Part shown: positions 1 to 64,000 of the stretch, one piece after another
How the letters are laid out: each line of letters begins with the position of its first letter
Position numbering within the stretch: position 1 is the first letter of the stretch
From: Candidatus Multivorans sp.
Lineage (GTDB): Bacteria > Acidobacteriota > Thermoanaerobaculia > Multivoradales > Multivoraceae
Direction: 5' to 3'
Assembly: GCA_965247095.1 (NCBI GenBank)
Contig: OZ251997.1
Span: 2,304,001 to 2,368,000, forward strand
Length of the DNA stretch: 64,000 nucleotides
The notes under the pieces: generated by a model
The model's database searches: none
The model's input: the letters and a program-made list of their open reading frames with translations, nothing else
What the model was told of the DNA's origin: nothing
Position numbers and translations under genes: made by a program

Positions 1-1
1 A

Positions 2-2503
2 CGCGCGGTCACGATCGACGACGGCGAACCCTGGCGCCTTGGCCTGCAGTTGGAAATCGCGGCAGCCAGCCGGGTCCGGCTGCGCGGTCTGCTCAAGCGC
101 GGCGACGAAACCGTACCGCTGAGTCGTGCCGCGCTCGTTCTGCCCTTCCCAAACGGCGACGGAACGGCCCCCGATGCCGGGTCGGGCGGGCAGGGCAACA
201 TGCTGCTCCTGCTCGACGACGCCATCGGCCGGTTCCATCTCGATCCGCGGCGAGATCAACCCTGGTATGCGCTGCTCGGCAACAGCGGCGATCTCGTGAT
301 CCCGGATGAAGACCTCGAAGCCGCGGTCACCAGCCTGCTGGAGCTGCCTTCGTTGCCGCCACTCGAGCTCCCGCAAGAGGTCTATCTGTCGGAGGAATCG
401 CCCGTCCCTCAGCCTCGTCTGGCACTCGAGCCGGAGGACACTCCCGAGTGGATGAACCCTCAGCTCGAGGCCCGACTCTCGTTCGGCTACGGCGGCCTGA
501 CCGTCGACGCGGGCGATCTGCGGTCCGCAGTCGTCGACTGGGAGGAGCACCGCTTCGTTCGCCGCAACCTGAAGACGGAGCAGGACGCGCTCGTCAGGCT
601 GCTCGAGCTGGGCCTGAAGCCGGTCGCGTCGAAGAGCGGGCACAGCCTGGAACTCGAGCCGCGTGACCTGCCGGCGGTCGCGGAGCCGCTGCTCCTCGAG
701 GGCTGGGAGGTCGAGGCCCACGGCGCCTCGATCCGATCGCCGAGTCCGCCGGCACTGCGTATCGAGAGCGGCGTCGACTGGTTCGAGCTCAGCGGACAGA
801 TCGAGTTCGACGGCGATCAGATCGAGTTCTCGGAGATCCTCGCCGCGATCTTGGACGGTCGCCGGTCCGTCCAACTGGATGACGGCTCCAAGGGACTGCT
901 CCCCGCGGCCTGGGTCGAGAACTACGGCTCGCTGAGTCAACTGGCACAGGACTCGAGCGAAGAGGGTCTGCGCTTCCTCCCTTCCCAGGCGTTACTCGTC
1001 GACGCGCTGCTGGCGGTCACGCCGCCGGTCAACGTGAGCAAGACCTTTGCCGAGCTGCGCGAGAAGCTGAGCACCTTCTCTTCGATCAAAGCCAAGAAGG
1101 AACCCCGCAGCTTCGTCGGCACGCTCCGTAGCTACCAACGGCTTGGCTTGGGCTGGCTCTGTTTCCTGCGCGAGTTCGGCCTCGGCGGCGTACTCGCCGA
1201 CGACATGGGGCTAGGCAAGACAATCCAGGCGCTGGCGTTTCTGCGCACGTTCCGCACAGCGTCGAAGACGACCAAGCTGCCCTATCTCGTCGTCGCGCCG
1301 CGCAGCCTCGTCTACAACTGGATCGACGAGGCCGCCCGCTTCACGCCCGACCTGAAGGTCCTCGAGTACGCGGGACGCGACCGCGAGAACCTCCGCGACG
1401 AGTTCAAGACTGCCGACGTCGTGGTCACGACCTACGGCACCGTGCGCCGCGACATCGGCTACCTGGCCACGGTCGAGTTCGACACCGTGATCCTGGACGA
1501 AGCACAGGCAATCAAGAACGCGGCCTCGCAGACCGCCAAGGCCTGCCGCCTGCTGGACGGCCAGAACCGTCTCGCCCTGACCGGCACGCCGATCGAGAAC
1601 CACCTCGGCGAACTGGGCTCGATCTTCGAGTTCCTCAACCCGGGGCTGCTCGGTCGACTGCCGGCGCTCGATGTGCTGGCCGGCGGCCGGGTGCCGAGCC
1701 AGCGAGAACTGGCGCTGGTCGCCAAGGGTCTGCGTCCGTTCATCCTTCGCCGCACCAAGGAGCAGGTGCTGCCCGATCTGCCCGCGAAAACAGAGCAGAT
1801 CCTGCAATGCACCCTGAACCCGAGGCAGCAGGAGCTCTACGACCAGCTCCGCGCGGGCTATCGCGACAGCCTGCTGCAGCAGGTCGAGGACAAGGGAGTC
1901 GCCGGATCGACCATGCAAGTGCTCGAGGCGCTGCTGCGGCTCCGCCAGGTGGCCTGCCACCCGGGCCTGATCGACGAGGCGTGGGAGGAAGCCGGCAGCG
2001 CCAAGCTCGAATCCCTGTTCGAGCAGGTCTCCGAAGTCCTCGACGAGGGCCACAAGTGCCTCGTCTTCTCGCAGTTCACGTCGCTTCTGGCTTACGTCCG
2101 CCGTCATCTCGAAGAGAAGGACGTGCCCTACGCCTACCTTGACGGCCAGACACGGAACCGGGGCGAAGTCGTTGAGCACTTCCAGACCGACCCGGACTGC
2201 AACATCTTCCTGATCAGCCTGAAGGCCGGCGGCGTCGGCCTGAACCTGACCGCGGCCGGCTACGTCTTCCTGCTCGACCCGTGGTGGAACCCGGCAGTGG
2301 AGGCGCAGGCGATCGATCGCACGCACCGCATCGGCCAGACCCAGCCCGTGTTCGCCTATCGCCTGATCGCGCGCGACACCGTCGAAGAGAAGATGCTCGA
2401 ACTGCAGCGCTCCAAGCGGAAGATCGCCGACGCGATCCTCGAAGGCGGCGGATCGTCCCTGCGCGATCTGACCGCTGACGATCTGCGGCTGCTGCTGAGC
2501 TGA
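2..2503 (+). CDS. SNF2-family (DEAD/DEAH-box) helicase, 5'-partial
   Basis: Frame is open from the window edge. Motifs LADDMGLGKT, ILDEAQAIKN, LTGTPIEN, SLKAGGVGLNLT and QAIDRTHRIGQ are present. Confidence 0.95.
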   Translation, partial: RAVTIDDGEPWRLGLQLEIAAASRVRLRGLLKRGDETVPLSRAALVLPFPNGDGTAPDAGSGGQGNMLLLLDDAIGRFHLDPRRDQPWYALLGNSGDLVIPDEDLEAAVTSLLELPSLPPLELPQEVYLSEESPVPQPRLALEPEDTPEWMNPQLEARLSFGYGGLTVDAGDLRSAVVDWEEHRFVRRNLKTEQDALVRLLELGLKPVASKSGHSLELEPRDLPAVAEPLLLEGWEVEAHGASIRSPSPPALRIESGVDWFELSGQIEFDGDQIEFSEILAAILDGRRSVQLDDGSKGLLPAAWVENYGSLSQLAQDSSEEGLRFLPSQALLVDALLAVTPPVNVSKTFAELREKLSTFSSIKAKKEPRSFVGTLRSYQRLGLGWLCFLREFGLGGVLADDMGLGKTIQALAFLRTFRTASKTTKLPYLVVAPRSLVYNWIDEAARFTPDLKVLEYAGRDRENLRDEFKTADVVVTTYGTVRRDIGYLATVEFDTVILDEAQAIKNAASQTAKACRLLDGQNRLALTGTPIENHLGELGSIFEFLNPGLLGRLPALDVLAGGRVPSQRELALVAKGLRPFILRRTKEQVLPDLPAKTEQILQCTLNPRQQELYDQLRAGYRDSLLQQVEDKGVAGSTMQVLEALLRLRQVACHPGLIDEAWEEAGSAKLESLFEQVSEVLDEGHKCLVFSQFTSLLAYVRRHLEEKDVPYAYLDGQTRNRGEVVEHFQTDPDCNIFLISLKAGGVGLNLTAAGYVFLLDPWWNPAVEAQAIDRTHRIGQTQPVFAYRLIARDTVEEKMLELQRSKRKIADAILEGGGSSLRDLTADDLRLLLS

Positions 2504-2528
2504 CGCGCCGCACATCGGCCTCCTGAAG

Positions 2529-2567
2529 AGGCCTTCGGAACCCGAATCCGGGTTCCGAAGGCCTTTT
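2529..2567 (+). terminator. Probable intrinsic terminator
   Basis: Perfect 16-bp stem aggccttcggaacccg/cgggttccgaaggcct with a 4-nt loop, followed by a short T run, 25 nt after the helicase stop. Confidence 0.75.
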
Positions 2568-2917
2568 CGCGTCTTAGTCAATGAACGCCGCCGCTGAACC
2601 CGCGGCGCACAACTTCGACGCACCGAAAGAACGATGACGCTCCTGAACTCCCCTCGCAACCCCCGCACACCGCTCCCGAACTCCCTCCCGGACTCCTTCC
2701 CGGACTCCTTCCGACATGAGCCGGGCGCCTACACCAGCAGCGTCTTGAGACTTCGACTCGCGGAGCCTCCCACCCGGACCCTTGAAGCACACCTCGCACA
2801 CGCGCTCCAGATGCTCGGCGCCCGTTCAGCGCCGCTCATCTCCATGCTGCGCTTCCAGGCCCGCCCTCGCCCCTCGGCCCACCGACATGCGAACTACGGT
2901 CACCAGGGGCGCCGGCC

Positions 2918-3424
2918 ATGAACCGCCGCCGAATCGCCATCGCGATCGTCGCTCTGGCCGTCCTCGGCCCTATCGGCGCTCTGTTCTGGTTCGAGTCCAG
3001 GCTCGAAGCAAGACTGTCTCAGCGACCCGAAGTCGGCATGGTGTTCCCCGCCCTGCCGGGCCTCGCCGATGGCGAGTCCCTGCCGGCCTCTCCGGGCCGG
3101 CTTCGGGTCGTTACTTTCGCCAAGGCCGGCTGCGGCAACTGCGACCGCACGATCGCCACGTTCCGGCGACTCGCGGCGGACGGTGAGCACGACCTCGACC
3201 TGATCGCGGTCGTCGCGGCCGCTGAAACGACCGGCCTCGACGACACGGCCACTCTGCGCTCGATCGCCGACCCCGACGCCTCGGTATCCAAGCGCTTCGG
3301 CGTGATCCACGTGCCGCTCGTCTTTCTGGTCGACGAGCACTCCCGCGTCCAGGCCGTCACAACCGGCGAACGGCCCGAGGCCGCTTGGCGCTCCTTTCTG
3401 GGAATCGAGAACGATGCGCTCTGA
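2918..3424 (+). CDS. Membrane-anchored thioredoxin-like (TlpA/redoxin) protein
   Basis: N-terminal RRR plus hydrophobic helix, CGNC (CxxC) motif, and DPDASVSKRFGVIHVPLVFLVD cis-Pro loop typical of redoxins. Confidence 0.8.
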   Translation: MNRRRIAIAIVALAVLGPIGALFWFESRLEARLSQRPEVGMVFPALPGLADGESLPASPGRLRVVTFAKAGCGNCDRTIATFRRLAADGEHDLDLIAVVAAAETTGLDDTATLRSIADPDASVSKRFGVIHVPLVFLVDEHSRVQAVTTGERPEAAWRSFLGIENDAL

Positions 3425-3965
3425 TCCGTCTGATACGGCCCGCCGTCGACGGTTGGCTGCCGCCGGGCTCATCCTCGCCACCGGCCTCGTTGCGGTCGCC
3501 GTCCGCGCTGTCGGACCCACCCTGGACCGCCTTTCCTGGGCAACCTCCACCGACCCATCGGCGCCGGGACCCGGCCAGATCGTTCGGCAACAGAAGCGCT
3601 CCGACTGCGGCCCGGCCGCACTCAAGATGATCCTCGATCACTACGGCGTCACCGGCATCACGCTCGCCGAGCTGGAGGTCGCCACCGGCACCGGCCCGGA
3701 CGGCACCAGCATGCTCGCCTTGAAGAAGACCGCCGAGCAAAGCGGTCTCGCCAGCCAGGGCCTCCGCCTGCCGGTGGAGCGGCTGTACGACATCCCGATG
3801 CCCGCGATCGCCCATGTCCACGGCGATCACTTCGTCGTCATTCGCAGCGCCGGCGAGGAACTGGTCATCGACGACCCGTCCCTGGGCCGCCTGCGCATGA
3901 GCGCCCGAACATTCGAACGCTCCTGGGACGGCGTCGTCCTCGCCTTCACCGGAGGGACCCACTGA
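3414..3965 (+). CDS. Stand-alone C39-family cysteine peptidase with N-terminal membrane anchor
   Basis: QQKRSDCGPAAL (oxyanion Gln and catalytic Cys), HFVV (catalytic His), IDDPSLG and WDGVVL. No ABC domain. RRRR plus hydrophobic N-terminus. Overlaps the redoxin stop. Confidence 0.88.
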   Translation: MRSDPSDTARRRRLAAAGLILATGLVAVAVRAVGPTLDRLSWATSTDPSAPGPGQIVRQQKRSDCGPAALKMILDHYGVTGITLAELEVATGTGPDGTSMLALKKTAEQSGLASQGLRLPVERLYDIPMPAIAHVHGDHFVVIRSAGEELVIDDPSLGRLRMSARTFERSWDGVVLAFTGGTH

Positions 3966-4154
3966 TTCCGCGGACGGAACGAAACCCGTCCATTTCACCA
4001 AAAACCCGTAACAACTCCAAAAGGGAGCACAACCATCAAACACTCATCCAAACGCGCCGTCGGACCGATTCCCGGCGTCGCCTCTTCGACGAACCCACAC
4101 ACCATGAATCACCACGTCCCCTTCACACACACAACACCGAAAGGACGCCCCTCC

Positions 4155-4475
4155 ATGAAAACGCGTATCGCCCTCCTGTCCGGACTTCTGACTCTCGCCG
4201 CCGGCGCCGCCCTTGCGACTCCGACGACACAGAGCGTGACGGCAGCCGACCAGGACCAGGACCAGGTCCTGACCGCCTGGGATGGCGACTGGGCCATTCC
4301 CGCGGCCGCCTACTCCCTCAGCGTTCCGACGACTGAGCAAGAGCCCATCGAACTCGCCGTCTACTGGCCCTGCGGCTGCATACCCCTTCCCGGCTGTCCG
4401 TTCCCGATGCCCTGGCCCGGCGGCCCGATCTTCAGTCCGTTCCCACTCCCGGACTCCTGCAAGTGCCCGTTCTAA
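4155..4475 (+). CDS. Secreted peptide precursor 1 (signal peptide, acidic spacer, Pro/Cys-rich C-terminus)
   Basis: aaagga RBS. MKTRIALLSGLLTLAAGAALA signal. C-terminus WPCGCIPLPGCPFPMPWPGGPIFSPFPLPDSCKCPF has 5 Cys. Confidence 0.7.
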   Translation: MKTRIALLSGLLTLAAGAALATPTTQSVTAADQDQDQVLTAWDGDWAIPAAAYSLSVPTTEQEPIELAVYWPCGCIPLPGCPFPMPWPGGPIFSPFPLPDSCKCPF

Positions 4476-4525
4476 ACCCCTTCCGCCACGGCGCTTCCAC
4501 ACCAATCCCCAACCAACCCAACTCA

Positions 4526-4864
4526 ATGATCAACGTACACAAACGTGCCGGCGCCATATTGCTCACTCTCGCCGCCCTCGCAGCGTCGCCAGCCGGTTCG
4601 GCTGTCGCGACGTTCGGCTCGGTATTCACCCCAGCACCCCTGGCACCGGCGGCAACACCGGAAGACACCATCAGGCCGTTGGCCGAGGCTGTCGTCTTGC
4701 AGACCGCGACCCTCGACGCCGTAACCGGCGCCATCAACTGGGGCAAGGTCGCTTGCTGGACAGGCGTCGTCGGCGTTGCGGTCGGCGCCAGTCTGGTGGG
4801 GAGTCCCGGCCTCGGTGCCGGCGCATCCGCTGCGATGGCGATCGCCTGCCTGAGTATCTACTAA
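4526..4864 (+). CDS. Bacteriocin-like precursor 2 (signal peptide, GA-type leader, hydrophobic 2-Cys core)
   Basis: Signal-like N-terminus, then VLQTATLDAVTGA|INWGKVAC...AIACLSIY. Confidence 0.75.
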   Translation: MINVHKRAGAILLTLAALAASPAGSAVATFGSVFTPAPLAPAATPEDTIRPLAEAVVLQTATLDAVTGAINWGKVACWTGVVGVAVGASLVGSPGLGAGASAAMAIACLSIY

Positions 4865-4917
4865 TGCCAGCAGTCCCTCGCATTCCTTTCTCTACAACCC
4901 AAGCCTAGGATTCTCTC

Positions 4918-5235
4918 ATGAAACAACTTACAACCACCATCGCCTGTCTATCGCTACTGGCAGGAGTGCTCGCAGTTACCCCAAACGCTCAGCTCGGCGA
5001 CCCGGACCAAACTCCTTCGGAGTCGTCCCTCACGAGATTCGCAGACATCGCGCCCGACGGAATCAAACCGATCACCGACTGGGAAGCCGCCACGGTCACC
5101 GGCACTGGCTGGAGATCCGATTTCTGGTGCGGCGCGGCCGTCGGCGCCGGTTTTGTCTTGTCGGCGACCGGTGTCTTGACGCCCGTCGGAGTTGGTTTGG
5201 CCGCCGCGGGAATCTACTGCGCTCTGTACCTGTAG
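4918..5235 (+). CDS. Bacteriocin-like precursor 3
   Basis: agga RBS, signal-like N-terminus, then PITDWEAATVTGT|GWRSDFWC...GIYCALYL. Confidence 0.78.
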   Translation: MKQLTTTIACLSLLAGVLAVTPNAQLGDPDQTPSESSLTRFADIAPDGIKPITDWEAATVTGTGWRSDFWCGAAVGAGFVLSATGVLTPVGVGLAAAGIYCALYL

Positions 5236-5324
5236 CGAGTCAGCGCTGATCTTCGCTACTCACCACTTCACGGGGAAGTCCCCACTCCCTTTCATCCATG
5301 TACTCGTAAAGGAGAATCAAACAA

Positions 5325-5624
5325 ATGAAGTTGCTGGCAATTGCACTCACCATCGCTCTCGTCTTCTCGGGGGCCGCCACTGCAGCGTCCACCACACTGG
5401 ACGTGCGGAACATCTCTCCGTCTTCCTCAATCCAGGAGGTCGTCCTTCTCGACGACGTCCTGCTGGATGTCACCAGAGGCGGCCTCAACCGGGTCGCGTG
5501 CATCGGCGTGGCCATCGGTCTCGGACTGGGTGGGCTCGTGGCCGGTGCAGTCACAGGGGGCGTTGGTTGGGCTCTGGCCGGAGCATACGCTCCGGCTGTT
5601 GGAGCCTTGCTGTGCTCGCTCTGA
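5325..5624 (+). CDS. Bacteriocin-like precursor 4 (canonical GG)
   Basis: aaggag RBS. MKLLAIALTIALVFSGAATA signal, then LLDDVLLDVTRGG|LNRVAC...ALLCSL with GxxxG repeats. Confidence 0.8.
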   Translation: MKLLAIALTIALVFSGAATAASTTLDVRNISPSSSIQEVVLLDDVLLDVTRGGLNRVACIGVAIGLGLGGLVAGAVTGGVGWALAGAYAPAVGALLCSL

Positions 5625-5819
5625 CTTGAGCAGGATCGGTTAAGGAATGTCACTGGGGAAGGACTCGATGGCTGTGTTGACGCGGGAAAGGAAGCGGTTG
5701 ACAGCTCGGCTGCACTCTAGGACCGCGGCAAGCCAGCCAAATGAGAGTGCGGTGGCTCTCCGCCGTGCTCGTTTCTCATCGCCCCACTCCCATCGGGTCC
5801 TTCGCCAGAGCCCTCGGCT

Positions 5820-5856
5820 GCGGCTCGACGGGGTCATCTTGACTCCGTCGAGCCGC
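5820..5856 (+). terminator. Strong hairpin downstream of the precursor array (possible terminator or mRNA stabiliser)
   Basis: 17-bp stem gcggctcgacggggtca/tgactccgtcgagccgc with one G-U pair and a 3-nt loop. The T tail is weak. Confidence 0.4.
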
Positions 5857-5914
5857 TTCCACGCAAAGTTGGCTTGCTCACCCAAGAGGGTCGGGCCAAT
5901 AGCCGCAAGGATGT

Positions 5915-5944
5915 TTGACGGACGCTACAGGTGCGGAGTAGCGT
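5915..5944 (+). promoter_or_regulatory. Sigma70-like promoter overlapped by a 12-bp inverted repeat
   Basis: TTGACG-N18-TAGCGT. Inverted repeat gacggacgctac/gtagcgtccgtc at 5917-5949. Same position relative to the conserved element as the promoter at 9559. Confidence 0.55.
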
Positions 5945-5950
5945 CCGTCT

Positions 5951-6094
5951 GTTGGTCGTCAGAGGCGCAGTGGGCCTGCGAGCCGGACCCCCTGCTAGAC
6001 CTAGCCGTCGCCCCTGGGCTTAGGGTCGCTCCCTTCGTCAGGCGAGTCTGCGGGGGGTCTCGTTTGCCCTGTGCAGTGCGGCCGATTCGGCCCG
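5951..6094 (+). ncRNA. Candidate structured RNA, copy 1
   Basis: Homologous to 9595-9736 (38 of the first 46 nt identical). The closing stem pairs well only on the + strand, through G-U pairs. Confidence 0.55.
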
Positions 6095-6157
6095 CCACCA
6101 GTCCAGGTGCCGGCGCACCTTCACCGAAAGCCGGCTAGAGCGAACGCGAAGGACTCG

Positions 6158-7771
6158 ATGGCGACGTTGACGAACCCGGGCAGCCGAGTGGACCTGCTGC
6201 TGACCCTTGCACGGCTGTCGTTCCCGGACGCCGTGCGGAGGGCCAACCAACCGGTGGCGGTGGCGATCCTGATCGCCGTCCTGTTTCTGGTGTCCGCGAC
6301 CGTCGCCACACTGGGCCTTCTGCCCGTTCTCTTCACGATCGAGAGTGACGGCCTGCGGCGGAATCTGTTGAACCTGATCGCCTGCTCCATCACGGCACTC
6401 GGGCTGCTCGCCCAGGTGGCGCTTCGAGCGCCGGTCACGTGGCTGCTCGATCTGGAGGACCTGCTGCGGCTGCCGGTGGGTTTTCGAGACCTGTACGGAC
6501 TCCGTCTCGCGCTGAGCACGATCGGGTACTGGCTGCTCGTTCTCGGTCCCGCCGGCGCCTATCTCACGGTCATGAGGTCGGGAGGGGTCGCTGGAGTGCC
6601 GGTCACGTTGCTGGGCATCCTGAGTCTGGTCTGGATCTTCGGCCGTCTGGCGGCGATCCTGTCGCTTCTGGCCCACCGTTGGGTCGAAGGTGCGCTCGGC
6701 ACACTGGCCATGCTGGTGATCATGGCGCTCGGCCAACTCGCGCTCCTCGTCGGCGCAATGGCCTTCGGAGGAGAGCTCGATTCCGAGGGAGTCACTCAGA
6801 CAATCGAAGCTTCCGCGGTTCTCGGCGGTCTCGGCTACACGCCGCCGGGGCTTGTCGCCGGCATCGTCCACGAACCGGGCTGGTCGGCGCCGAATCTGGC
6901 GAGATTCGCAAGTCTGCTCGCCGTTCTCGGCGTCTTGATCGTGCTGGAGAACCGGCTCCTTCTTCGCCGCTACCTCGATCGGCCCGGTGGTGACCGCCGC
7001 ACCGCTTCCGGAGTACTGCCTCTGGCGCGGATGCTCCGCGGGTCGCGCCGCCTCACTCCCTTGGGCGCTCTCACCATGCTCGAGACGGAATGCCTGTTGC
7101 GCCTCAAACCGGCGCGCATGGTTCTGGCAATCATGGCCGCCTTCGCCCTGGTCTGGGTGCCTACCCTTGCCGGTCTCGCGGTGGGTCTGGCTGGGATCTA
7201 CGTTGTGGCTCTGCACGAGTTCCGGGTGCGGAAGCAACCCCCGACCTGCTACGTATGGCGGGAATCGCTCACCCTTCCCCTCTCCGTTCAGCGGATCTTC
7301 CGGGCGCCCGGCCGTGCGCCCAACGTGGTGATCGCCTTGCTTGTCGCGTTCATCTTCGGCCTGACGCCGCTCGACTGGTTCGGGTGGCCATTCTTCCTCG
7401 TCGCGTCCTGCCTGATGCTCGCCAGCATCGTGCTGGGCACAGCCGCATACGGCCTGATCCAGCTCTACTGGCCTCAACGGAGTGCGGGGCTCACCGACAG
7501 CCCGAACAGCTCGAAGTTCGGGGCCTCTCTACTGCTTCCACAGTTGGCCTTTGGCCCGGCCTTCCTCTCGTTCCTCTTGTACGTGCTCTACGAAGGGCAG
7601 CGCGTCAGCCCGCTGACTGCCGGCCTCATCGCGATTGCCGTGCTACTCCTCGCAGCCGCGGCCGCATACGCCTCGCGCCGGTGGCAGGCACGCATCCTCA
7701 AGGCCCGCGGCCGCGAACTCCTCCTCGACAACCCCGCCGAAGACCCTCCGAAGCCATCGAGCCCCCCCTGA
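6158..7771 (+). CDS. Multi-pass membrane protein, putative ABC-2-type permease
   Basis: Many hydrophobic helices, LLRLPV motif, aagga RBS, directly upstream of an ABC ATPase. Confidence 0.75.
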   Translation: MATLTNPGSRVDLLLTLARLSFPDAVRRANQPVAVAILIAVLFLVSATVATLGLLPVLFTIESDGLRRNLLNLIACSITALGLLAQVALRAPVTWLLDLEDLLRLPVGFRDLYGLRLALSTIGYWLLVLGPAGAYLTVMRSGGVAGVPVTLLGILSLVWIFGRLAAILSLLAHRWVEGALGTLAMLVIMALGQLALLVGAMAFGGELDSEGVTQTIEASAVLGGLGYTPPGLVAGIVHEPGWSAPNLARFASLLAVLGVLIVLENRLLLRRYLDRPGGDRRTASGVLPLARMLRGSRRLTPLGALTMLETECLLRLKPARMVLAIMAAFALVWVPTLAGLAVGLAGIYVVALHEFRVRKQPPTCYVWRESLTLPLSVQRIFRAPGRAPNVVIALLVAFIFGLTPLDWFGWPFFLVASCLMLASIVLGTAAYGLIQLYWPQRSAGLTDSPNSSKFGASLLLPQLAFGPAFLSFLLYVLYEGQRVSPLTAGLIAIAVLLLAAAAAYASRRWQARILKARGRELLLDNPAEDPPKPSSPP

Positions 7772-7802
7772 CCACCCACAACCACAAGGAACCCCTGAAC
7801 CA

Positions 7803-8591
7803 ATGGAAGCAATCAAGGCAGACAATCTGACCCGGTCCTTCGGCGGCAACGTCGTCGTCGACGGCGTGGATCTCGATGTCCAGGAGGGTCAGATCCTGGG
7901 TTTCGTCGGTCCCAACGGGGCGGGCAAGACGACGACCTGGTCGATGCTGACCGGGCTGCTCCAACCCACGAGCGGCACGGTCCGACTGCTGGGCAAGCCG
8001 GTCGACGTGAACGACACGGAGCTCAAGCAGCAGCTCGGCATTGTGCCGGACCAGAGCATCCTGTTCGAGAGCCTGACCGGCGAGGAGCTGCTGTTGGCGT
8101 ACGCCCGCATCTACGGCCTGAGCCGCGAAGACGCCGGGCAACGAACCGACGAGGCACTCGCGGTCTTCGACCTCGAAGACGCCGCCAAGCGACCGATCAC
8201 GACCTACTCCCACGGCATGAGAAAGAAGATCCGCCTGGCGGCGTCGACCCTTCACGCGCCGCGGGTTCTGTTTCTCGACGAGCCGTTCGAGGGCATGGAC
8301 GCCCTCAGCGCCCGCACCGTCATGTCGATCCTGCAGCAGATGGCCGAGCAGGACGGCGTGGCCGTGTTCCTGACGTCCCACATGCTCGACTACGTCGAAC
8401 GCGTGTCGACCCATCTCGCCGTCATCAGGGACGGCAAGGTTCTCCTGTCCTGTTCCCGGGAGGAGTTCCGCGAGCTGCCCGACGCCGAGGGAGAAGACGG
8501 CGCCGGCCGGCTCGAGAACCTCATCCTCAGCATCTCCAAACGCGAGAGGTTCTCCCGCCTCTCGTGGATCGGCAACAGGAGCAAGACATGA
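7803..8591 (+). CDS. ABC transporter ATP-binding protein
   Basis: GPNGAGKTT, YSHGMRKK signature, FLDEPF and SH switch. Confidence 0.95.
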   Translation: MEAIKADNLTRSFGGNVVVDGVDLDVQEGQILGFVGPNGAGKTTTWSMLTGLLQPTSGTVRLLGKPVDVNDTELKQQLGIVPDQSILFESLTGEELLLAYARIYGLSREDAGQRTDEALAVFDLEDAAKRPITTYSHGMRKKIRLAASTLHAPRVLFLDEPFEGMDALSARTVMSILQQMAEQDGVAVFLTSHMLDYVERVSTHLAVIRDGKVLLSCSREEFRELPDAEGEDGAGRLENLILSISKRERFSRLSWIGNRSKT

Positions 8592-9364
8592 CCGAGCATC
8601 CGAACACAACTGACCAGGAGCAGCAGGCCCCTCCCACGGCCGTCGAGCCACACGGGCCCCAAGGATGGTCGGCCGCCCTGATCGCGCTTGTCACCTCCCC
8701 GCAGAGGAGCTTCGAGATCATCCGTCACCGCGCACCGTGGCTCGGCGTCCTGGTCCTGCTCGTGGCGAGCGCGGCCTCCCTCAACCTTCTGGCGACGCCG
8801 TTTGGCCTTCAAGCCGCGCGTGCCCAACTCACGGAGGTGCTCGCCGATCCGCAACAGGTCGACGCCATCGTGTCCGAGGCCGAGCAGACGGCTGCCGCGA
8901 GATGGTGGCTGACTCTCGGAACCGGCGTTGTCACGATGATCTTCAGACTGGCCATACAGACCCTGTTCGTCTGGATCCTGGCGACCGCCCTCCGCGGGCG
9001 CGCCCGCTTCGTGCAGGCCCTCTCGCTGATGGTGTACGTCAACCTGATCACGCACCTCCAGCAGTGGGCGAACTTCCTTCTCCTTCACGTGAGAGGGATG
9101 GACGCGATCCGGTCTCTGCAGGATCTGCAGACGCCCATGGGGCTCGACCTGCTGTTGACCGGCGAAGGCGCGCTCCTGAACGCGGTCTACGCGAGCGTCA
9201 ACCCGTTCACGATCTGGTTCCTGGCGCTGCTCGGCCTGGGCTCCGCGGCGGTTCTCCGCCTGCCCCAACGGGCCGGCTGGGTACTTGCGGGCATCTACTG
9301 GGCGGCTTCAACTGTCCTCTCGGCCGGTGTCGCCGGCGTGATGGCCCGTCTCCTGCCCACCTAG
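8588..9364 (+). CDS. Yip1-domain membrane protein
   Basis: ATGA overlap with the ATPase. TSPQRSFEII start, about 5 TM helices and NPFTIW motif typical of bacterial Yip1. Confidence 0.8.
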   Translation: MTEHPNTTDQEQQAPPTAVEPHGPQGWSAALIALVTSPQRSFEIIRHRAPWLGVLVLLVASAASLNLLATPFGLQAARAQLTEVLADPQQVDAIVSEAEQTAAARWWLTLGTGVVTMIFRLAIQTLFVWILATALRGRARFVQALSLMVYVNLITHLQQWANFLLLHVRGMDAIRSLQDLQTPMGLDLLLTGEGALLNAVYASVNPFTIWFLALLGLGSAAVLRLPQRAGWVLAGIYWAASTVLSAGVAGVMARLLPT

Positions 9365-9503
9365 CGCGGCAGAACTACCGGAGGCCGGCGCTTCGCGCCG
9401 GATGCGGGCAGGATGCCCGCGTGCCATCCGTGCGCCCGATGACGGGCGCACGGAGTGGTTGCGTGTGGCGCGGGTACGCACCAGTTTCGAGATCGTCCGC
9501 GAG
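9361..9503 (+). repeat. Composite palindromic mini-element: REP-like unit A interrupted by double-hairpin unit B
   Basis: 9361-9422 matches 28275-28336 at 60/62 nt, then continues into unit B as seen at 61537 and 59581. The right end is degenerate. Confidence 0.8.
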
Positions 9504-9558
9504 CGCCAGCCACAGGCCGCACCGTCAGTCCCCCCATCTCGTAGCACCTCAAATTCGT

Positions 9559-9587
9559 TTGACGCCTACAGACCGACGCGGTAACTT
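9559..9587 (+). promoter_or_regulatory. Sigma70-like promoter
   Basis: TTGACG-N17-TAACTT, 7 nt before the conserved element. Confidence 0.65.
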
Positions 9588-9594
9588 CGCCTCA

Positions 9595-9736
9595 GTTGGT
9601 CGTCGACGGCGTAGGGGGCCTGCGAGCCGGGTCCTCTGCTGAATACAAAAGCCGATACAAGGCGCAGGGTCGCTCCCCGTGCTCGGCGAATAGGCAGGCG
9701 TACGTGCCCACTGTGCATGGCGACCAACAAGGCCCG
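9595..9736 (+). ncRNA. Candidate structured RNA, copy 2
   Basis: 10-bp closing stem gttggtcgtc/ggcgaccaac with nested stems. Homologous to 5951-6094. Confidence 0.6.
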
Positions 9737-9867
9737 GCGCCATTCACTGCCCTGGAGCCTGCATCTCCACAAGGGGCAGGCTTGGGCAACGAGCCCGAAG
9801 CGGCCCAAGTCGGTGTTGCTGGTATAACGGGAGTTCCCACCAGGTGCAGTCAAGGAGGAGAGACACG

Positions 9868-10965
9868 ATGCAGCGCAACCTTCGTCCAGGCGCCGCGGCG
9901 GCAGCCGCAATCGTCTTCCTCGCGGCGTCGGCCGCGATAGCCGCCGAGGACGACGCGACCCCGCGCACGGCCTCGGGGCGCGCGGACTTCACCGGCAACT
10001 ACGATGTCGCGACGCTGACGCCGCTCAACCGGCCGCAGAAGTTCGGCGACAACCTGTTCCTGACGCCGGAGCAGGCAAACGGGATCGTCGAAAGGGAGCG
10101 GGAGCGGGTATCCGCGCGGGCAGCCAAGCGGCAGATCACCGAGGCGCCCCCACCGGGCGGAGCGCCGCCGATCGGCCTCGGCGACGAGTTCCGCGAGACC
10201 AGCGGCGCCGGCAACGTCGGCGGCTACAACAACTTCTGGACCGACCGCGGCAGCGACGTGTTCTCCATCGACGGCAAGTTCAGGACGTCGATCATCACCG
10301 ACCCGACGAACGGGCGGATGCCGGCCCTGACCGCGGAGACGATGCAACGGATGTCCGAGCGGCGCGGACGGCGGCGCGGCAACGACGGCAGCGCCTGGTG
10401 GCTCGACGTCGAGGGTCCCGGCCCCTACGACGGGCCGGAGTCCCTGGGCGTTCCCGAACGCTGCCTGATCGGCTTCGGCTCCACCGGTGGTCCGCCGATG
10501 CTGCCCGTCCTCTACAACAACGCCAAGCGGATCGTGCAGACCGAAGATCACCTGATGATCCTGGTCGAGATGGTTCACGACGCGCGGATCGTCCGCATCG
10601 GCGGCGAGCACATCCCCGAGGACGAACGCCGCTGGCTGGGAGACTCGATCGGCTGGTGGGAAGGGGACACCCTGGTGGTCGAGACGACGAACTTCACCGA
10701 CGGGCCGGCGCTCTTCCTCGCCTCGCGGAACCTAAAGGTCACCGAGCGGTTCACCCGTCAGGGCGAGGACCTCCTGTACGGCTTCACGATCGAGGATCCC
10801 ACGGTGTGGACCGCGCCATGGAGCGGCGAGTACCTGTGGCCCGGCACTCCGGCCAAGGTGTACGAGTACGCCTGCCACGAGGGGAACTACGCCATGGGCG
10901 GGATTCTCAAGGGGGCGCGGCTGCTGGAGGACGAGAAGAGGGCCGCGGCCTCCGGCGGCGAGTAG
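9868..10965 (+). CDS. Conserved secreted hypothetical protein
   Basis: aggaggag RBS, signal peptide, WLGDSIGWWEGDTLVVET and YEYACHEGNY motifs. Confidence 0.85.
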   Translation: MQRNLRPGAAAAAAIVFLAASAAIAAEDDATPRTASGRADFTGNYDVATLTPLNRPQKFGDNLFLTPEQANGIVERERERVSARAAKRQITEAPPPGGAPPIGLGDEFRETSGAGNVGGYNNFWTDRGSDVFSIDGKFRTSIITDPTNGRMPALTAETMQRMSERRGRRRGNDGSAWWLDVEGPGPYDGPESLGVPERCLIGFGSTGGPPMLPVLYNNAKRIVQTEDHLMILVEMVHDARIVRIGGEHIPEDERRWLGDSIGWWEGDTLVVETTNFTDGPALFLASRNLKVTERFTRQGEDLLYGFTIEDPTVWTAPWSGEYLWPGTPAKVYEYACHEGNYAMGGILKGARLLEDEKRAAASGGE

Positions 10966-10986
10966 ACGACCTGGTTGGAGACGGCG

Positions 10987-11421
10987 CTATCGGCCCGGCG
11001 GCTCGGTCGCGTCGCGACCGTCGCGCGGCGCACCGGTACCGGACGAGCCCATGAACAGCTTGCGACCGTCGGGGAAGGTCAGGTCACGGCCGTTCGCCTT
11101 GTTCGAGCCGTCCTTCGCCCGGTAGCCGTCGACCACGATCTCGGTGCCAGGCAGAAGCGACTTCTTTGAGAAGCCCCGGCGTGCCAGCGTGTTCGGCGTA
11201 CCACCCTCGACCATCCAGACTGAAGTGGAGCCGTCGTCGTTCGTGACCTCGATGTGAATCCAGGCGTGGGGGTTGATCCACTCCATCTTGGTCACCGTGC
11301 CGCGCAACTGAAGCGGCCGGTCGGCGTCGAACTCAGCCGAGAAGGCGTGGTGCGCGGCGAGGGGTATGGCGAGCACCAGGGCCACGCCAGCGGCCAGTAG
11401 AGCAACTCGCTTGAACTTCAT
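10987..11421 (-). CDS. DUF6152-like secreted protein
   Basis: Signal peptide followed by AHHAFSAEFD, and WINPH motif. Confidence 0.85.
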   Translation of the reverse strand: MKFKRVALLAAGVALVLAIPLAAHHAFSAEFDADRPLQLRGTVTKMEWINPHAWIHIEVTNDDGSTSVWMVEGGTPNTLARRGFSKKSLLPGTEIVVDGYRAKDGSNKANGRDLTFPDGRKLFMGSSGTGAPRDGRDATEPPGR

Positions 11422-11455
11422 CGTTGGTTCTCCTCTTCGACGTACGGCTTGGGTG

Positions 11456-12277
11456 CTACGGACTCGAGTCTGCGCCCTTGCGCAGGTGCCCGTACATCAG
11501 CTCTTCGGCAAACTCGACGCACTTGAACTCCAGGAGCTGCATGTTCGGGTCGATTCGGCGGTAGAGCGGCAGGCTGATCTTCCAGGGCTCGCTGTAGACG
11601 TTCTCGTCGGTGATCGTGGCCTCGTACTGCAGGTGATACGGGCTCATTGCAGTCCAGCGCTCCTCGACGTGGATCGCATCCGTATGGTGGTTGCCACTCG
11701 AGTCGAGCCAGGTGTCGGGCACCTGGCTGGTCACGTCGACCACCAGGGTCTCCCCTTCCCAGCGCCCGCGCGAGTGCCCCATCCAGGCATCGAAGGGGGC
11801 CTCGAAGTCGGGCCGGTTCATGTAGATCACCCGGCTGGCGCTGGCGAACTCGTATGCGATCAGGATGTGATCCGGCGTCTGGACGATCTGGAACGGGAAG
11901 GGCAGGTAGTTGGCGCGAGGGATGCCCGCCATGTAGCACTTGACCGCCGGGTCGAGTTCCAGCCAGTTCTCGCGGTTCTGGTTCCGCAGTTCGAGCGCAT
12001 CCGGCAGGTACGGGATCTTCCCGCCTTCGACCACTCCGAGCCCGCCCGGGATGGCGCCCAGCGCGCCCATCTCGACCACCGGTCCATGGCGGGCCGCATG
12101 GGCCTCGATGTCCCAGTGCGTCGCGCCCAGGGCCTGCCAGATCCCGTTCAGATCAGGTTTGCCGTCGTGCGTGCGGGGCGCCGTGTAGTCCGCACCTTGC
12201 GCCGCGACGGGCGCAGCCGCCAGGACGACCGCCACCAGGACTGCAACCGCCGTTCGTTCGATGAGACTCCGCTTCAT
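11456..12277 (-). CDS. Secreted hypothetical protein, distant paralog of 9868..10965
   Basis: Signal peptide, GKPDLNGIW and WMGHSRGRWEGETLVVD. Confidence 0.85.
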   Translation of the reverse strand: MKRSLIERTAVAVLVAVVLAAAPVAAQGADYTAPRTHDGKPDLNGIWQALGATHWDIEAHAARHGPVVEMGALGAIPGGLGVVEGGKIPYLPDALELRNQNRENWLELDPAVKCYMAGIPRANYLPFPFQIVQTPDHILIAYEFASASRVIYMNRPDFEAPFDAWMGHSRGRWEGETLVVDVTSQVPDTWLDSSGNHHTDAIHVEERWTAMSPYHLQYEATITDENVYSEPWKISLPLYRRIDPNMQLLEFKCVEFAEELMYGHLRKGADSSP

Positions 12278-12436
12278 CAGACTCCCTTTCCTGTCGCCCC
12301 AGAATTCCTCGTACCTCAGCATTCCGGCCCAGCCCATCCTCGCCGGGACGCCACGCCGAAGAACTCGCTCCGCGTCGTTCTGCGTCGCCGCCTCCCGGCC
12401 CGGAAGCAGTGAGGATAGCAGCCGGTAGAGCGGTGG

Positions 12437-13964
12437 GTGTCGGCGCTCCTCGGCCCGATCCGCGAGGACATCGTCCTTCGCGAGTCCATCGACGTGCGGT
12501 TGATCAGCCTCGACGCCGTTGTCACCGATTCTTCCGACCGGCCGGTCACCGGCTTGACCAGGGATGACTTCGAGCTGAAGGTCGACGGAGAACCGGTCGA
12601 GATCCTGAGCGTGTCGGCAGCCGAGGACAGGCCTCCGCAACCAACAGCGCACCGCCTCTCTGGCCGTGCGCGAGGCGTTGCGGCTGATGGCCGCCAAGGG
12701 CGCCCGCTACCGGCTCGGCGAGGCGTCGCTCGCCAGCGTAGAAGCGAACCTCCGCAGCTACGGCGAAGCCCTGCGACTCGACACCCTGCAAACCCTCCGC
12801 GCGGTGCGCTCCCTCGTCGAGGCTCTCGCCTTTGTCCCGGGCCGCAAGGCAGTCCTGTTCGTGAGCGACGGCCTCCCCCGCTATCCACTCGACGGCGCCG
12901 CTAAGACGATGTACGACCGGCTCGCGGGTGACTCGCGGCAATTGGAGGGCGACGAGTTGATGCGCGATCCGGGCTCGCTCGATCTCCACGATCGCAATCA
13001 CCGCCCCTTCGGGGTCGACCGCGCCGACCGCATGGGCCGGCCAACGGGCATCGTGCAGGTCGACGACGGCGGCGCGATGTCCTTCCAGACCCTGGCCGCC
13101 GAGTTGAGCTGCGGGCACGCCTTCGATCAGCTCGCCGCGCTGGCAAACACCCACCGGGTCACCTTCTATCCGCTCAAGCCGCCGGTCGCCGACCCGTCGA
13201 TCAGCGGTCTGGGCGAAAGCGCCGCCGGCCGCGGTTCGATCGTCGAGCTGTCGGACGTGCGCTCCGGCCTGGAGAGCCTGGCCGGCTTGACCGGCGGCCT
13301 GTCGTTCACGGCGGAGACCGGCGTCGGCGAGTTCCTCCAGTTGACCCGGACCGACATCTCGACCTACTAGTCGCTTTCCTTCGCACCGCCGGACTCGATG
13401 GGCGATACCGGCATTCGCGAGGTCACACTCCGGGTGCGGAAGCGGTCCGGGGCCCGGCACGGCAGGCTGCGCTACCGCACCAGCTACGTGCCGGTGACGA
13501 TCCAGCAGAACCTCGCCAGTCGCGCCTGGGGCACGCTGCTGTTCGGCTGGGAGGAGAACTCGCACGGCATGGAGGTCGAGATCGGCCGGGTCGCCGGCGC
13601 CGAGACGGGCGGAGACGATGGACAGACGCTGCTTGAGGTTGTCGCCAGCCTACCGATCGGCGAGCTGGAACTCGCATCGACGCGGGCTGCCCGCAACCCC
13701 GTCGCCAGCGGCGCCTACCGCGTCGTGCTCCAGGTCCAGCGCGACGACGGCAGCCGGATGCAGCCCCAGCACTTCGACTTCGAACTCCACGTGCCGGTCG
13801 CCGAACTCGAGACCGCCCAAGGCCCGTACATCGCGGTCCGCAGCGGCCTGCTCCTGGCGCCGGGAAGCTACCGCCTGGCGGTCGGCCTCTGGGAGGAGAA
13901 CAGCGGACGCTCGTCCTTCGTGGTGCGGGAACTGTCGGTCCAGCCGGACCCGAGCGTCGCCTGA
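12437..13964 (+). pseudogene. Acidobacterial-type VWA-domain protein, disrupted
   Basis: VVTDSSDRPVTGLTRDDFEL start, frameshift near 12650, PGRKAVLFVSDG, and in-frame TAG at 13368-13370 within TY*SLSF. An intact paralog lies at 33052. Confidence 0.75.
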
Positions 13965-13993
13965 GATAGCCCGCGACACGCCACGGGGCTCAG

Positions 13994-16942
13994 TCAGCGG
14001 CGCCCCGCGCCCTTGCGCGGCGGCCGTCTCTGTACGCTGTCGAGCAGCTTCTCCAACCGGTCGCGCTCCCCCTCGCGAAGACGGCGGTTCTGACCCGCGG
14101 GTCGACGTTCGATGAGCTGATCGAGCTCCATGAGCCAGTCCAGGTCCTCCCGCACCTCCCCTTCCGCCAGCGGCGCGGCCTTCTCCCACAGGCCGGCGTA
14201 GCGGAGCACCCGCAGTGCAGCCCGGTGGGCGCCGGCCTGCCGGTAGGCGTCGGCCGCATCGAGGGGACGCCCCTGCGCCTCGCGGAACCGGCCCAACCGG
14301 CGCAGGTCCGGCGAAACCGACTCCAGGAGTGACTCGGCCCGACCCCACCGCTGCCTGCGTTGCGCCGGGGTCTCCCCCGCCGGCGCCGCCTGAAGTAGCG
14401 CGTCGAAGGCGGACCGGCGGAGCAACCGCGACCTGGCTTCCGCATCCCCGACGAAGAAGGTGAGCTTCAGCCACGCCTCAAGGTCGGCGTCAGCCAGCTC
14501 CGCGGCCAGGACCGGGTCCTCGGATGCTGTCTCGAGTCCCCGGCGCAGCGCCTGGGCCGCCGGCAGCAACGCTTCCCGCAGCCACTCCGGGCTCGATGAT
14601 TCGCCCTGCCCAAGCTCGCGGGCTGCTTCAAGCAGGGCGAAGGGCGGCGACTGCCGGTCGGCGGACCAGGACTCGAGTTCGGTCAGAGCCCGGGCTTCCA
14701 GGTCCGAATCCCGGCTCCGCGTCTCGATGGTCTGCATCGCGGTGCGGAACACGGCCTCCCGATCGACGCCCCTGGGCGCACCTCCAACCAGCAGGCGGGC
14801 CGCCGTGGCGAGCATCGTCGCCCGCGCTTCCGCGCGGACCGTTCGGTCCGACACTCCGTTCGGCAAATCCGGATCCCCCAGCAGACGCAGTGCCTGGCAG
14901 GCGCGCTGCCAGGCCCGGTCGGGCACCGAGTCGATGAATACCCGAGCGTCGTTGACGCACACGAGGACTCGTTCCTCAGGCGAAGCATCGGTACGGACCA
15001 GATGGCCAACGAGGTCGGACGCATCGAACGGTGCCGGGTTGCCCAGGAGTTCGCGACTGCGTGCCGTTTCCTCATCGCCGGCTTCGACGTCCAGGAAAGC
15101 CAGCGTCTCGGTCGCCCGGCTGAGCGCTACCCGCAGGTGATCGATCTCTGTCCGGCGCACGTGTTGGTCGATCTCTCCATCGCGTCGCAGGTCCCGGTCC
15201 TCCGGCGCCAGACCCGACAGCAGCCGGCCCGGATCAAGCACACACACCGACTGGTACTCGAGACCCTTGGTCTCCGCCGGCGTGAGCACACTCTCGCGGA
15301 GACGCTCGGGAAGCCACTCCGGGATGTCGTCCTGCGCCGTCAGCACGACCGCGCCGTCCGCATCCCGAAGTCGTTCCACGAGCTTGACCGCCTGGGACCG
15401 CTTTGCGACCGCGACGTGAAGCAGGTACGCATCGACGTGCTGCGCGCCGCTCTGGCGGCGCTGCTTGGTCGGACGGGCGTGCTTGGCGATGTCGTCGTAG
15501 AGGTGGGTAGCCCGATCGACGACCTGCGCGATCCCGCTCGGACAGCGCAGATGTTCCTCGAGATCGAAGGCTCTGGGCGGGGAGAGACGACGCGCCAGCA
15601 GGTCGCTCAGCGGCCCCCACTCGAACCCGGTCGGCCGTACCGTCTGGCCGGAATCGCCCGCCATCAGCAACCGGGGCGTCCGTTTCCGGCGGCGGCCAAC
15701 GGCCAGGCAGTAGTCCACCACCACGGCTGACTCCAACAGGGTCAGGTCCTGGATCTCGTCGACTACGACCTGATCGAACCGATCGAGACCGTCGGGAACG
15801 AAACCTCCCCGAAGCCTCTCGATCGCACGCCCAGCCGCCACCAACTCGGGAAAGACCTGTCGAACGCCCTCCCCCGGCAAGGTCTTGGCTACGCGGAGCA
15901 GCGCCTTCGCAGCCTGGGTCCCCACACCGTCGCGTCTTCCCCTCAGTTCCAGGTACGCCGGGTCGCTCAGACGCGCCAGTCCGTCACCCGGGGAGTCGGG
16001 CGCGATATCCGCGACCGCCCGACCATGGAGAACGGCGCGCAGCTCCGCGTGCAGAGCGTTCCGCCGGCGCGCCCACGGTCCGTAGACATTCCGTCCGAGC
16101 CGGCCCAGCATCCGGTGGAAGCGGTCGCGGCTGGCCGCAAGGGGTTCTCTTGCGACATCGGCGCCGCAGATCTCGCCGACGAAGGTCGTGAAGTCCAGCG
16201 TGTCCACGTGGACATCGCTCGGCGCAAACGAAACGAAGTTCTCCTCGGCCTGCTGCCTCAGGGCCCGCGACCAGGTCAGGTAGAGGATCCGCTCGCCCCT
16301 ACGCGCTTCAACCGCCCGCCAGAGCGCCGTGGTCTTGCCGGAACCGGGTCGGCCGCGGATCAGCCGGACCGCATTCCGATCCTCCACGAACCGCACCTGA
16401 GCGTCGGTCCACGGACGGCCGGCAATGTCGTCACCCAGATCAGGCGCCGTCACAAGCGCCAGGTAGTCGTCGAGATCTCCCGCGGTCAGAGGCGCGTGGT
16501 CGTCGTGGTGCCGGACCGCCCGAACCAGGATGGCCCGCTCGGGCAGCTCCAGGTCCGTGACCGGCGGGCTGCCCCGCGGCGTCCACCACAGGTAGTACTG
16601 CATGCCGCCGGCGCCGCCGAGCGGCGAGCGCCGCCACCCCCGGTTGACGTCCCTGCAGCCCTTGACGACCGTGGTGCGCCCCTGGGCCGCGAGGTGCCTG
16701 AGCACCAGTCCAAGCCGCTTGTAGAGGTGGGGCCATTCACGAAGCTGGTCCGAGACTCCCGGATGAAGCCAGAGACGGTGCCGGAGTTCCCCAAACTCCA
16801 GGTCTTCCGGATGGGGGATCTCTCGGTCCAGGCCGCGCTTCACCCGCGAATCGTAGCCGGGCGCGACTCGACCGTCCTGCTCGGTAGCAGGCGCCCAGTC
16901 GGCGGACGACCACGCGGAGTCGGTCAACTCGCCCGCTGCCAC
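13994..16942 (-). CDS. UvrD/SF1 helicase-like ATPase with RelE-like N-terminus and helical C-terminus
   Basis: GRPGSGKTT, VVDEIQD, AGDSGQ, TKGLEY and VALSRA. The start may be the GTG at 16843. Confidence 0.85.
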   Translation of the reverse strand: MAAGELTDSAWSSADWAPATEQDGRVAPGYDSRVKRGLDREIPHPEDLEFGELRHRLWLHPGVSDQLREWPHLYKRLGLVLRHLAAQGRTTVVKGCRDVNRGWRRSPLGGAGGMQYYLWWTPRGSPPVTDLELPERAILVRAVRHHDDHAPLTAGDLDDYLALVTAPDLGDDIAGRPWTDAQVRFVEDRNAVRLIRGRPGSGKTTALWRAVEARRGERILYLTWSRALRQQAEENFVSFAPSDVHVDTLDFTTFVGEICGADVAREPLAASRDRFHRMLGRLGRNVYGPWARRRNALHAELRAVLHGRAVADIAPDSPGDGLARLSDPAYLELRGRRDGVGTQAAKALLRVAKTLPGEGVRQVFPELVAAGRAIERLRGGFVPDGLDRFDQVVVDEIQDLTLLESAVVVDYCLAVGRRRKRTPRLLMAGDSGQTVRPTGFEWGPLSDLLARRLSPPRAFDLEEHLRCPSGIAQVVDRATHLYDDIAKHARPTKQRRQSGAQHVDAYLLHVAVAKRSQAVKLVERLRDADGAVVLTAQDDIPEWLPERLRESVLTPAETKGLEYQSVCVLDPGRLLSGLAPEDRDLRRDGEIDQHVRRTEIDHLRVALSRATETLAFLDVEAGDEETARSRELLGNPAPFDASDLVGHLVRTDASPEERVLVCVNDARVFIDSVPDRAWQRACQALRLLGDPDLPNGVSDRTVRAEARATMLATAARLLVGGAPRGVDREAVFRTAMQTIETRSRDSDLEARALTELESWSADRQSPPFALLEAARELGQGESSSPEWLREALLPAAQALRRGLETASEDPVLAAELADADLEAWLKLTFFVGDAEARSRLLRRSAFDALLQAAPAGETPAQRRQRWGRAESLLESVSPDLRRLGRFREAQGRPLDAADAYRQAGAHRAALRVLRYAGLWEKAAPLAEGEVREDLDWLMELDQLIERRPAGQNRRLREGERDRLEKLLDSVQRRPPRKGAGRR

Positions 16943-17391
16943 GCCCAGAGCACCGCCGCCGAGAAGATGATCGTTGGGAAGATCTTCATCGCGGCATGGT
17001 GAGCGAGCGCGAAATCGATCTGCCGTACCGGCAGTCCGAACCGCTCACCTATCGAGCGGTGTGCGATTCCATAGGTGTTGTTCCGCAGGCCGAGTAAAAA
17101 GCCGACGATCACCAGGCACCAGAAGATGCCGAAGAGACCGCCCGTTTGTGCCAGCGGTGCGAGGAACACTCCAGGGTTGGGAGGCTCCTCATGGGCGGCG
17201 CCTTTCTTCTTCTCGGCATGGTCCTGGTCGGGGCCACGGCAGCGACCTTCGAGGTGGAAGACGACCTGCTGCGGCGGAACGCTCGCTCCTTGGAACCCCG
17301 CCGCCAGTTGTCCAGCAGGACGGTCGGCAACACTGCCCGACAGTCGCTCAGCGCACCCATCGGGCGATCTTAGTCGTGCCAACCGACGCAC
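16924..17391 (-). CDS. Possible small membrane protein or remnant
   Basis: The C-terminal half has two hydrophobic helices (FWCLVIVGFLL; KIFPTIIFSAAVLW). The N-terminal half looks non-coding. Confidence 0.25.
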   Translation of the reverse strand: MRRLARLRSPDGCAERLSGSVADRPAGQLAAGFQGASVPPQQVVFHLEGRCRGPDQDHAEKKKGAAHEEPPNPGVFLAPLAQTGGLFGIFWCLVIVGFLLGLRNNTYGIAHRSIGERFGLPVRQIDFALAHHAAMKIFPTIIFSAAVLWAWQRAS

Positions 17392-17553
17392 CCGGCGAGC
17401 GTCCAGGACCTTTGTCGGCGGCGCCCCGCGACACCTCGACCCCGGACTCGGACCCCACCCGGCGCCGCGATAGTCTGCCCTTTCGTTCTGCCCCTACTGA
17501 CCCGCCAGACAGGCGCCCTCATTCGAGGGGGCCTCAGGTCGCAGGAGACTACG

Positions 17554-18591
17554 ATGTCCACACGCATGTTGCTGCTCGCTCTCGGCTGTGCCGGCGCCGC
17601 CGGATTCCTCGGCGCCGCGGGTCACGCCAAGACCTCCGACACGATGGCCGCGGCCGCGAACAATCTGCTCGCGTCGCTCGACGCCGACCAGCGCACAACC
17701 GTGATGCTCGACTTCAATGCCGCCGAGCGCGTCGACTGGCACTTCATCCCCAAGGAGCGCAAAGGCCTGTCGATGCTCGATATGAGCCCGGACCAGCACC
17801 ACCTCGTCCACGCCCTGCTCAGCGCCTCGCTGAGCCGCACGGGATACGGCAAGACGGCGACCGTGATGAGCCTGGAGGCCGTGCTGCGGAAGCTCGAAGA
17901 GGCGGCAGGCGGGAACCCCTTCACGTCAATGCGGGATCCGCTCCGCTACCACGTGACCTTCTTCGGCGCACCCAGCGAAGACGGCGACTGGGCATGGAGC
18001 TTCGAGGGGCACCACGTCTCCCTGAACTTCACCGTCGTCGCCGGAGACGCGACCGCCTCCACACCCCTGTTCCTGGGCGCCAACCCGCACCGGGTGCCCA
18101 GCGGCCCGCGCGAGGGTCTACGCGCCCTGGGACGCGAGGAGGATCTCGCCCGGACGCTGCTCGAATCCCTAAACGACGACCAGCGCAAGAAGGCGATGCT
18201 CGGCGACGAGGCGCCGCGCGACATCTTCAGTTCGAACCAACCGCGGGTGGAACGCCAGGTGCCAAGAGGCGTACCGGCGAGCGCCCTCAGCGAAGAGCAG
18301 CGCGAGTTGCTCGACGCCCTGATCGACGAGTACGCGGGGAACGTTCCCCCCGACCTGGCCGCCAAGCGCCGCGCTCAGGTCAAGGCCGCAGGCAACGCGA
18401 TCCACTTCGCCTGGATGGGGCCGGACGAACCCGGCGCGCCGCACTACTACCGCGTGCAGGCGCCGGACTTCGTCATCGAGTACGACAACGTCCAGAACGC
18501 CGCCAACCACAGCCACACGGTGTGGCGCGACTTCGACGGCGACTTCGGCCGCGACCTCCTCGCCGAGCACCATCGCGACTACAAGCACTGA
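17554..18591 (+). CDS. DUF3500-domain protein
   Basis: aggag RBS, signal peptide, WSFEGHHVSLN and NHSHTVWRDFDGDFG. Confidence 0.9.
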   Translation: MSTRMLLLALGCAGAAGFLGAAGHAKTSDTMAAAANNLLASLDADQRTTVMLDFNAAERVDWHFIPKERKGLSMLDMSPDQHHLVHALLSASLSRTGYGKTATVMSLEAVLRKLEEAAGGNPFTSMRDPLRYHVTFFGAPSEDGDWAWSFEGHHVSLNFTVVAGDATASTPLFLGANPHRVPSGPREGLRALGREEDLARTLLESLNDDQRKKAMLGDEAPRDIFSSNQPRVERQVPRGVPASALSEEQRELLDALIDEYAGNVPPDLAAKRRAQVKAAGNAIHFAWMGPDEPGAPHYYRVQAPDFVIEYDNVQNAANHSHTVWRDFDGDFGRDLLAEHHRDYKH

Positions 18592-18602
18592 GGCGGCCGC
18601 CA

Positions 18603-18800
18603 AACAAGATCTGCATAACTGACGCTCGCTTATGCTGGAGTTATGAGGATCTTCTTCTTCTGGATCTTGGGAAAAACAAGATCCTCATAACTTCCTCCAA
18701 AAGAACGCTCCGTTATGAGGATCTTGTTTTGCGGGATTGCCGGAGCAACAAGATCCACATAACTCCCCCATAAGGATGCTCGAGTTATGGGGATCTTTGT
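18603..18800. repeat. Array of six alternately inverted 18-bp repeats (AACAAGATCCTCATAACT) with 18-bp spacers
   Basis: Repeats start at 18603, 18639, 18675, 18711, 18747 and 18783, an exact 36-bp phase. Confidence 0.92.
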
Positions 18801-18834
18801 TGCTTGTCGTTCCTCGGCACGCCAACAGGCCGCC

Positions 18835-20430
18835 TCACTCGACGCCCGCCCGAACGTACCGCGTGCCGCGCCGCTCGCCGCGACGTTCCAGGCGGCCGCT
18901 CGCAACGAGCCGCGCAAGCACGGCCAGCGCCTGCGGGCGGCTAAGTCTCGTCCGTTCCCGCAGGATCGCGTTGGTCACCGGGGTCTTTCGCGCCATCTTC
19001 AGCACGAGGGCGTCAACCTCCGCGACGCTGAGGTGTGCGTGGCTCCGTTCCAGGTCGCTGCTGATCCGGTACGCGGCGCCGCCGCGCACACCCTCCTGCA
19101 CCAGCAGGCCCGCGTCGCGAAGCCGCTGGAGTACGCCGCGGGAAGCAAGCGCATCGACGCCGAGGATGTCCCTTGCCCGCGCGTTGGTCAGCCGCTCCCC
19201 GCGCGCCGCAACCACCAACAGGAGACGATCCTTGGGCTGCAACTCGCCCTGCTGCTCGAGTTCATGGACCCAGGCTCTCTCCTCCTTCGTCACCGTCGCT
19301 TCCAGCCACAGGGTGACGGCTACCGACCGACCGGCGCCCGGTTCCGAGAACTCGGGCGACCGCAGCAGGTTCGCCGCCATCTCGTCCTCCATCACGTCGA
19401 CACCGCGCCCGGCGTCTTCGGCCAAGCCGAATCGCCGGAGAGCAGCAATCACGGCCTGATTCCGCGCCGCGTTCTGCTCACGCATGTTCTCGATCGTCAC
19501 CGGCTCCGGCAGCCCGCCAGGAGAGGTGACGATCACGCAGTTCGGTCGAATCTCGACCCGCACGGAGGCGCCATGCACCTCGTAGGAGCGGTGCGCGACA
19601 GCGTTGGCGATCGCCTCTCGCACAACCTTCTCGGGTAGGCGCGAAAGCTCGTGCCTGTAGAGGCCGGGCACGACCAAGTCGAAGCCGATCTCCCGCATCA
19701 CGATCTCCGTCGTCCTCTCGACCTGGGTCGGCAACGGGCCGGCAACCTCCTCCCTGCGGTCGTAGGCGTCGCCCTCGTCGCGGTAACGGAAGATCTCGAC
19801 GAGAGCCTTGCCGAGAAACTGCTTCGGCTCGGTCGTCAGGTAGAGCACGCCCGCGACCGTCAACCGACCGTCGTCGGTGGCGAAGCCCTGCTCCCGGAGG
19901 CGATCCTTCAGCCCCTCGTCGCCCCAGCCCCAAACCCGGGCCAATCCACTCAACAGCCCGGTATCGGCTTCCGCAAGCGGGACCGCCGTGTCGGTGCGCT
20001 CGAAGCTCTGCAAGAAACGCGCAGCCACGAGTTCCGACAGGGCGCGGCCGACCAGCGGCCTGTTGGAGGCACCCCTCCGCGCCAATACCCGGCCGTCGGA
20101 AGTCTGGGAGACGCCCTCTTCTCGTCGATGCACCGAGAGGACGACGACCATACGGTCATCGACGCCAAGCTCCTGGATCTCGTAGCGACCCGGATCGTGA
20201 AGATTCGCCACGACCTGGTGCAGCCGTGCATCGCGCTCACCGTTCGGACTCGCGCCCTTGACGCTGCCGTCGTCGCGTACGCCGATCAGGACCACGCCGC
20301 CGTCGGCGTTCGAGAAGGCGACCACGGCCTGACCGATCCTGTCGGCCGACAGGCCCTCCTTGAACTCGACATAGGTGCCTTCGCCGCGCACATCGGCGCC
20401 GAACTCGCGCTCAAACTCGCTAGCGGTCAA
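18835..20430 (-). CDS. Schlafen/AlbA_2 + HATPase_c_4 (RecG C-terminal-like) + tandem wHTH protein
   Basis: EGTYVEFKE, VAFSNADGGVVLIGVRDDG, REAIANAVAHRSY, SPGGLP and AGRGV. Two C-terminal HTH repeats end in GGAAY and RGTRY. TTG start inferred. Confidence 0.88.
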   Translation of the reverse strand: MTASEFEREFGADVRGEGTYVEFKEGLSADRIGQAVVAFSNADGGVVLIGVRDDGSVKGASPNGERDARLHQVVANLHDPGRYEIQELGVDDRMVVVLSVHRREEGVSQTSDGRVLARRGASNRPLVGRALSELVAARFLQSFERTDTAVPLAEADTGLLSGLARVWGWGDEGLKDRLREQGFATDDGRLTVAGVLYLTTEPKQFLGKALVEIFRYRDEGDAYDRREEVAGPLPTQVERTTEIVMREIGFDLVVPGLYRHELSRLPEKVVREAIANAVAHRSYEVHGASVRVEIRPNCVIVTSPGGLPEPVTIENMREQNAARNQAVIAALRRFGLAEDAGRGVDVMEDEMAANLLRSPEFSEPGAGRSVAVTLWLEATVTKEERAWVHELEQQGELQPKDRLLLVVAARGERLTNARARDILGVDALASRGVLQRLRDAGLLVQEGVRGGAAYRISSDLERSHAHLSVAEVDALVLKMARKTPVTNAILRERTRLSRPQALAVLARLVASGRLERRGERRGTRYVRAGVE

Positions 20431-20470
20431 AGAGGACGGTCGAGGCCGTGGGCAACGGGGGTGGAACAGG

Positions 20471-20602
20471 GGATATGACGAACTTCTTCTCGCTCTAGTC
20501 ACGGAATCCAAGTCTGTCATAACTCTCTCGGCCCGTCTCGACACAATCTCAAAAACCCTCACAACTTGGACATATCGGAACGGGAATTACGAGGATCTTG
20601 TC
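20471..20602. repeat. Degenerate second array of the same 18-bp repeat
   Basis: Copies at 20471, 20507, 20549 and 20585 with 3-6 mismatches. Two of the three spacers are again 18 bp. Confidence 0.65.
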
Positions 20603-20610
20603 CTAGGAGG

Positions 20611-20697
20611 GTGCGCGGCAGAAACTGGGTGCGCCGGCGCCCCCGCCGGCTTCTGAGAGACACGCGCCGCGAAGCGGCGACGACACTGCCGCGCTAG
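20611..20697 (-). repeat. Palindromic mini-element related to 28275..28365
   Basis: Begins ctagcgcggcag on the - strand. Terminal IR gcgcggcag/ctgccgcgc and internal GC hairpins. Confidence 0.5.
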
Positions 20698-20844
20698 CCC
20701 CGCCAGGAGAACACCGTCGCTTCGCCCCGGCCGGAACGTACCGCGGTTCGGGAGGCTCCCTGTGGCGCCCGGCACGGACCGGTAGGACAAGCGCATGTCC
20801 GGACAGGTTGCTAGGGTTGCGCCCCCAACGACTTAGGAGGCGCC

Positions 20845-21867
20845 ATGCCAGCACCCAAGCCCGGCACGGCCGAGTGGCTTGCCCAGGTCCAGGAAGAAAC
20901 GGTCGATCCCAGCCGGCGGATCGTCGATCCGCACCATCACCTGTGGCGCCGCCCGACCGGCGACTACCTGCTCGAGAATCTGTGGGGCGACACCGAGGCG
21001 GTCGGCGCCGACGGCGAGAGCCACAACATCGAGAAGACGGTGTTCGTCGAGTGCCGGGCCTGCTACCGCGAGGACGGTCCGGAGCACCTGCGGTGCATCG
21101 GTGAGACCGAGTTCGTGGCCGAGATCGCCGCCGCCTCCGCCGAGGGCGACGGCGCCACGATCGCCGGCATCGTCAGCCACGCGAACCTGACCCTGGGCGA
21201 AGGCGTCGCGGAAGTGCTCGACGCGCACGAAGAGGCCGGCAACGGACTGTTCCGCGGCATCCGCCACAGCGGCGCCCGCGACCCGCACCCCGAAGCGCTG
21301 CGCATTGCCGGCCGGGCGCCCGAGGGCCTGTACGCCCGCGACGACTTCCGCCGTGGCATGAAGGTGCTGGGCGACCGCGGCCTGACCTTCGACGCCTGGC
21401 ACTACCACCACCAGAACCGCGACTTCGCCGCCCTGGCGCGCGCCGTGCCGGAAACGACGATGATCCTCGATCACTTCGGCACGCCCCTCGGCGTCGGCCC
21501 CTACGCCGACAAGCGAGACGAGATCTTCGAGCGCTGGAAGCGCGACATCGCGGAGATCGCGGAATGCCCGAACGTGGTCGCCAAGATCGGTGGCCTGGCG
21601 ATGCCGGACAACGGCTTCGGCTGGAACGAGCGCGCCACGCCGGCCACGTCCGATGAACTCGTCGCCGCCCAGCGCCGCTACTACCTGCACACGATCGAGT
21701 GCTTCGGTCCCGAGCGCTGCATGTTCGAGAGCAACTTCCCGGTCGACAAGCTCTCGATCCCCTACCACGCGATGGCCAACGGCCTGAAGAAGATTGCGGC
21801 CGAGTTCACAGACGACGAGCAGGACGCGATGTTCTACCGCACGGCAGAGCGGGTCTACTCGTTGTGA
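20845..21867 (+). CDS. Amidohydrolase_2-family protein
   Basis: DPHHHLW, ILDHFG and RCMFESNFPVD. aggagg RBS. Confidence 0.92.
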   Translation: MPAPKPGTAEWLAQVQEETVDPSRRIVDPHHHLWRRPTGDYLLENLWGDTEAVGADGESHNIEKTVFVECRACYREDGPEHLRCIGETEFVAEIAAASAEGDGATIAGIVSHANLTLGEGVAEVLDAHEEAGNGLFRGIRHSGARDPHPEALRIAGRAPEGLYARDDFRRGMKVLGDRGLTFDAWHYHHQNRDFAALARAVPETTMILDHFGTPLGVGPYADKRDEIFERWKRDIAEIAECPNVVAKIGGLAMPDNGFGWNERATPATSDELVAAQRRYYLHTIECFGPERCMFESNFPVDKLSIPYHAMANGLKKIAAEFTDDEQDAMFYRTAERVYSL

Positions 21868-23306
21868 AGCCACTCCAGGCTGCCGTCTGCGGCCTTCTGG
21901 CCGCTACGTGCGCCTGGAGCCAGACTCAGGAGCCGGCCGCAGGCGAGCCGCCGGCACGGCGCTGGACCACTCTCGAACGGCTTTCCCTGGAACGGCTCGC
22001 GGCCGCTCACGCCGATGTCCAACGGCTGCGCGAGGCGGTTCGACCGCCGGCGCCGCTCCCCGCGCTCAACGACTTCCGCGGCATCTTCCACGCTCACGCC
22101 GGCGACTCGGCTCACACCGCCGGCACACCGGAGGAGATCCTCCGCGACGCAAGGCGCATCGGCGTCGACGTGATCTTTCTCTCCGACCACCACCGGCCAC
22201 CCCAGGACTTCATGGACAGTTGGCGCGGCATCCATGACGGCGTCCTGTTCGTCCCCGGCTCGGAGGCGCACGGCTTCCTGATCCACCCCGAGGCTTCGGT
22301 CGCCGCGCACATGGACAGTGACGCCGCGAGCCTGCTGCGCGAGGTCAATCGAGGCGCCGGCATGGCCTTCCTGTCCCACATCGAGGAGCGGGTCGATCAT
22401 CCGATGGACGGCTTGACCGGCATGGAGATCTACAACCGCCATGCCGACGCGCTCGACGACGGCGATTCGATGCGCGCCCTGGTCGCCTGGATCATCGACC
22501 CGGACCAATCGCGCACCCTCGCCCAGTCTGTCGAACTCTACCCCGAGGAGGTGTTCGGCGCCCAGTTCGACTACCCCGCCCTGTACCTGGAGAAGTGGGA
22601 CCGCGAAACCGCCCGGCGCCAGGTCGTCGGCGTCAACGCGAGCGACTGCCACCACAACCAGGTCTTCGTCGTGATCAAGGTCGACGACAACTCCGTCCGC
22701 GTCGGCACGATCGTCGACGACCCCGACGAGATGACGGTCTTCCACGCCGACGACTGGCCGCGACTCCCCGAACTCGTCCGCGGCCACCAACCCGGAGACA
22801 CCGTCGGCCGCTACGATCTCGACCCGTACTGGGTCTCGATGCGGAACTCGACCACCCACATCCTGGCCACGGAACTCACCGAGGAGGCAATCCGCTCCGC
22901 CGTCGCCGCCGGCCACGTCTACGTCGCGCACGATTGGCTGGCCGATCCGACGGGCTTCTCCTTCTACGTCGCAGAAGGGGAAGCACCGGCCGACTCACAG
23001 ACGCCACGGCCCATCGCCATCATGGGCGACGAGTGGACCCGGAAAGCCGGAGCCGAGGCCTACCTGAGAGCACACTTTCCCCTCCCGGTCTACATCCGCC
23101 TCCTCCGCAACCGTAACGAAGTCGCCGCCACCGAAGCACGATCGTTCGAACATCGCCTCGATCAGCCCGGCGTCTACAGGATCGAAGCCTGGCTCGAAGT
23201 CGACGGCGAGTGGCGAACCTGGATCTACTCGAATCCGGTGTACGTCAGTCAAGGCCCGCCCTTCTTGCACGCACGAGCACCTGCTCCCGCCGTTGGCCTT
23301 CGGTAG
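21864..23306 (+). CDS. Secreted PHP-like metallohydrolase
   Basis: GTGA overlap, signal peptide, FHAHAGDSAH, LSDH, SDCH and WIYSNPVYV. Confidence 0.8.
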   Translation: MKPLQAAVCGLLAATCAWSQTQEPAAGEPPARRWTTLERLSLERLAAAHADVQRLREAVRPPAPLPALNDFRGIFHAHAGDSAHTAGTPEEILRDARRIGVDVIFLSDHHRPPQDFMDSWRGIHDGVLFVPGSEAHGFLIHPEASVAAHMDSDAASLLREVNRGAGMAFLSHIEERVDHPMDGLTGMEIYNRHADALDDGDSMRALVAWIIDPDQSRTLAQSVELYPEEVFGAQFDYPALYLEKWDRETARRQVVGVNASDCHHNQVFVVIKVDDNSVRVGTIVDDPDEMTVFHADDWPRLPELVRGHQPGDTVGRYDLDPYWVSMRNSTTHILATELTEEAIRSAVAAGHVYVAHDWLADPTGFSFYVAEGEAPADSQTPRPIAIMGDEWTRKAGAEAYLRAHFPLPVYIRLLRNRNEVAATEARSFEHRLDQPGVYRIEAWLEVDGEWRTWIYSNPVYVSQGPPFLHARAPAPAVGLR

Positions 23307-23940
23307 CCAGAGGCAGAGGCTCCAGTGCCGCGATCGCTTCGCCTCTCTCCGACTGGCTGACCTGCCACTGATCGCACTGGTTCTGAAGTCCCAACCAGAA
23401 GTCGGCACCTACCCAGGTCACGCGTTCCATACGCAACGCGAAGTCTGCAGTGACGGCCTCTTCACCTCGTAGGACCGCGCGTAACAACACCGTGGAAACA
23501 CCGAGGCGTTCGGCGAACTCCTCTTCGGTTAACCCCAACCCCTCCAGAAACAACTTGCCAAGCAACCCGCCCGGATGGGGTGGCGGACCGGCTGGCCGTT
23601 CGCACCGCCGGCTCGCTCGAACCGGCACCCCGACCGTTCGGCCTTCCTTGCCGGCAAGCTCCAACGGTTCGGGCGCTCCGGCACCGACGGCATAGGCGTA
23701 GACCTCCAGCGGATGTTGCCGCCATCGCTTCCGGGGCAGGTAGAACAAGCCCAGGATCAGGTAGCACAGGTAGTACGGCAGCACCCAACACCGCCGGCAC
23801 TGGTACCAGTGGTAGTGCTCATGCGCGACTGTTGCTGGTGTCCTTCGCCCCCGCCGGTACAGGATGAACGGCCAGAGCATGATCACTGCGATCCAAGGCG
23901 GAACGAACCGCGTCTCGATCTCGATGGGCTTCCGAAACAC
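23245..23940 (-). CDS. HExxH small domain fused to a HigA-type HTH antitoxin
   Basis: LWPFI..AHEHYHWYQ..LEVYAY N-terminus, then HPGGLL..FAERLGVS..VTADFALRM..DFWLGLQ. Confidence 0.65.
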   Translation of the reverse strand: MFRKPIEIETRFVPPWIAVIMLWPFILYRRGRRTPATVAHEHYHWYQCRRCWVLPYYLCYLILGLFYLPRKRWRQHPLEVYAYAVGAGAPEPLELAGKEGRTVGVPVRASRRCERPAGPPPHPGGLLGKLFLEGLGLTEEEFAERLGVSTVLLRAVLRGEEAVTADFALRMERVTWVGADFWLGLQNQCDQWQVSQSERGEAIAALEPLPLATEGQRREQVLVRARRAGLD

Positions 23941-23998
23941 AGCATCCCCCCGCGTCTGCGTTCATGATCCGTTCTGTCGTCCTTACCGCCTCAAGAAT

Positions 23999-25918
23999 CT
24001 ATAACAGAGAAGACCGGAGGCCGGGGCAAGCCGCCGGCATCCGACAGCCTCTCTCTACGTGCGCCGGCCTTCTGGCCGGCGTCCGCCCAGTCCCAACCGC
24101 GTTCCACTGCACCGGTACTTCGCCGTACCTCGTGCGGATGTATTTCTCCGTGTCGTCGGCCGAGAGCTTCACGGTTCCGGGGCCGCTGCGCACGAAGAAG
24201 TCGCCACCTGCTGTGGTCTCGATGCCCTTCCAAGCGAGATAGACCGGCTCCGGACTGCGACGACAACTCACGACACACACGCTCTCGCCGTCGACGATCT
24301 GCATCTTGGGATCGATGCAGGTGCCGGCACGGTCTCCGAGACCGTTACGAACCACCTGGGCGAGGTGGCGCATGAATTTGTCGTCGTTGTCGAGACGGTC
24401 ATGGTCGATGCCCACAATCGACCCGTCGTCCGCCACGCCGAGCAACAGATCGCCGCCCTCGGTATTGAGGAAGGCGGCAATCGTCTTCAGGGCGGCGTGG
24501 GTGATGCGCGCGTCGTCCTTGCGGTCCTCCCTGAGGTTCCAGCGCAGCGTGGACTTGAACTCCAGGGTTGCCGATTCACCGCCCTTGATCAGCTCTACGG
24601 CGCTGCGGTGGCCGCGGAGATAGAGGTCAAAGAGGTAGTTCTTGAGGGGCGCCCCCAAAACGCGGTCGTCCGTGATGCGCTTGTAGAGATCGAAGTTCAA
24701 ATCGACGATCTCCTGAATCGCCTGATCGACCTTGTGGTCGAAGGTCAACCGGACGTTGTCGCGGGTGTTCACTCGCGCGGCGGCGTCCAGCCCGGCGTCG
24801 TCTTCGAGCCTTCCCATCATCTGGCCGAGGGTGAGGCGGCTGTCATCACCGAGATCGATCCCGAAGCGGTCGTTCAGCTCGGCGACAATTCGCGACAGCA
24901 TCTCTATCTCTTCCTCTGCCTGCTTCTGCGGGTCCTTGGCGCGGATGGGGTCGAGCACGCCCGCCCGACGGGAAGGACCGATCTTGCCGCTGCTCGTCTC
25001 CTGGATGCGGTACGACTCCATGTCGATGTTCTGCTGGACCTCGCGCGGCAGTTCCTCCTGATCGACAGTTAGCAGGCGGCGCGCGTACCGCGCAAAGGCG
25101 TACAGCTTCTCCAGATCGGTGTCGGCGAAGGTCAACACCTGGGAAAGAAAGCCATAGAGCCGCACATAGTCGATGAGGCGCCCGCGGAACTCTCTCCGCT
25201 CGTCCTCATGGAGCTCCTTGAACCGCTTGACGACAGGCGCGAGCACTGCATAGAGCCGATCCTGTTGGACTCCCTCCTTGAAGTAGGCCGCGGCAAAGGC
25301 GTCGACGTCGGCAGATGTGTACACCGGCACCGACTCGAGGTGCGTCTGGACTTCGTAAAGCAAATTCGGATCGGTCGCTTCCGACAGCAGCGTCGTCTCG
25401 TAGTAGCTTTCGAACGCCTTTCTGATGTCGTCCGCCTCATTGGCGAAGTCGAGCACCATCGTGCCCTGTTTCTCGGGATGGGTGCGATTGAGCCGCGACA
25501 GGGTCTGCACGGCATTCACGCCGCCCAGCATCTTGTCCACGTACATGGTGTGCAGCAGCGGCTGGTCGGGGCCCTCGAAGGTCTTGGCCGTCTGTAGCTC
25601 CGAGAACCCGTTCATGCCGGGCTCGGTGTAGGACTTGCCGCCGTCTTCCACCGTGCCGGAGAAGGCAACCACCGCCTTGAACGGGTAGCCCTGCTCGGCC
25701 ATGTAGGCATCCACGGCCAGCTTTTAGCGCACCGTGTGCAGGCGGGAGCGAGTGACGATCATCGCCTTCGCCTTGCCGCCGATCTGGTTCTGCACCTGCT
25801 TGGCGAAGTGCTCGACCATGATGCGCATCTTGGTGTCGATGGCATGCGGGTGGAGTTCGACGAACGACTTGAGCAGATAGGTGGCCTTGCGCTTGTCGTA
25901 CCGGGGATCGTTCTCGAC
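23999..25918 (-). pseudogene. hsdR: Type I restriction subunit R (C-terminal part) fused to an AlbA_2 domain, truncated
   Basis: KAMIVTRSR, DQPLLHTMYVDK and AVQTLSRLNR. TAA at 25724-25726. The 5' part is cut by the IS. The C-terminus GESATLEFKST..AAFLNTEGGDLLLGV is AlbA-like. Confidence 0.85.
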
Positions 25919-27194
25919 CAGTGCTGTCCCACAAACGGAGGGTCAGGATGGGTCTGAATCGTGCCCTGTCGTATGATTGGTTTTCACACAAAGCCAATGA
26001 CGGCAAGGAGATCCAGACCCATGGCGCACAATGGTACCGTACTCGGTCAGTTCCTCAAGCTGGTGTCGAGACATGAGTTCGAGCGGGAGGCGGGAAGGCA
26101 CCACAGGGGACGCAAGCTGCGCTCGATGAGCCGCTGGAGCCAGTTCGTAGCGATGGCGACGGCCCAGCTTTCCGGGCGGTGCAGCCTGCGCGACATCGTG
26201 TCGAACCTGGACGCGCAGGCTCACAAGCTCTACCACCTTGGCGTGGGCCGGGTGGCCCGGTCGTCGCTGGCGCGCGTCAACGAGAAGCAGCCCTCCGGTC
26301 TCTACGAGGCGTTGTTCGGTCGTTTGCTGGCGCGATGCCGTACGACGGCGCCGGGGCACGGGTTCCGGTTCCACAACAAGCTGTTCTCGCTGGATGCGAC
26401 GTACGTGGACCTGTGCCTGGAGCTGTTTCCGTGGGCGCAGTACCGCACGACGAAGGGGGCGCTGAAGCTCCACGTGGGGCTGGACCACGAAGGCTTTCTG
26501 CCGGCGTTCCTGCAAGTCACGGACGGCAAGGGGTCGGACGTTGAGGTGGCGCGGTCCCTTCGTCTGCCGAAGGGAAGCATCGTCGCTGCGGACCGGCTGT
26601 ACCTCGACTTCGAGTGGCTGAAATCCCTTGATGCACAAGGGGTTTTCCTGGTCACCCGCCTGAAGCGCAAGGTCAAGTACGCGGTTCGGGAGCGGCGCTC
26701 GTTCGCTCGCGGCCGGGGCGTGACGTCGGACCAGACCATCGAGCTGACCAGCGTCAAGGGGCGCAAGCGGTGCCCGATTCCGTTGCGTCGGGTCGGCTAT
26801 CGCGACCCGGAGACGGGCCGGCACTACAAGTTCCTGACCAACAACTTCAGCCTCGCTCCGAAGACCATCGCGGCCATCTACAAGCAGCGTTGGCAGATCG
26901 AGACCTTCTTCAAGTGGATCAAGCAGAACCTGCGCATCAAGAGCTTCGTCGGCGCCTCGCCCAACGCGGTCATGACGCAGATCTGGATCGCCGTGTGCGT
27001 CCATCTCCTGCTCGCCTACCTGAAGTTCGTCAACAAGATGTCCTGGACCATGAGCGAAATCCTGCGCCTTCTGCAACTCAACCTGTTCGACCGAAGATCG
27101 CTGCTGGACCTCTTCGAACCTCCGAGCGGACCACCCGACCCGAACAACACGAGAACTCAACTCGCTCTACTCTGAAGTTTGTGGGACAGCAATG
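25919..27194 (+). mobile_element. IS4-family insertion sequence, 1276 bp
   Basis: 18-bp terminal IRs cagtgctgtcccacaaac / gtttgtgggacagcaatg match at 17/18. No flanking direct repeat. Confidence 0.92.
26021..27175 (+). CDS. IS4-family DDE transposase (DUF4372 + DDE_Tnp_1)
   Basis: SLDAT, KLH, ADRLY and YKQRWQIETFFKWIKQ (YREK motif). aaggag RBS. Confidence 0.95.
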   Translation: MAHNGTVLGQFLKLVSRHEFEREAGRHHRGRKLRSMSRWSQFVAMATAQLSGRCSLRDIVSNLDAQAHKLYHLGVGRVARSSLARVNEKQPSGLYEALFGRLLARCRTTAPGHGFRFHNKLFSLDATYVDLCLELFPWAQYRTTKGALKLHVGLDHEGFLPAFLQVTDGKGSDVEVARSLRLPKGSIVAADRLYLDFEWLKSLDAQGVFLVTRLKRKVKYAVRERRSFARGRGVTSDQTIELTSVKGRKRCPIPLRRVGYRDPETGRHYKFLTNNFSLAPKTIAAIYKQRWQIETFFKWIKQNLRIKSFVGASPNAVMTQIWIAVCVHLLLAYLKFVNKMSWTMSEILRLLQLNLFDRRSLLDLFEPPSGPPDPNNTRTQLALL

Positions 27195-27379
27195 GTTCCT
27201 TTCAGCGCCTCCGTCAAGCGATAGGAATAGCCAAGTAGTCGCCGAAGAACGTCCTGTCTCAACGCCCGTTTGGCGCGTCTTCTGTCGAGGCAACTGATCA
27301 CACACGCGACCGTGACGCCTACGACCAAGCCTGAGATGATCGACGACAGTAACGGGACGACCCACGAGTAGTTTGCCAT
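27195..27379 (-). pseudogene. Membrane-anchored hypothetical protein truncated by the IS
   Basis: aggagagg RBS and N-terminal TM helix. The ORF runs into the right IR of the IS. Confidence 0.6.
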
Positions 27380-27503
27380 GTCCTCTCCTGACTAACTCAA
27401 ACCCAACTGATCGCGACCGCCGGTCACCTCGCCATGCATGCGCATGATGTCAAGCACAGCACTGCCGTGGCGAATCCCCCACCCGAACACAGTCAGCGCT
27501 CCT

Positions 27504-27896
27504 TCATCTAGTCACCGCGCCGACGGCCGCGCCCAGAGCCTGATCGAAGGTCCGAACCTCTCGCACGCCGCGGCGACGACAACTTGCGAGATAGCAAAGA
27601 TCCCGGGCTCCCAGGGCGGGATGCTGTTCGTGGAGCGGCCGCGCCAGGGTCACATCCTCCTCCTCGAGCGGCCACACCTCCACTCGCGCTCTGGAGATTA
27701 GAGCCAGAGCGCGGTCGAGCGTCCGCTATCGCGCCACGGGCAGATAGGCGTGCGCCAACTCTTGGATCACTTCCGCCGAGGTGCACAGCGGCGTCTCGTT
27801 CCGGATGCTCTCCGCAAAGAACTCCCGGGCGGTGTCCCTCAGGGGATGCTGCCGGCCCACCGCGTACATGAAGACGTTCGTGTCGACGAAGATCAC
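27504..27896 (-). pseudogene. vapC: VapC/PIN toxin with internal TAG
   Basis: IFVDTNVFMY..SAEVIQE, TAG at 27726-27728, then the frame continues to ARDLCYLA..TFD. Confidence 0.82.
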
Positions 27897-28168
27897 GTAG
27901 TGGAGGCGCCCCGCCCGCGGGATTCCTCGATCACCGTCAGGTGCTCGCCCCAGTCCGGTTCGGCGCCGGCGCCTTCCAGCTCGTCGCACCGCTGGAAGAA
28001 CTCTTCAAGATCGTCTGCCGACTCGAAGGCTTGAGGACGCTGCTGCGCTGTAAGACGCTGGCGAGCCGCCTTCCTAAGCCACGCGCTCAAGGTCATGCCC
28101 TCCTGCTTAGCCTGGTGGACGAATCTGTCTCGATCATCGTCAGGGATCAGGAGCTGTACTCGGGCCAT
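27893..28168 (-). CDS. VapB-type antitoxin
   Basis: 91 aa, RHH-like N-terminus (GMTLSAWLR), overlaps the PIN gene start. Confidence 0.8.
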   Translation of the reverse strand: MARVQLLIPDDDRDRFVHQAKQEGMTLSAWLRKAARQRLTAQQRPQAFESADDLEEFFQRCDELEGAGAEPDWGEHLTVIEESRGRGASTT

Positions 28169-28274
28169 GTCTCTACCGACTCTTTCGGGATCAGCGTGTG
28201 TATGCACCTTACACACCCCACTTGTGCTCGTCTACCTCCGAACCCCGACAGAGAGAGCACCCGACCGCAAGCTG

Positions 28275-28365
28275 CTAGCGCGGCAGAACTCCCAGAGGCC
28301 GGCGCTTCGCGCCGGATGCGGGCAGGATGCCCGCGTTCCCAGGTCAGATCGTTCTACCGCGCAAG
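28275..28365 (+). repeat. 91-bp mini-element with terminal IRs containing an uninterrupted REP-like unit A
   Basis: ctagcgcggcagaac / gttctaccgcgcaag match at 13/15. Internal ccggatgcgggcaggatgcccgcgttcccagg. Confidence 0.75.
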
Positions 28366-28463
28366 CTGTTAGCACTGCCCGTTCGTCGGCCGACGACCTC
28401 CAGCCTTCTCCGGCGCCACACCGACGCCGCTGCGCCGCCGCACCGGCCCTCCGGCGCAGACCG

Positions 28464-29738
28464 CTAGTTGGCCCCGCTCTCCTCGGTGTACCGCCGCAGC
28501 TCGGCGCGGCCGACGACGAGGTGATGGACCTCGTCCGGGCCGTCCGCGATGCGCAGCGTCCGCTGGCCGGTGTACATCTCGGCAAGAGGTGTCCACTGGG
28601 AGATGCCGGTGGCGCCGTGGATCTGGATCGCCTGGTCGATGATCTGACAGGTGCGCTCCGGGACCATCGCTTTGACGGCATGGACCCACACCCTCGCCTC
28701 GCGGTTGCCGAGCACGTCCATCGCCTTGGCGGCCCGCAGGACCATGAGACGCATCGCCTCGATGTCGATGCGGGCGCGCGACACCACCTCGATGTTCTTG
28801 CCAAGCTGGATGATCGGCCGGCCGAAGGCCTCCCGGGACATGCCGCGCTTGACCATCAGGTCGAGGGCCTTCTCGGCCTGGCCCACCGACCGCATGCAGT
28901 GGTGGATGCGGCCCGGACCCAGGCGAAGCTGGGAAATCTCGAAACCGCGGCCCTCGCCCAGCAGGATGTTCTCCTTCGGCACGCGCACGTTGTCGAGCTT
29001 GATGTGCATGTGGCCGTGCGGCGCGTGGTCGTGCCCGAAGACCGTCATCGGTCCCAGGACGTTCACTCCCGGGGTGTCCATCGGCACCAGGATCTGGGAC
29101 TGCTGGCGGTGGGCCGGCCCGCCCGGGCTGGTCTTGACCATGCAGATCATGATCTTGCAGCGCGGGTCGCCGGCGCCGGAGATGTAGTACTTCTCGCCGT
29201 CGATCACCCACTCGTCGCCGTCGAGGGTCGCGCGGGTGCCGATGTTCTTCGCGTCGGACGAAGCCAGGTTCGGCTCCGTCATCCCGAAGCAGGAGCGGAT
29301 CTCGCCGTTCAGCAGGGGCTCGAGCCACTTCTCCTTCTGCTCCGGCGTGCCGACGCGCTCGAGCACCTCCATGTTGCCGGTATCCGGGGCGCTGCAGTTC
29401 AGACACTGCGAGGCGAGCGGGTTCTTGCCCAGTTCCTGCGCGAGGTAGGCGTAGTCGAGGTTCTTGAGACCCTGGCCCGTCTCCGCATCCGGCAGGAAGA
29501 AGTTCCACAGGCCCATCGATCGGGCCTTCTCCTTGGCGCCGTCGAGCAGCTCCAACTGCCCCTCGCCGTAGCTCCAGCGATCCTCCCGGCCCTCGCCGCG
29601 GCGGTAGTACTCCTCCGTGATCGGATCCACATAGTCGGCGATGAAGCTCTTGACCTTGGCCAGAAGCGGCTTGGCCTTCTCGGACATCGAGAGGTTGTAC
29701 AGTTCGGCGTCGATACCGAACGGGTCGAGATCGGGCAT
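28464..29738 (-). CDS. Acyl-CoA dehydrogenase
   Basis: NCSAPDTGNMEVL, MTEP..ASSDA, RLGPGRIHHCMR and RIADGPDEVH. Confidence 0.95.
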   Translation of the reverse strand: MPDLDPFGIDAELYNLSMSEKAKPLLAKVKSFIADYVDPITEEYYRRGEGREDRWSYGEGQLELLDGAKEKARSMGLWNFFLPDAETGQGLKNLDYAYLAQELGKNPLASQCLNCSAPDTGNMEVLERVGTPEQKEKWLEPLLNGEIRSCFGMTEPNLASSDAKNIGTRATLDGDEWVIDGEKYYISGAGDPRCKIMICMVKTSPGGPAHRQQSQILVPMDTPGVNVLGPMTVFGHDHAPHGHMHIKLDNVRVPKENILLGEGRGFEISQLRLGPGRIHHCMRSVGQAEKALDLMVKRGMSREAFGRPIIQLGKNIEVVSRARIDIEAMRLMVLRAAKAMDVLGNREARVWVHAVKAMVPERTCQIIDQAIQIHGATGISQWTPLAEMYTGQRTLRIADGPDEVHHLVVGRAELRRYTEESGAN

Positions 29739-30117
29739 GGCTCGGTTGCTCCTTACCCCACGGATGAGGGCGCTTGAGGGGGTTTGTGGTGTGAAACGGG
29801 CAAGCTATCGCAGCTTGCCCCCCGCCGCCACACTCTGAGCGCTGGGCCGGCGCCAGGCCGGCGCAGGCCTCCCCGGCCAGGGTTCAAGAACCTGTCCGAA
29901 AAACCCTCTCCTGGATCCAACGCTCCGAAGGGCAGCTCACCCGGCCAGGGCAAGAACGCCTGACACGGGTGCGCCCGCCGGCCGTCAGATCGCACCAAAG
30001 CCGCACGGAAGCGTCGCTGAGGACCCTGACCGTCGCTTCGTCCGGCGCCCGTTACGTCCGCTGGCATCCGGCTTGCTCAACCATCGCGCGCCCCATTGCC
30101 AGAGGAGAACCTCCGCA

Positions 30118-32844
30118 ATGTCACAATTCCAACCACTTCACCGCATAGCCGGTTCAGGCCTGAGCCGAACCGCCGTCCTAGGACTATGCGCGGCCCTCGC
30201 GCTCACCCTGCTGGCCGCGCCGGCAGCGGCTCAACTCACCGGCCGGCTCGCCGGCCAGGTCATGGATGCCGACGGAGCGCCGCTTCCTGGAGCGACCGTC
30301 ACCGTCAACTCACCCAATTTGATGGGCTCGCGCACCGAGTTCACCGACGCTGAGGGCGATTTCAGCTTCCGCACCCTGCCCCCCGGCGTCTACACCATCC
30401 AGGCCGAGCTCGAGGGCTTCGTTCCGCAGCAGCGCAGCGAGGTCGAAGTCCGCCTCAGCCGGGTCACCGAGATCCGGTTCTCGATGGCTCTGGGCGAGTT
30501 CAGCGAGGAGGTGACGGTGGTCGCGGAGACGCCCGTGGTCGACCCCGAACAGGTGTCGACCTCGCAGACCTTCGGCGTGGAGTACCTGAAGAAGGCCTCC
30601 ATCGGCTCGGCGAATCGCAGCTACCAGAGTGTCCTGACGCAGGCCGCGGGGGTCGCCGGCGGCGGCAACCCGAACGTGTACGGCTCCACCCTCGGCGAGA
30701 ACGCCTTCTACATCGACGGCATCGACTCGACCGACCCCGTCACCGCGACCTTCAACATCAACCTGAACTTCGACACGATCCAGGAGATCAACCTCGAGAC
30801 CGGCGGCTTCGAGGCCCGCTATGGCCGCGCCACCGGCGGCTTCGTCAACGTGGTCACGAAGTCCGGCGGCAACGAGTTCTCGGGCACCGTGGACGTCCGC
30901 TACCGGGACACCGACTTCAACACGAGCGGCGATCACTTCGACAAGGACGAGAACATCGTCGAGTTCCGGGAAACCGGCGCCACCCTCGGCGGCCCGTTCA
31001 CCCGCGACAAACTCTGGTTCTACGCGGCAGCAAACCCGGTGCGTTCGAAGTCGACGCCCACCGAGTCGCCGGCCACGCGGGACTTCGACGGCACGAACCT
31101 GATGGGCAAGGTCACTTGGCAGGCCAGGCCGGAGTGGCAGATCGTGGGCCGCTTCATCAACGAGGACGCAACGATCAGCAACGCAAACGCCGGACGCTCC
31201 GTCGCCGTCGAAGCGGCTCGCTTCCAGGAGCAACCGAAGAGCATCTTCAGCCTGGAGGCGCTCGCGCTCCCGACACCGAGCCTGCAGTGGCACATCAACG
31301 CCGCGTCCGTCAGGGGCGAACTGAACTCGTTCCCCCAGAGCGGCGACTTCGACACGATCGGGCACGTCGACACGTTCGGCGACGGTTCCAGGACGGTGAA
31401 CTACACGAATCAGCAGTTCTCGGGCCGTGACCGCGACGAACTCAGCACGAACCTTGCCTGGTTCACGGACGGCATGGCCGGAGACCACGAACTTCGCGTG
31501 GGCGTCGACTACGCCGACATCTTCTTCCGCAGCCAGAACAACACCACCGGCGGCGGCTACTCGTTCGGAGACCGCTTCGGACAGCCCTACACGTTGCTCT
31601 TCTCGCCCATCGAGGCGCCGGCCGAAAACGAAGGCACTCTGCTCACGACCTACGTGCAGGACACCTGGCGAGTGAACCCCAACCTGACCATCAAGCTGGG
31701 GCTGCGCAGCGACCAGGTGGCGTTTACCAACGATGTCGGCCAGGAAGTGGCGGACATGTCCAAGCTGCAGCCGCGATTCGGAGTCGCCTGGGACATCAAC
31801 GGCGACGCGAAGACGGTGGCACGGGCGAGTTGGGGACGCTTCATGCACCCCAACGCCCTTACGCTGCCGAGCTTTGCGAGGGTCAACCGGCTTCCGACCG
31901 TCCGTTGGCTTTCCTGTTCGACCTTCAGGGCCAGCCTCGGCGTGAACTGCCGGGATCAGTACCCCGGCGAGCGGACAGTCGGCGGCTTGACTGTGTCGAA
32001 CTGGATCAACGATCCGGCCGGTTTCGACCCCAACGGCTGGTTCTACAACACGACGTTCTCGAGCGAGCCGAGCACGATCGCGCCGGACCTCGAGCCCACC
32101 TATGCCGACGAGTGGATCGTCGGCATCGAGCGGGAGTTGACCCGTCGCACGTCCATCGGACTGACCTACGTCAACAAGGAGACCCTCGACATCTTCGAAG
32201 ACACCTGCAACGGCAACCTGCCGACGCCCGCGGCCGGCGCCGACTGCGACTACTACGTCATGGCCAACCTGCCCGGACTGACGCGGGACTACAGCGGCTT
32301 CATCCTCGACTTCGAGTCGCGGTTCGCGGACTGGATTCACATCCTCGCCTCGTACACCCACTCGGAGTCCGAAGGCAACGTCGCCTACACGCAGAACGCC
32401 GGCGTCGACTTCGACATCTACCCGGACCACTTCGACAACAGCTACGGCTACCTGGGAGATCACCGCAAGCACCGCTTCAAGGCGAACGGCTACGTCGATC
32501 TGCCGCTCGACTTCACGCTGGGCTTCGAGGCCTTCTGGTCGTCGCCGGGGGTCTACACCGCGACCGAAGCGTCCGAAATCTATGGACGCATCTTCACGGA
32601 ACGTCGCGGGAGCCGGAGAATCAACGACAACTACGGGCTCCACCTACAGGCGGCAAAGGGCTTCACCTTCGGACGCGATCTGCGCTTCGAGTTGATCGCG
32701 AGTGTCTTCAACGCACTCGACGATGAGCAGGTTGGGACCGTCTGCACGCGCGTCGAGGGTTGCGCCGGCGGCCTGGACCTGGACGCAGCGGCGACCTACG
32801 GCCAGCCGCGACGCTACGAAGCCGGCGTCCGCTTCGAGTTCTAG
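30118..32844 (+). CDS. TonB-dependent receptor, Oar-like, with N-terminal carboxypeptidase-regulatory-like domain
   Basis: Signal peptide, DADGAPLPGATV, GGFVNVVTKSGGN, YVQDTW and C-terminal GVRFEF. Confidence 0.93.
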   Translation: MSQFQPLHRIAGSGLSRTAVLGLCAALALTLLAAPAAAQLTGRLAGQVMDADGAPLPGATVTVNSPNLMGSRTEFTDAEGDFSFRTLPPGVYTIQAELEGFVPQQRSEVEVRLSRVTEIRFSMALGEFSEEVTVVAETPVVDPEQVSTSQTFGVEYLKKASIGSANRSYQSVLTQAAGVAGGGNPNVYGSTLGENAFYIDGIDSTDPVTATFNINLNFDTIQEINLETGGFEARYGRATGGFVNVVTKSGGNEFSGTVDVRYRDTDFNTSGDHFDKDENIVEFRETGATLGGPFTRDKLWFYAAANPVRSKSTPTESPATRDFDGTNLMGKVTWQARPEWQIVGRFINEDATISNANAGRSVAVEAARFQEQPKSIFSLEALALPTPSLQWHINAASVRGELNSFPQSGDFDTIGHVDTFGDGSRTVNYTNQQFSGRDRDELSTNLAWFTDGMAGDHELRVGVDYADIFFRSQNNTTGGGYSFGDRFGQPYTLLFSPIEAPAENEGTLLTTYVQDTWRVNPNLTIKLGLRSDQVAFTNDVGQEVADMSKLQPRFGVAWDINGDAKTVARASWGRFMHPNALTLPSFARVNRLPTVRWLSCSTFRASLGVNCRDQYPGERTVGGLTVSNWINDPAGFDPNGWFYNTTFSSEPSTIAPDLEPTYADEWIVGIERELTRRTSIGLTYVNKETLDIFEDTCNGNLPTPAAGADCDYYVMANLPGLTRDYSGFILDFESRFADWIHILASYTHSESEGNVAYTQNAGVDFDIYPDHFDNSYGYLGDHRKHRFKANGYVDLPLDFTLGFEAFWSSPGVYTATEASEIYGRIFTERRGSRRINDNYGLHLQAAKGFTFGRDLRFELIASVFNALDDEQVGTVCTRVEGCAGGLDLDAAATYGQPRRYEAGVRFEF

Positions 32845-32937
32845 GGGGGGGCCTGCGCTACCGAACGCCACATGGGCCGAACTCCGAGCCCGCGAGGCCT
32901 TCGGCGGCGCTAACCGCCCCGCCCCCAACGGGAACGG

Positions 32938-32969
32938 CCCGGCGTCTCACCAGTTGAGACGCCGGGTTT
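32938..32969 (+). terminator. Probable terminator hairpin
   Basis: 12-bp perfect stem cccggcgtctca/tgagacgccggg followed by ttt. Confidence 0.55.
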
Positions 32970-33051
32970 CCCGCTGCGGGTAAACGATTCGGTGGCTTGC
33001 AACGTAAGAGCTATTGACCACACAGGCCCCAGAGGGAGGTCCGCTCTACCG

Positions 33052-34740
33052 ATGCTGAAGTACGCAACAACGATCCTGCTCCTCGCGTGGCCCGCCTACG
33101 CCCTGGCCCAGCAACCCGACCCGCCGCGCACCGAGTTCGCGGATCAACTCGATGTCCGGCTCGTCCACGTGGACGTCCGGGTCGAACGCAGGGGAAAGCC
33201 GGTCACCGATCTCGGGGTTGAGGACTTCCTCCTGCTGGAGGACGGCGAGCCCGTGGAGATCGCCGTGTTCTCGCCTCCGGAACCCGCAGGCGCCAACCGC
33301 GATTCCGCCGGGCAGGCGGGCGAAACCGGCGCGAAGGCCCCCGCTGACACGGCCGCCGCTTCAGCAACCGAAGCTCCCGCCGACGACCTCCCCACGGTCG
33401 CCGTATTCGTCGATGATGTCGGCCTGGGACCGGGCCAGCGAAGGCGGGCCGTGCAGACGATCGAGGCGCTGTCCGACCCCGCCAACCCGAACAGCGACAA
33501 CCTGGTGGTCTTCCGGCACTTCCGGCGCGGACGCCTGACCCTTCAGCGGGCGGTGGACGCGGCATTCGACCCCGCGGACTTCCGGGAGTTGAACAAAGCC
33601 GTCGCGGTGCGGGAACAGCAGGGCGTTTTCTTCGCCATGCGCGAGATCCAGAGTTCGCTTGCCCACTCCAGTTGCATCGACGCCAGGGGGCAACTCCTCG
33701 GCGTGGCCGACGACTACGCCGCGAACGCCTACGCCACGACCGGAATGCGCGCCCAGTTGCTCGGCGATGCGATCGAGTATCTGGGCGCCTTGCCGGGACG
33801 CAAGCTCCTGGTCGTGCTCGCCGGACGTCTCGAACTCCAGCCGGGCGTCGCGATTCTCGAGCACCTCCAGGACCTCTGCCCCGACCTGTCGAGCGAGCTG
33901 AGCAGCCGCATCCTGAGCGCCCAGAACTCGGCGAACACGCTGCACCGCGTAGCGGGTCTGGCGAACTCGCATCGGGTGACCCTGATGACGGTAGACGCCA
34001 GGGGCATCAGCGCGCCGTCCCAAGCCAACGCGGCCCTGGATTCGCCGCGCTTCGGCGGCAGTCAACTGAACCAGATGATCACGGATGCCAACCTGCAGTC
34101 CGGTCTCACGCAGCTCGCAACGGAGACCGGGGGCAGCACGATCTTCAACGCGAACAACGTGGTCAAGCCCGTGCTCCGATCTCTGGAGGAAGCGGAGGCG
34201 GTCTACACGCTGGCCTTCTACCCCCAGCACGAGCGGACCGGGGAGCGGCACGTTCTGGAGGTTCGCCTGGTCGGGGATGCGCGGCGGAGAACCAGACTGA
34301 GCTACCGCCGCAGCTACATGGATCGAACGATGCAGCAGGAATGGGCAGACGGTCTGCGCACCGCGGCCCGGGCACCGGAGCTACGCCCGGAGTCGAGTCT
34401 CCCCAACCCTCTCGGCGCGCAGCTCGCCGTCACTGCGGACGCGGACGGGCTTGTGGCCATCCTGAGCCTCGACGCCGACGCTGTAGCGACACTGATGAGT
34501 CTCTCCAATCAGAGCGAACGGCGGCTCCGGCTCTGGCTCTACGTCGTCGATCCCGAAGGCCGGGAAACCGCGGCTCGCGAGGGGTTCCTCCCGGCGCCAG
34601 TCGATCCCGGTCCCTGGCAGGCCAACATCCGCCTGGCCCTGCCGGCCGGCGAGTGGACCGTCGCCGCAGGCCTCCGCGACGAAGTGACCGGAGAGATCAG
34701 TCTGCTGCGCGACACGCCTCCGAACGCGCCGTCGCTGTAG
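33052..34740 (+). CDS. Acidobacterial-type VWA-domain protein
   Basis: Signal peptide, GKPVTDLGVEDFLLLEDG, LPGRKLLV and LATETGG. Confidence 0.85.
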   Translation: MLKYATTILLLAWPAYALAQQPDPPRTEFADQLDVRLVHVDVRVERRGKPVTDLGVEDFLLLEDGEPVEIAVFSPPEPAGANRDSAGQAGETGAKAPADTAAASATEAPADDLPTVAVFVDDVGLGPGQRRRAVQTIEALSDPANPNSDNLVVFRHFRRGRLTLQRAVDAAFDPADFRELNKAVAVREQQGVFFAMREIQSSLAHSSCIDARGQLLGVADDYAANAYATTGMRAQLLGDAIEYLGALPGRKLLVVLAGRLELQPGVAILEHLQDLCPDLSSELSSRILSAQNSANTLHRVAGLANSHRVTLMTVDARGISAPSQANAALDSPRFGGSQLNQMITDANLQSGLTQLATETGGSTIFNANNVVKPVLRSLEEAEAVYTLAFYPQHERTGERHVLEVRLVGDARRRTRLSYRRSYMDRTMQQEWADGLRTAARAPELRPESSLPNPLGAQLAVTADADGLVAILSLDADAVATLMSLSNQSERRLRLWLYVVDPEGRETAAREGFLPAPVDPGPWQANIRLALPAGEWTVAAGLRDEVTGEISLLRDTPPNAPSL

Positions 34741-34777
34741 CTGAGCCAGGCGACCCGGCGGGATCGGCGCTCGAACC

Positions 34778-35314
34778 TCAGCCGACCTCTACAGCAGACG
34801 ACCCGTATAGCTCACGTAGCCGGCCGGCATCGCCTTCGCTCAGGCCGTGGACCCTCAGCAGCACGCGGCCCTCGGCGACGTGATGGTCGAGGTCTGACGG
34901 CCGACCGCGGCCACTCCGGATTGCCCGGCCCGGCAGCAGCCCACCTTCCCAGAGCACCCGCAGCACGGTCATGACAATCAGTCCCAGGGCCGTGCCCTCG
35001 TAGGTGACCACACCGACCGGCGGGCCGGCGACGATCGACATGCCGCCGGTCGGCAGCGGGTAGGCGAGGGCCGTCCCGGCCGCCAGGCCGAAGGCGGCCA
35101 GACCACCGAGGACGGCACCGGCCAGGGCGAACAGGAGGACCCGGGACTTCGGCTTCGGCAGCGGCAGTTCGTCGTCTTCAAGCGGCACGGGGCTGCGCAC
35201 CTCGATCCGGGAAGCCGCGACGCCCGACTCGAGCGCCGCCTCGACCGCCGCCCGCAGGTCCGCGACACGCTCGAACACGGCCTCCACCAGATGGCGGTCA
35301 CTGGCCGCCGCCAT
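34778..35314 (-). CDS. ActD-like (DUF3341) subunit
   Basis: Two TM helices, SPVP and YPLPTGG. Follows the NrfD-family gene. Confidence 0.8.
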   Translation of the reverse strand: MAAASDRHLVEAVFERVADLRAAVEAALESGVAASRIEVRSPVPLEDDELPLPKPKSRVLLFALAGAVLGGLAAFGLAAGTALAYPLPTGGMSIVAGPPVGVVTYEGTALGLIVMTVLRVLWEGGLLPGRAIRSGRGRPSDLDHHVAEGRVLLRVHGLSEGDAGRLRELYGSSAVEVG

Positions 35315-36704
35315 CACGCCGCCCCTCCGCCTGGAACCGGCGCCGCCGACCCGGTCGCCGCGGCGCCCGAGGTCGCCGGCACGCTCTCCTCACCCGCCGC
35401 GTGCCGCCAGCCCTGGCGCATCTCCCACACGGAGACGATCGGCAGCAATTGGGTGAACGTGAAGTAGAGGCAGGCGAAGACGCCGATCGCGCCGATCATG
35501 ATGCCGAACTCCACCCAGCTCGGCATGTAGTCGCCGATGCTGTAGGCCAGCCGAGGCGTGGACAGGGACGGCACAACGATCAGGAACCGCTCGAGCCACA
35601 TGCCGACCAGCACCCCGACGCCGACCAGAGCGGTCGGCAACGGGCGCCGTCCGCGCGGGAAGGACAGCACGGCCACCGGGATCACCAGGTTCACCGTCAC
35701 CATGGTCCAGAACGGCACCGCGAAGCCGCCGTGCAACAGGGTGTGGTGGACCATCTTCTCCGGGAGGTCACCGCTGTACCAGACCGTCAGGTGCTCGGCG
35801 AAGGTGAAGTAACCCCAGACCAGGGACATGGTCAGGAACAGCAGCCCCAGGTTGTTGAACACGCGATGGGTCAGGAAGCGCTCGAGCCGCAGGCCGCGGC
35901 GGAGCAGCGCCATCGCCACCATCAACACGCCGATCCCCGAGAAGATCGCGCCGACGACGAAGTAGGGCCCGAAGATCGTGCTCTTCCAGCCCGGCGTCCG
36001 GGTCATCGCGAAGTCCCAGGACACGATCGTGTGCACCGAGACCGCGACCGGAATGATCGCCACCGCCAGGATGCGGATCCCCCACTCCAGGCTGTGCCAC
36101 TGCTGCGCGGTGCCGCGCCAGCCGAGCGCGAGGACCGCATAGAAGCGCTTCCTGAGGCCCGCCGCCGCGCGGTCCCGCATCACGGCCGCATCCGGAATCA
36201 ACGGCAGGAACAGGTAGAGCGCGCTGCCGACGATGTAGGTCGTGATGGCGGCGACGTCCCAGACCAGGGGCGAGCGGAAGTTGGGCCACAGCATCCGGCT
36301 GTTGGGGTAGGGGATCATGTAGTAGAAGATCGTCACCCGGCCGAGGTGAATCAGCGGGAACAGGCCGCCGATCGCGAGCGCGAACAGCGTGATCGCCTCC
36401 GCCGAGCGGGTCACCGGCCGCCGCCACTCCGCCTTCGTCACCCGCAGGATCGCCGAGATCAGCGTGCCGGCGTGGCTGATGCCGATCCAGAAGACGAAAT
36501 TGATGATGTAGAAGCCCCAGAACACCGGCCGGTTGATGCCGGTGACGCCGATGCCGTTCGCGATCTGGTAGCCCCAGCAGTAGAGGAAGACCAGGACCAG
36601 GGCGCCGCTTGCGAGGGATCCCGCGAGCAGACCGGGACGGCGCCGGTCGAGGCGGCTCAGCAGCTCGCCGTCGAGGGCGGCGGCCGGGCGCTGGGGCCGA
36701 TCCG

Positions 36705-36726
<22 letters not shown>
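35314..36726 (-). CDS. NrfD/PsrC-family quinone-binding subunit (ActC/QrcD-like)
   Basis: NFVFWIGISHAGTLISAIL, WPNFRSPLVWD, SVHTIVSWDFA and MWLERF. Confidence 0.93.
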
Positions 36727-37402
<676 letters not shown>

Positions 37403-37406
<4 letters not shown>

Positions 37407-39799
37407 GCCTTCTCCTCACGGGTTGCCTGGACTGCCGGGCGGCGTGGACGTCCGAGCCGGCGCACGAAGCCCCGGTCCCCGTCGGTCTCCTGCTTCAGAG
37501 CGTGTGCCCCGCCGCTGTCGTGGGGCGCCCAGCCCACCGGAATGTCCTCGGCCTGCCGTAACCCGCGGCCATAGATCACCGGCCGCTCGCTGCGCTTGGG
37601 CCGGCGGAGCCTCTCGACCCGCACGTTGACGTTGCCGCGCGCGAACGCGGCCGCGCCCGTCACCCGGCGGTCCGCGTCGAACAGAGCGTTCACGTTGACG
37701 CCCCGGCCACGCGCGTAGCGGCCGTAGTCGGCGTGACCGCCGCCGACCGGCACGCCGATGCAGCCGGGCCGCACGGTCGGCAGCACGATCGCCGGGAGTT
37801 CGATGTCGGCCGCGGTTCCGGTCAACCGCACGATATCGCCGGTGCGGATGCCCAAGCGGTCCGCGTCGGCGGTCGCGATCTCGGCCCAGGACCCCCACAT
37901 CACGGTCGAGAGCGGGTCGGGAAGTTCCTGCAGCCAGGGACGGTTGGCGCCCCGTCCGTCGCCGAGCTTCAGCGATTCGAACGGGATCACCGTGAACGAT
38001 TCCACGCCCGCCGGAGCCGTGGGCGCCGCCTGCGCGGCGGGATCGGGCAGCCCCGGCGCCTCGTCCTCTCCGCCAGCCGGCGGCGCCGCCGCCGGAGCGC
38101 GGCGCATCTCTTCGCTTCCAAACAGGCCACCGGCATCGGTCGTCCTGCGCACGAACTGGCGCGCGTTCAGAGCGCCGGCGACCAGGGAGGCCGGCAACGC
38201 AGCCGGGCCGCTCCCGTTGCCGTCGGCGGCTTTCGTGGCCGCAAAGGCATCGCTCAGCGCGGCCTCGACCGCCTCCTGGAAGCCCGGCCAGGGCAGGTCA
38301 ATGCCGGCCGTCGCCGACAGGGCCAGGACCACATCGCCCGGATGCCGCGCTTCGCCCCGCGGCGCGACGGTCGGCGACGCGATGAGCAGCGCCGGCACGC
38401 CGCGAACCGAATCGGGTTCCACCGCCTGGAAGCGCTCCAGGTCGGTCTGGATCGGCAGCAGCAGGTCGGCTCGCAGTGTCGTGTCATCGAAGAAGGCGGA
38501 CAAGGCGATCACGGTGCCCGTACACTCGAAGGCGTCAGCCAGTCCTGGCATCGCATAGAGCGGATCGGCCTCCGAGACGACCAGTACTCCCCCGTCGCCC
38601 GCGGCTGCCAACCGGTCCGCCAAAGCGGCCGGCGCTACCGATGCCGCCGCGTCACCCGCCACCCGCTCCTCGAACCCGAAGTCCACACCGGCGAAGACAC
38701 CGCCATCGCGGCCCAACGCGCCCAGCAGCAAGTTGAGGGCGAGCGCGGCCCCGCCCGTGGCGACGCCGTTCTCGCCCTCGAGCGCCGATCCCCCGACCAT
38801 CGCCAGCGGTCGGCGGGCGCGGGAGAGTTCGGCGGCGAGGCGGTCGATCCGGTCGGCGTCGATGCCGCAACGCTCGGCGGTCGCCGCCAGATCGGGCGGC
38901 GCCTCCGGGTAGAGCGCTTCGTAAGCCTCTCGTGCCGCCTCCGGGACCGTACCGGTACCCAGCAGCAGCCCGGCCAGCCCGCGCGCGAACACGCCCTCGG
39001 TTCCCGGCCGTACCGGCAACCAGTCGTCCGCGTTGGCCGCGGTCAGCGAGTGCCGCGCCTCGACCTGCACTAGCTTCCCGTGTCGATCGGCCGTCAGTTC
39101 GGCGTAGGCGCCGGCAAAGTGGACCGGACTGCGCCAGCGGTCGAGGAAGGGCGCTCCGATGCTGAGAACATAGTCTGCGCGCGCCATGTCATAGGCAGGC
39201 CGCCAGGCCTCACCGAACGCGAGCCGGGCGGCCTCCCGTTCGACCACCGCATCGGCCGCCTGCCAGTGAACCGGCGGCGGCGCACCGACGGCGGCAGCAA
39301 ACCGACGCCACAAGCCCAGCAGCGGGCCTGAAGGCGCCCCCGAGACAACCGTCGTCGCGGCCGGCGCCGCCGCGATCGCCGACGCCGCGGCCTCCAGCGC
39401 CTCCTCCCAGGACACCGGCGCCAACTCGCCCGAAGCCGCCCGCCGCATCGGCGCCGTCACCCGGTCCGGGTGATACAGCTCCTGCAGGGCCGAGTGCCCG
39501 AGCGCGCAGACGCCGCCACGGTTGACGAAGCCGTCCGGCAGGCCTTCGATCTTCTTCGCCAGCCGGTCGACCGTCCGCACCTCGACCTCGCAGCCGGCGC
39601 CGCACTGCCCGCAGATCGACCGTCGCCAGACCGAGGCGCCAGGCAGCGCCGTGCTCCGCCGCACCGGCGACTCGATGAGTTCCTGATCCCGCCGCCGGCA
39701 CCCCTCGAGCACCGCCACGCCGGCCGCGGCGTAGACCTTGAAGAAGTCCCGCCGACCAATCGTGACCCGGGGTTCGCCGCGCTGCCCGCCGCCGCTCAT
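37403..39799 (-). CDS. Molybdopterin-oxidoreductase-like subunit (ActB1/QrcB-like), Tat lipoprotein
   Basis: GRRDFFK Tat motif, LEGC lipobox, CGQCGAGC..GVCALG and NRPWLQELPDP. Confidence 0.9.
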
Positions 39800-39806
39800 C
39801 CCATCC

Positions 39807-40274
39807 TCACCGGTGGCAGGCCAGGCAGTCGTCGCTGGCTTCGTTGTCGCGGTGGCACTGGATGCACCACCCCATGTCGGCGACGTTGCGCACGGGCTCG
39901 GCAACCGTCATCGAGGCGACGTCGCCGTGGCAGGTCAGGCACTCGATGCCGGCGCGGGCGTGGGCGCGGTGGTTGAAATGAACCATCGCCTTGTCGGGGA
40001 TGACGTTCACCTTGGCCCACAAGATCGGCTCGCGGTTTTCGTTCGCGGCCATCACTTTCTGGACTTCGGGATGGTCGGGGATCTCCCGGCGGTGGCAGCC
40101 GGCGCAGGCCTGGACCGACGGCATGCCGGCGTGCACGCCCTCCTCCGCGCCGCGGTGGCACCGCGTGCATTCGAGCCCGGCCTCGATGTGGACCTGGTGG
40201 TTGTAGGCGATCGGCTGTTCCGGCGTCGGCAGGTTCTGGGTCGGGCCGCAGGCGAGGGCCAGCACGGCGACCAA
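39807..40274 (-). CDS. Pentaheme cytochrome c (ActA/QrcA-like); start uncertain
   Basis: Five CxxCH motifs, QPIAYNH and HFNHRAH. LALAC lipobox after an in-frame TTG. Confidence 0.85.
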   Translation of the reverse strand: MVAVLALACGPTQNLPTPEQPIAYNHQVHIEAGLECTRCHRGAEEGVHAGMPSVQACAGCHRREIPDHPEVQKVMAANENREPILWAKVNVIPDKAMVHFNHRAHARAGIECLTCHGDVASMTVAEPVRNVADMGWCIQCHRDNEASDDCLACHR

Positions 40275-40317
40275 GGCAAGAAAGCCGGGGTCTCCGGTCG
40301 GCGCGCAAGGATCAGAA

Positions 40318-40349
40318 CCTGGGAACGCGGGCGTCTCGCCCGCATCCGG
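40318..40349 (-). repeat. REP-like unit A
   Basis: cctgggaacgcgggcgtctcgcccgcatccgg, identical to 47371-47402. Confidence 0.85.
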
Positions 40350-40390
40350 CCTTGCGCCGGATCTAGCACTGCAGCTTCCGGTCCTCAAGC

Positions 40391-41002
40391 TCAGACTTCG
40401 CGAATCCGCTGGTAGGAGGGGACTTCCTGCAACCGTGTCCAGTAGCGCCGCACGTTCTCGCCGAAGTCGTCGATGCCGAGCGATGTCGCCAGGTGCAGCC
40501 CGTAGCCGACGCAGATGTCGGCGATCGTGAACCGGCCGCAGCACAGGAAGTCACGCCCGTCGGAGGTCGCCTTCTCGACCAGCCGCAACCGGCCCAGGAA
40601 CCACTTGCGGTAGTCCTCGGCGACCTGGGGAATCCGGCGTTCCTCGGGCTCGAGGCGCGTGTAGCGAAGGAACAACGTCTGCGGGAAGGTCAGCGTGGCG
40701 TCGCTGAAGAACAGCCAGTTCAGGAAGGCGCCGTACTCCGGGTCATCCACGTCGACGGCGATCGGGGTCGGACCGTAGCGGTCAACCAGGTATTTGGCCA
40801 TGCCCGAGGACTCCGTCATGTGGACATCGCCGTCGATCATGTACGGGACCGTGCCCAACACGTTGGTGCCCAGGTAGTCCTTCTTGAACACCCGCGGCGG
40901 AAAGGGCAGCACGTGCAGCTCGTAGTCGATGCCCATCTCCTCCAACGTCCACACCGGACGGAGCGAGCGGGCGCCCTTGCAGTGGTAAAGCTGAATCGTC
41001 AC
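40391..41002 (-). CDS. Glutathione S-transferase family protein
   Basis: ARSLRPVWTLEE, GTVP, TESS and FTIADI. GTGA overlap with the upstream gene. Confidence 0.9.
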   Translation of the reverse strand: MTIQLYHCKGARSLRPVWTLEEMGIDYELHVLPFPPRVFKKDYLGTNVLGTVPYMIDGDVHMTESSGMAKYLVDRYGPTPIAVDVDDPEYGAFLNWLFFSDATLTFPQTLFLRYTRLEPEERRIPQVAEDYRKWFLGRLRLVEKATSDGRDFLCCGRFTIADICVGYGLHLATSLGIDDFGENVRRYWTRLQEVPSYQRIREV

Positions 41003-41808
41003 GATGAATCTCCGGCGGCGCCGACGGCCGCTGCCCAACTCGGCTTGCGCTTCTCGCGGAAGGCGGCCATACCCTCCGCCGCCTCCTCGCCCTGGAACAT
41101 CCGACGGCTCCAGCCCTGGGTCAACTCGAACCCTTCGGCGAGCGAAATGTCCGGCACCGCCCGCACCAGCTTCTTGCACTCGACCACCGCGGTCGGGCCG
41201 CCCAGGTTGATCGCGTCGATCTCCTCCTGGACCACCGACCACAGGTCTTCGCGCGGCGCCGCCTTGTGGGCCAGGCCGTACTCCACCGCCTGGCGGCCGC
41301 TGAAGCGGTCACCGGTCAAGAACAACCTCATGCCGTGATGCGGCCCCAGCTTGCGCAGGCAGACAACGGCGATGATCGCCGGGATGACGCCGATCCGCAC
41401 TTCGCTGAAGCTGAACATCGCCTCCTCGGCGGCGATGACCAGGTCCGAGGCCGCGACCATGCCCAGGCCGCCAGCGAAGGCGTGGCCGTTCACCGCGGCG
41501 ATCACCGGTTTCTCGCCCTCCCAGATTGCGGTGAGCAGATCGGGATAGGGAACGACCCGATCCGACTCGCCCTCGCCGGGCTGCCGCTTCAGGTCGGCGC
41601 CCGAGCAGAAGCCCTTGCCGGCGCCGGTGATCACGATCGAGCGCACGTTGTCGTCGGCCTGGGCCGCCGCCAGGTGGTCGTAGACCTCCGTGATCAGGCC
41701 GGGCGACAGCGCGTTCCGCCGCTCCGGACGGTTGAGCGTGATTCGGGCCGCCCCGGATCGGACCTCGTAAAGCGTGTAGTCGGTCCCCGGCTGGTTCGAC
41801 ATGCCCAT
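40999..41808 (-). CDS. Enoyl-CoA hydratase (methylglutaconyl/isohexenylglutaconyl-CoA type)
   Basis: ITLNRPERRNAL, FCSGADL, AFAGGLG and FSEVRIG. Confidence 0.92.
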   Translation of the reverse strand: MGMSNQPGTDYTLYEVRSGAARITLNRPERRNALSPGLITEVYDHLAAAQADDNVRSIVITGAGKGFCSGADLKRQPGEGESDRVVPYPDLLTAIWEGEKPVIAAVNGHAFAGGLGMVAASDLVIAAEEAMFSFSEVRIGVIPAIIAVVCLRKLGPHHGMRLFLTGDRFSGRQAVEYGLAHKAAPREDLWSVVQEEIDAINLGGPTAVVECKKLVRAVPDISLAEGFELTQGWSRRMFQGEEAAEGMAAFREKRKPSWAAAVGAAGDSS

Positions 41809-41833
41809 CCTCCTCCCGGCAACCCTCGGGCTG

Positions 41834-43837
41834 CTACGCCGTGTCCTCGTCGATGACCACCAGCAGCTCGCCGTTCCCCACCTGTTCGCCCTCGGCGACG
41901 CGGAACTCCGAGACCGTGCCTGCTTCCGGCGCCGTCACCCGGTGCTCCATCTTCATCGCCTCCAGCACCAGGAGGAGCTGTCCCGACTCCACAGGGTCGC
42001 CGACCGCGGCGTGGGTCGAGATCACCTTGCCCGGCATCGGCGCGGTCAGGCCGCCGGCGACCGCTTCGAGCCCGGCCACCGGGAACCGCGGCAACTCGCG
42101 CAGTTCGACATCGCCCTCCGGGCCGTGGACCAGCCAGCGGTCGCCGTCCTGCGTCACCGTCGCCCGCAGTCTGCGGCCGTCGATCACGAGCTCGACGCCG
42201 TCGGTGGTGCGCCGCCGGAGCGCGACCGTGTGCCGGCTCGGCTCGGCGTCTCCGCACGTGGCGTGGGTGTCGAACCCGCCGTCGCGCTGAATGCGGTACT
42301 CGATTCGGAGGGTGTCGCCGCCGGCGGGCGCGAACTCGACCCGCTCGTAGGGCATCACCGTGTTGCGCCAACCGCTCACGATCGTCGGGTGGATGCGCGC
42401 CACTTGCCTGCGGTCCTGCTGGGCTGCCATCGCCGCGGCGATTCCGGCCGACACCAACTCCGCCGCGTCCGGGGAACGCTCCGTCTGCGGCGCCACACGA
42501 TCGATGAAGTCCGTCGTCGTGTCGCCGGAAAGAAACTCGGGCGACCGCAGCGTCGCCACCAGGAAGTCCCGGTTGGTCCGAATGCCCTGGACCCTCGTCG
42601 TCTCGAGCACCCGCGCCAGGCGAAGTGCGGCCTCGCGCCGAGTGGCCGCGCCGACGATCACCTTCGCCAGCATCGGATCGAACTCGATCCCGACATCGCT
42701 GCCGGTCTCGATGCCGGAGTCGAAGCGCGCCTTCATCGCCATCGCCGGCTGCCAGAACTGAACCCGTCCGGTCTGGGGCAGGAAGTCGTTCGCCGGATCC
42801 TCGGCGTAGAGCCGGGCCTCGATCGCGTGGCCGCGGATCGCCAGGTCCTCCTGCCCGAACCCGAGCAGCTCGCCCTGCGCCATCCGGAGCTGCTCCCGCA
42901 CCAGATCGAGGCCCGTGATCTCCTCGGTCACCGGGTGCTCCACCTGCAACCGGGTGTTCACCTCGAGGAACCAGAAGTCGGTCGGGGTGGCGCCGTCCGC
43001 CGGCTGCTCCACCAGGAACTCCACCGTCCCGGCCGAGCTGTAGCCGATCGCCTTGCCGGCAGCGACCGCGGCCGCGCCCATGCGGGCCCGCAGGTCGTCG
43101 CTGAGGACCGGCGACGGCGCCTCCTCGATGATCTTCTGGTGGCGGCGCTGGATCGAGCATTCGCGCTCGAAGCAGTGGACGAGATTGCCGTGCAGATCGC
43201 CCAGCAACTGGATCTCGACGTGCCGCGAGGACGCCAGCCAGCGCTCCAGGAAGACGGTGCCGTCACCGAACGCGGCCTCCGCCTCGCGGCGCGCGCCTTC
43301 GACCGCGGCGGCAAGTTCCTCCTCCGACTCGACGACCCGCATGCCGCGGCCGCCGCCGCCGGCCGCCGCCTTGACCAGGGCCGGGAAGCCGACCTCGGCC
43401 GCCGCCGCGGCGAGATCCGCGCCGTCGGCAAGCTCGACCGCCTCAAGCGTCGGCACATTCGCCTCGCGCATCAACCGTTTGGCCGAGAGCTTGTCGCCCA
43501 TCGCGCCGATCGCATCGGACGACGGGCCCACCCAGACCAGGCCGGCGCCGGTCACCGCGCGGGCAAAGTTCGCGTTCTCGGACAGGAAGCCGTAGCCGGG
43601 ATGGACCGCGTCGGCGCCCGTGCGGGCGGCCGCGGCCAGCACCTTCTCCATGTCCAGATAGGTCTCCGCCGACGACCGGCCCTCGAGCGCTACGCCAACG
43701 TCCGCCTCGGCCACGAACGGGGCGTCGGCATCGCCGTCGGCGTAGACGGCCACCGTCGCGATCCCCATGTCGCGCGCCGAGCGGAAGATCCGCCGCGCGA
43801 TCTCGCCGCGGTTGGCGACCAGGAGCCGGGTGATCAA
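41834..43837 (-). CDS. Acyl-CoA carboxylase alpha subunit (biotin carboxylase + BCCP)
   Basis: LVANRGEIA, HPGYGFLSEN, RECSIQRRHQK and EAMKME. Confidence 0.95.
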   Translation of the reverse strand: MITRLLVANRGEIARRIFRSARDMGIATVAVYADGDADAPFVAEADVGVALEGRSSAETYLDMEKVLAAAARTGADAVHPGYGFLSENANFARAVTGAGLVWVGPSSDAIGAMGDKLSAKRLMREANVPTLEAVELADGADLAAAAAEVGFPALVKAAAGGGGRGMRVVESEEELAAAVEGARREAEAAFGDGTVFLERWLASSRHVEIQLLGDLHGNLVHCFERECSIQRRHQKIIEEAPSPVLSDDLRARMGAAAVAAGKAIGYSSAGTVEFLVEQPADGATPTDFWFLEVNTRLQVEHPVTEEITGLDLVREQLRMAQGELLGFGQEDLAIRGHAIEARLYAEDPANDFLPQTGRVQFWQPAMAMKARFDSGIETGSDVGIEFDPMLAKVIVGAATRREAALRLARVLETTRVQGIRTNRDFLVATLRSPEFLSGDTTTDFIDRVAPQTERSPDAAELVSAGIAAAMAAQQDRRQVARIHPTIVSGWRNTVMPYERVEFAPAGGDTLRIEYRIQRDGGFDTHATCGDAEPSRHTVALRRRTTDGVELVIDGRRLRATVTQDGDRWLVHGPEGDVELRELPRFPVAGLEAVAGGLTAPMPGKVISTHAAVGDPVESGQLLLVLEAMKMEHRVTAPEAGTVSEFRVAEGEQVGNGELLVVIDEDTA

Positions 43838-43844
43838 TGCCCCG

Positions 43845-45476
43845 TCACATCCTGAAGACGGCATAGCCCCTGGCGCCCTCGACAGCCCGGCTGTGGCAGG
43901 CGGACAGCGACAGACCGAGTACGGTACGGGTGTCGCGCGGGTCGATCATCCCGTCGTCGGAGACCCGGGACGTCGCATAGAGGCCGAGAGAGCGCTTCTC
44001 GGCCCAGTGAATCACGCCGGCCGCGCGCTTCCTGTCCGCCTCTTCGTCGAACTCGATGCCGCGCCGCTTCGCGGCCCTCCGGGTCACGATCGTCATCACG
44101 CCGGCCATCTGTTCCGGGCCCATGACCGCGATCTTCGCGGTCGGCCAGATGTAGGTGAAGCGGGTGCCGTAGGCGCGACCGCTCATTCCGTAGTTGCCGG
44201 CGCCGTACGACGCCCCGACGATCACCGACAGGTGGGGCACGCTCGAGTTCGCGACCGCGTTGATCATCTTCGAGCCGTTCTTCGTGATCCCGCCCTGCTC
44301 GTAGTCCGTGCCGACGATGTAGCCGGTGATGTTGTGCAGGAACAGCAGCGGCACGTCGATCTGATTGCAGAGCTGGATGAACTGGGTCGCCTTCTCGGCC
44401 GACTCCGAGAACAGCGCGCCGTTGTTGCCCAGAATGCCCACCGGGTAGCCGTGGATCGAGGACCAGCCGCAGACGATCGTCGGCCCGTAGAGCGGCTTGA
44501 ACTCTTCGAACCGGGAACCGTCGACGACACGCCCGATCACCTCGCGGATGTCGAGCGGCGAGCGCAGATCGCGCGAAACGAGGCCGAGCAGTTCGTTGGG
44601 ATCGAGCACCGGATCGTCGGCGGGCCGGCTCGGCCTGGGACCTTCCTTGCGCCAATTCAGGTGGGAGACCACATCGCGAAGCAGCCGAACGCCGTCCATC
44701 TCGTCCTGGGCCAGGTAGTCGCCGAGACCCGAGATCCGGCAGTGCATGTCGGCGCCGCCGAGGCTCTCCGGCTCCGCGTCCTCGCCGGTCGCCATCTTGA
44801 CCAGGGGCGGCCCGCCGAGCGAGACCATCGCCTGGTTCTTGACGAAGATGTTGTAGTCGCTCATGCCCGGCTGGTAAGCACCGCCCGCGGTCGAGGCGCC
44901 GAAGACGATCGAGACCGTCGGGATGCGCATCTTCGAGAGCTCCGAGATCTCGTAGAACAGGCGGCCCGATTCCGCGAAGTGCCCGACCGTGCGCCTGGTC
45001 TGGACCTCGGGATCGGTGTCCGTGTTGCCGCGGAGGTCGGCGCCGGCGGACTCCACGAACTGGACGTAGGGCAGGCGATTGACCCGCGCGATCTCCAGAC
45101 CCCGCATCAGCTTCTTCGAGTTGAACTCGTTGAAGGCGCCGGCCCGCACAGACGGGTCGTGCCCCAGGATCACGCACTCTGTGCCCGAGATGACGCCGAC
45201 ACCGAGCACGAAGCCCGAACCGACCGTGTAGTAGGAGTTCCAGGCCGCGAGCGGCGAGATCTCGAGAAAGGGGCTGTCCCGGTCGAGGGCGTTGGCCACC
45301 CGTTCGCGCACCGGCAGCTTGCCCCGGCGCCGCAGGCGGTTCATCGCCTCCGGCCCGCCGCCGCCGGCCACCTGCTCGAGGAGGCCGTTGACCTGCTCGA
45401 TCTGCTCCAGGATGTCGACGCGGTTCTTCCTGAACTGCTCCGACCTACTGTTGACGCTAGATCTCAGGACCGGCAT
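43845..45476 (-). CDS. Acyl-CoA carboxylase beta subunit (carboxyltransferase)
   Basis: ESAGADL, STAGGAY, GGPPLVKMATGE and SYGAGNYGM. Confidence 0.95.
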   Translation of the reverse strand: MPVLRSSVNSRSEQFRKNRVDILEQIEQVNGLLEQVAGGGGPEAMNRLRRRGKLPVRERVANALDRDSPFLEISPLAAWNSYYTVGSGFVLGVGVISGTECVILGHDPSVRAGAFNEFNSKKLMRGLEIARVNRLPYVQFVESAGADLRGNTDTDPEVQTRRTVGHFAESGRLFYEISELSKMRIPTVSIVFGASTAGGAYQPGMSDYNIFVKNQAMVSLGGPPLVKMATGEDAEPESLGGADMHCRISGLGDYLAQDEMDGVRLLRDVVSHLNWRKEGPRPSRPADDPVLDPNELLGLVSRDLRSPLDIREVIGRVVDGSRFEEFKPLYGPTIVCGWSSIHGYPVGILGNNGALFSESAEKATQFIQLCNQIDVPLLFLHNITGYIVGTDYEQGGITKNGSKMINAVANSSVPHLSVIVGASYGAGNYGMSGRAYGTRFTYIWPTAKIAVMGPEQMAGVMTIVTRRAAKRRGIEFDEEADRKRAAGVIHWAEKRSLGLYATSRVSDDGMIDPRDTRTVLGLSLSACHSRAVEGARGYAVFRM

Positions 45477-45678
45477 TGGCTGGATCGCCTCGTTTTCCCC
45501 GTTCTAACGTCGACGTTGGATCTGAGAACCTGCATGCGCCAAACGCTTCGCTAGTGGCGAAGCGGCGAAGAGAAGTCTGCGTGGAGGGCGGCGATCATGT
45601 CAGATCTCAGGCCGCGTCATCGCCGCCAAACTGCTCGCAGGCTCGCTGTTTGGCCCCAGCCCCCACCTCTCTGGGAGG

Positions 45679-47313
45679 CTACGCGCCAAGCCTCGCTCCG
45701 CTGCGTTCCTGGCGCGCTGCCTCCCAGAGGCCCTTCCGCCACTGCTCCAGGAGCACGAACTTCTGGATCTTCCCGGACGGCGTGAGCGGGAAGTCGTCGA
45801 CCCGGTACCAGACCTTCGGCGTCTTCTGCGGCGACAGATGCTCGCGGCAGTAGGTGTGGAGCTCGGCGTCGCTGGCAGGGTTCGCGGAGTCCGCGTCGCG
45901 GACGAAGGCGCCCACGATCTCACCCCAGCGCTCGTCCGGTAGCCCGACCACGGCCACGTCGGAAACCTGGGGGTGTTCGAACAACAGCTCCTCGATCTCG
46001 CGCGGGTAGATGTTCTCGCCGCCGCGAATGATCATGTCCCTGAGACGGCCGGTGATCGTCGTGTAGCCGCGGTCGTCCATCGTCACCAGGTCGCCGGTGT
46101 GCAGCCAACCGTCCTCGTCGATCGTCTCACGGGTCTTGTCGGGCATCTCGAAGTAGCCGAGCATCACCAGATACCCGCGCGTGCAGAGTTCGCCCGCATC
46201 GCCGATCGGCAGCGTGGCCCCGGTCTCCGGATCGACGACCTTGAGCTCGGTCTGCGGCAGCACCGGCCCGAGTGTGGTCGCCTTGTCCACCTCGCTGTCG
46301 TCCGGCTTCATCAGGGTCACCCCGGGGGACGCCTCCGTCTGGCCGTAGATGATCGAGAACTGCACGCCGAGCGTTTTCTCGATCCGCCGCACCAGGTCGG
46401 CCGGTACCGTGGCACCGCCCGAGCAGACGGTGTGGACCGTCGACAGGTCGCGGCTCGCGAAGTCCGGGTGCTCCATCATCGCGATCAGCATCGTCGGCAC
46501 GCCGAGCAGGTGGGTAGCCCCCATTTCCTCCGCCAGCGCCAGCATCAGTCCCGGGTCGAACTGGACCAGGTTGACCAGGGTCGCTCCCTGCTGGATGGGT
46601 CCGAGGACGCCCAGCACGCAGCCGCCGGTGTGAAACAGCGGCATTGGGTTGATGTAGACGCCCCCCGGCTCGACGCCCAGACGCGCGGCGACGAAGCGGG
46701 CGTTGTTCGTGATCCCGCGGTGATGGAGGTACGCCCCCTTGGGAAAGCCCGTTGTGCCCGATGTGTACTGGATCTGCACCGGGTCGTCCGGGCTCACGTC
46801 GGGCAGGACGACATCGTCGGGGGCGGAGGCTGTGAACTCCTCGAAGTCGTCGAAGGGGATGAGCTCGCGCAACTCCGGCAGGCCATCCGCAACCTGCCTG
46901 AGCGACTCCTCCATCGGGTTGCCGCGGAACGAGCGCAGGTAGAAGATGCCCGAAGACCGCGACTGTCGCAGCACGTACTCGAGTTCCCTCGGCTGGTACG
47001 CCGGGTTGACGGTCACGAGCACGACCCCGGCCAGACCGGCGCCGTACTCGAGCAGCACCCACTCCGGGATGTTCGGCGCCCAGACGGCTACCCGGTCGCC
47101 CTTCGCGAAGCGCGCCGCCAGGGCCCGCGCCACCCGCTCGGCATCGGCAAGGAGTTCCGCGTAGGTCCAGGAGCGCCGCTCGCCCGGCACGCCTTCGATC
47201 AGCGCAACCTGGTCCGGCGCCCTGGCGGCGGCCTCGCGGAGGATGCCCCCGACCGTCGTCTCGAGCACGGGTGAACTGGTGTCTGCGGGAACGTAGCTCT
47301 CGGTCAGCGGCAT
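45679..47313 (-). CDS. AMP-binding acyl-CoA synthetase
   Basis: [23 protein letters not shown] and [10 protein letters not shown]. Confidence 0.95.
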
Positions 47314-47370
47314 CTTCGGTCTCCTCCAGAATCTGGACCCGGAATCGTAGCCGCTAGGGCCCGGTGGCGT

Positions 47371-47402
47371 CCTGGGAACGCGGGCGTCTCGCCCGCATCC
47401 GG
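47371..47402 (-). repeat. REP-like unit A
   Basis: Identical to 40318-40349. Confidence 0.85.
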
Positions 47403-47484
47403 ACGGCCGCAGCCCCCGGAAGCGTCTTTGGGAACGTCTACTCGCTCGCCGAACCTGGTCTGACTAGTCAGATACAGTTGGCGC

Positions 47485-47763
47485 ATGGCCATCACATACT
47501 CGACCTACGAAGCGAAGGCTCGTTTCTCGGAAGTCCTCCGGCAGGTCCGCCAAGGGAAGACGATAACGATCTCCTACCGAGGGAAGCCGGCGGCCGAGAT
47601 TCGGCCGATCCAGCCGAAGAAGCAGACGCTCGAGGAGCGCTTGGACGATCTTGAGCGTCGGGGGATTCTCGTGCCTGCAAGCGACCCAAACGCAGTGATT
47701 CGGCCGATTGCGCACCGTCCCGGCGCTCTGAAGCGCTTCCTCGCTGAGCGCGCCGAAGATTGA
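47485..47763 (+). CDS. Phd/YefM-family antitoxin
   Basis: YEAKARFSEVLRQV..ISYRGKPAAEI. Confidence 0.9.
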   Translation: MAITYSTYEAKARFSEVLRQVRQGKTITISYRGKPAAEIRPIQPKKQTLEERLDDLERRGILVPASDPNAVIRPIAHRPGALKRFLAERAED

Positions 47764-48140
47764 CAACCGCGTACGTAGACAGTTCCCTGCTCGTCGCCGT
47801 GGCCTTCCGGGAAGAAGAGCACGAACGGCACGTCGCCCGCCTCGACGGAACCCGGCGCCTCGTATCCTCCAACCTTCTCGATGCGGAAGTTCGTTCCGCA
47901 CTGATCCGGGAACTCACCTTTGCCGTACCGCCGCTGCTGGGACGGCTCGAGTGGATCTTCCCCGACCGGGTTCTGACCCGCGAGATCGAACGGGTCCTTG
48001 CGGTGGGCCGTCTGCGCGGAGCCGATCTCTGGCACCTGGCCACTGCTCTCTATCTGGCGCCCAACCCAGGCGAGATGACCTTTCTGACGGTGGATCAACG
48101 CCAGCGAGAGGTGGCCGCCGCTGTCGGCTTTCGGGTGTGA
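47760..48140 (+). CDS. vapC: VapC/PIN toxin
   Basis: AYVDSS, LRGADLWHLATA and TVD. TTGA overlap with the antitoxin. Confidence 0.88.
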   Translation: MTTAYVDSSLLVAVAFREEEHERHVARLDGTRRLVSSNLLDAEVRSALIRELTFAVPPLLGRLEWIFPDRVLTREIERVLAVGRLRGADLWHLATALYLAPNPGEMTFLTVDQRQREVAAAVGFRV

Positions 48141-48183
48141 ACCGCCAACGAGGCCCAGATGCCCGCTGCTACCCTTCGCGCCC

Positions 48184-49176
48184 ATGACGGAACAAGTCGC
48201 CGAGAAGATCCTCGACTCCCTCTACCGGGTGGTCGTACCGCTGCCGAACAACCCGCTCAAGGAAGTGAACTGCTACGTCCTGGCCGAGGACGACCGCTTC
48301 CTCGTCATCGACACCGGCATGAACCGGCCCGAATGCCGCGAAGTCCTGGCGGCCGGGCTCGACGAGATCGGCGTCGACCTGGAGAAGACCGACTTTCTCG
48401 CCACCCACCTGCACGCGGACCACCACGGACTGATCCCGGACCTGCTCCGGCCAGGACGCACCGCGTCGATGGGCGCAATCGACGCCGCCCACATGGGCCG
48501 GGCCCACGGCGGCTGGTCGGTCGACAGTCCGATGGGCGTGTACCTGAAGCGCAGCGGCTTCCCGCCCGACGAGCTCGCCGAGTCCTTCCGGCGTCATCCG
48601 GGCGCCCGCTTCAGCGGCAGCCACCACATCGAGTACGCGCCGCTGCACGAGGGCGACGTGGTCGAGATCGCCGGCTACCGGCTCGAGGTCGTCGACACGC
48701 CGGGCCACACCTTCGGCCACATCTCGCTCTACGACCGGGAGAAGAGCCTGTTCATCGCCGGCGACCACATCCTCGGCGACATCACGCCGAACATCCAGGC
48801 CTGGGCCGACGACCACGATCCGCTCGGGCTCTACCTGGACAGCATCGCCAAGGTCGAGGTCCTCGACGTCGACCTCTGCCTGCCCGGCCACCGCAGCCTG
48901 ATCCACGACTTCCAGGGCCGCTGCCGCGAACTGCGGGAGCACCACGAGGAACGCGGCCAGGAAGTCGTCGACATCCTGCGCGAGAACGGCGAACGCAACG
49001 CGTACGAAACCGCCGCCCTGATGACCTGGGACATCCGCGCCAAGTCCTGGGACGACTTCCCGATCATGCAGCGCTGGTTCGCCACCGGCGAAGCGATCGC
49101 TCACCTACGGTGGCTGGAGGACCTGGGAGAGTTGCAGCGCGAAGACGCCGGCGGGCGGATTCTGTACAGCGCTTGA
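48184..49176 (+). CDS. MBL-fold metallo-hydrolase
   Basis: THLHADHHG, TPGHT, GDH and PGH. Confidence 0.93.
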   Translation: MTEQVAEKILDSLYRVVVPLPNNPLKEVNCYVLAEDDRFLVIDTGMNRPECREVLAAGLDEIGVDLEKTDFLATHLHADHHGLIPDLLRPGRTASMGAIDAAHMGRAHGGWSVDSPMGVYLKRSGFPPDELAESFRRHPGARFSGSHHIEYAPLHEGDVVEIAGYRLEVVDTPGHTFGHISLYDREKSLFIAGDHILGDITPNIQAWADDHDPLGLYLDSIAKVEVLDVDLCLPGHRSLIHDFQGRCRELREHHEERGQEVVDILRENGERNAYETAALMTWDIRAKSWDDFPIMQRWFATGEAIAHLRWLEDLGELQREDAGGRILYSA

Positions 49177-49343
49177 CTCACTCCATGTGAGCGCGCGAGA
49201 GCGCCGTGGCCGGGCCATCGGGCCAATAGAACGAACCCGGCACCTTGGCCGCCAGATAGCCGCCGATCGACGACCGTGACGCCCGTGACTCCTGTAGGAT
49301 CGGGCTGCTAGTCGCGCCTGCGAACCACACGAAACGAGGCTCC

Positions 49344-49745
49344 ATGAAGGTCTTCATCAGCCATTCCCACGCGGACGCGCCTTGGGCCGCCCGGGTCTCC
49401 GATGCGCTGGAACAGACCGGCCTTGAAGTATGGAATTCCGACCGCAATCTGCTTCCCGGCGACAACTGGGCCGCAGAGGTGGCCCGCGCCCTGGAAGAAT
49501 CCGAAGCGATGGTCGTGCTGCTGACGCCCGACGCGGTCAACTCGCCGTACGTGAAGCGCGAGATGGAGTACGCGCTAGGCGCCAAGAGCTACAGCAATCG
49601 CTTGATTCCCGTCGTCATCGGTGACCGCAAGCGTCTTCCGGCGGACCAGATTCCGTGGATCGTCCGGAGGCTACCTTGGGTCGAACTGGAGAGCGCCTAC
49701 ACCGAAGTCCAGCCGATCGCAGACGCGATCCGCGGACACGCCTGA
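49344..49745 (+). CDS. Stand-alone TIR-domain protein
   Basis: VFISHSHAD, GDNW and SPYVKREMEYA (catalytic Glu position). Confidence 0.88.
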   Translation: MKVFISHSHADAPWAARVSDALEQTGLEVWNSDRNLLPGDNWAAEVARALEESEAMVVLLTPDAVNSPYVKREMEYALGAKSYSNRLIPVVIGDRKRLPADQIPWIVRRLPWVELESAYTEVQPIADAIRGHA

Positions 49746-49781
49746 TTCCGCGCCACGTCTGCCTCCCCTCGCTCCGCTCGC

Positions 49782-50210
49782 GTGCCGAACGAAGTCTTCC
49801 TCTCCCACTCCAGCCAGGACCGACCGTTCGTCAAGAAACTGCTCAAGGTTCTACGGCGGCATGGGATTCCCGTCTGGTACAGCGAGACGAGCATCCGCGG
49901 AGCCCAGCAATGGCACGACGAGATCGGCGAAGCGCTAGGACGCTGCGACTGGTTCGTCCTCGTGCTCTCGCCCGACGCCGTCGAATCCAAGTGGGTCAAG
50001 AGAGAGCTCCTCTACTCGCTACAGCAGGATCGCTTCGAAGGAAGAATCGCCCCGCTGTTGCATCGACCGTGCTCCCCTGACGACCTGTCGTGGACCCTGT
50101 CCCAGATTCAGAAGATCGACTTCACGCACAACTTTGACGACGGCTGCCGGGCTCTGCTCGGCATCTGGAGCGTGGCGTATGCTCCGACCCAGGGCCCCTC
50201 CGGTATGTAG
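49782..50210 (+). CDS. Stand-alone TIR-domain protein
   Basis: VFLSHSSQD, WHDEI and SKWVKRELLYS. Confidence 0.88.
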   Translation: MPNEVFLSHSSQDRPFVKKLLKVLRRHGIPVWYSETSIRGAQQWHDEIGEALGRCDWFVLVLSPDAVESKWVKRELLYSLQQDRFEGRIAPLLHRPCSPDDLSWTLSQIQKIDFTHNFDDGCRALLGIWSVAYAPTQGPSGM

Positions 50211-50211
50211 C

Positions 50212-51000
50212 TCAGTCCGAGAAACGCGGCACGAACTCCCGCGCCCGCGGGTCGTTGAAGGCCGGCGAATCGGCCCGCCACTCGAGCCTCACGGTCCGCT
50301 TCGCCAGCTTGGGCGCAGAGTACACGTAACGTTGGTCGTACTCGCGATAGATCGCGTCCATGAACTTCTCCATCCGGAGGGCGCTTCGGGGCGAAGGCCA
50401 GTCAGCCAACACGGCTCGACTCTCGGGGTCCACCATCGCCAAAGCCAACGCCTCGTAACGCGAAATGTCGTTCCGGACCCCGTCACGTCCCGTGAGGCCC
50501 AGAAGAACGTCGTGATACCGAACGATCGATTCGACCACCTCGCCATCTCCGCGGACGGCGATGTCGTTGGCCGCCACGTTACCCGCATCGTCAGCCTTCA
50601 GGAAGTGCGCCGCCTCGGGTGCGAGGGGCCCTTCCCGACTGGCGCGAATGACGGGCAGGAATCCGTAGACAAGGTTCGGGTAGGAGATGTGCAGGTTCGT
50701 GCAGTCGCCGACCGCTTCTTCCATCCGGTTCGTCAGGTTGCGGAAGGCGTTGAGCGTGCCCTTGATCGACACAGCCACGCGAGCGACGCACGCAGAAGGG
50801 CGGTCGCGGCACGATGTCGTCGGGGTGAAAGCCCCCTTCTACGACGAGACGAGAGGCCACATACCAGTGGAGCGGCCTGATGTGCCCCTGGCTCTAGTAC
50901 TAGCCATCGTCAACTGCGATCCGGGCCTCGATCTCGCCGAGGATTGCGGCGAGTCGATCTACTGCGCGCCCGAGCAACTCTGAGTCCGGAGGGACCGCCG
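50212..51000 (-). pseudogene. Type II restriction endonuclease remnant (PaeR7I/XhoI-like motif)
   Basis: SIKGTLNAFRNLTNRMEEAVGD. Frameshift near 50780 and two in-frame TAGs at 50894-50902. The 5' limit is approximate. Confidence 0.6.
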
Positions 51001-51519
51001 TTCGCTGGTCAACCTGCTCACACCACCATCGCCTCTGAACGAAACCGCTCAGCCTCTCGCTTCGCTTCCCGTTCGAGCACACGGCCACACTCGTCAGTAG
51101 ACCGGCCCGTAAGCGCAGAAAGTACGGAGGGGCCGCACAAGTCCTCGACTCCGGAAATGTCATGGAGGCGAACACCCATGGCCTGGGCCACAAGGTCCAT
51201 GCCGCCGTGCAGCCGGACCAACTGCCGCCTCAGTACACCCAGGTTCTGGGCCTCCTGATCTCTGCCCGCCTCTTCCCTCCGCCCGGCCTGCGATCCCGCG
51301 GGGTCTTCAGTTAGGCCGCCGTCTTCTGCCACGGAGTGTTTCAGGAGCCACTCCCATTCCGCGGCTTTCTTGAGGACGTCGTTCACGACGGTCCGGGCCA
51401 CCATGTCGAGCGGATTCTGTACAGCGCTTGACGGACCAGCCCGCACGAAACGGACGGCAACCTCGCGAAGTCCGACTCGAGCAACATGAGGAGTGGACCA
51501 CAGCAAGCCCGGCCCTGCG

Positions 51520-52095
51520 TCACTCGCCCATCCCGGCAAGAGCCTCGTCTACGTAACGAACGTCGAACTCCTCCGGATCGAAGTCCTCGCCCATCCACTC
51601 CCTCACGTCCTCATGCTCGGGGTGATCCGGGTCCTTCAGGATCTCCAACTTTCCGTAGTACCCCCAGACCCCTCCGGAGTCTTCCGGAGGACAACGTCGT
51701 TTGCCACCAGTGCATGCCGGGAGACGGATTGACGAGTCGTACGAGAGGATCTTCTGCAGCGTGACCCGGTGCGCCCACCCGTCGCCGAAGTCGTACTCGT
51801 AGGTGAGCCAGTCCTTCTCGTGTTTGAGGAGTTGGCTGACGCCAAACTCCCTCTCATCGAGGGTCGCCGGCATGCCGGGCAACACCCAATCGTCATCCCA
51901 GGGGTTCGGAACGGCATAGGTCTGCCTGCCCTTGACGAACATGTGGAGGTGTCCGTCGAGCCAGCCCATGGCCACCTGGATGACGTCGTGCAGGCGGTCA
52001 AGCGGCTGTGAAGGCGGCACGAGAACGCGCCGCCAGATGGGCGGCTTCGTGCCCCTCAAGTCGACTCTGAGCTGGTAGGTGAAGCGATCCGGCAT
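51520..52095 (-). CDS. pRiA4b ORF-3-family protein
   Basis: PPIWRRVLV, LHDVIQVAMGW..HLHMF, YEYDFGDGW and CPPEDSGG. Confidence 0.9.
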   Translation of the reverse strand: MPDRFTYQLRVDLRGTKPPIWRRVLVPPSQPLDRLHDVIQVAMGWLDGHLHMFVKGRQTYAVPNPWDDDWVLPGMPATLDEREFGVSQLLKHEKDWLTYEYDFGDGWAHRVTLQKILSYDSSIRLPACTGGKRRCPPEDSGGVWGYYGKLEILKDPDHPEHEDVREWMGEDFDPEEFDVRYVDEALAGMGE

Positions 52096-52438
52096 CTGGC
52101 AGGAACTCCTGTCTGACTTTGGAACAGTTGAAGCGACTCCGGGCTGCCGGGCCGCGACAAGGCTCAAGAGTGCAGACAGTACAATCTCGGCTCACCTGAC
52201 GCCAGATAGAGTCGACCGGCTGACCCTTGACCTCGGCCAACTACACGACAATGTCCATCGCCATCGTCGTTTTCGTGCGGTAGCCGACGGCCCGCGGTCG
52301 GTCGCACCTACCCGCTACGAACGGGAACCACTTGGAGTTCGGGCGGCACGGGACGCGGTGAAGAAAGGGGCACCTCTGGAGGCCCGAGGCCGGACTTCCG
52401 GCGGCATTGGAGCAGCGTCGCGCTCTACAGGCCGCGCT

Positions 52439-52880
52439 TCAGTCTGAGAGTCGCGGGTCGAACTGTCGCACGACCGGTTCCTGGAGCGCGGGTGAGTCTT
52501 CCCGCCAGCCCAACCTCACGGTGCGCTTCGCCAGCTTGGGGGCAGAGTAGACGTAACGTTGGTCGTACGCGCGATAGATCGCGTCCATGAACTTCTCCAT
52601 CCGAAGGGCGCTTCGGGGCGAAGGCCAGTCAGCCAACACGGCTCGACTCTCGGGGTCCACCATCGCCAAAGCCAACGCCTCGTACCGGGAAATGTCGTTC
52701 CGGACCCCGTCGCGCCCCGTAAGGCCCAGAAGAACGTCGTGGTAGCGGAGGATCGATTCGACCACTTCGCCATCTCCGCGGACGGCGATGTCGTTGGCCG
52801 CCACGTTACCCGCATCGTCGGCTTTCAGGAAGTGCGCCGCCGCGGGCGCCAAGGGCCCTTCCCGGTTGGCGCGAATGACG
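52439..52880 (-). pseudogene. Second, 5'-truncated copy of the endonuclease 3' end
   Basis: Colinear with 50212-50653 (offset 2227). Begins 7 nt after the methyltransferase stop. Confidence 0.75.
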
Positions 52881-52887
52881 TGTCTGC

Positions 52888-54360
52888 CTAACCACGGTGC
52901 CGCCACCGCCGCAGAATGTCGACGCCTTCCTGAAGGTCGCGTTCAATGCCGGGCGGCGAATTGCCATTCAGAGAAACCAGCACTTGCAGCGCTTCCCGTG
53001 GTTCGAGCTTCAACACGCCGCCACCCAGCGGGTGCCCCTCGATTTCGCAACTGAGACTGGTCAAGGTCGTTTTCCAGCGTCGGCGCAGCCGAGCCGCATC
53101 AACACCCGTGGCATTCAATCGAACCGCATGCACGGCGTTGGTGCAGGTACAGCGTGCCCGGTTCTCGACCAGAGCGGGCCCTTCTCCGCTCATGTAGGAG
53201 AGAAAGAAGTCGGGAACAGCCACATGGGGCACGGCGTACCAAGAACTTCGAACGCGGCACTTGTAGCGTTGGCGCGCCTCTTCCCCGCGAGGCGAATCCA
53301 GGTACCGCCGCACCGCAACCGGCAACGACACCTGAGGGTCGAGCGCGAGCAGGAAATTCGGTCGGTCATCGGATCGCCAACCGGCCACCGTCTCGTCCGT
53401 GATCGCCTCACCCTGCAGTTCCCGGCCGCTACGCACTGTCGGACGAAGCAGGTCCGACGGAATCTGCAGTTCTTCGGCTTCCGACGGCCGCAGGTGGAAG
53501 AAGTCGTTGGCGCCGGAGACGTAGCCGATACCCACGGCGGCCACCCGGCCGAGCGCCGTCGTCAGTTCGGAAGCCCTGAGGTCGTCGTAGGCAGAGCGAA
53601 TCCGGCTCGGCAGGAGCATCGGCCGGAGCCGAGAACCCCAGCGCCGCCATTCCCGGACGGACACCCGAGTATCAGCGAGCGGCGGTTCTGACCGAAACAC
53701 GAACCGCTCGTGCAGCGCCAGGTCGAAATGGTCCGTTCTCCCGCCAAAGCCGTCGGCGTAGAGCAGCCAGACATCCTCCGATAGGCCAACGAACAGCTTC
53801 TGGCGGACCGCCACCAACCGCACCTCGTTGAAGTGGCGGGCCAGCCAGTCGAGGAGCGGAGCTGCGTACGGAGCATGCCCTATCTCGGCTGGTACAACGA
53901 ACGCCATCCGCCCCCCCTGCCGAAGGAGAGAGGCGGTCACAATCAGGTATGGGGCCCAGGAGGAACAGAGCCCCGACAACTTGGCCCCCAACGAGGCGCA
54001 GAGTTTAAGCGCTTGGCGGCGCGTCTCGCCGTTGAACCGTTGGAAGCGGATGAACGGCGGATTTCCGGCCGCGCAATCGAACCGCTCCGAGGTTGCGGCT
54101 GCCCAGTCGAAGAAGTCCGCGCATTCGACGGTTCCACGCGGCGCAGCCTCCGCCGCACTCGAAACTGCCGCGGCATCGCAATCGACTCCAGTGCTGCGGG
54201 GGTGCAGTGCGAGAAACCGGCCGTCGCCGCAGGACGGATCGAGCATGTGCTCGTCCGGTCTCCGAACAGCCCACCGGACCAGAGCGGCGGCCGTCTCCGG
54301 CGGCGTGTAGTAGGCCCCCCGGGCCTTCTGGTCGGTTACCCGATGCTGGACCGCCTCCAT
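52888..54360 (-). CDS. N6-adenine DNA methyltransferase (gamma/Eco57I-like)
   Basis: GAYYTP, LDPSCGDGRF, GNPPF and GGGVLKLEPREA. Confidence 0.93.
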   Translation of the reverse strand: MEAVQHRVTDQKARGAYYTPPETAAALVRWAVRRPDEHMLDPSCGDGRFLALHPRSTGVDCDAAAVSSAAEAAPRGTVECADFFDWAAATSERFDCAAGNPPFIRFQRFNGETRRQALKLCASLGAKLSGLCSSWAPYLIVTASLLRQGGRMAFVVPAEIGHAPYAAPLLDWLARHFNEVRLVAVRQKLFVGLSEDVWLLYADGFGGRTDHFDLALHERFVFRSEPPLADTRVSVREWRRWGSRLRPMLLPSRIRSAYDDLRASELTTALGRVAAVGIGYVSGANDFFHLRPSEAEELQIPSDLLRPTVRSGRELQGEAITDETVAGWRSDDRPNFLLALDPQVSLPVAVRRYLDSPRGEEARQRYKCRVRSSWYAVPHVAVPDFFLSYMSGEGPALVENRARCTCTNAVHAVRLNATGVDAARLRRRWKTTLTSLSCEIEGHPLGGGVLKLEPREALQVLVSLNGNSPPGIERDLQEGVDILRRWRHRG

Positions 54361-54468
54361 CTCACAACGGCGCGGGCGATGGCGCCGCGCGCGAGCCGAG
54401 AATACACGGCTCAGCCCCCTTCAGCACCCACGATCTGCCGGTCGCCTGTCAGGCTGTCCAGCGCCTCC

Positions 54469-55404
54469 TCACTCCGCCTTGCGGAGATCCCCTTCCACCG
54501 TCATCTGCATCGACATGGACATTGAGGAGGCCTCCGCCGGCTGACCCTCCACTTGCGGAATCTCCATGGACACATCCACGTTCATGCCCATGTCCAGGCT
54601 GTAGTTGACCGCCAGACCCGTCGCCTCGTCCAGTTCATAGGTGCCCGTGTACTCGCCGGAGAGGTTCTCGTAGCGCATGTCGAATCCCGGCATCTCGGGC
54701 ATGCCCGGCAACACGGGCTCGTCGCTGCCCGAGAGGCCACCCACCACTTCGATCAGGGCCAACCCGTCGCTCCTTTCTCCGAGCGTGGAGGTCGTATCCA
54801 CTGTCAGACCGAACGCGGTTACCGTGTCGGTCCAGGTGGCGCCGGTGTCGATCGGCTCCGTGGGCATGTAAGGAACGCCCCGCTGGACCATGTCCCTGAT
54901 CTGCCCCCCACCAAGGCTCGACTCGAGGCCCTGGCGCAGCGCCTCCTTCATCGCCTCAGGCAGGTCCACCTGGTCCAGCATCGCGTCCATCAGCCCTTCG
55001 AACCCACTGAAGTCCAGAACTTCACCGTTCCTGGCCACGACCGTTGTGAAGCCCTCGCCGACCATCGCCTGATAGAGGTCGTTCAGGTCGAAGGGCATCT
55101 GGTCGATACCCGGCAACCCTCCGATCTCCGCGGACATGGATGCGACCGTGTAGTGCCCGACCACGGTGTCGTCTTCGGCGCCCGCTTCGAAGACCACATC
55201 CTGTTCCATTCCGAACGTCATCGTCATGTCGAGATCCATGCCTTGGATACTCGTCTGTGTCCGCATTTGCGACGTTGCGCTTCCCTTGTAGGGAACGCCG
55301 AGTTCCGGGTCGAATCGATAGACCAGTTCCTGACCGCCGCAAGCCATCGCTGAAAAGAGCGTCGCTGCGATACCGAGGGTCACCAGTGATCTGTGCTGGG
55401 TCAT
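54469..55404 (-). CDS. DUF6263-like lipoprotein
   Basis: SAMAC lipobox, MPTEPIDTGATW and Met-rich beta strands. Confidence 0.7.
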   Translation of the reverse strand: MTQHRSLVTLGIAATLFSAMACGGQELVYRFDPELGVPYKGSATSQMRTQTSIQGMDLDMTMTFGMEQDVVFEAGAEDDTVVGHYTVASMSAEIGGLPGIDQMPFDLNDLYQAMVGEGFTTVVARNGEVLDFSGFEGLMDAMLDQVDLPEAMKEALRQGLESSLGGGQIRDMVQRGVPYMPTEPIDTGATWTDTVTAFGLTVDTTSTLGERSDGLALIEVVGGLSGSDEPVLPGMPEMPGFDMRYENLSGEYTGTYELDEATGLAVNYSLDMGMNVDVSMEIPQVEGQPAEASSMSMSMQMTVEGDLRKAE

Positions 55405-55564
55405 ATTGTGGTTCCTCCGATGTTCCTCGTTGCCCGGCTCCGGCGCCGAGTCCCGATCCAAAATCGTCGAACTCCTGCCCTACTACCTTAGCGGGATGCG
55501 GATCACCACACCGCCCATCGTGTCCCCCCGGCAGCCCGGTCGTCGCCGCGACCTTCGTGCCGCC

Positions 55565-55939
55565 CTACACGAACTCAAGTCCCGGGATGTCCCGGAAATC
55601 CTCCACGTTCAGGGTCCAGATGGCGGCCTCGTGAAGCAGGGCACAGGCGGCGATCGCGATGTCCGAGGCGCGTCCGCGAGCCCGTCCCACGGCACCGTAG
55701 AGCATAGCGGCCCGGGCGGCCGCCTCCGCGTCGAACGGCACGACGGCGGCCGACGGAAGAAGTTGCTCCTGCGCGTCGAGCTCCTCCGCCGTCCGAGGGC
55801 CACGCAGCCACTCATAGAGCACCGGGCTCGACACATTCAGCCGGTGACCCTGCTCCACCAATGCGAACAGGTCGTCGAACGCGTCGCGGGGACCAGCCAA
55901 CGCCGCAATGAGCGCCGAAGTGTCCAAATGGACGATCAA
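55565..55939 (-). CDS. vapC: VapC/PIN toxin
   Basis: HLDTSALI, VLYEW, DIAIAACA and TLNVEDF. Confidence 0.9.
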   Translation of the reverse strand: MIVHLDTSALIAALAGPRDAFDDLFALVEQGHRLNVSSPVLYEWLRGPRTAEELDAQEQLLPSAAVVPFDAEAAARAAMLYGAVGRARGRASDIAIAACALLHEAAIWTLNVEDFRDIPGLEFV

Positions 55940-56214
55940 TCCTCGACCCCGAGCCAACCTTCGCGCCGGGATGCGCGGACTTCCTTGATCTCGGCCTGAA
56001 CCGCCTCGCGCGTCCCGGTGACCGGAGCCCGGCGCAGGTTTTCCAGCACGCTGAGCATGCGCAGACGCTCGCCTTCGCTCAGCCGGTTCGCCCGCGCCAC
56101 GAAATCGGCAACCGCTTCCCGCACGATCTGACTCTGCGGCTTGCCGAACCGAAGCGCCGCTCCGCGAATCCGACGGATCGTCTCGTCGTCGAGAGAATAC
56201 GTTGCCTTTACCAT
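55936..56214 (-). CDS. RHH (CopG-like) antitoxin
   Basis: KATYSLDDET..QSQIVREAV. TTGA overlap with the toxin. Confidence 0.85.
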   Translation of the reverse strand: MVKATYSLDDETIRRIRGAALRFGKPQSQIVREAVADFVARANRLSEGERLRMLSVLENLRRAPVTGTREAVQAEIKEVRASRREGWLGVED

Positions 56215-56294
56215 AAGGGGGCCATACTGCCATACCCGCCGCAACGCGGCAATGTCCTCCACGAGCGAAAGGCCCGGTCCCGGTCTATGAAGAA

Positions 56295-56846
56295 TCAGCC
56301 CGTCCGGTCCTTCGCCGCCGGTTCCTCGCCGGCCTCGAGCCGTAGACCTGCCGTTGTCGTGACCTTCGTGCCGGCCGGGATGTCTCGCGTCACGACGCAG
56401 TTCACGCCGATGAAGACGTTGTCGCCGATCTCGATCCTGCCGATCAGCCGGCTTCCGGCGCCGACGAAGACGTTGTCGCCGAGCGTGGGCATCTGCTCCA
56501 ACCGCTTCCCCGTCGGGGCGCCGATTGTGACCTGGTGCAGCAACGTTCCGTTCCTGCCGATGCGAACCCCGTTGCCGATCACCAGGCCGATGCCGTGGCT
56601 GATGAACAGGCCCGGGCCGATCCGGGCAGCGGGTGCGATGTCGACGCTGGTGAGGAACAGCGACAGCCGGGCGAAGGCCGGTCCCAGCACCGGGATGCGC
56701 CGGCTCTTGAACCAGTGGGCGATCCGGTAGAGGACGACGGCCTGGAACCCGTTTTCGAACAGCAGCGACTCGAGCACGTACCAGGGGAACGGCTTGGTCT
56801 TGATCTCCCGCAGCCGGCGCGTGTCCGCGCGCAGGTTCTTCAGCAT
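56295..56846 (-). CDS. Serine O-acetyltransferase-like hexapeptide acyltransferase
   Basis: DIAPAARIGPGLFISHG, QVTIG and LGDNVFVGAG. Confidence 0.88.
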   Translation of the reverse strand: MLKNLRADTRRLREIKTKPFPWYVLESLLFENGFQAVVLYRIAHWFKSRRIPVLGPAFARLSLFLTSVDIAPAARIGPGLFISHGIGLVIGNGVRIGRNGTLLHQVTIGAPTGKRLEQMPTLGDNVFVGAGSRLIGRIEIGDNVFIGVNCVVTRDIPAGTKVTTTAGLRLEAGEEPAAKDRTG

Positions 56847-57775
56847 GCCGGGGCGCCCCTTCCCAACCGCGGCGGCGGCGCCATCGGCGCCCTGAGGCCT
56901 TCGATCACGCCCCGCAGCTTGGCGATCACTGCGCTCTGGTTGCCGCGCACGAGTTCCCGGAAGAAGGCAATGAACAGTCCCGCGGAGAGGAAGGCCGCGA
57001 AGGAGCACCACTGCAGCGGACCGCCGTAACGCCGCACGAACAGGGCGGCGCTGCGGCCGTTGAAGAACGTCCGCGAGGCGCGATAACCGCCGACCGTACG
57101 CGCCACCATGTGGTACAGCACCGCCCGGTGCGCGTAGTAGCAGCGGTAGCCGCGCGCCTTCATCCGCATACACCAGTCGGCGTCATCGAGCGCCAAGTGG
57201 AACAGCGGATCCCAGAGACCGATCTCCTCGACGACCGTGCGGCGCACCAGCATCGCGCAGCCGTTCACATAAGGCACTTCCTCGTCGCGGTCGTACTGCC
57301 CGCGGTCCACTTCGCCCTCGCCCCGCTCCCGCGTCATCGACTCGCGGAACCGAATGCGGCCGCCGGCCGACCACAGCCGATCGCGCTCCCCGTGGTAGAG
57401 AATCTTCGGCCCCACGCAGCCGATGCCCGGATCCGCCTCGGCCACCGCGACGAGTTCGTCCAGGAAGTCCCGCTCGACCTCGATGTCGTTGTTCAGCAGC
57501 AGCAGGTAGTCGACGCCGCGACTGACCGCGAGTTCGATCCCCTGGTTCATGCCGAAGACGACGCCCTGGTTCTGCTCGACTCGGATCTGTGTCACCTCCG
57601 GGTGGACGGTGGCGACCGCCTCGCTCGAGCCGTCACCGGAACCGTTGTCGACATGAATCAGTTCGCAGGCGGGATAGGTCATCGCCTCCAGGCTGCGGAG
57701 CGCCTGCAGCGTGATGTCGCGCCCGTTGTAGTTCAGAACGATGGCGGCGACGCGCGGTACGGGTCCGGAACCCAC
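56840..57775 (-). CDS. Glycosyltransferase family 2
   Basis: IVLNYNG, VDNGSGDGS, LLLNND and GCAML. Start is uncertain (57775 or 57811). Confidence 0.9.
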   Translation of the reverse strand: MGSGPVPRVAAIVLNYNGRDITLQALRSLEAMTYPACELIHVDNGSGDGSSEAVATVHPEVTQIRVEQNQGVVFGMNQGIELAVSRGVDYLLLLNNDIEVERDFLDELVAVAEADPGIGCVGPKILYHGERDRLWSAGGRIRFRESMTRERGEGEVDRGQYDRDEEVPYVNGCAMLVRRTVVEEIGLWDPLFHLALDDADWCMRMKARGYRCYYAHRAVLYHMVARTVGGYRASRTFFNGRSAALFVRRYGGPLQWCSFAAFLSAGLFIAFFRELVRGNQSAVIAKLRGVIEGLRAPMAPPPRLGRGAPAC

Positions 57776-57818
57776 GGCAGGGAGCGTAACGCAGCCCGTC
57801 GTCGGTAACATCAGCGGC

Positions 57819-59315
57819 ATGGCACAACACCCGGGAAACGGACGTTTCCTGACGACGAAGGGGCTTCTTGCCGCCTTCCTCGTCCTGGCCGGCACAGGCA
57901 CACCGCTCACAGCACAATCGCCCCCCGAAACGGCCCTTGAACCGGCGTCCGCCGCACTATGGCCGGCCTTCAGGGGCCCCGACGGCATCCCGGTTTCGGA
58001 GGACGATCGACTACCGCTGCATTGGTCCACGACCGAGAACGTCGAATGGAGCGTCGACGTGCCCGGTTCCGGCTGGTCATCGCCGATCGTCGCCGGCGAC
58101 CGGGTCTTCCTGACCACCGCGGCGGCCTCAACGGAGATCACGAAACAACCGGAGTTCGGTACCGAGTACAGCAACGAGTTCATGAGCGAACTCCGGGAGC
58201 AGGGCGTGCCCTGGGAGGAGATCCTCAAGCAACACAACGAGCGCTTCATCGAGTTCCCCGACGAGGTCGATCTGGCCTACCTGTTGGTCGCCTACTCGCT
58301 CGAGGACGGCGCCGAAGTCTGGCGCCGGACGTTCTTCGCCGGACCCCCGCCCGGAGGCCGCCACTCGAAGAACTCGTTTGCATCCGAAACACCCGTTACC
58401 GACGGCGAAACGATCTTCGTCTACGTCACCGGCCTGGGTCTGTGGGCCTACACGCTCGACGGCGAGCCGCGCTGGGAACGTCGGCTGGATCCGTTCCAGA
58501 TCTACATGGACTTCGGCACCGGCGGCTCACCCGCCCTGACCAACGACCTCGTCGTGGTGTTGAACGACAACCAGGAACACCAGTTCCTGGCAGCCTTCTC
58601 GAAGCAGGACGGACGGGAGGTCTGGCGCGCCGCCCGCGACATCGGTCCGCCCCACGACACCAGCCGCACCTGGAGAACGTCGTGGAGCACGCCCTTCGTC
58701 TGGAGTCACGACGACCGCACCGAAATCGTGGCGCTCGGTCCCTACACGGCGATCAGCTACGACACGATGGGCCGCGAGCTGTGGCGCCTGTCCCGCCACT
58801 CCCTGCTGCCGGTTCCAACGCCCTTCGCCTATGACGGTCTGCTCTACATCACATCGGGAGTACACGGCGACTCGAACCGTCCGATCACCGCGATCCGCCC
58901 GGGCGGCGCCGGCGACCTCACCCCGGGCGAGGACGCCACCACCAACGAGTTCGTGGTCTGGAACGACAGCCGGGCCGGCACCTACATCCCGACGCCGGTC
59001 CCGTACAAGGGCTCCCTGTGGGTGGTCTACGACCGCGGCATCTTCGCCCGCTACGACGCCGCGACCGGCGAGCGCCTCTTCCAGGCGCGGATCAAAGGCT
59101 CGAACGGCCACTTCACCACCTCGCCCTGGGCCTACCGCGATCGCATTTTCGCCACCGACGAGGCCGGCACGACGTTCGTGTTCGGCACCCGCGGCGAGTT
59201 TGAGCAACTCCACGCGAACGACCTGGACGAGATGACGCTCGCGTCGCCGGCGCTGGCCGGCGACCGGCTCGTGATGAGGACGCGGTCGAAGCTGTACAGC
59301 GTCCGGGAGCAGTAG
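57819..59315 (+). CDS. PQQ-binding-like beta-propeller protein
   Basis: WPAFRGP, GSGWSSPIV, ASETPVTDG and SWSTP repeats. Confidence 0.9.
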   Translation: MAQHPGNGRFLTTKGLLAAFLVLAGTGTPLTAQSPPETALEPASAALWPAFRGPDGIPVSEDDRLPLHWSTTENVEWSVDVPGSGWSSPIVAGDRVFLTTAAASTEITKQPEFGTEYSNEFMSELREQGVPWEEILKQHNERFIEFPDEVDLAYLLVAYSLEDGAEVWRRTFFAGPPPGGRHSKNSFASETPVTDGETIFVYVTGLGLWAYTLDGEPRWERRLDPFQIYMDFGTGGSPALTNDLVVVLNDNQEHQFLAAFSKQDGREVWRAARDIGPPHDTSRTWRTSWSTPFVWSHDDRTEIVALGPYTAISYDTMGRELWRLSRHSLLPVPTPFAYDGLLYITSGVHGDSNRPITAIRPGGAGDLTPGEDATTNEFVVWNDSRAGTYIPTPVPYKGSLWVVYDRGIFARYDAATGERLFQARIKGSNGHFTTSPWAYRDRIFATDEAGTTFVFGTRGEFEQLHANDLDEMTLASPALAGDRLVMRTRSKLYSVREQ

Positions 59316-59391
59316 GCGCCACGGAGCGAAGCCCACGGTCTCGCTGCTTCGTGGCGTCGCCCGGATAGCAGCGGGATGCCGGCGTTCCCCT

Positions 59392-60243
59392 CTACCTGAC
59401 GGGATGCATGTCGAGGTCCAGGCGGTCGAAGTACTCGATGCGGTTCGGCATCGTGGCCTCGATCGTCCTGGTCATGCTGCGGGAGATCCGCCCCCGACGG
59501 TGCCGTACGGCGAAGAACGGCCCGAAGCTCTCGGCGACATCCTCCCGATGGGGATGGTCACGCGCGTAGTCGGAAATGAACCCGGGTGGCGCGATCCGCG
59601 CCACCCGTGAACCAGTCCATGCGCCCGTCAGTCGGGCGCATGGATGACACCTGCCGTCCGCGGTCTGCGCGGCGAGCCAGGCGTCCGCGGCCGAATGGAC
59701 CGGGTCCAGGGAGGTGTGCGCCGCTTCGTGCATCAGGATCTCCTCCAGCACACCGTCGCGCAGGTACTCCGCGGCCTTGCCGACATGGACCAGGATGTTG
59801 TCGTTGCCGCCGCCGAAGGGCATGTCGCCGCGGTGGATCCACACCGTTTCGACCCGCGTTCGCAGGCCCGCCGGCAACTGCCCGATGGCCCGGGCGTAGA
59901 ACGCCGCGTGGCGCTCCGCGGTGGCGGCATCGCCGAACTCCGCATTGACCTGCACCTCCACGACCGTCTCGCCCTCGAAGGCGGCGTTGAACAGGTAGGC
60001 ATCGGTCAAGGCGAAGGCGTCCGCGCGACGATCGAACATCCTGCGAGTGTCGTGGCCCGCGTAGTCGAGGCTCCGCAGCGCCGACGGGTCGGACGCGACG
60101 ATGAGATCGGGATCGATGAAGGCCGTGCCGCGGTAGGGCGGCCCCTCGACCACGGGCGCCGGTCCGGCGCATGCAAACGACAGCGACAGGAACAGGGCGG
60201 CAAGCGCGAAACCCGGTCGCAGTCGGAGCACGGTTGGCGGCAT
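59392..60243 (-). CDS. Putative HExxH zinc-peptidase-like lipoprotein with an in-frame palindromic insert
   Basis: SFAC lipobox, LMHEAAH and REDVAESF. A 23-aa insert is encoded by repeat unit B. Confidence 0.8.
   Translation of the reverse strand: MPPTVLRLRPGFALAALFLSLSFACAGPAPVVEGPPYRGTAFIDPDLIVASDPSALRSLDYAGHDTRRMFDRRADAFALTDAYLFNAAFEGETVVEVQVNAEFGDAATAERHAAFYARAIGQLPAGLRTRVETVWIHRGDMPFGGGNDNILVHVGKAAEYLRDGVLEEILMHEAAHTSLDPVHSAADAWLAAQTADGRCHPCARLTGAWTGSRVARIAPPGFISDYARDHPHREDVAESFGPFFAVRHRRGRISRSMTRTIEATMPNRIEYFDRLDLDMHPVR
59581..59649 (-). repeat. Double-hairpin unit B, 69 bp, inside a CDS
   Basis: Reverse complement matches 61537-61604 and 9422-9472. Confidence 0.9.
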
Positions 60244-60260
60244 GCGGAAGAAAAGCCCCT

Positions 60261-61499
60261 CTAGACGATGCGAACTTCCGGCACCGGCAGGATGAACTTG
60301 CCGCCCCGGCGGCGGAACTCGGCCTGCTGCGCCAGGATCTCGTCCTCGAAATTCCAGGCCAGGAGCAGCACGTGGTCCGGCGCCGGATCCTCCAGCAGCG
60401 CCTCGGGCGCGACGATCGGAATGTGGGAGCCCGGGGTGTAGCGGCCCTGCTTGAGCGGACTGCGGTCGGCGATGAAGTCGAGCAGGTCGGGGCCGACACC
60501 GAAGAACTCGAGCAGCGTGCTGCCCTTGGCCGGGGCGCCGTAGCCGGCCAGCCGCCGTCCGTCCGCCTTGAGTCCGCGGAGACAGTCCACGACTTCGGTC
60601 TTCAAGCGGTCGACCCGCCCGGCAAACGCGCTCCAGGTCTCGAACCGGTCGATGCCCAACTCCCGTTCGGCGGCGAGGACCTCGGCCACGCTGGCGTCGA
60701 CCTCGCCCTCGCCGCGGCGCCTCACGGTGACCCGAAGCTGGCCGTGGTGGATCGGCAGCCGCTCGGCCCGCACCACCTCCATGCCGTGGTCCTCGAAGAG
60801 CCGGATCATCGGACCCAGCGCCCAGTAGGAGACGTGCTCGTGGTACACGGTGTCGAAGGCGAGCTGGTCGAGCAGATCGACCAGGTAGTGCGCCTCCAGG
60901 ACGAAGGCGCCGCCCGGAGCGAGGGCGGTGTCCAGGCCGGCGACGAAGCCGGAGAGATCGGGGATGTGCGGGAAGGTGTTGGTCGCGGTGATCAGCTTGG
61001 CGCGGCCCCACCGCGCTGCGATCTCGGCCGCGGAGTCCGCGCCGAAGAAGCCCTGATAGCGCTCGATGCCGGTTTCGCGGCTGAACTCGGCCAGGTTCTC
61101 CGCCGGATCGACGCCCAGGGTCGAGGCGCCGCGGTCGCGGAAGCAGCACAGCAGGGAGGCGTCGTTGCAACCGATGTCGATCACGAGGCGGCCGTCCGCG
61201 AGGCCGTGGCGAGAGGTGAGGGTCGCCGCCAGGTCGGCGAAGTGGGCGCGCAGGGTGTCCGAAGCGGAAGACACATAGAGGTAGTCCGTGAACATCGCGG
61301 CCGGCGGTACAAACTCGGTGAGCTGGACGTGCCCGCAGCCGCGGCAGAAGCCCACGCGCAGCGGGAAGCGCGGTTCGGGCTGGTTCAGGTCGTCGGCGCT
61401 GGGAAACTTGTTGGCGAGCGCGGTGCTGCCGAGGTCGAGGAACACGTCGACCGCGGGTTGGGCGCAGACGAGGCAGTTCGCGGTTGACGGCTTAGTCAT
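60261..61499 (-). CDS. NDP-sugar C-methyltransferase
   Basis: CLVC..CRGC zinc site, DIGCNDA, YHEH, YGAPAKG and LAWN. Confidence 0.92.
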   Translation of the reverse strand: MTKPSTANCLVCAQPAVDVFLDLGSTALANKFPSADDLNQPEPRFPLRVGFCRGCGHVQLTEFVPPAAMFTDYLYVSSASDTLRAHFADLAATLTSRHGLADGRLVIDIGCNDASLLCCFRDRGASTLGVDPAENLAEFSRETGIERYQGFFGADSAAEIAARWGRAKLITATNTFPHIPDLSGFVAGLDTALAPGGAFVLEAHYLVDLLDQLAFDTVYHEHVSYWALGPMIRLFEDHGMEVVRAERLPIHHGQLRVTVRRRGEGEVDASVAEVLAAERELGIDRFETWSAFAGRVDRLKTEVVDCLRGLKADGRRLAGYGAPAKGSTLLEFFGVGPDLLDFIADRSPLKQGRYTPGSHIPIVAPEALLEDPAPDHVLLLAWNFEDEILAQQAEFRRRGGKFILPVPEVRIV

Positions 61500-61511
61500 C
61501 GAGTGGCGGAC

Positions 61512-61612
61512 CCGGAATGCGGGCGAGACGCCCGCGTGCCATCCGCGCGCCCGATGACGGGCGCACGGAGTGGTTCGCGGGTGGCGCGGATCGCGCCACC
61601 CGGGTTCCCAGG
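61512..61612 (+). repeat. REP-like unit A split by a complete 68-bp unit B
   Basis: atgcgggcgagacgcccgcg [B at 61537-61604] ttcccagg. Confidence 0.9.
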
Positions 61613-61615
61613 GGT

Positions 61616-62623
61616 CTAACCATGGTGGAACGGCGCCACGAGCTGCGAGCCGTGGGATTCGTGACCGACCGGCAGTTCGAACAGGTCGCCCAGGGCCCCA
61701 CGCACGGCCGCCTGACGATCCGGCGGCACGACGAAGAGCAGGAACCCGCCGCCGCCGGCGCCGCAGAGCTTGCCGCCAAGGGCGCCCGCCGCCATCGCGG
61801 CGTGGTACCAGCCGTCGATCAGGGGCGTGGTGATCGACCCTGCAAGCTCGCGCTTCATCCGCCAGCCCCGGTCGAGGAGCCGGCCAATTCCCTCGATGTC
61901 GATCTCGCCGGCGCCCAGGGCCCGGTGCAGATTGCGCGCCTGATCGCGCATGCGACGAAGCGAGTCGAGGTTCAGGTCCGTGCGGTCGTCCTGCTCGGAC
62001 AGCACCGCGCTCGCGTCGCGCTGGTGCCCGGTCCAGAACATGAGCACCGACTGGAACAGCTCCCGCAACCGCTCGCCCGGGATGCGCAGGTGCTCGACGG
62101 TGACCCCGCCGTCCGGCTTGAACGAGAGCAGGTTGAGCCCGCCGTAGGCCGCGGCGTACTGGTCCTGCTTGCCGATCCGGGCGCCCAGCACGTCGATCTC
62201 GATGTGGCAGGCCTCCTCCGCCAACTGACCCGCCGAGGCGCGCTCGCCCTTGTACGAGTGAAGAGCGTTCAGCAGGCCGACGGCGAAGGCGCTCGAGCCG
62301 CCGAGCCCGGTCGACGCCGGCACGTCGCCGACGGTCGAGATGTAGACCGGGGGATCGACGCCCACGAACCGCAGGCACTCGCGGGCGATGTTGTTGTCCA
62401 ACTCGTCGATCCGCTCGACCTGCTCGCTGCGCGAGTAGTTGACGCGGACCGGCTCGAAGAACAGCTCGCTGTGGCGCTTGACCGTGACGTACACGTAGCG
62501 GTCGATGGTCGTCGACAGCACGGCGCCGCCCTCGCGCCGGTAGAAGGCCGGCAGGTCGGTGCCGCCGCCCACCAGAGACACCCGCAGCGGCGTGCGGGTC
62601 ACGATCAGCCTTGATCGGTCCAC
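61616..62623 (-). CDS. GHMP kinase, HddA-like heptose-7-phosphate kinase
   Basis: TPLRVSLVGGGTD, GLGGSS, GKQDQY and GAGGGGF. Confidence 0.9.
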   Translation of the reverse strand: MDRSRLIVTRTPLRVSLVGGGTDLPAFYRREGGAVLSTTIDRYVYVTVKRHSELFFEPVRVNYSRSEQVERIDELDNNIARECLRFVGVDPPVYISTVGDVPASTGLGGSSAFAVGLLNALHSYKGERASAGQLAEEACHIEIDVLGARIGKQDQYAAAYGGLNLLSFKPDGGVTVEHLRIPGERLRELFQSVLMFWTGHQRDASAVLSEQDDRTDLNLDSLRRMRDQARNLHRALGAGEIDIEGIGRLLDRGWRMKRELAGSITTPLIDGWYHAAMAAGALGGKLCGAGGGGFLLFVVPPDRQAAVRGALGDLFELPVGHESHGSQLVAPFHHG

Positions 62624-62645
62624 GTTTGCGTCGGTTCCAGCCGCC

Positions 62646-63095
62646 TCAGCCGTGCTGGAGCGCCCAGTCGTAGGGGATCCGGTCGGTGAACGGATCGAGT
62701 CGCTCCATCTCGTCGGGGTCGTGCGGCTCGGTGGCGGCGTTCGCCATGATCACCTGGCCCTGGCCGTAGGCCTTGTAGCCATTGGCGATCCCCGGCGGGA
62801 TCTGGACCAGGACGTAGTTGTCCTCGCCGAAGAAGACCTCCTGGACTTCGCCTTCGGTCGGCGAGTCTTCGCGCAGGTCGTACATCACGAGCTTGGCGCG
62901 GCCGCTGACCACGGCGTTGTTCACCGTCATCGACCGGTGGATGTGCCAGGCCTTGATCGTCCCCGGCCAGGCGGTCGAGAAGTAGATCTCGCCGAAGCCG
63001 AGGAAGTGCTCGTCCGTGGCCTTCAGCATGTGCATGATCTTGCCCCGCTCGTCGACGATCTGACGAAGCGGAACCACCTTGACGCCGTGGATCAT
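62646..63095 (-). CDS. RmlC-like dTDP-4-dehydrorhamnose 3,5-epimerase family cupin
   Basis: DERG, IKAWHIH, YDLREDSPT and IPPG. Confidence 0.88.
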   Translation of the reverse strand: MIHGVKVVPLRQIVDERGKIMHMLKATDEHFLGFGEIYFSTAWPGTIKAWHIHRSMTVNNAVVSGRAKLVMYDLREDSPTEGEVQEVFFGEDNYVLVQIPPGIANGYKAYGQGQVIMANAATEPHDPDEMERLDPFTDRIPYDWALQHG

Positions 63096-64000
63096 CCCTT
63101 CCCCTCCGGTTGTCTCTCCCCCGGTTCAACCTTGGTGCTGCCCGCACGGGCCTGGGAACGCGGGTGTCTCGCCCGCATCCGGTCCCGGTCGGATTCCCCC
63201 GTCCAGCGCAGCGAGCCATCCAGCCGCCCCGAGTCGAGCAGGCGGTTGAGCCAGCGCAGACGGACGAAGCGCGCGTCACTGTAGAGCACCGCATCGAGGC
63301 CGACGCGGCGGAAGTCCTCGATCAACTGCGCGGCGCCGGTCGCCGCTTCCCACCGGAACTCGAAGTCCGGGAAGGCGCGGGCGAACTTCTCGAACGACGC
63401 GCGGTAGGTGCGCCGGTCGGCGCCGGGTTCGCCCCGGACCTCCAGGCCGCAGCCGGGCACGAGATCGGCCGCGATCTCGGCCAGCTCGATCACGCGGTGG
63501 TTCAGGTGGTCGGCGCCGGTGTTGAAGGCCTCGTTGTGGACCACCGAGAGCGGCGCCTCGAGCACCCGGCAGAAGGCCGCCGCCACGTCCTGCACGTGGA
63601 CCACCGGCCGCCACGGCTTGCCGTCGCCGTACACGACGACGCGTTTGTTGGCGAAGGCGGCGCCGGTCAGGTCGTTGAGGACCGTGTCGAAGCGCATCCG
63701 CGGCGACAGTCCGTAGACGGTGCCGTTGCGCAGGAAGGTGGGCGAAAAAGCGTCGCTCGCCAGCTCGCGGATCGCCAGTTCGCTCTCGACCTTGGAGCGC
63801 GCGTACAGGGTGCGCGGGTCGAGAGGGGAGGTCTCGTCGACCGTTTCCGCGCTCGACTGGCCGTACATGATGCAGGACGACGAGAACAGGAAGCGGCGCA
63901 CGTCGGCCTCCCGCGCCAGCTCCGCCAGGCGCACCGACGAGCGGTGGTTGATCTCCTCCGTCCAGGTCTCGTCCAGGTTGCCGATCGGGTCGTTCGAGAG
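63092..64000 (-). CDS. NAD-dependent epimerase/dehydratase, 5'-partial
   Basis: LSNDP, SSSC, YARSK and SPRMRFD. Open at the window edge. Confidence 0.92.
   Translation of the reverse strand, partial: LSNDPIGNLDETWTEEINHRSSVRLAELAREADVRRFLFSSSCIMYGQSSAETVDETSPLDPRTLYARSKVESELAIRELASDAFSPTFLRNGTVYGLSPRMRFDTVLNDLTGAAFANKRVVVYGDGKPWRPVVHVQDVAAAFCRVLEAPLSVVHNEAFNTGADHLNHRVIELAEIAADLVPGCGLEVRGEPGADRRTYRASFEKFARAFPDFEFRWEAATGAAQLIEDFRRVGLDAVLYSDARFVRLRWLNRLLDSGRLDGSLRWTGESDRDRMRARHPRSQARAGSTKVEPGERQPEGKG
63151..63182 (-). repeat. REP-like unit A inside the epimerase 3' end
   Basis: 31/32 identical to 47371-47402. Confidence 0.85.

Follow-up and report, generated by a model that had tools for sequence, protein, structure and literature searches.

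The ZTP riboswitch (pfl motif, Rfam RF01750) completes its sensing domain with a pseudoknot in which an internal or junction strand pairs with a distal 3′ strand, and this distal strand is also contested by the expression platform. The c-di-GMP-I and c-di-GMP-II riboswitches precede many unrelated genes encoding surface, secreted and envelope proteins. Motifs of the raiA and nhaA-I type were orphan riboswitch candidates, described by comparative genomics before their ligands were known.

We analysed a 64,000-nt stretch of the genome of Candidatus Multivorans sp. (hereafter the window) and found that it contains two members, copy 1 and copy 2, of a structured RNA of about 150 nt (Table 1). Like the ZTP riboswitch, this RNA has a pseudoknot between a loop and a 3′ tail, and in many members the tail could alternatively pair downstream. 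Unlike ZTP, it consists of a single long five-helix hairpin followed by the tail, with different conserved nucleotides and no sequence or model similarity (no Rfam match), and it is not found before purine or folate genes. Similarly to the c-di-GMP-I/II riboswitches, it precedes heterogeneous genes for surface or exported proteins rather than those of one pathway, and, as in those classes, of which the literature holds a tandem example, is sometimes arranged in tandem; however, neither c-di-GMP Rfam model matches it, and its distribution is patchy and looks habitat-tied where theirs is broad. The complex covarying fold, the 5′ UTR position and the signs of an expression platform are shared with orphan candidates of the raiA and nhaA-I type, but the present RNA lies outside Rfam 15 and occurs in about eight phylum-level groups, with few lineages in each. 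Both stretches are probably 5′ mRNA leaders belonging to one cis-regulatory structured RNA family, an orphan riboswitch candidate and a strong contender for a new class.

A sequence-only reading of the window had proposed that the two copies were homologous, with 38 of the first 46 nt identical. In agreement with this, a genome-wide BLAST search with copy 1 retrieved copy 2 with 83% identity over positions 1-46, and the shared later blocks listed in that reading were present in the alignment of the two copies (249 columns including the promoter region, with a mean column identity of 77%). The 3′ ends placed at 6094 and 9736 fell short of the true limits, about 6100 and about 9742; the gaps to the start codons, given as about 70 and 140 nt, are 63 and 131 nt from those earlier ends, and copy 2 ends 125 nt before its start codon in the window. 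An nhmmer profile found exactly two places in the 4.6-Mb genome (E 4e-45 and 1.4e-27), as did the cross-phylum covariance model R2 (131.8 and 75.2 bits). Candidates for a weak third copy, returned by BLAST in the same genome (L089) and in a relative (L088), were confirmed neither by nhmmer nor by R1, the covariance model built from both copies and their orthologues.

Table 1 Features of the two leader RNAs and their surroundings (positions in the window)
Feature	Position	Strand	Evidence
Copy 1 promoter-like site: TTGACG 5915-5920, 18-nt spacer, TAGCGT 5939-5944	5915-5944	+	sequence; putative promoter
Copy 1 leader RNA, diverged variant	5951-6100	+	R1 147.9 bits, R2 75.2 bits
Copy 1 P1	5951-5960/6077-6086	+	
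Copy 1 P1b	5965-5975/6064-6074	+	
Copy 1 loop strand	5982-5989	+	
Copy 1 P2	5991-5996/6049-6054	+	
Copy 1 P4, loop UCGCU	6017-6025/6031-6039	+	
Copy 1 3′ tail	6089-6096	+	
Copy 1 candidate expression platform	6101-6160	+	putative, read from sequence
Copy 1 platform, possible hairpins	6091-6113, 6110-6135	+	
Copy 1 platform, CCUUC opposite ribosome-binding site GAAGG	6118-6122, 6148-6152	+	
Copy 1 start codon ATG	6158-6160	+	
Operon behind copy 1	6158-9364	+	ORFs, Pfam, NCBIfam
537-aa multi-pass membrane protein, no family	6158-7771	+	
ABC ATPase, longest ORF; true start probably later	7635-8591	+	Pfam ABC_tran E 6.6e-30; NCBIfam DrrA-like ATPase
Yip1/YknW-like membrane protein	8564-9364	+	Pfam Yip1 E 2.7e-9; NCBIfam YknW_fam E 8.4e-21, below its cut-off
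Copy 2 promoter-like site: TTGACG 9559-9564, 17-nt spacer, TAACTT 9582-9587	9559-9587	+	sequence; putative promoter
Copy 2 leader RNA, near family consensus	9595-9742	+	R1 165.6 bits, R2 131.8 bits
Copy 2 P1	9595-9604/9719-9728	+	covariation
Copy 2 P1b	9609-9619/9706-9716	+	covariation
Copy 2 loop strand GCCGGGUC	9626-9633	+	
Copy 2 P2	9635-9640/9693-9698	+	covariation
Copy 2 junction GAAUACAAAA	9641-9650	+	
Copy 2 P3	9651-9654/9684-9687	+	covariation
Copy 2 P4, loop UCGCU	9661-9669/9675-9683	+	covariation
Copy 2 junction GAAUA	9688-9692	+	
Copy 2 3′ tail GGCCCGGC	9731-9738	+	
Gene behind copy 2: 365-aa protein, hydrophobic N-terminal stretch	9868-10965	+	translation

Covariation analysis supported a long interrupted hairpin made of helices P1-P1b-P2-P3-P4, and also a pseudoknot between a strand of an internal loop and the 3′ tail. 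The closing helix predicted by eye, GUUGGUCGUC paired with the 3′ end, and the long interrupted hairpin were both recovered; the apical hairpin turned out to be GGG-UCGCU-CCC rather than gcc/ggc, and the tail and its pseudoknot had been missed. The suggestion that differences in copy 1 convert Watson-Crick into G-U pairs was borne out for P1, where three G-U pairs replace Watson-Crick pairs of copy 2. In the set of 82 genome-record matches, 92.8% of cells were paired and 721 were double-changed, compared to 192 in shuffles, none of 500 shuffles scoring as high; slid controls in the same test were 35-48% paired. Repeating the test with 83 metagenome matches gave 92.1% paired and 393 double changes versus 106 in shuffles; the covariation proposed earlier as a check on the fold was strong in both sets. 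A conserved structured domain with covariation, one mark of a riboswitch, was present.

For P1 to P4, the covariation comes from alignments that had been fitted to the model; the pseudoknot is absent from the model, and the alignment was therefore not fitted to it. The pseudoknot helix was 98% paired across the 82 genome-record matches, with one pair occurring as C-G 51, U-G 13 and A-U 8 times and another as U-G 49, C-G 18 and U-A 6 times. RNAalifold, run on a plain MAFFT alignment, picked the pseudoknot helix, P2, P3 and P4 de novo. Of 126 distinct members, 124 closed P1 in the minimum-energy fold, compared to 139 of 630 shuffles (identical sequences were removed before this count and the tail-pairing counts below). 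A scan of all column pairs revealed no helix beyond those described. One isolated covarying pair linked columns 53 and 157. The strand was indicated by the many G-U pairs in the helices of the 82 matches and by one member that scored 18 bits reversed versus 158 forward. By reasoning from the geometry, simultaneous formation of P1 and the pseudoknot may be difficult, because the tail begins 2-3 nt past the base of a helix some 20 pairs long.

Searching Rfam 15 (4227 models, including ZTP, c-di-GMP-I/II, ydaO, cobalamin and ribozymes) gave no match at or above the gathering threshold in the window, and the matches in the rest of 5800-9950 at E ≤ 10 were all at chance level. Apart from tRNAs and a group II intron, located away from the element, nothing matched in 18 diverse loci, and the single match of a consensus-like member was at chance level (E 3.4), to a human lncRNA model on the other strand. 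No riboswitch, SRP, tmRNA or 6S consensus had been recognised by eye, and no Rfam 15 family fits. No description of this RNA was found in the literature searched, and the family is undescribed.

Copy 2 is a standard member, and copy 1 is a genus-conserved variant with altered junctions and a pseudoknot that is weakened or register-shifted. Copy 1 lacks both GAAUA junctions, and its tail and loop strand have 2 mismatches in 8, with a possible register-shifted duplex of -13.1 kcal/mol; the corresponding duplex in copy 2 has 8 pairs (-18.6 kcal/mol). The loop strand and the tail of copy 1 were identical in all nine other copy-1 orthologues aligned. The response of copy 1 may differ from that of copy 2.

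The family reaches well beyond this genome and phylum, an extent that the sequence-only reading had missed. Among 80 loci from genome records whose titles cover about eight phylum-level groups, R1 matched 78 (the exceptions, L175 and L217, gave no match at E ≤ 0.01), and it matched all 80 metagenome loci. In 241 million metagenome records, the contigs carrying the element came from only 14 data-set prefixes. Within the window's own phylum only 2 of 150 other genomes were matched, and none of 131 other genomes of the order; the hosts span about eight phylum-level groups, with few lineages within each, and apparently live mostly in marine sponges and corals. Within the genus, 35 of 36 genomes kept the element in the same location while the flanks diverged, and tandem pairs were found at three loci. 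Up to 10 copies were present per genome. This unusual distribution, with near-absence from relatives of the hosts, presence in about eight phylum-level groups and few metagenome data sets, suggests, if the leader reading holds, a habitat-tied sensing device moved by gene transfer.

The TTGACG-N17/18-TAnnnT geometry noted 6-7 nt before each copy holds at both, with 6 nt between TAGCGT and G5951 in copy 1 and 7 nt between TAACTT and G9595 in copy 2. The layout recurs in the copy-2 orthologues, 30 of which largely kept both hexamers and their spacing while the spacer sequence varied. As judged from the letters, a promoter-like site before each copy is conserved across the genus. A sigma-70 consensus scan called neither site because each -10 element agrees with the consensus at just 3 of 6 positions.

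Of 186 matches, 155 had an ORF on the same strand within 200 nt, preceded by a motif resembling a ribosome-binding site; the other 31 had no ORF under the rule used. The gap to the start codon had a median of 26 nt and was within 60 nt in 124 of the 155 cases; in the copy-2 orthologues it shrinks to 13-14 nt, and the element abuts the ribosome-binding site. The placement near the start codon, on the strand of the gene and in the predicted 5′ UTR, is that expected of a riboswitch. No terminator-like site was detected by scanning 6100-6158 and 9742-9868. A few members from other phyla carry U-tracts. The 155 downstream proteins fell into 79 unrelated clusters, the largest being poly-glycine lipoproteins (14), GT25 glycosyltransferases (11), a 365-aa family (10) and further lipoproteins (9). 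The scan of downstream ORFs covered 40 of the 51 that passed a filter, after removal of redundant genus copies and of two dubious ORFs without a ribosome-binding-site motif. Most of these heterogeneous genes code for exported or surface proteins; with 79 clusters, they did not point to one metabolite or pathway.

All 8 tail bases could pair downstream in 41 of 125 members compared to 105 of 1250 shuffles, and at least 7 could do so in 66 of 125 compared to 354 of 1250; this enrichment of alternative hairpins is only two- to four-fold, in G+C-rich sequence. Some members show a clear sequestering hairpin, and copy-2 orthologues with short spacers have no obvious look-alike strand. When the 3′ regions of 42 leaders (gap 5-70 nt, ORF no shorter than 80 aa) were folded with the tail free or blocked, modelling the pseudoknot lowered access to the ribosome-binding site in 6 and raised it in 4, with no consistent direction, and folds of the two window leaders did not single out an on/off logic either.

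We propose the following mechanism for the leader. Transcription would start at or next to the first base of P1. As covariation shows, the first 135 nt or so fold into the interrupted hairpin P1-P1b-P2-P3-P4, with near-invariant nucleotides in its internal loops. Covariation likewise shows that the 8-nt tail just 3′ of P1 (GGCCCGGC in copy 2) pairs with the strand GYCGGGUC of the large internal loop and forms the pseudoknot. The enrichment described above indicates that in many members the tail can alternatively pair with a downstream strand that resembles its loop partner and lies next to the ribosome-binding site or a U-tract. A ligand may stabilise the pseudoknotted form and thereby pick the downstream hairpin, so that the ribosome-binding site would be freed or transcription ended.

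A more specific hypothesis, which we put forward only tentatively and consider doubtful as a whole, is that this new riboswitch class senses a host- or community-derived signal of the marine sponge or coral holobiont and switches the bacterial cell surface. It would have been passed horizontally among symbionts of about eight phyla sharing the habitat, copy 1 being a variant of changed specificity that controls an exporter. The surface targets in this reading include surface lipoproteins, outer-membrane proteins, LOS-type glycosyltransferases, proteases and an ABC exporter. 

If the more general leader reading holds, this roughly 150-nt RNA with its pseudoknot switch represents a new and well-supported class of orphan riboswitch. 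The device would then control what symbionts display on their surface, the identity of the ligand could reveal a signal in animal-microbe symbiosis, and dozens of uncharacterised exported protein families would be marked as co-regulated.

A leader with the same tail switch could also be read by a protein or another RNA instead of a small molecule, for example a dedicated RNA-binding regulator. The heterogeneous, mostly surface or exported targets resemble a regulon more than a pathway, and the patchy phylum distribution could track a co-transferred factor. However, the combination of large invariant junctions with a pseudoknot and tandem copies is met more typically in metabolite-sensing riboswitches, and we regard this alternative as possible but unlikely. 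Less probable still is a 5′ element that has a self-processing or stabilising role and no sensing, such as a ribozyme, an RNase-protecting structure or a translation enhancer. Small self-cleaving ribozymes have a similarly patchy spread, and this would suit the multi-copy occurrence across phyla before unrelated genes, with up to 10 copies per genome; but no Rfam ribozyme family matches, and the alternative pairing of the tail near ribosome-binding sites suggests control and not stability alone.

The sequence-only reading had offered an sRNA or a cis-regulatory leader family. The second option is supported by the lack of an Rfam match, the covariation, the same-strand gene at a median gap of 26 nt and the absence of terminator-like sites. 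An sRNA gene that acts in trans and has a promoter of its own is disfavoured and appears very unlikely. The promoter-like site before each copy and the 125 nt separating copy 2 from its start codon in the window would fit such a gene, but no terminator-like site lies between either copy and the gene that follows, the element is on the strand of that gene (median gap 26 nt), and in orthologues it abuts the ribosome-binding site.

That the element is a miniature repeat or the terminus of a mobile element, with an incidental fold, is highly improbable and largely refuted. Three copies in one genus genome are near-identical, and sets of copies in another score equally, but these sit in 2-3 kb repeats that include the gene. 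The window copies are only 77% alike and syntenic in 35 of 36 genus genomes, instead of many near-identical, non-syntenic copies; the helices vary through compensating changes, and no match was found in viral contigs or, with two queries, in plasmids. A small protein or leader peptide, such as the 114-aa ORF 9596-9940 that starts at TTG 9596 and overlaps copy 2, is refuted for practical purposes, as orthologues differ by 1- and 2-nt indels and by paired stem changes and do not keep the frame, P1 varies freely provided that pairing holds, and such ORFs are common in high-G+C DNA.

Under the favoured reading of a cis-regulatory leader, copy 2 would control the gene of the 365-aa protein. This protein had no Pfam or NCBIfam match and only unnamed clusters in the Atlas, and belongs to a very large nameless family with at least 8000 relatives at E ≤ 1e-5. 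Its structure model had a pLDDT of 69, and a fold search indicated a C-terminal barrel weakly similar to fatty-acid-binding proteins.

The two elements of the window, probable leader RNAs designated copy 1 and copy 2, are members of an RNA family that is large, previously undescribed and unusually distributed. The two homologous stretches described in the sequence-only reading were present in the sequence as described; they aligned with a mean column identity of 77% over 249 columns, and positions 1-46 were 83% identical, which agrees with the 38 of 46 bases claimed. An nhmmer profile made from copy-2 orthologues and copy 1 gave no hits in the 4.6-Mb genome other than these two (E 4e-45 and 1.4e-27), and R2, a later cross-phylum covariance model, returned the same two places only (131.8 and 75.2 bits). 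Rfam 15 gave no match on the window at gathering scores or on either element at E <= 10, and left the element unmatched in 18 diverse loci; a consensus-like member gave one chance-level match only (E 3.4, to a human lncRNA model on the opposite strand). The Rfam searches bore out the suggestion that the family is unannotated, and no description of it was found in the literature at the level of titles and abstracts.

From 40 non-redundant members in a plain MAFFT alignment, RNAalifold predicted three helices of a long interrupted hairpin (P2, P3 and P4) and a long-range helix of CGGGUC with GGCCCG. In closely related copies the ends paired too, giving helices P1 and P1b. These five helices were entered by hand in R1, a covariance model built from 23 copy-1 and copy-2 sequences, which found every extra member in the genus at 50-98 bits, above the nhmmer scores. 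Pairing held in 92.8% of cells across the 82 matches that came from other genome records, against 35-48% in slid controls, and 721 cells had changed on both sides versus 192 in shuffles, a count reached by 0 of 500 shuffles. The 83 metagenome matches were 92.1% paired, with 393 double-sided changes versus 106 in shuffles. For P1 to P4, both alignments had been fitted to the model, a procedure that favours the modelled structure. The pseudoknot, formed by one strand of the large internal loop (the loop strand) and the 8 nt 3' of P1 (the tail), was omitted from the model, so that its pairing provided a check independent of model fitting: it was 98% paired, one pair alternating between C-G, U-G and A-U and another between U-G, C-G and U-A. 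In a second check free of that fitting, P1 closed when 124 of 126 distinct members were folded without constraints, versus 139 of 630 shuffles. The many G-U pairs, and a model score of 18 bits for the reverse strand of one member versus 158 bits for its forward strand, establish that the RNA lies on the strand of the downstream gene. Near-invariant positions comprised the loop strand GYCGGGUC, the tail GGCCCGGC, the junctions GAAUAnAAnA and GAAUA flanking P3, and the P4 tip GGGU(A/C)GCUCCC. We regard the element as almost certainly a real structured RNA. Alignment columns 53 and 157 also covaried (94% standard pairs, 14 double changes). They hold, respectively, the second base of the loop strand in the pseudoknot and the base immediately 3' of P2; the column-53 base also pairs with the tail, and the covariation may reflect a base triple or shared ancestry.

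An R1 search recovered the element from 18 of 19 other genus genomes. No copy was found in the 2 genomes searched from other genera of the family or in the 129 from other families of the order, and in the rest of the phylum 2 of 150 genomes, both from one genus out of 105, carried it. A degenerate core pattern matched at least 120 stretches in 185,579 species genomes. Among the matches listed, R1 confirmed 78 of 80 loci, nearly all full-length, and the record titles named Alpha- and Gammaproteobacteria, Acidobacteriota, Nitrospirales, Latescibacterota, Gemmatimonadota, Candidatus Entotheonella, Binatia and Chloroflexota. Many lay on contigs 0.1-6.5 Mb long, which excludes wrong binning as the explanation of the cross-phylum spread; five genomes from this large-contig set had one copy each. 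The core pattern also matched 86 stretches in 241 million metagenome records, and the 80 listed, from 14 data-set prefixes, were all confirmed by R1. The copy-1/copy-2 pair occurred in records titled Candidatus Multivorans, Thermoanaerobaculia or Acidobacteriota. Of the taxa named, several are known from sponges or corals, among them Entotheonella and the Palauibacter species irciniicola, rhopaloidicola and poriticola. One genus of the Palauibacter order is described in PMC10469786 as largely host-associated and as reaching higher abundance in corals and sponges. From the named taxa known from these hosts, we infer that the RNA may be tied to a sponge or coral habitat.

Within the genus, BLAST recovered copy 2, full-length or nearly so, from 35 of 36 other genomes at 82-99% identity, and most genomes with copy 2 had copy 1 on the same contig, 3.3-5.9 kb away; neither copy was found in G011, a single-contig genome rated 97% complete. 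The flanks were much less conserved than the RNA, and the gap to the start codon varied among copy-2 orthologues from 13-14 nt up to about 130 nt. Other loci in genus genomes held 17 further full-length members, and one genome had 10 members. Three near-identical RNA copies in one genome (loci L081, L082 and L084) were part of repeats of 2.1-3.4 kb that begin about 270 nt upstream of the RNA and include the downstream gene, which encodes an M48 peptidase with a PDZ domain. In three genus genomes two tandem RNA copies preceded one gene; the second was more diverged, scoring 23-25 bits with R1 in L086 and L087.

Coordinates of the RNA copies and associated features (L-numbers are loci extracted from other genomes)
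Sequence	Positions	Feature	Remark
Window	5745-5770	Terminator-like hairpin	Scan call; upstream of copy 1 promoter-like site
Window	5951-6100 (+)	Copy 1	
Window	6158-7771	Gene for 537-aa protein	First gene of transporter operon
Window	9400-9455	Terminator-like or G+C-rich hairpin	Read from sequence; just upstream of copy 2 promoter-like site
Window	9595-9742 (+)	Copy 2	
Window	9817-9828	TGCTGGTATAAC, extended -10-like motif	Between copy 2 and start codon
Window	9868-10965	Gene for 365-aa protein	Behind copy 2
L083	3030-3191	Tandem RNA copies	Second copy seen by eye only
L086	656-815 and 467-643	Tandem RNA copies	Second copy via R1
L087	3042-3203 and 3215-3392	Tandem RNA copies	Second copy via R1
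L208	1866-2003	Group II intron domain (RF02003, 89.7 bits)	About 140 nt from RNA, opposite strand; record titled Latescibacterota

A same-strand ORF with a ribosome-binding-site-like motif followed within 200 nt in 155 of 186 matches, at a median distance of 26 nt and within 60 nt in 124 of the 155. The encoded proteins formed 79 clusters, led by poly-glycine lipoproteins (14, including one whose TbpB barrel match fell below threshold), GT25 glycosyltransferases (11), a 365-aa family (10) and further lipoproteins (9). Pfam searches of 40 downstream proteins also identified outer-membrane barrels, M48 and subtilase peptidases, LRR and MORN repeats, PEGA and CsgG. By a crude, uncontrolled rule, 50 of the 79 cluster representatives had a hydrophobic N-terminal stretch. 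Copy 1 precedes genes for a membrane protein, a DrrA-like ABC ATPase and a YknW-like protein; the 537-aa product of the first gene reads as a multi-pass membrane protein and matched no Pfam or NCBIfam family. The 365-aa protein behind copy 2 has an N-terminal hydrophobic stretch and likewise no Pfam or NCBIfam model. It belongs to a very large, unnamed family: relatives number at least 8000, share 60-70% identity across classes and are all labelled hypothetical. The predicted model of the protein contains a C-terminal barrel that weakly resembles fatty-acid- and retinol-binding proteins (E 6e-4, TM about 0.5 on the target).

Promoter-like sites precede copy 1 (TTGACG, an 18-nt spacer, TAGCGT) and copy 2 (TTGACG, a 17-nt spacer, TAACTT), ending 6 and 7 nt, respectively, before the first base of the closing helix. 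Both hexamers, and the distance between them, were largely kept across 30 copy-2 orthologues, in which the spacer sequence varied. Since a sigma-70 consensus scan of the window called neither site, they are best described as putative promoters of the two copies. The hairpins upstream of them would make each leader start its own transcription unit. The TGCTGGTATAAC motif, kept in most long-spacer copy-2 orthologues and missing from short-spacer ones, could be a second promoter bypassing the copy 2 leader.

Many members carried a near-copy of the loop partner downstream of the tail. A local hairpin between the tail and this look-alike strand could replace the pseudoknot, and the released strand could then pair with the ribosome-binding site or would precede a U-tract. 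All 8 tail bases paired downstream in 41 of 125 members versus 105 of 1250 shuffles; no obvious look-alike strand was found in short-spacer copy-2 orthologues. This arrangement would fit a riboswitch expression platform. The element is very probably a cis-acting leader, and a ligand-responsive one is our preferred reading, held with some reserve; the chances that it has a small-molecule ligand are about even. The main rival, in which a protein or another RNA reads the leader, is unlikely, and a ribozyme or stabilising element is improbable. The proposal of a small RNA or a cis-regulatory leader family held for the leader family: most matches are followed by same-strand ORFs, and a terminator scan between each copy and its gene found no terminator-like site. 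These terminator and gene-position tests disfavour a trans-acting small RNA, which is very improbable. Copy-number, synteny and mobile-DNA tests make a mobile-element end hardly credible, and a small ORF, disfavoured by the reading-frame test among orthologues, is the least probable of all.

Within this putative leader family, copy 2 is near the consensus. Copy 1 lacks both GAAUA junctions, and its loop strand GCCGGACC and tail GGCCCGCC have 2 mismatches in 8; a register-shifted loop-tail duplex is possible (-13.1 kcal/mol; -18.6 kcal/mol for the copy 2 duplex). These changes were common to 9 of 9 other copy-1 orthologues aligned, which argues that copy 1 has been conserved as a variant rather than decayed.
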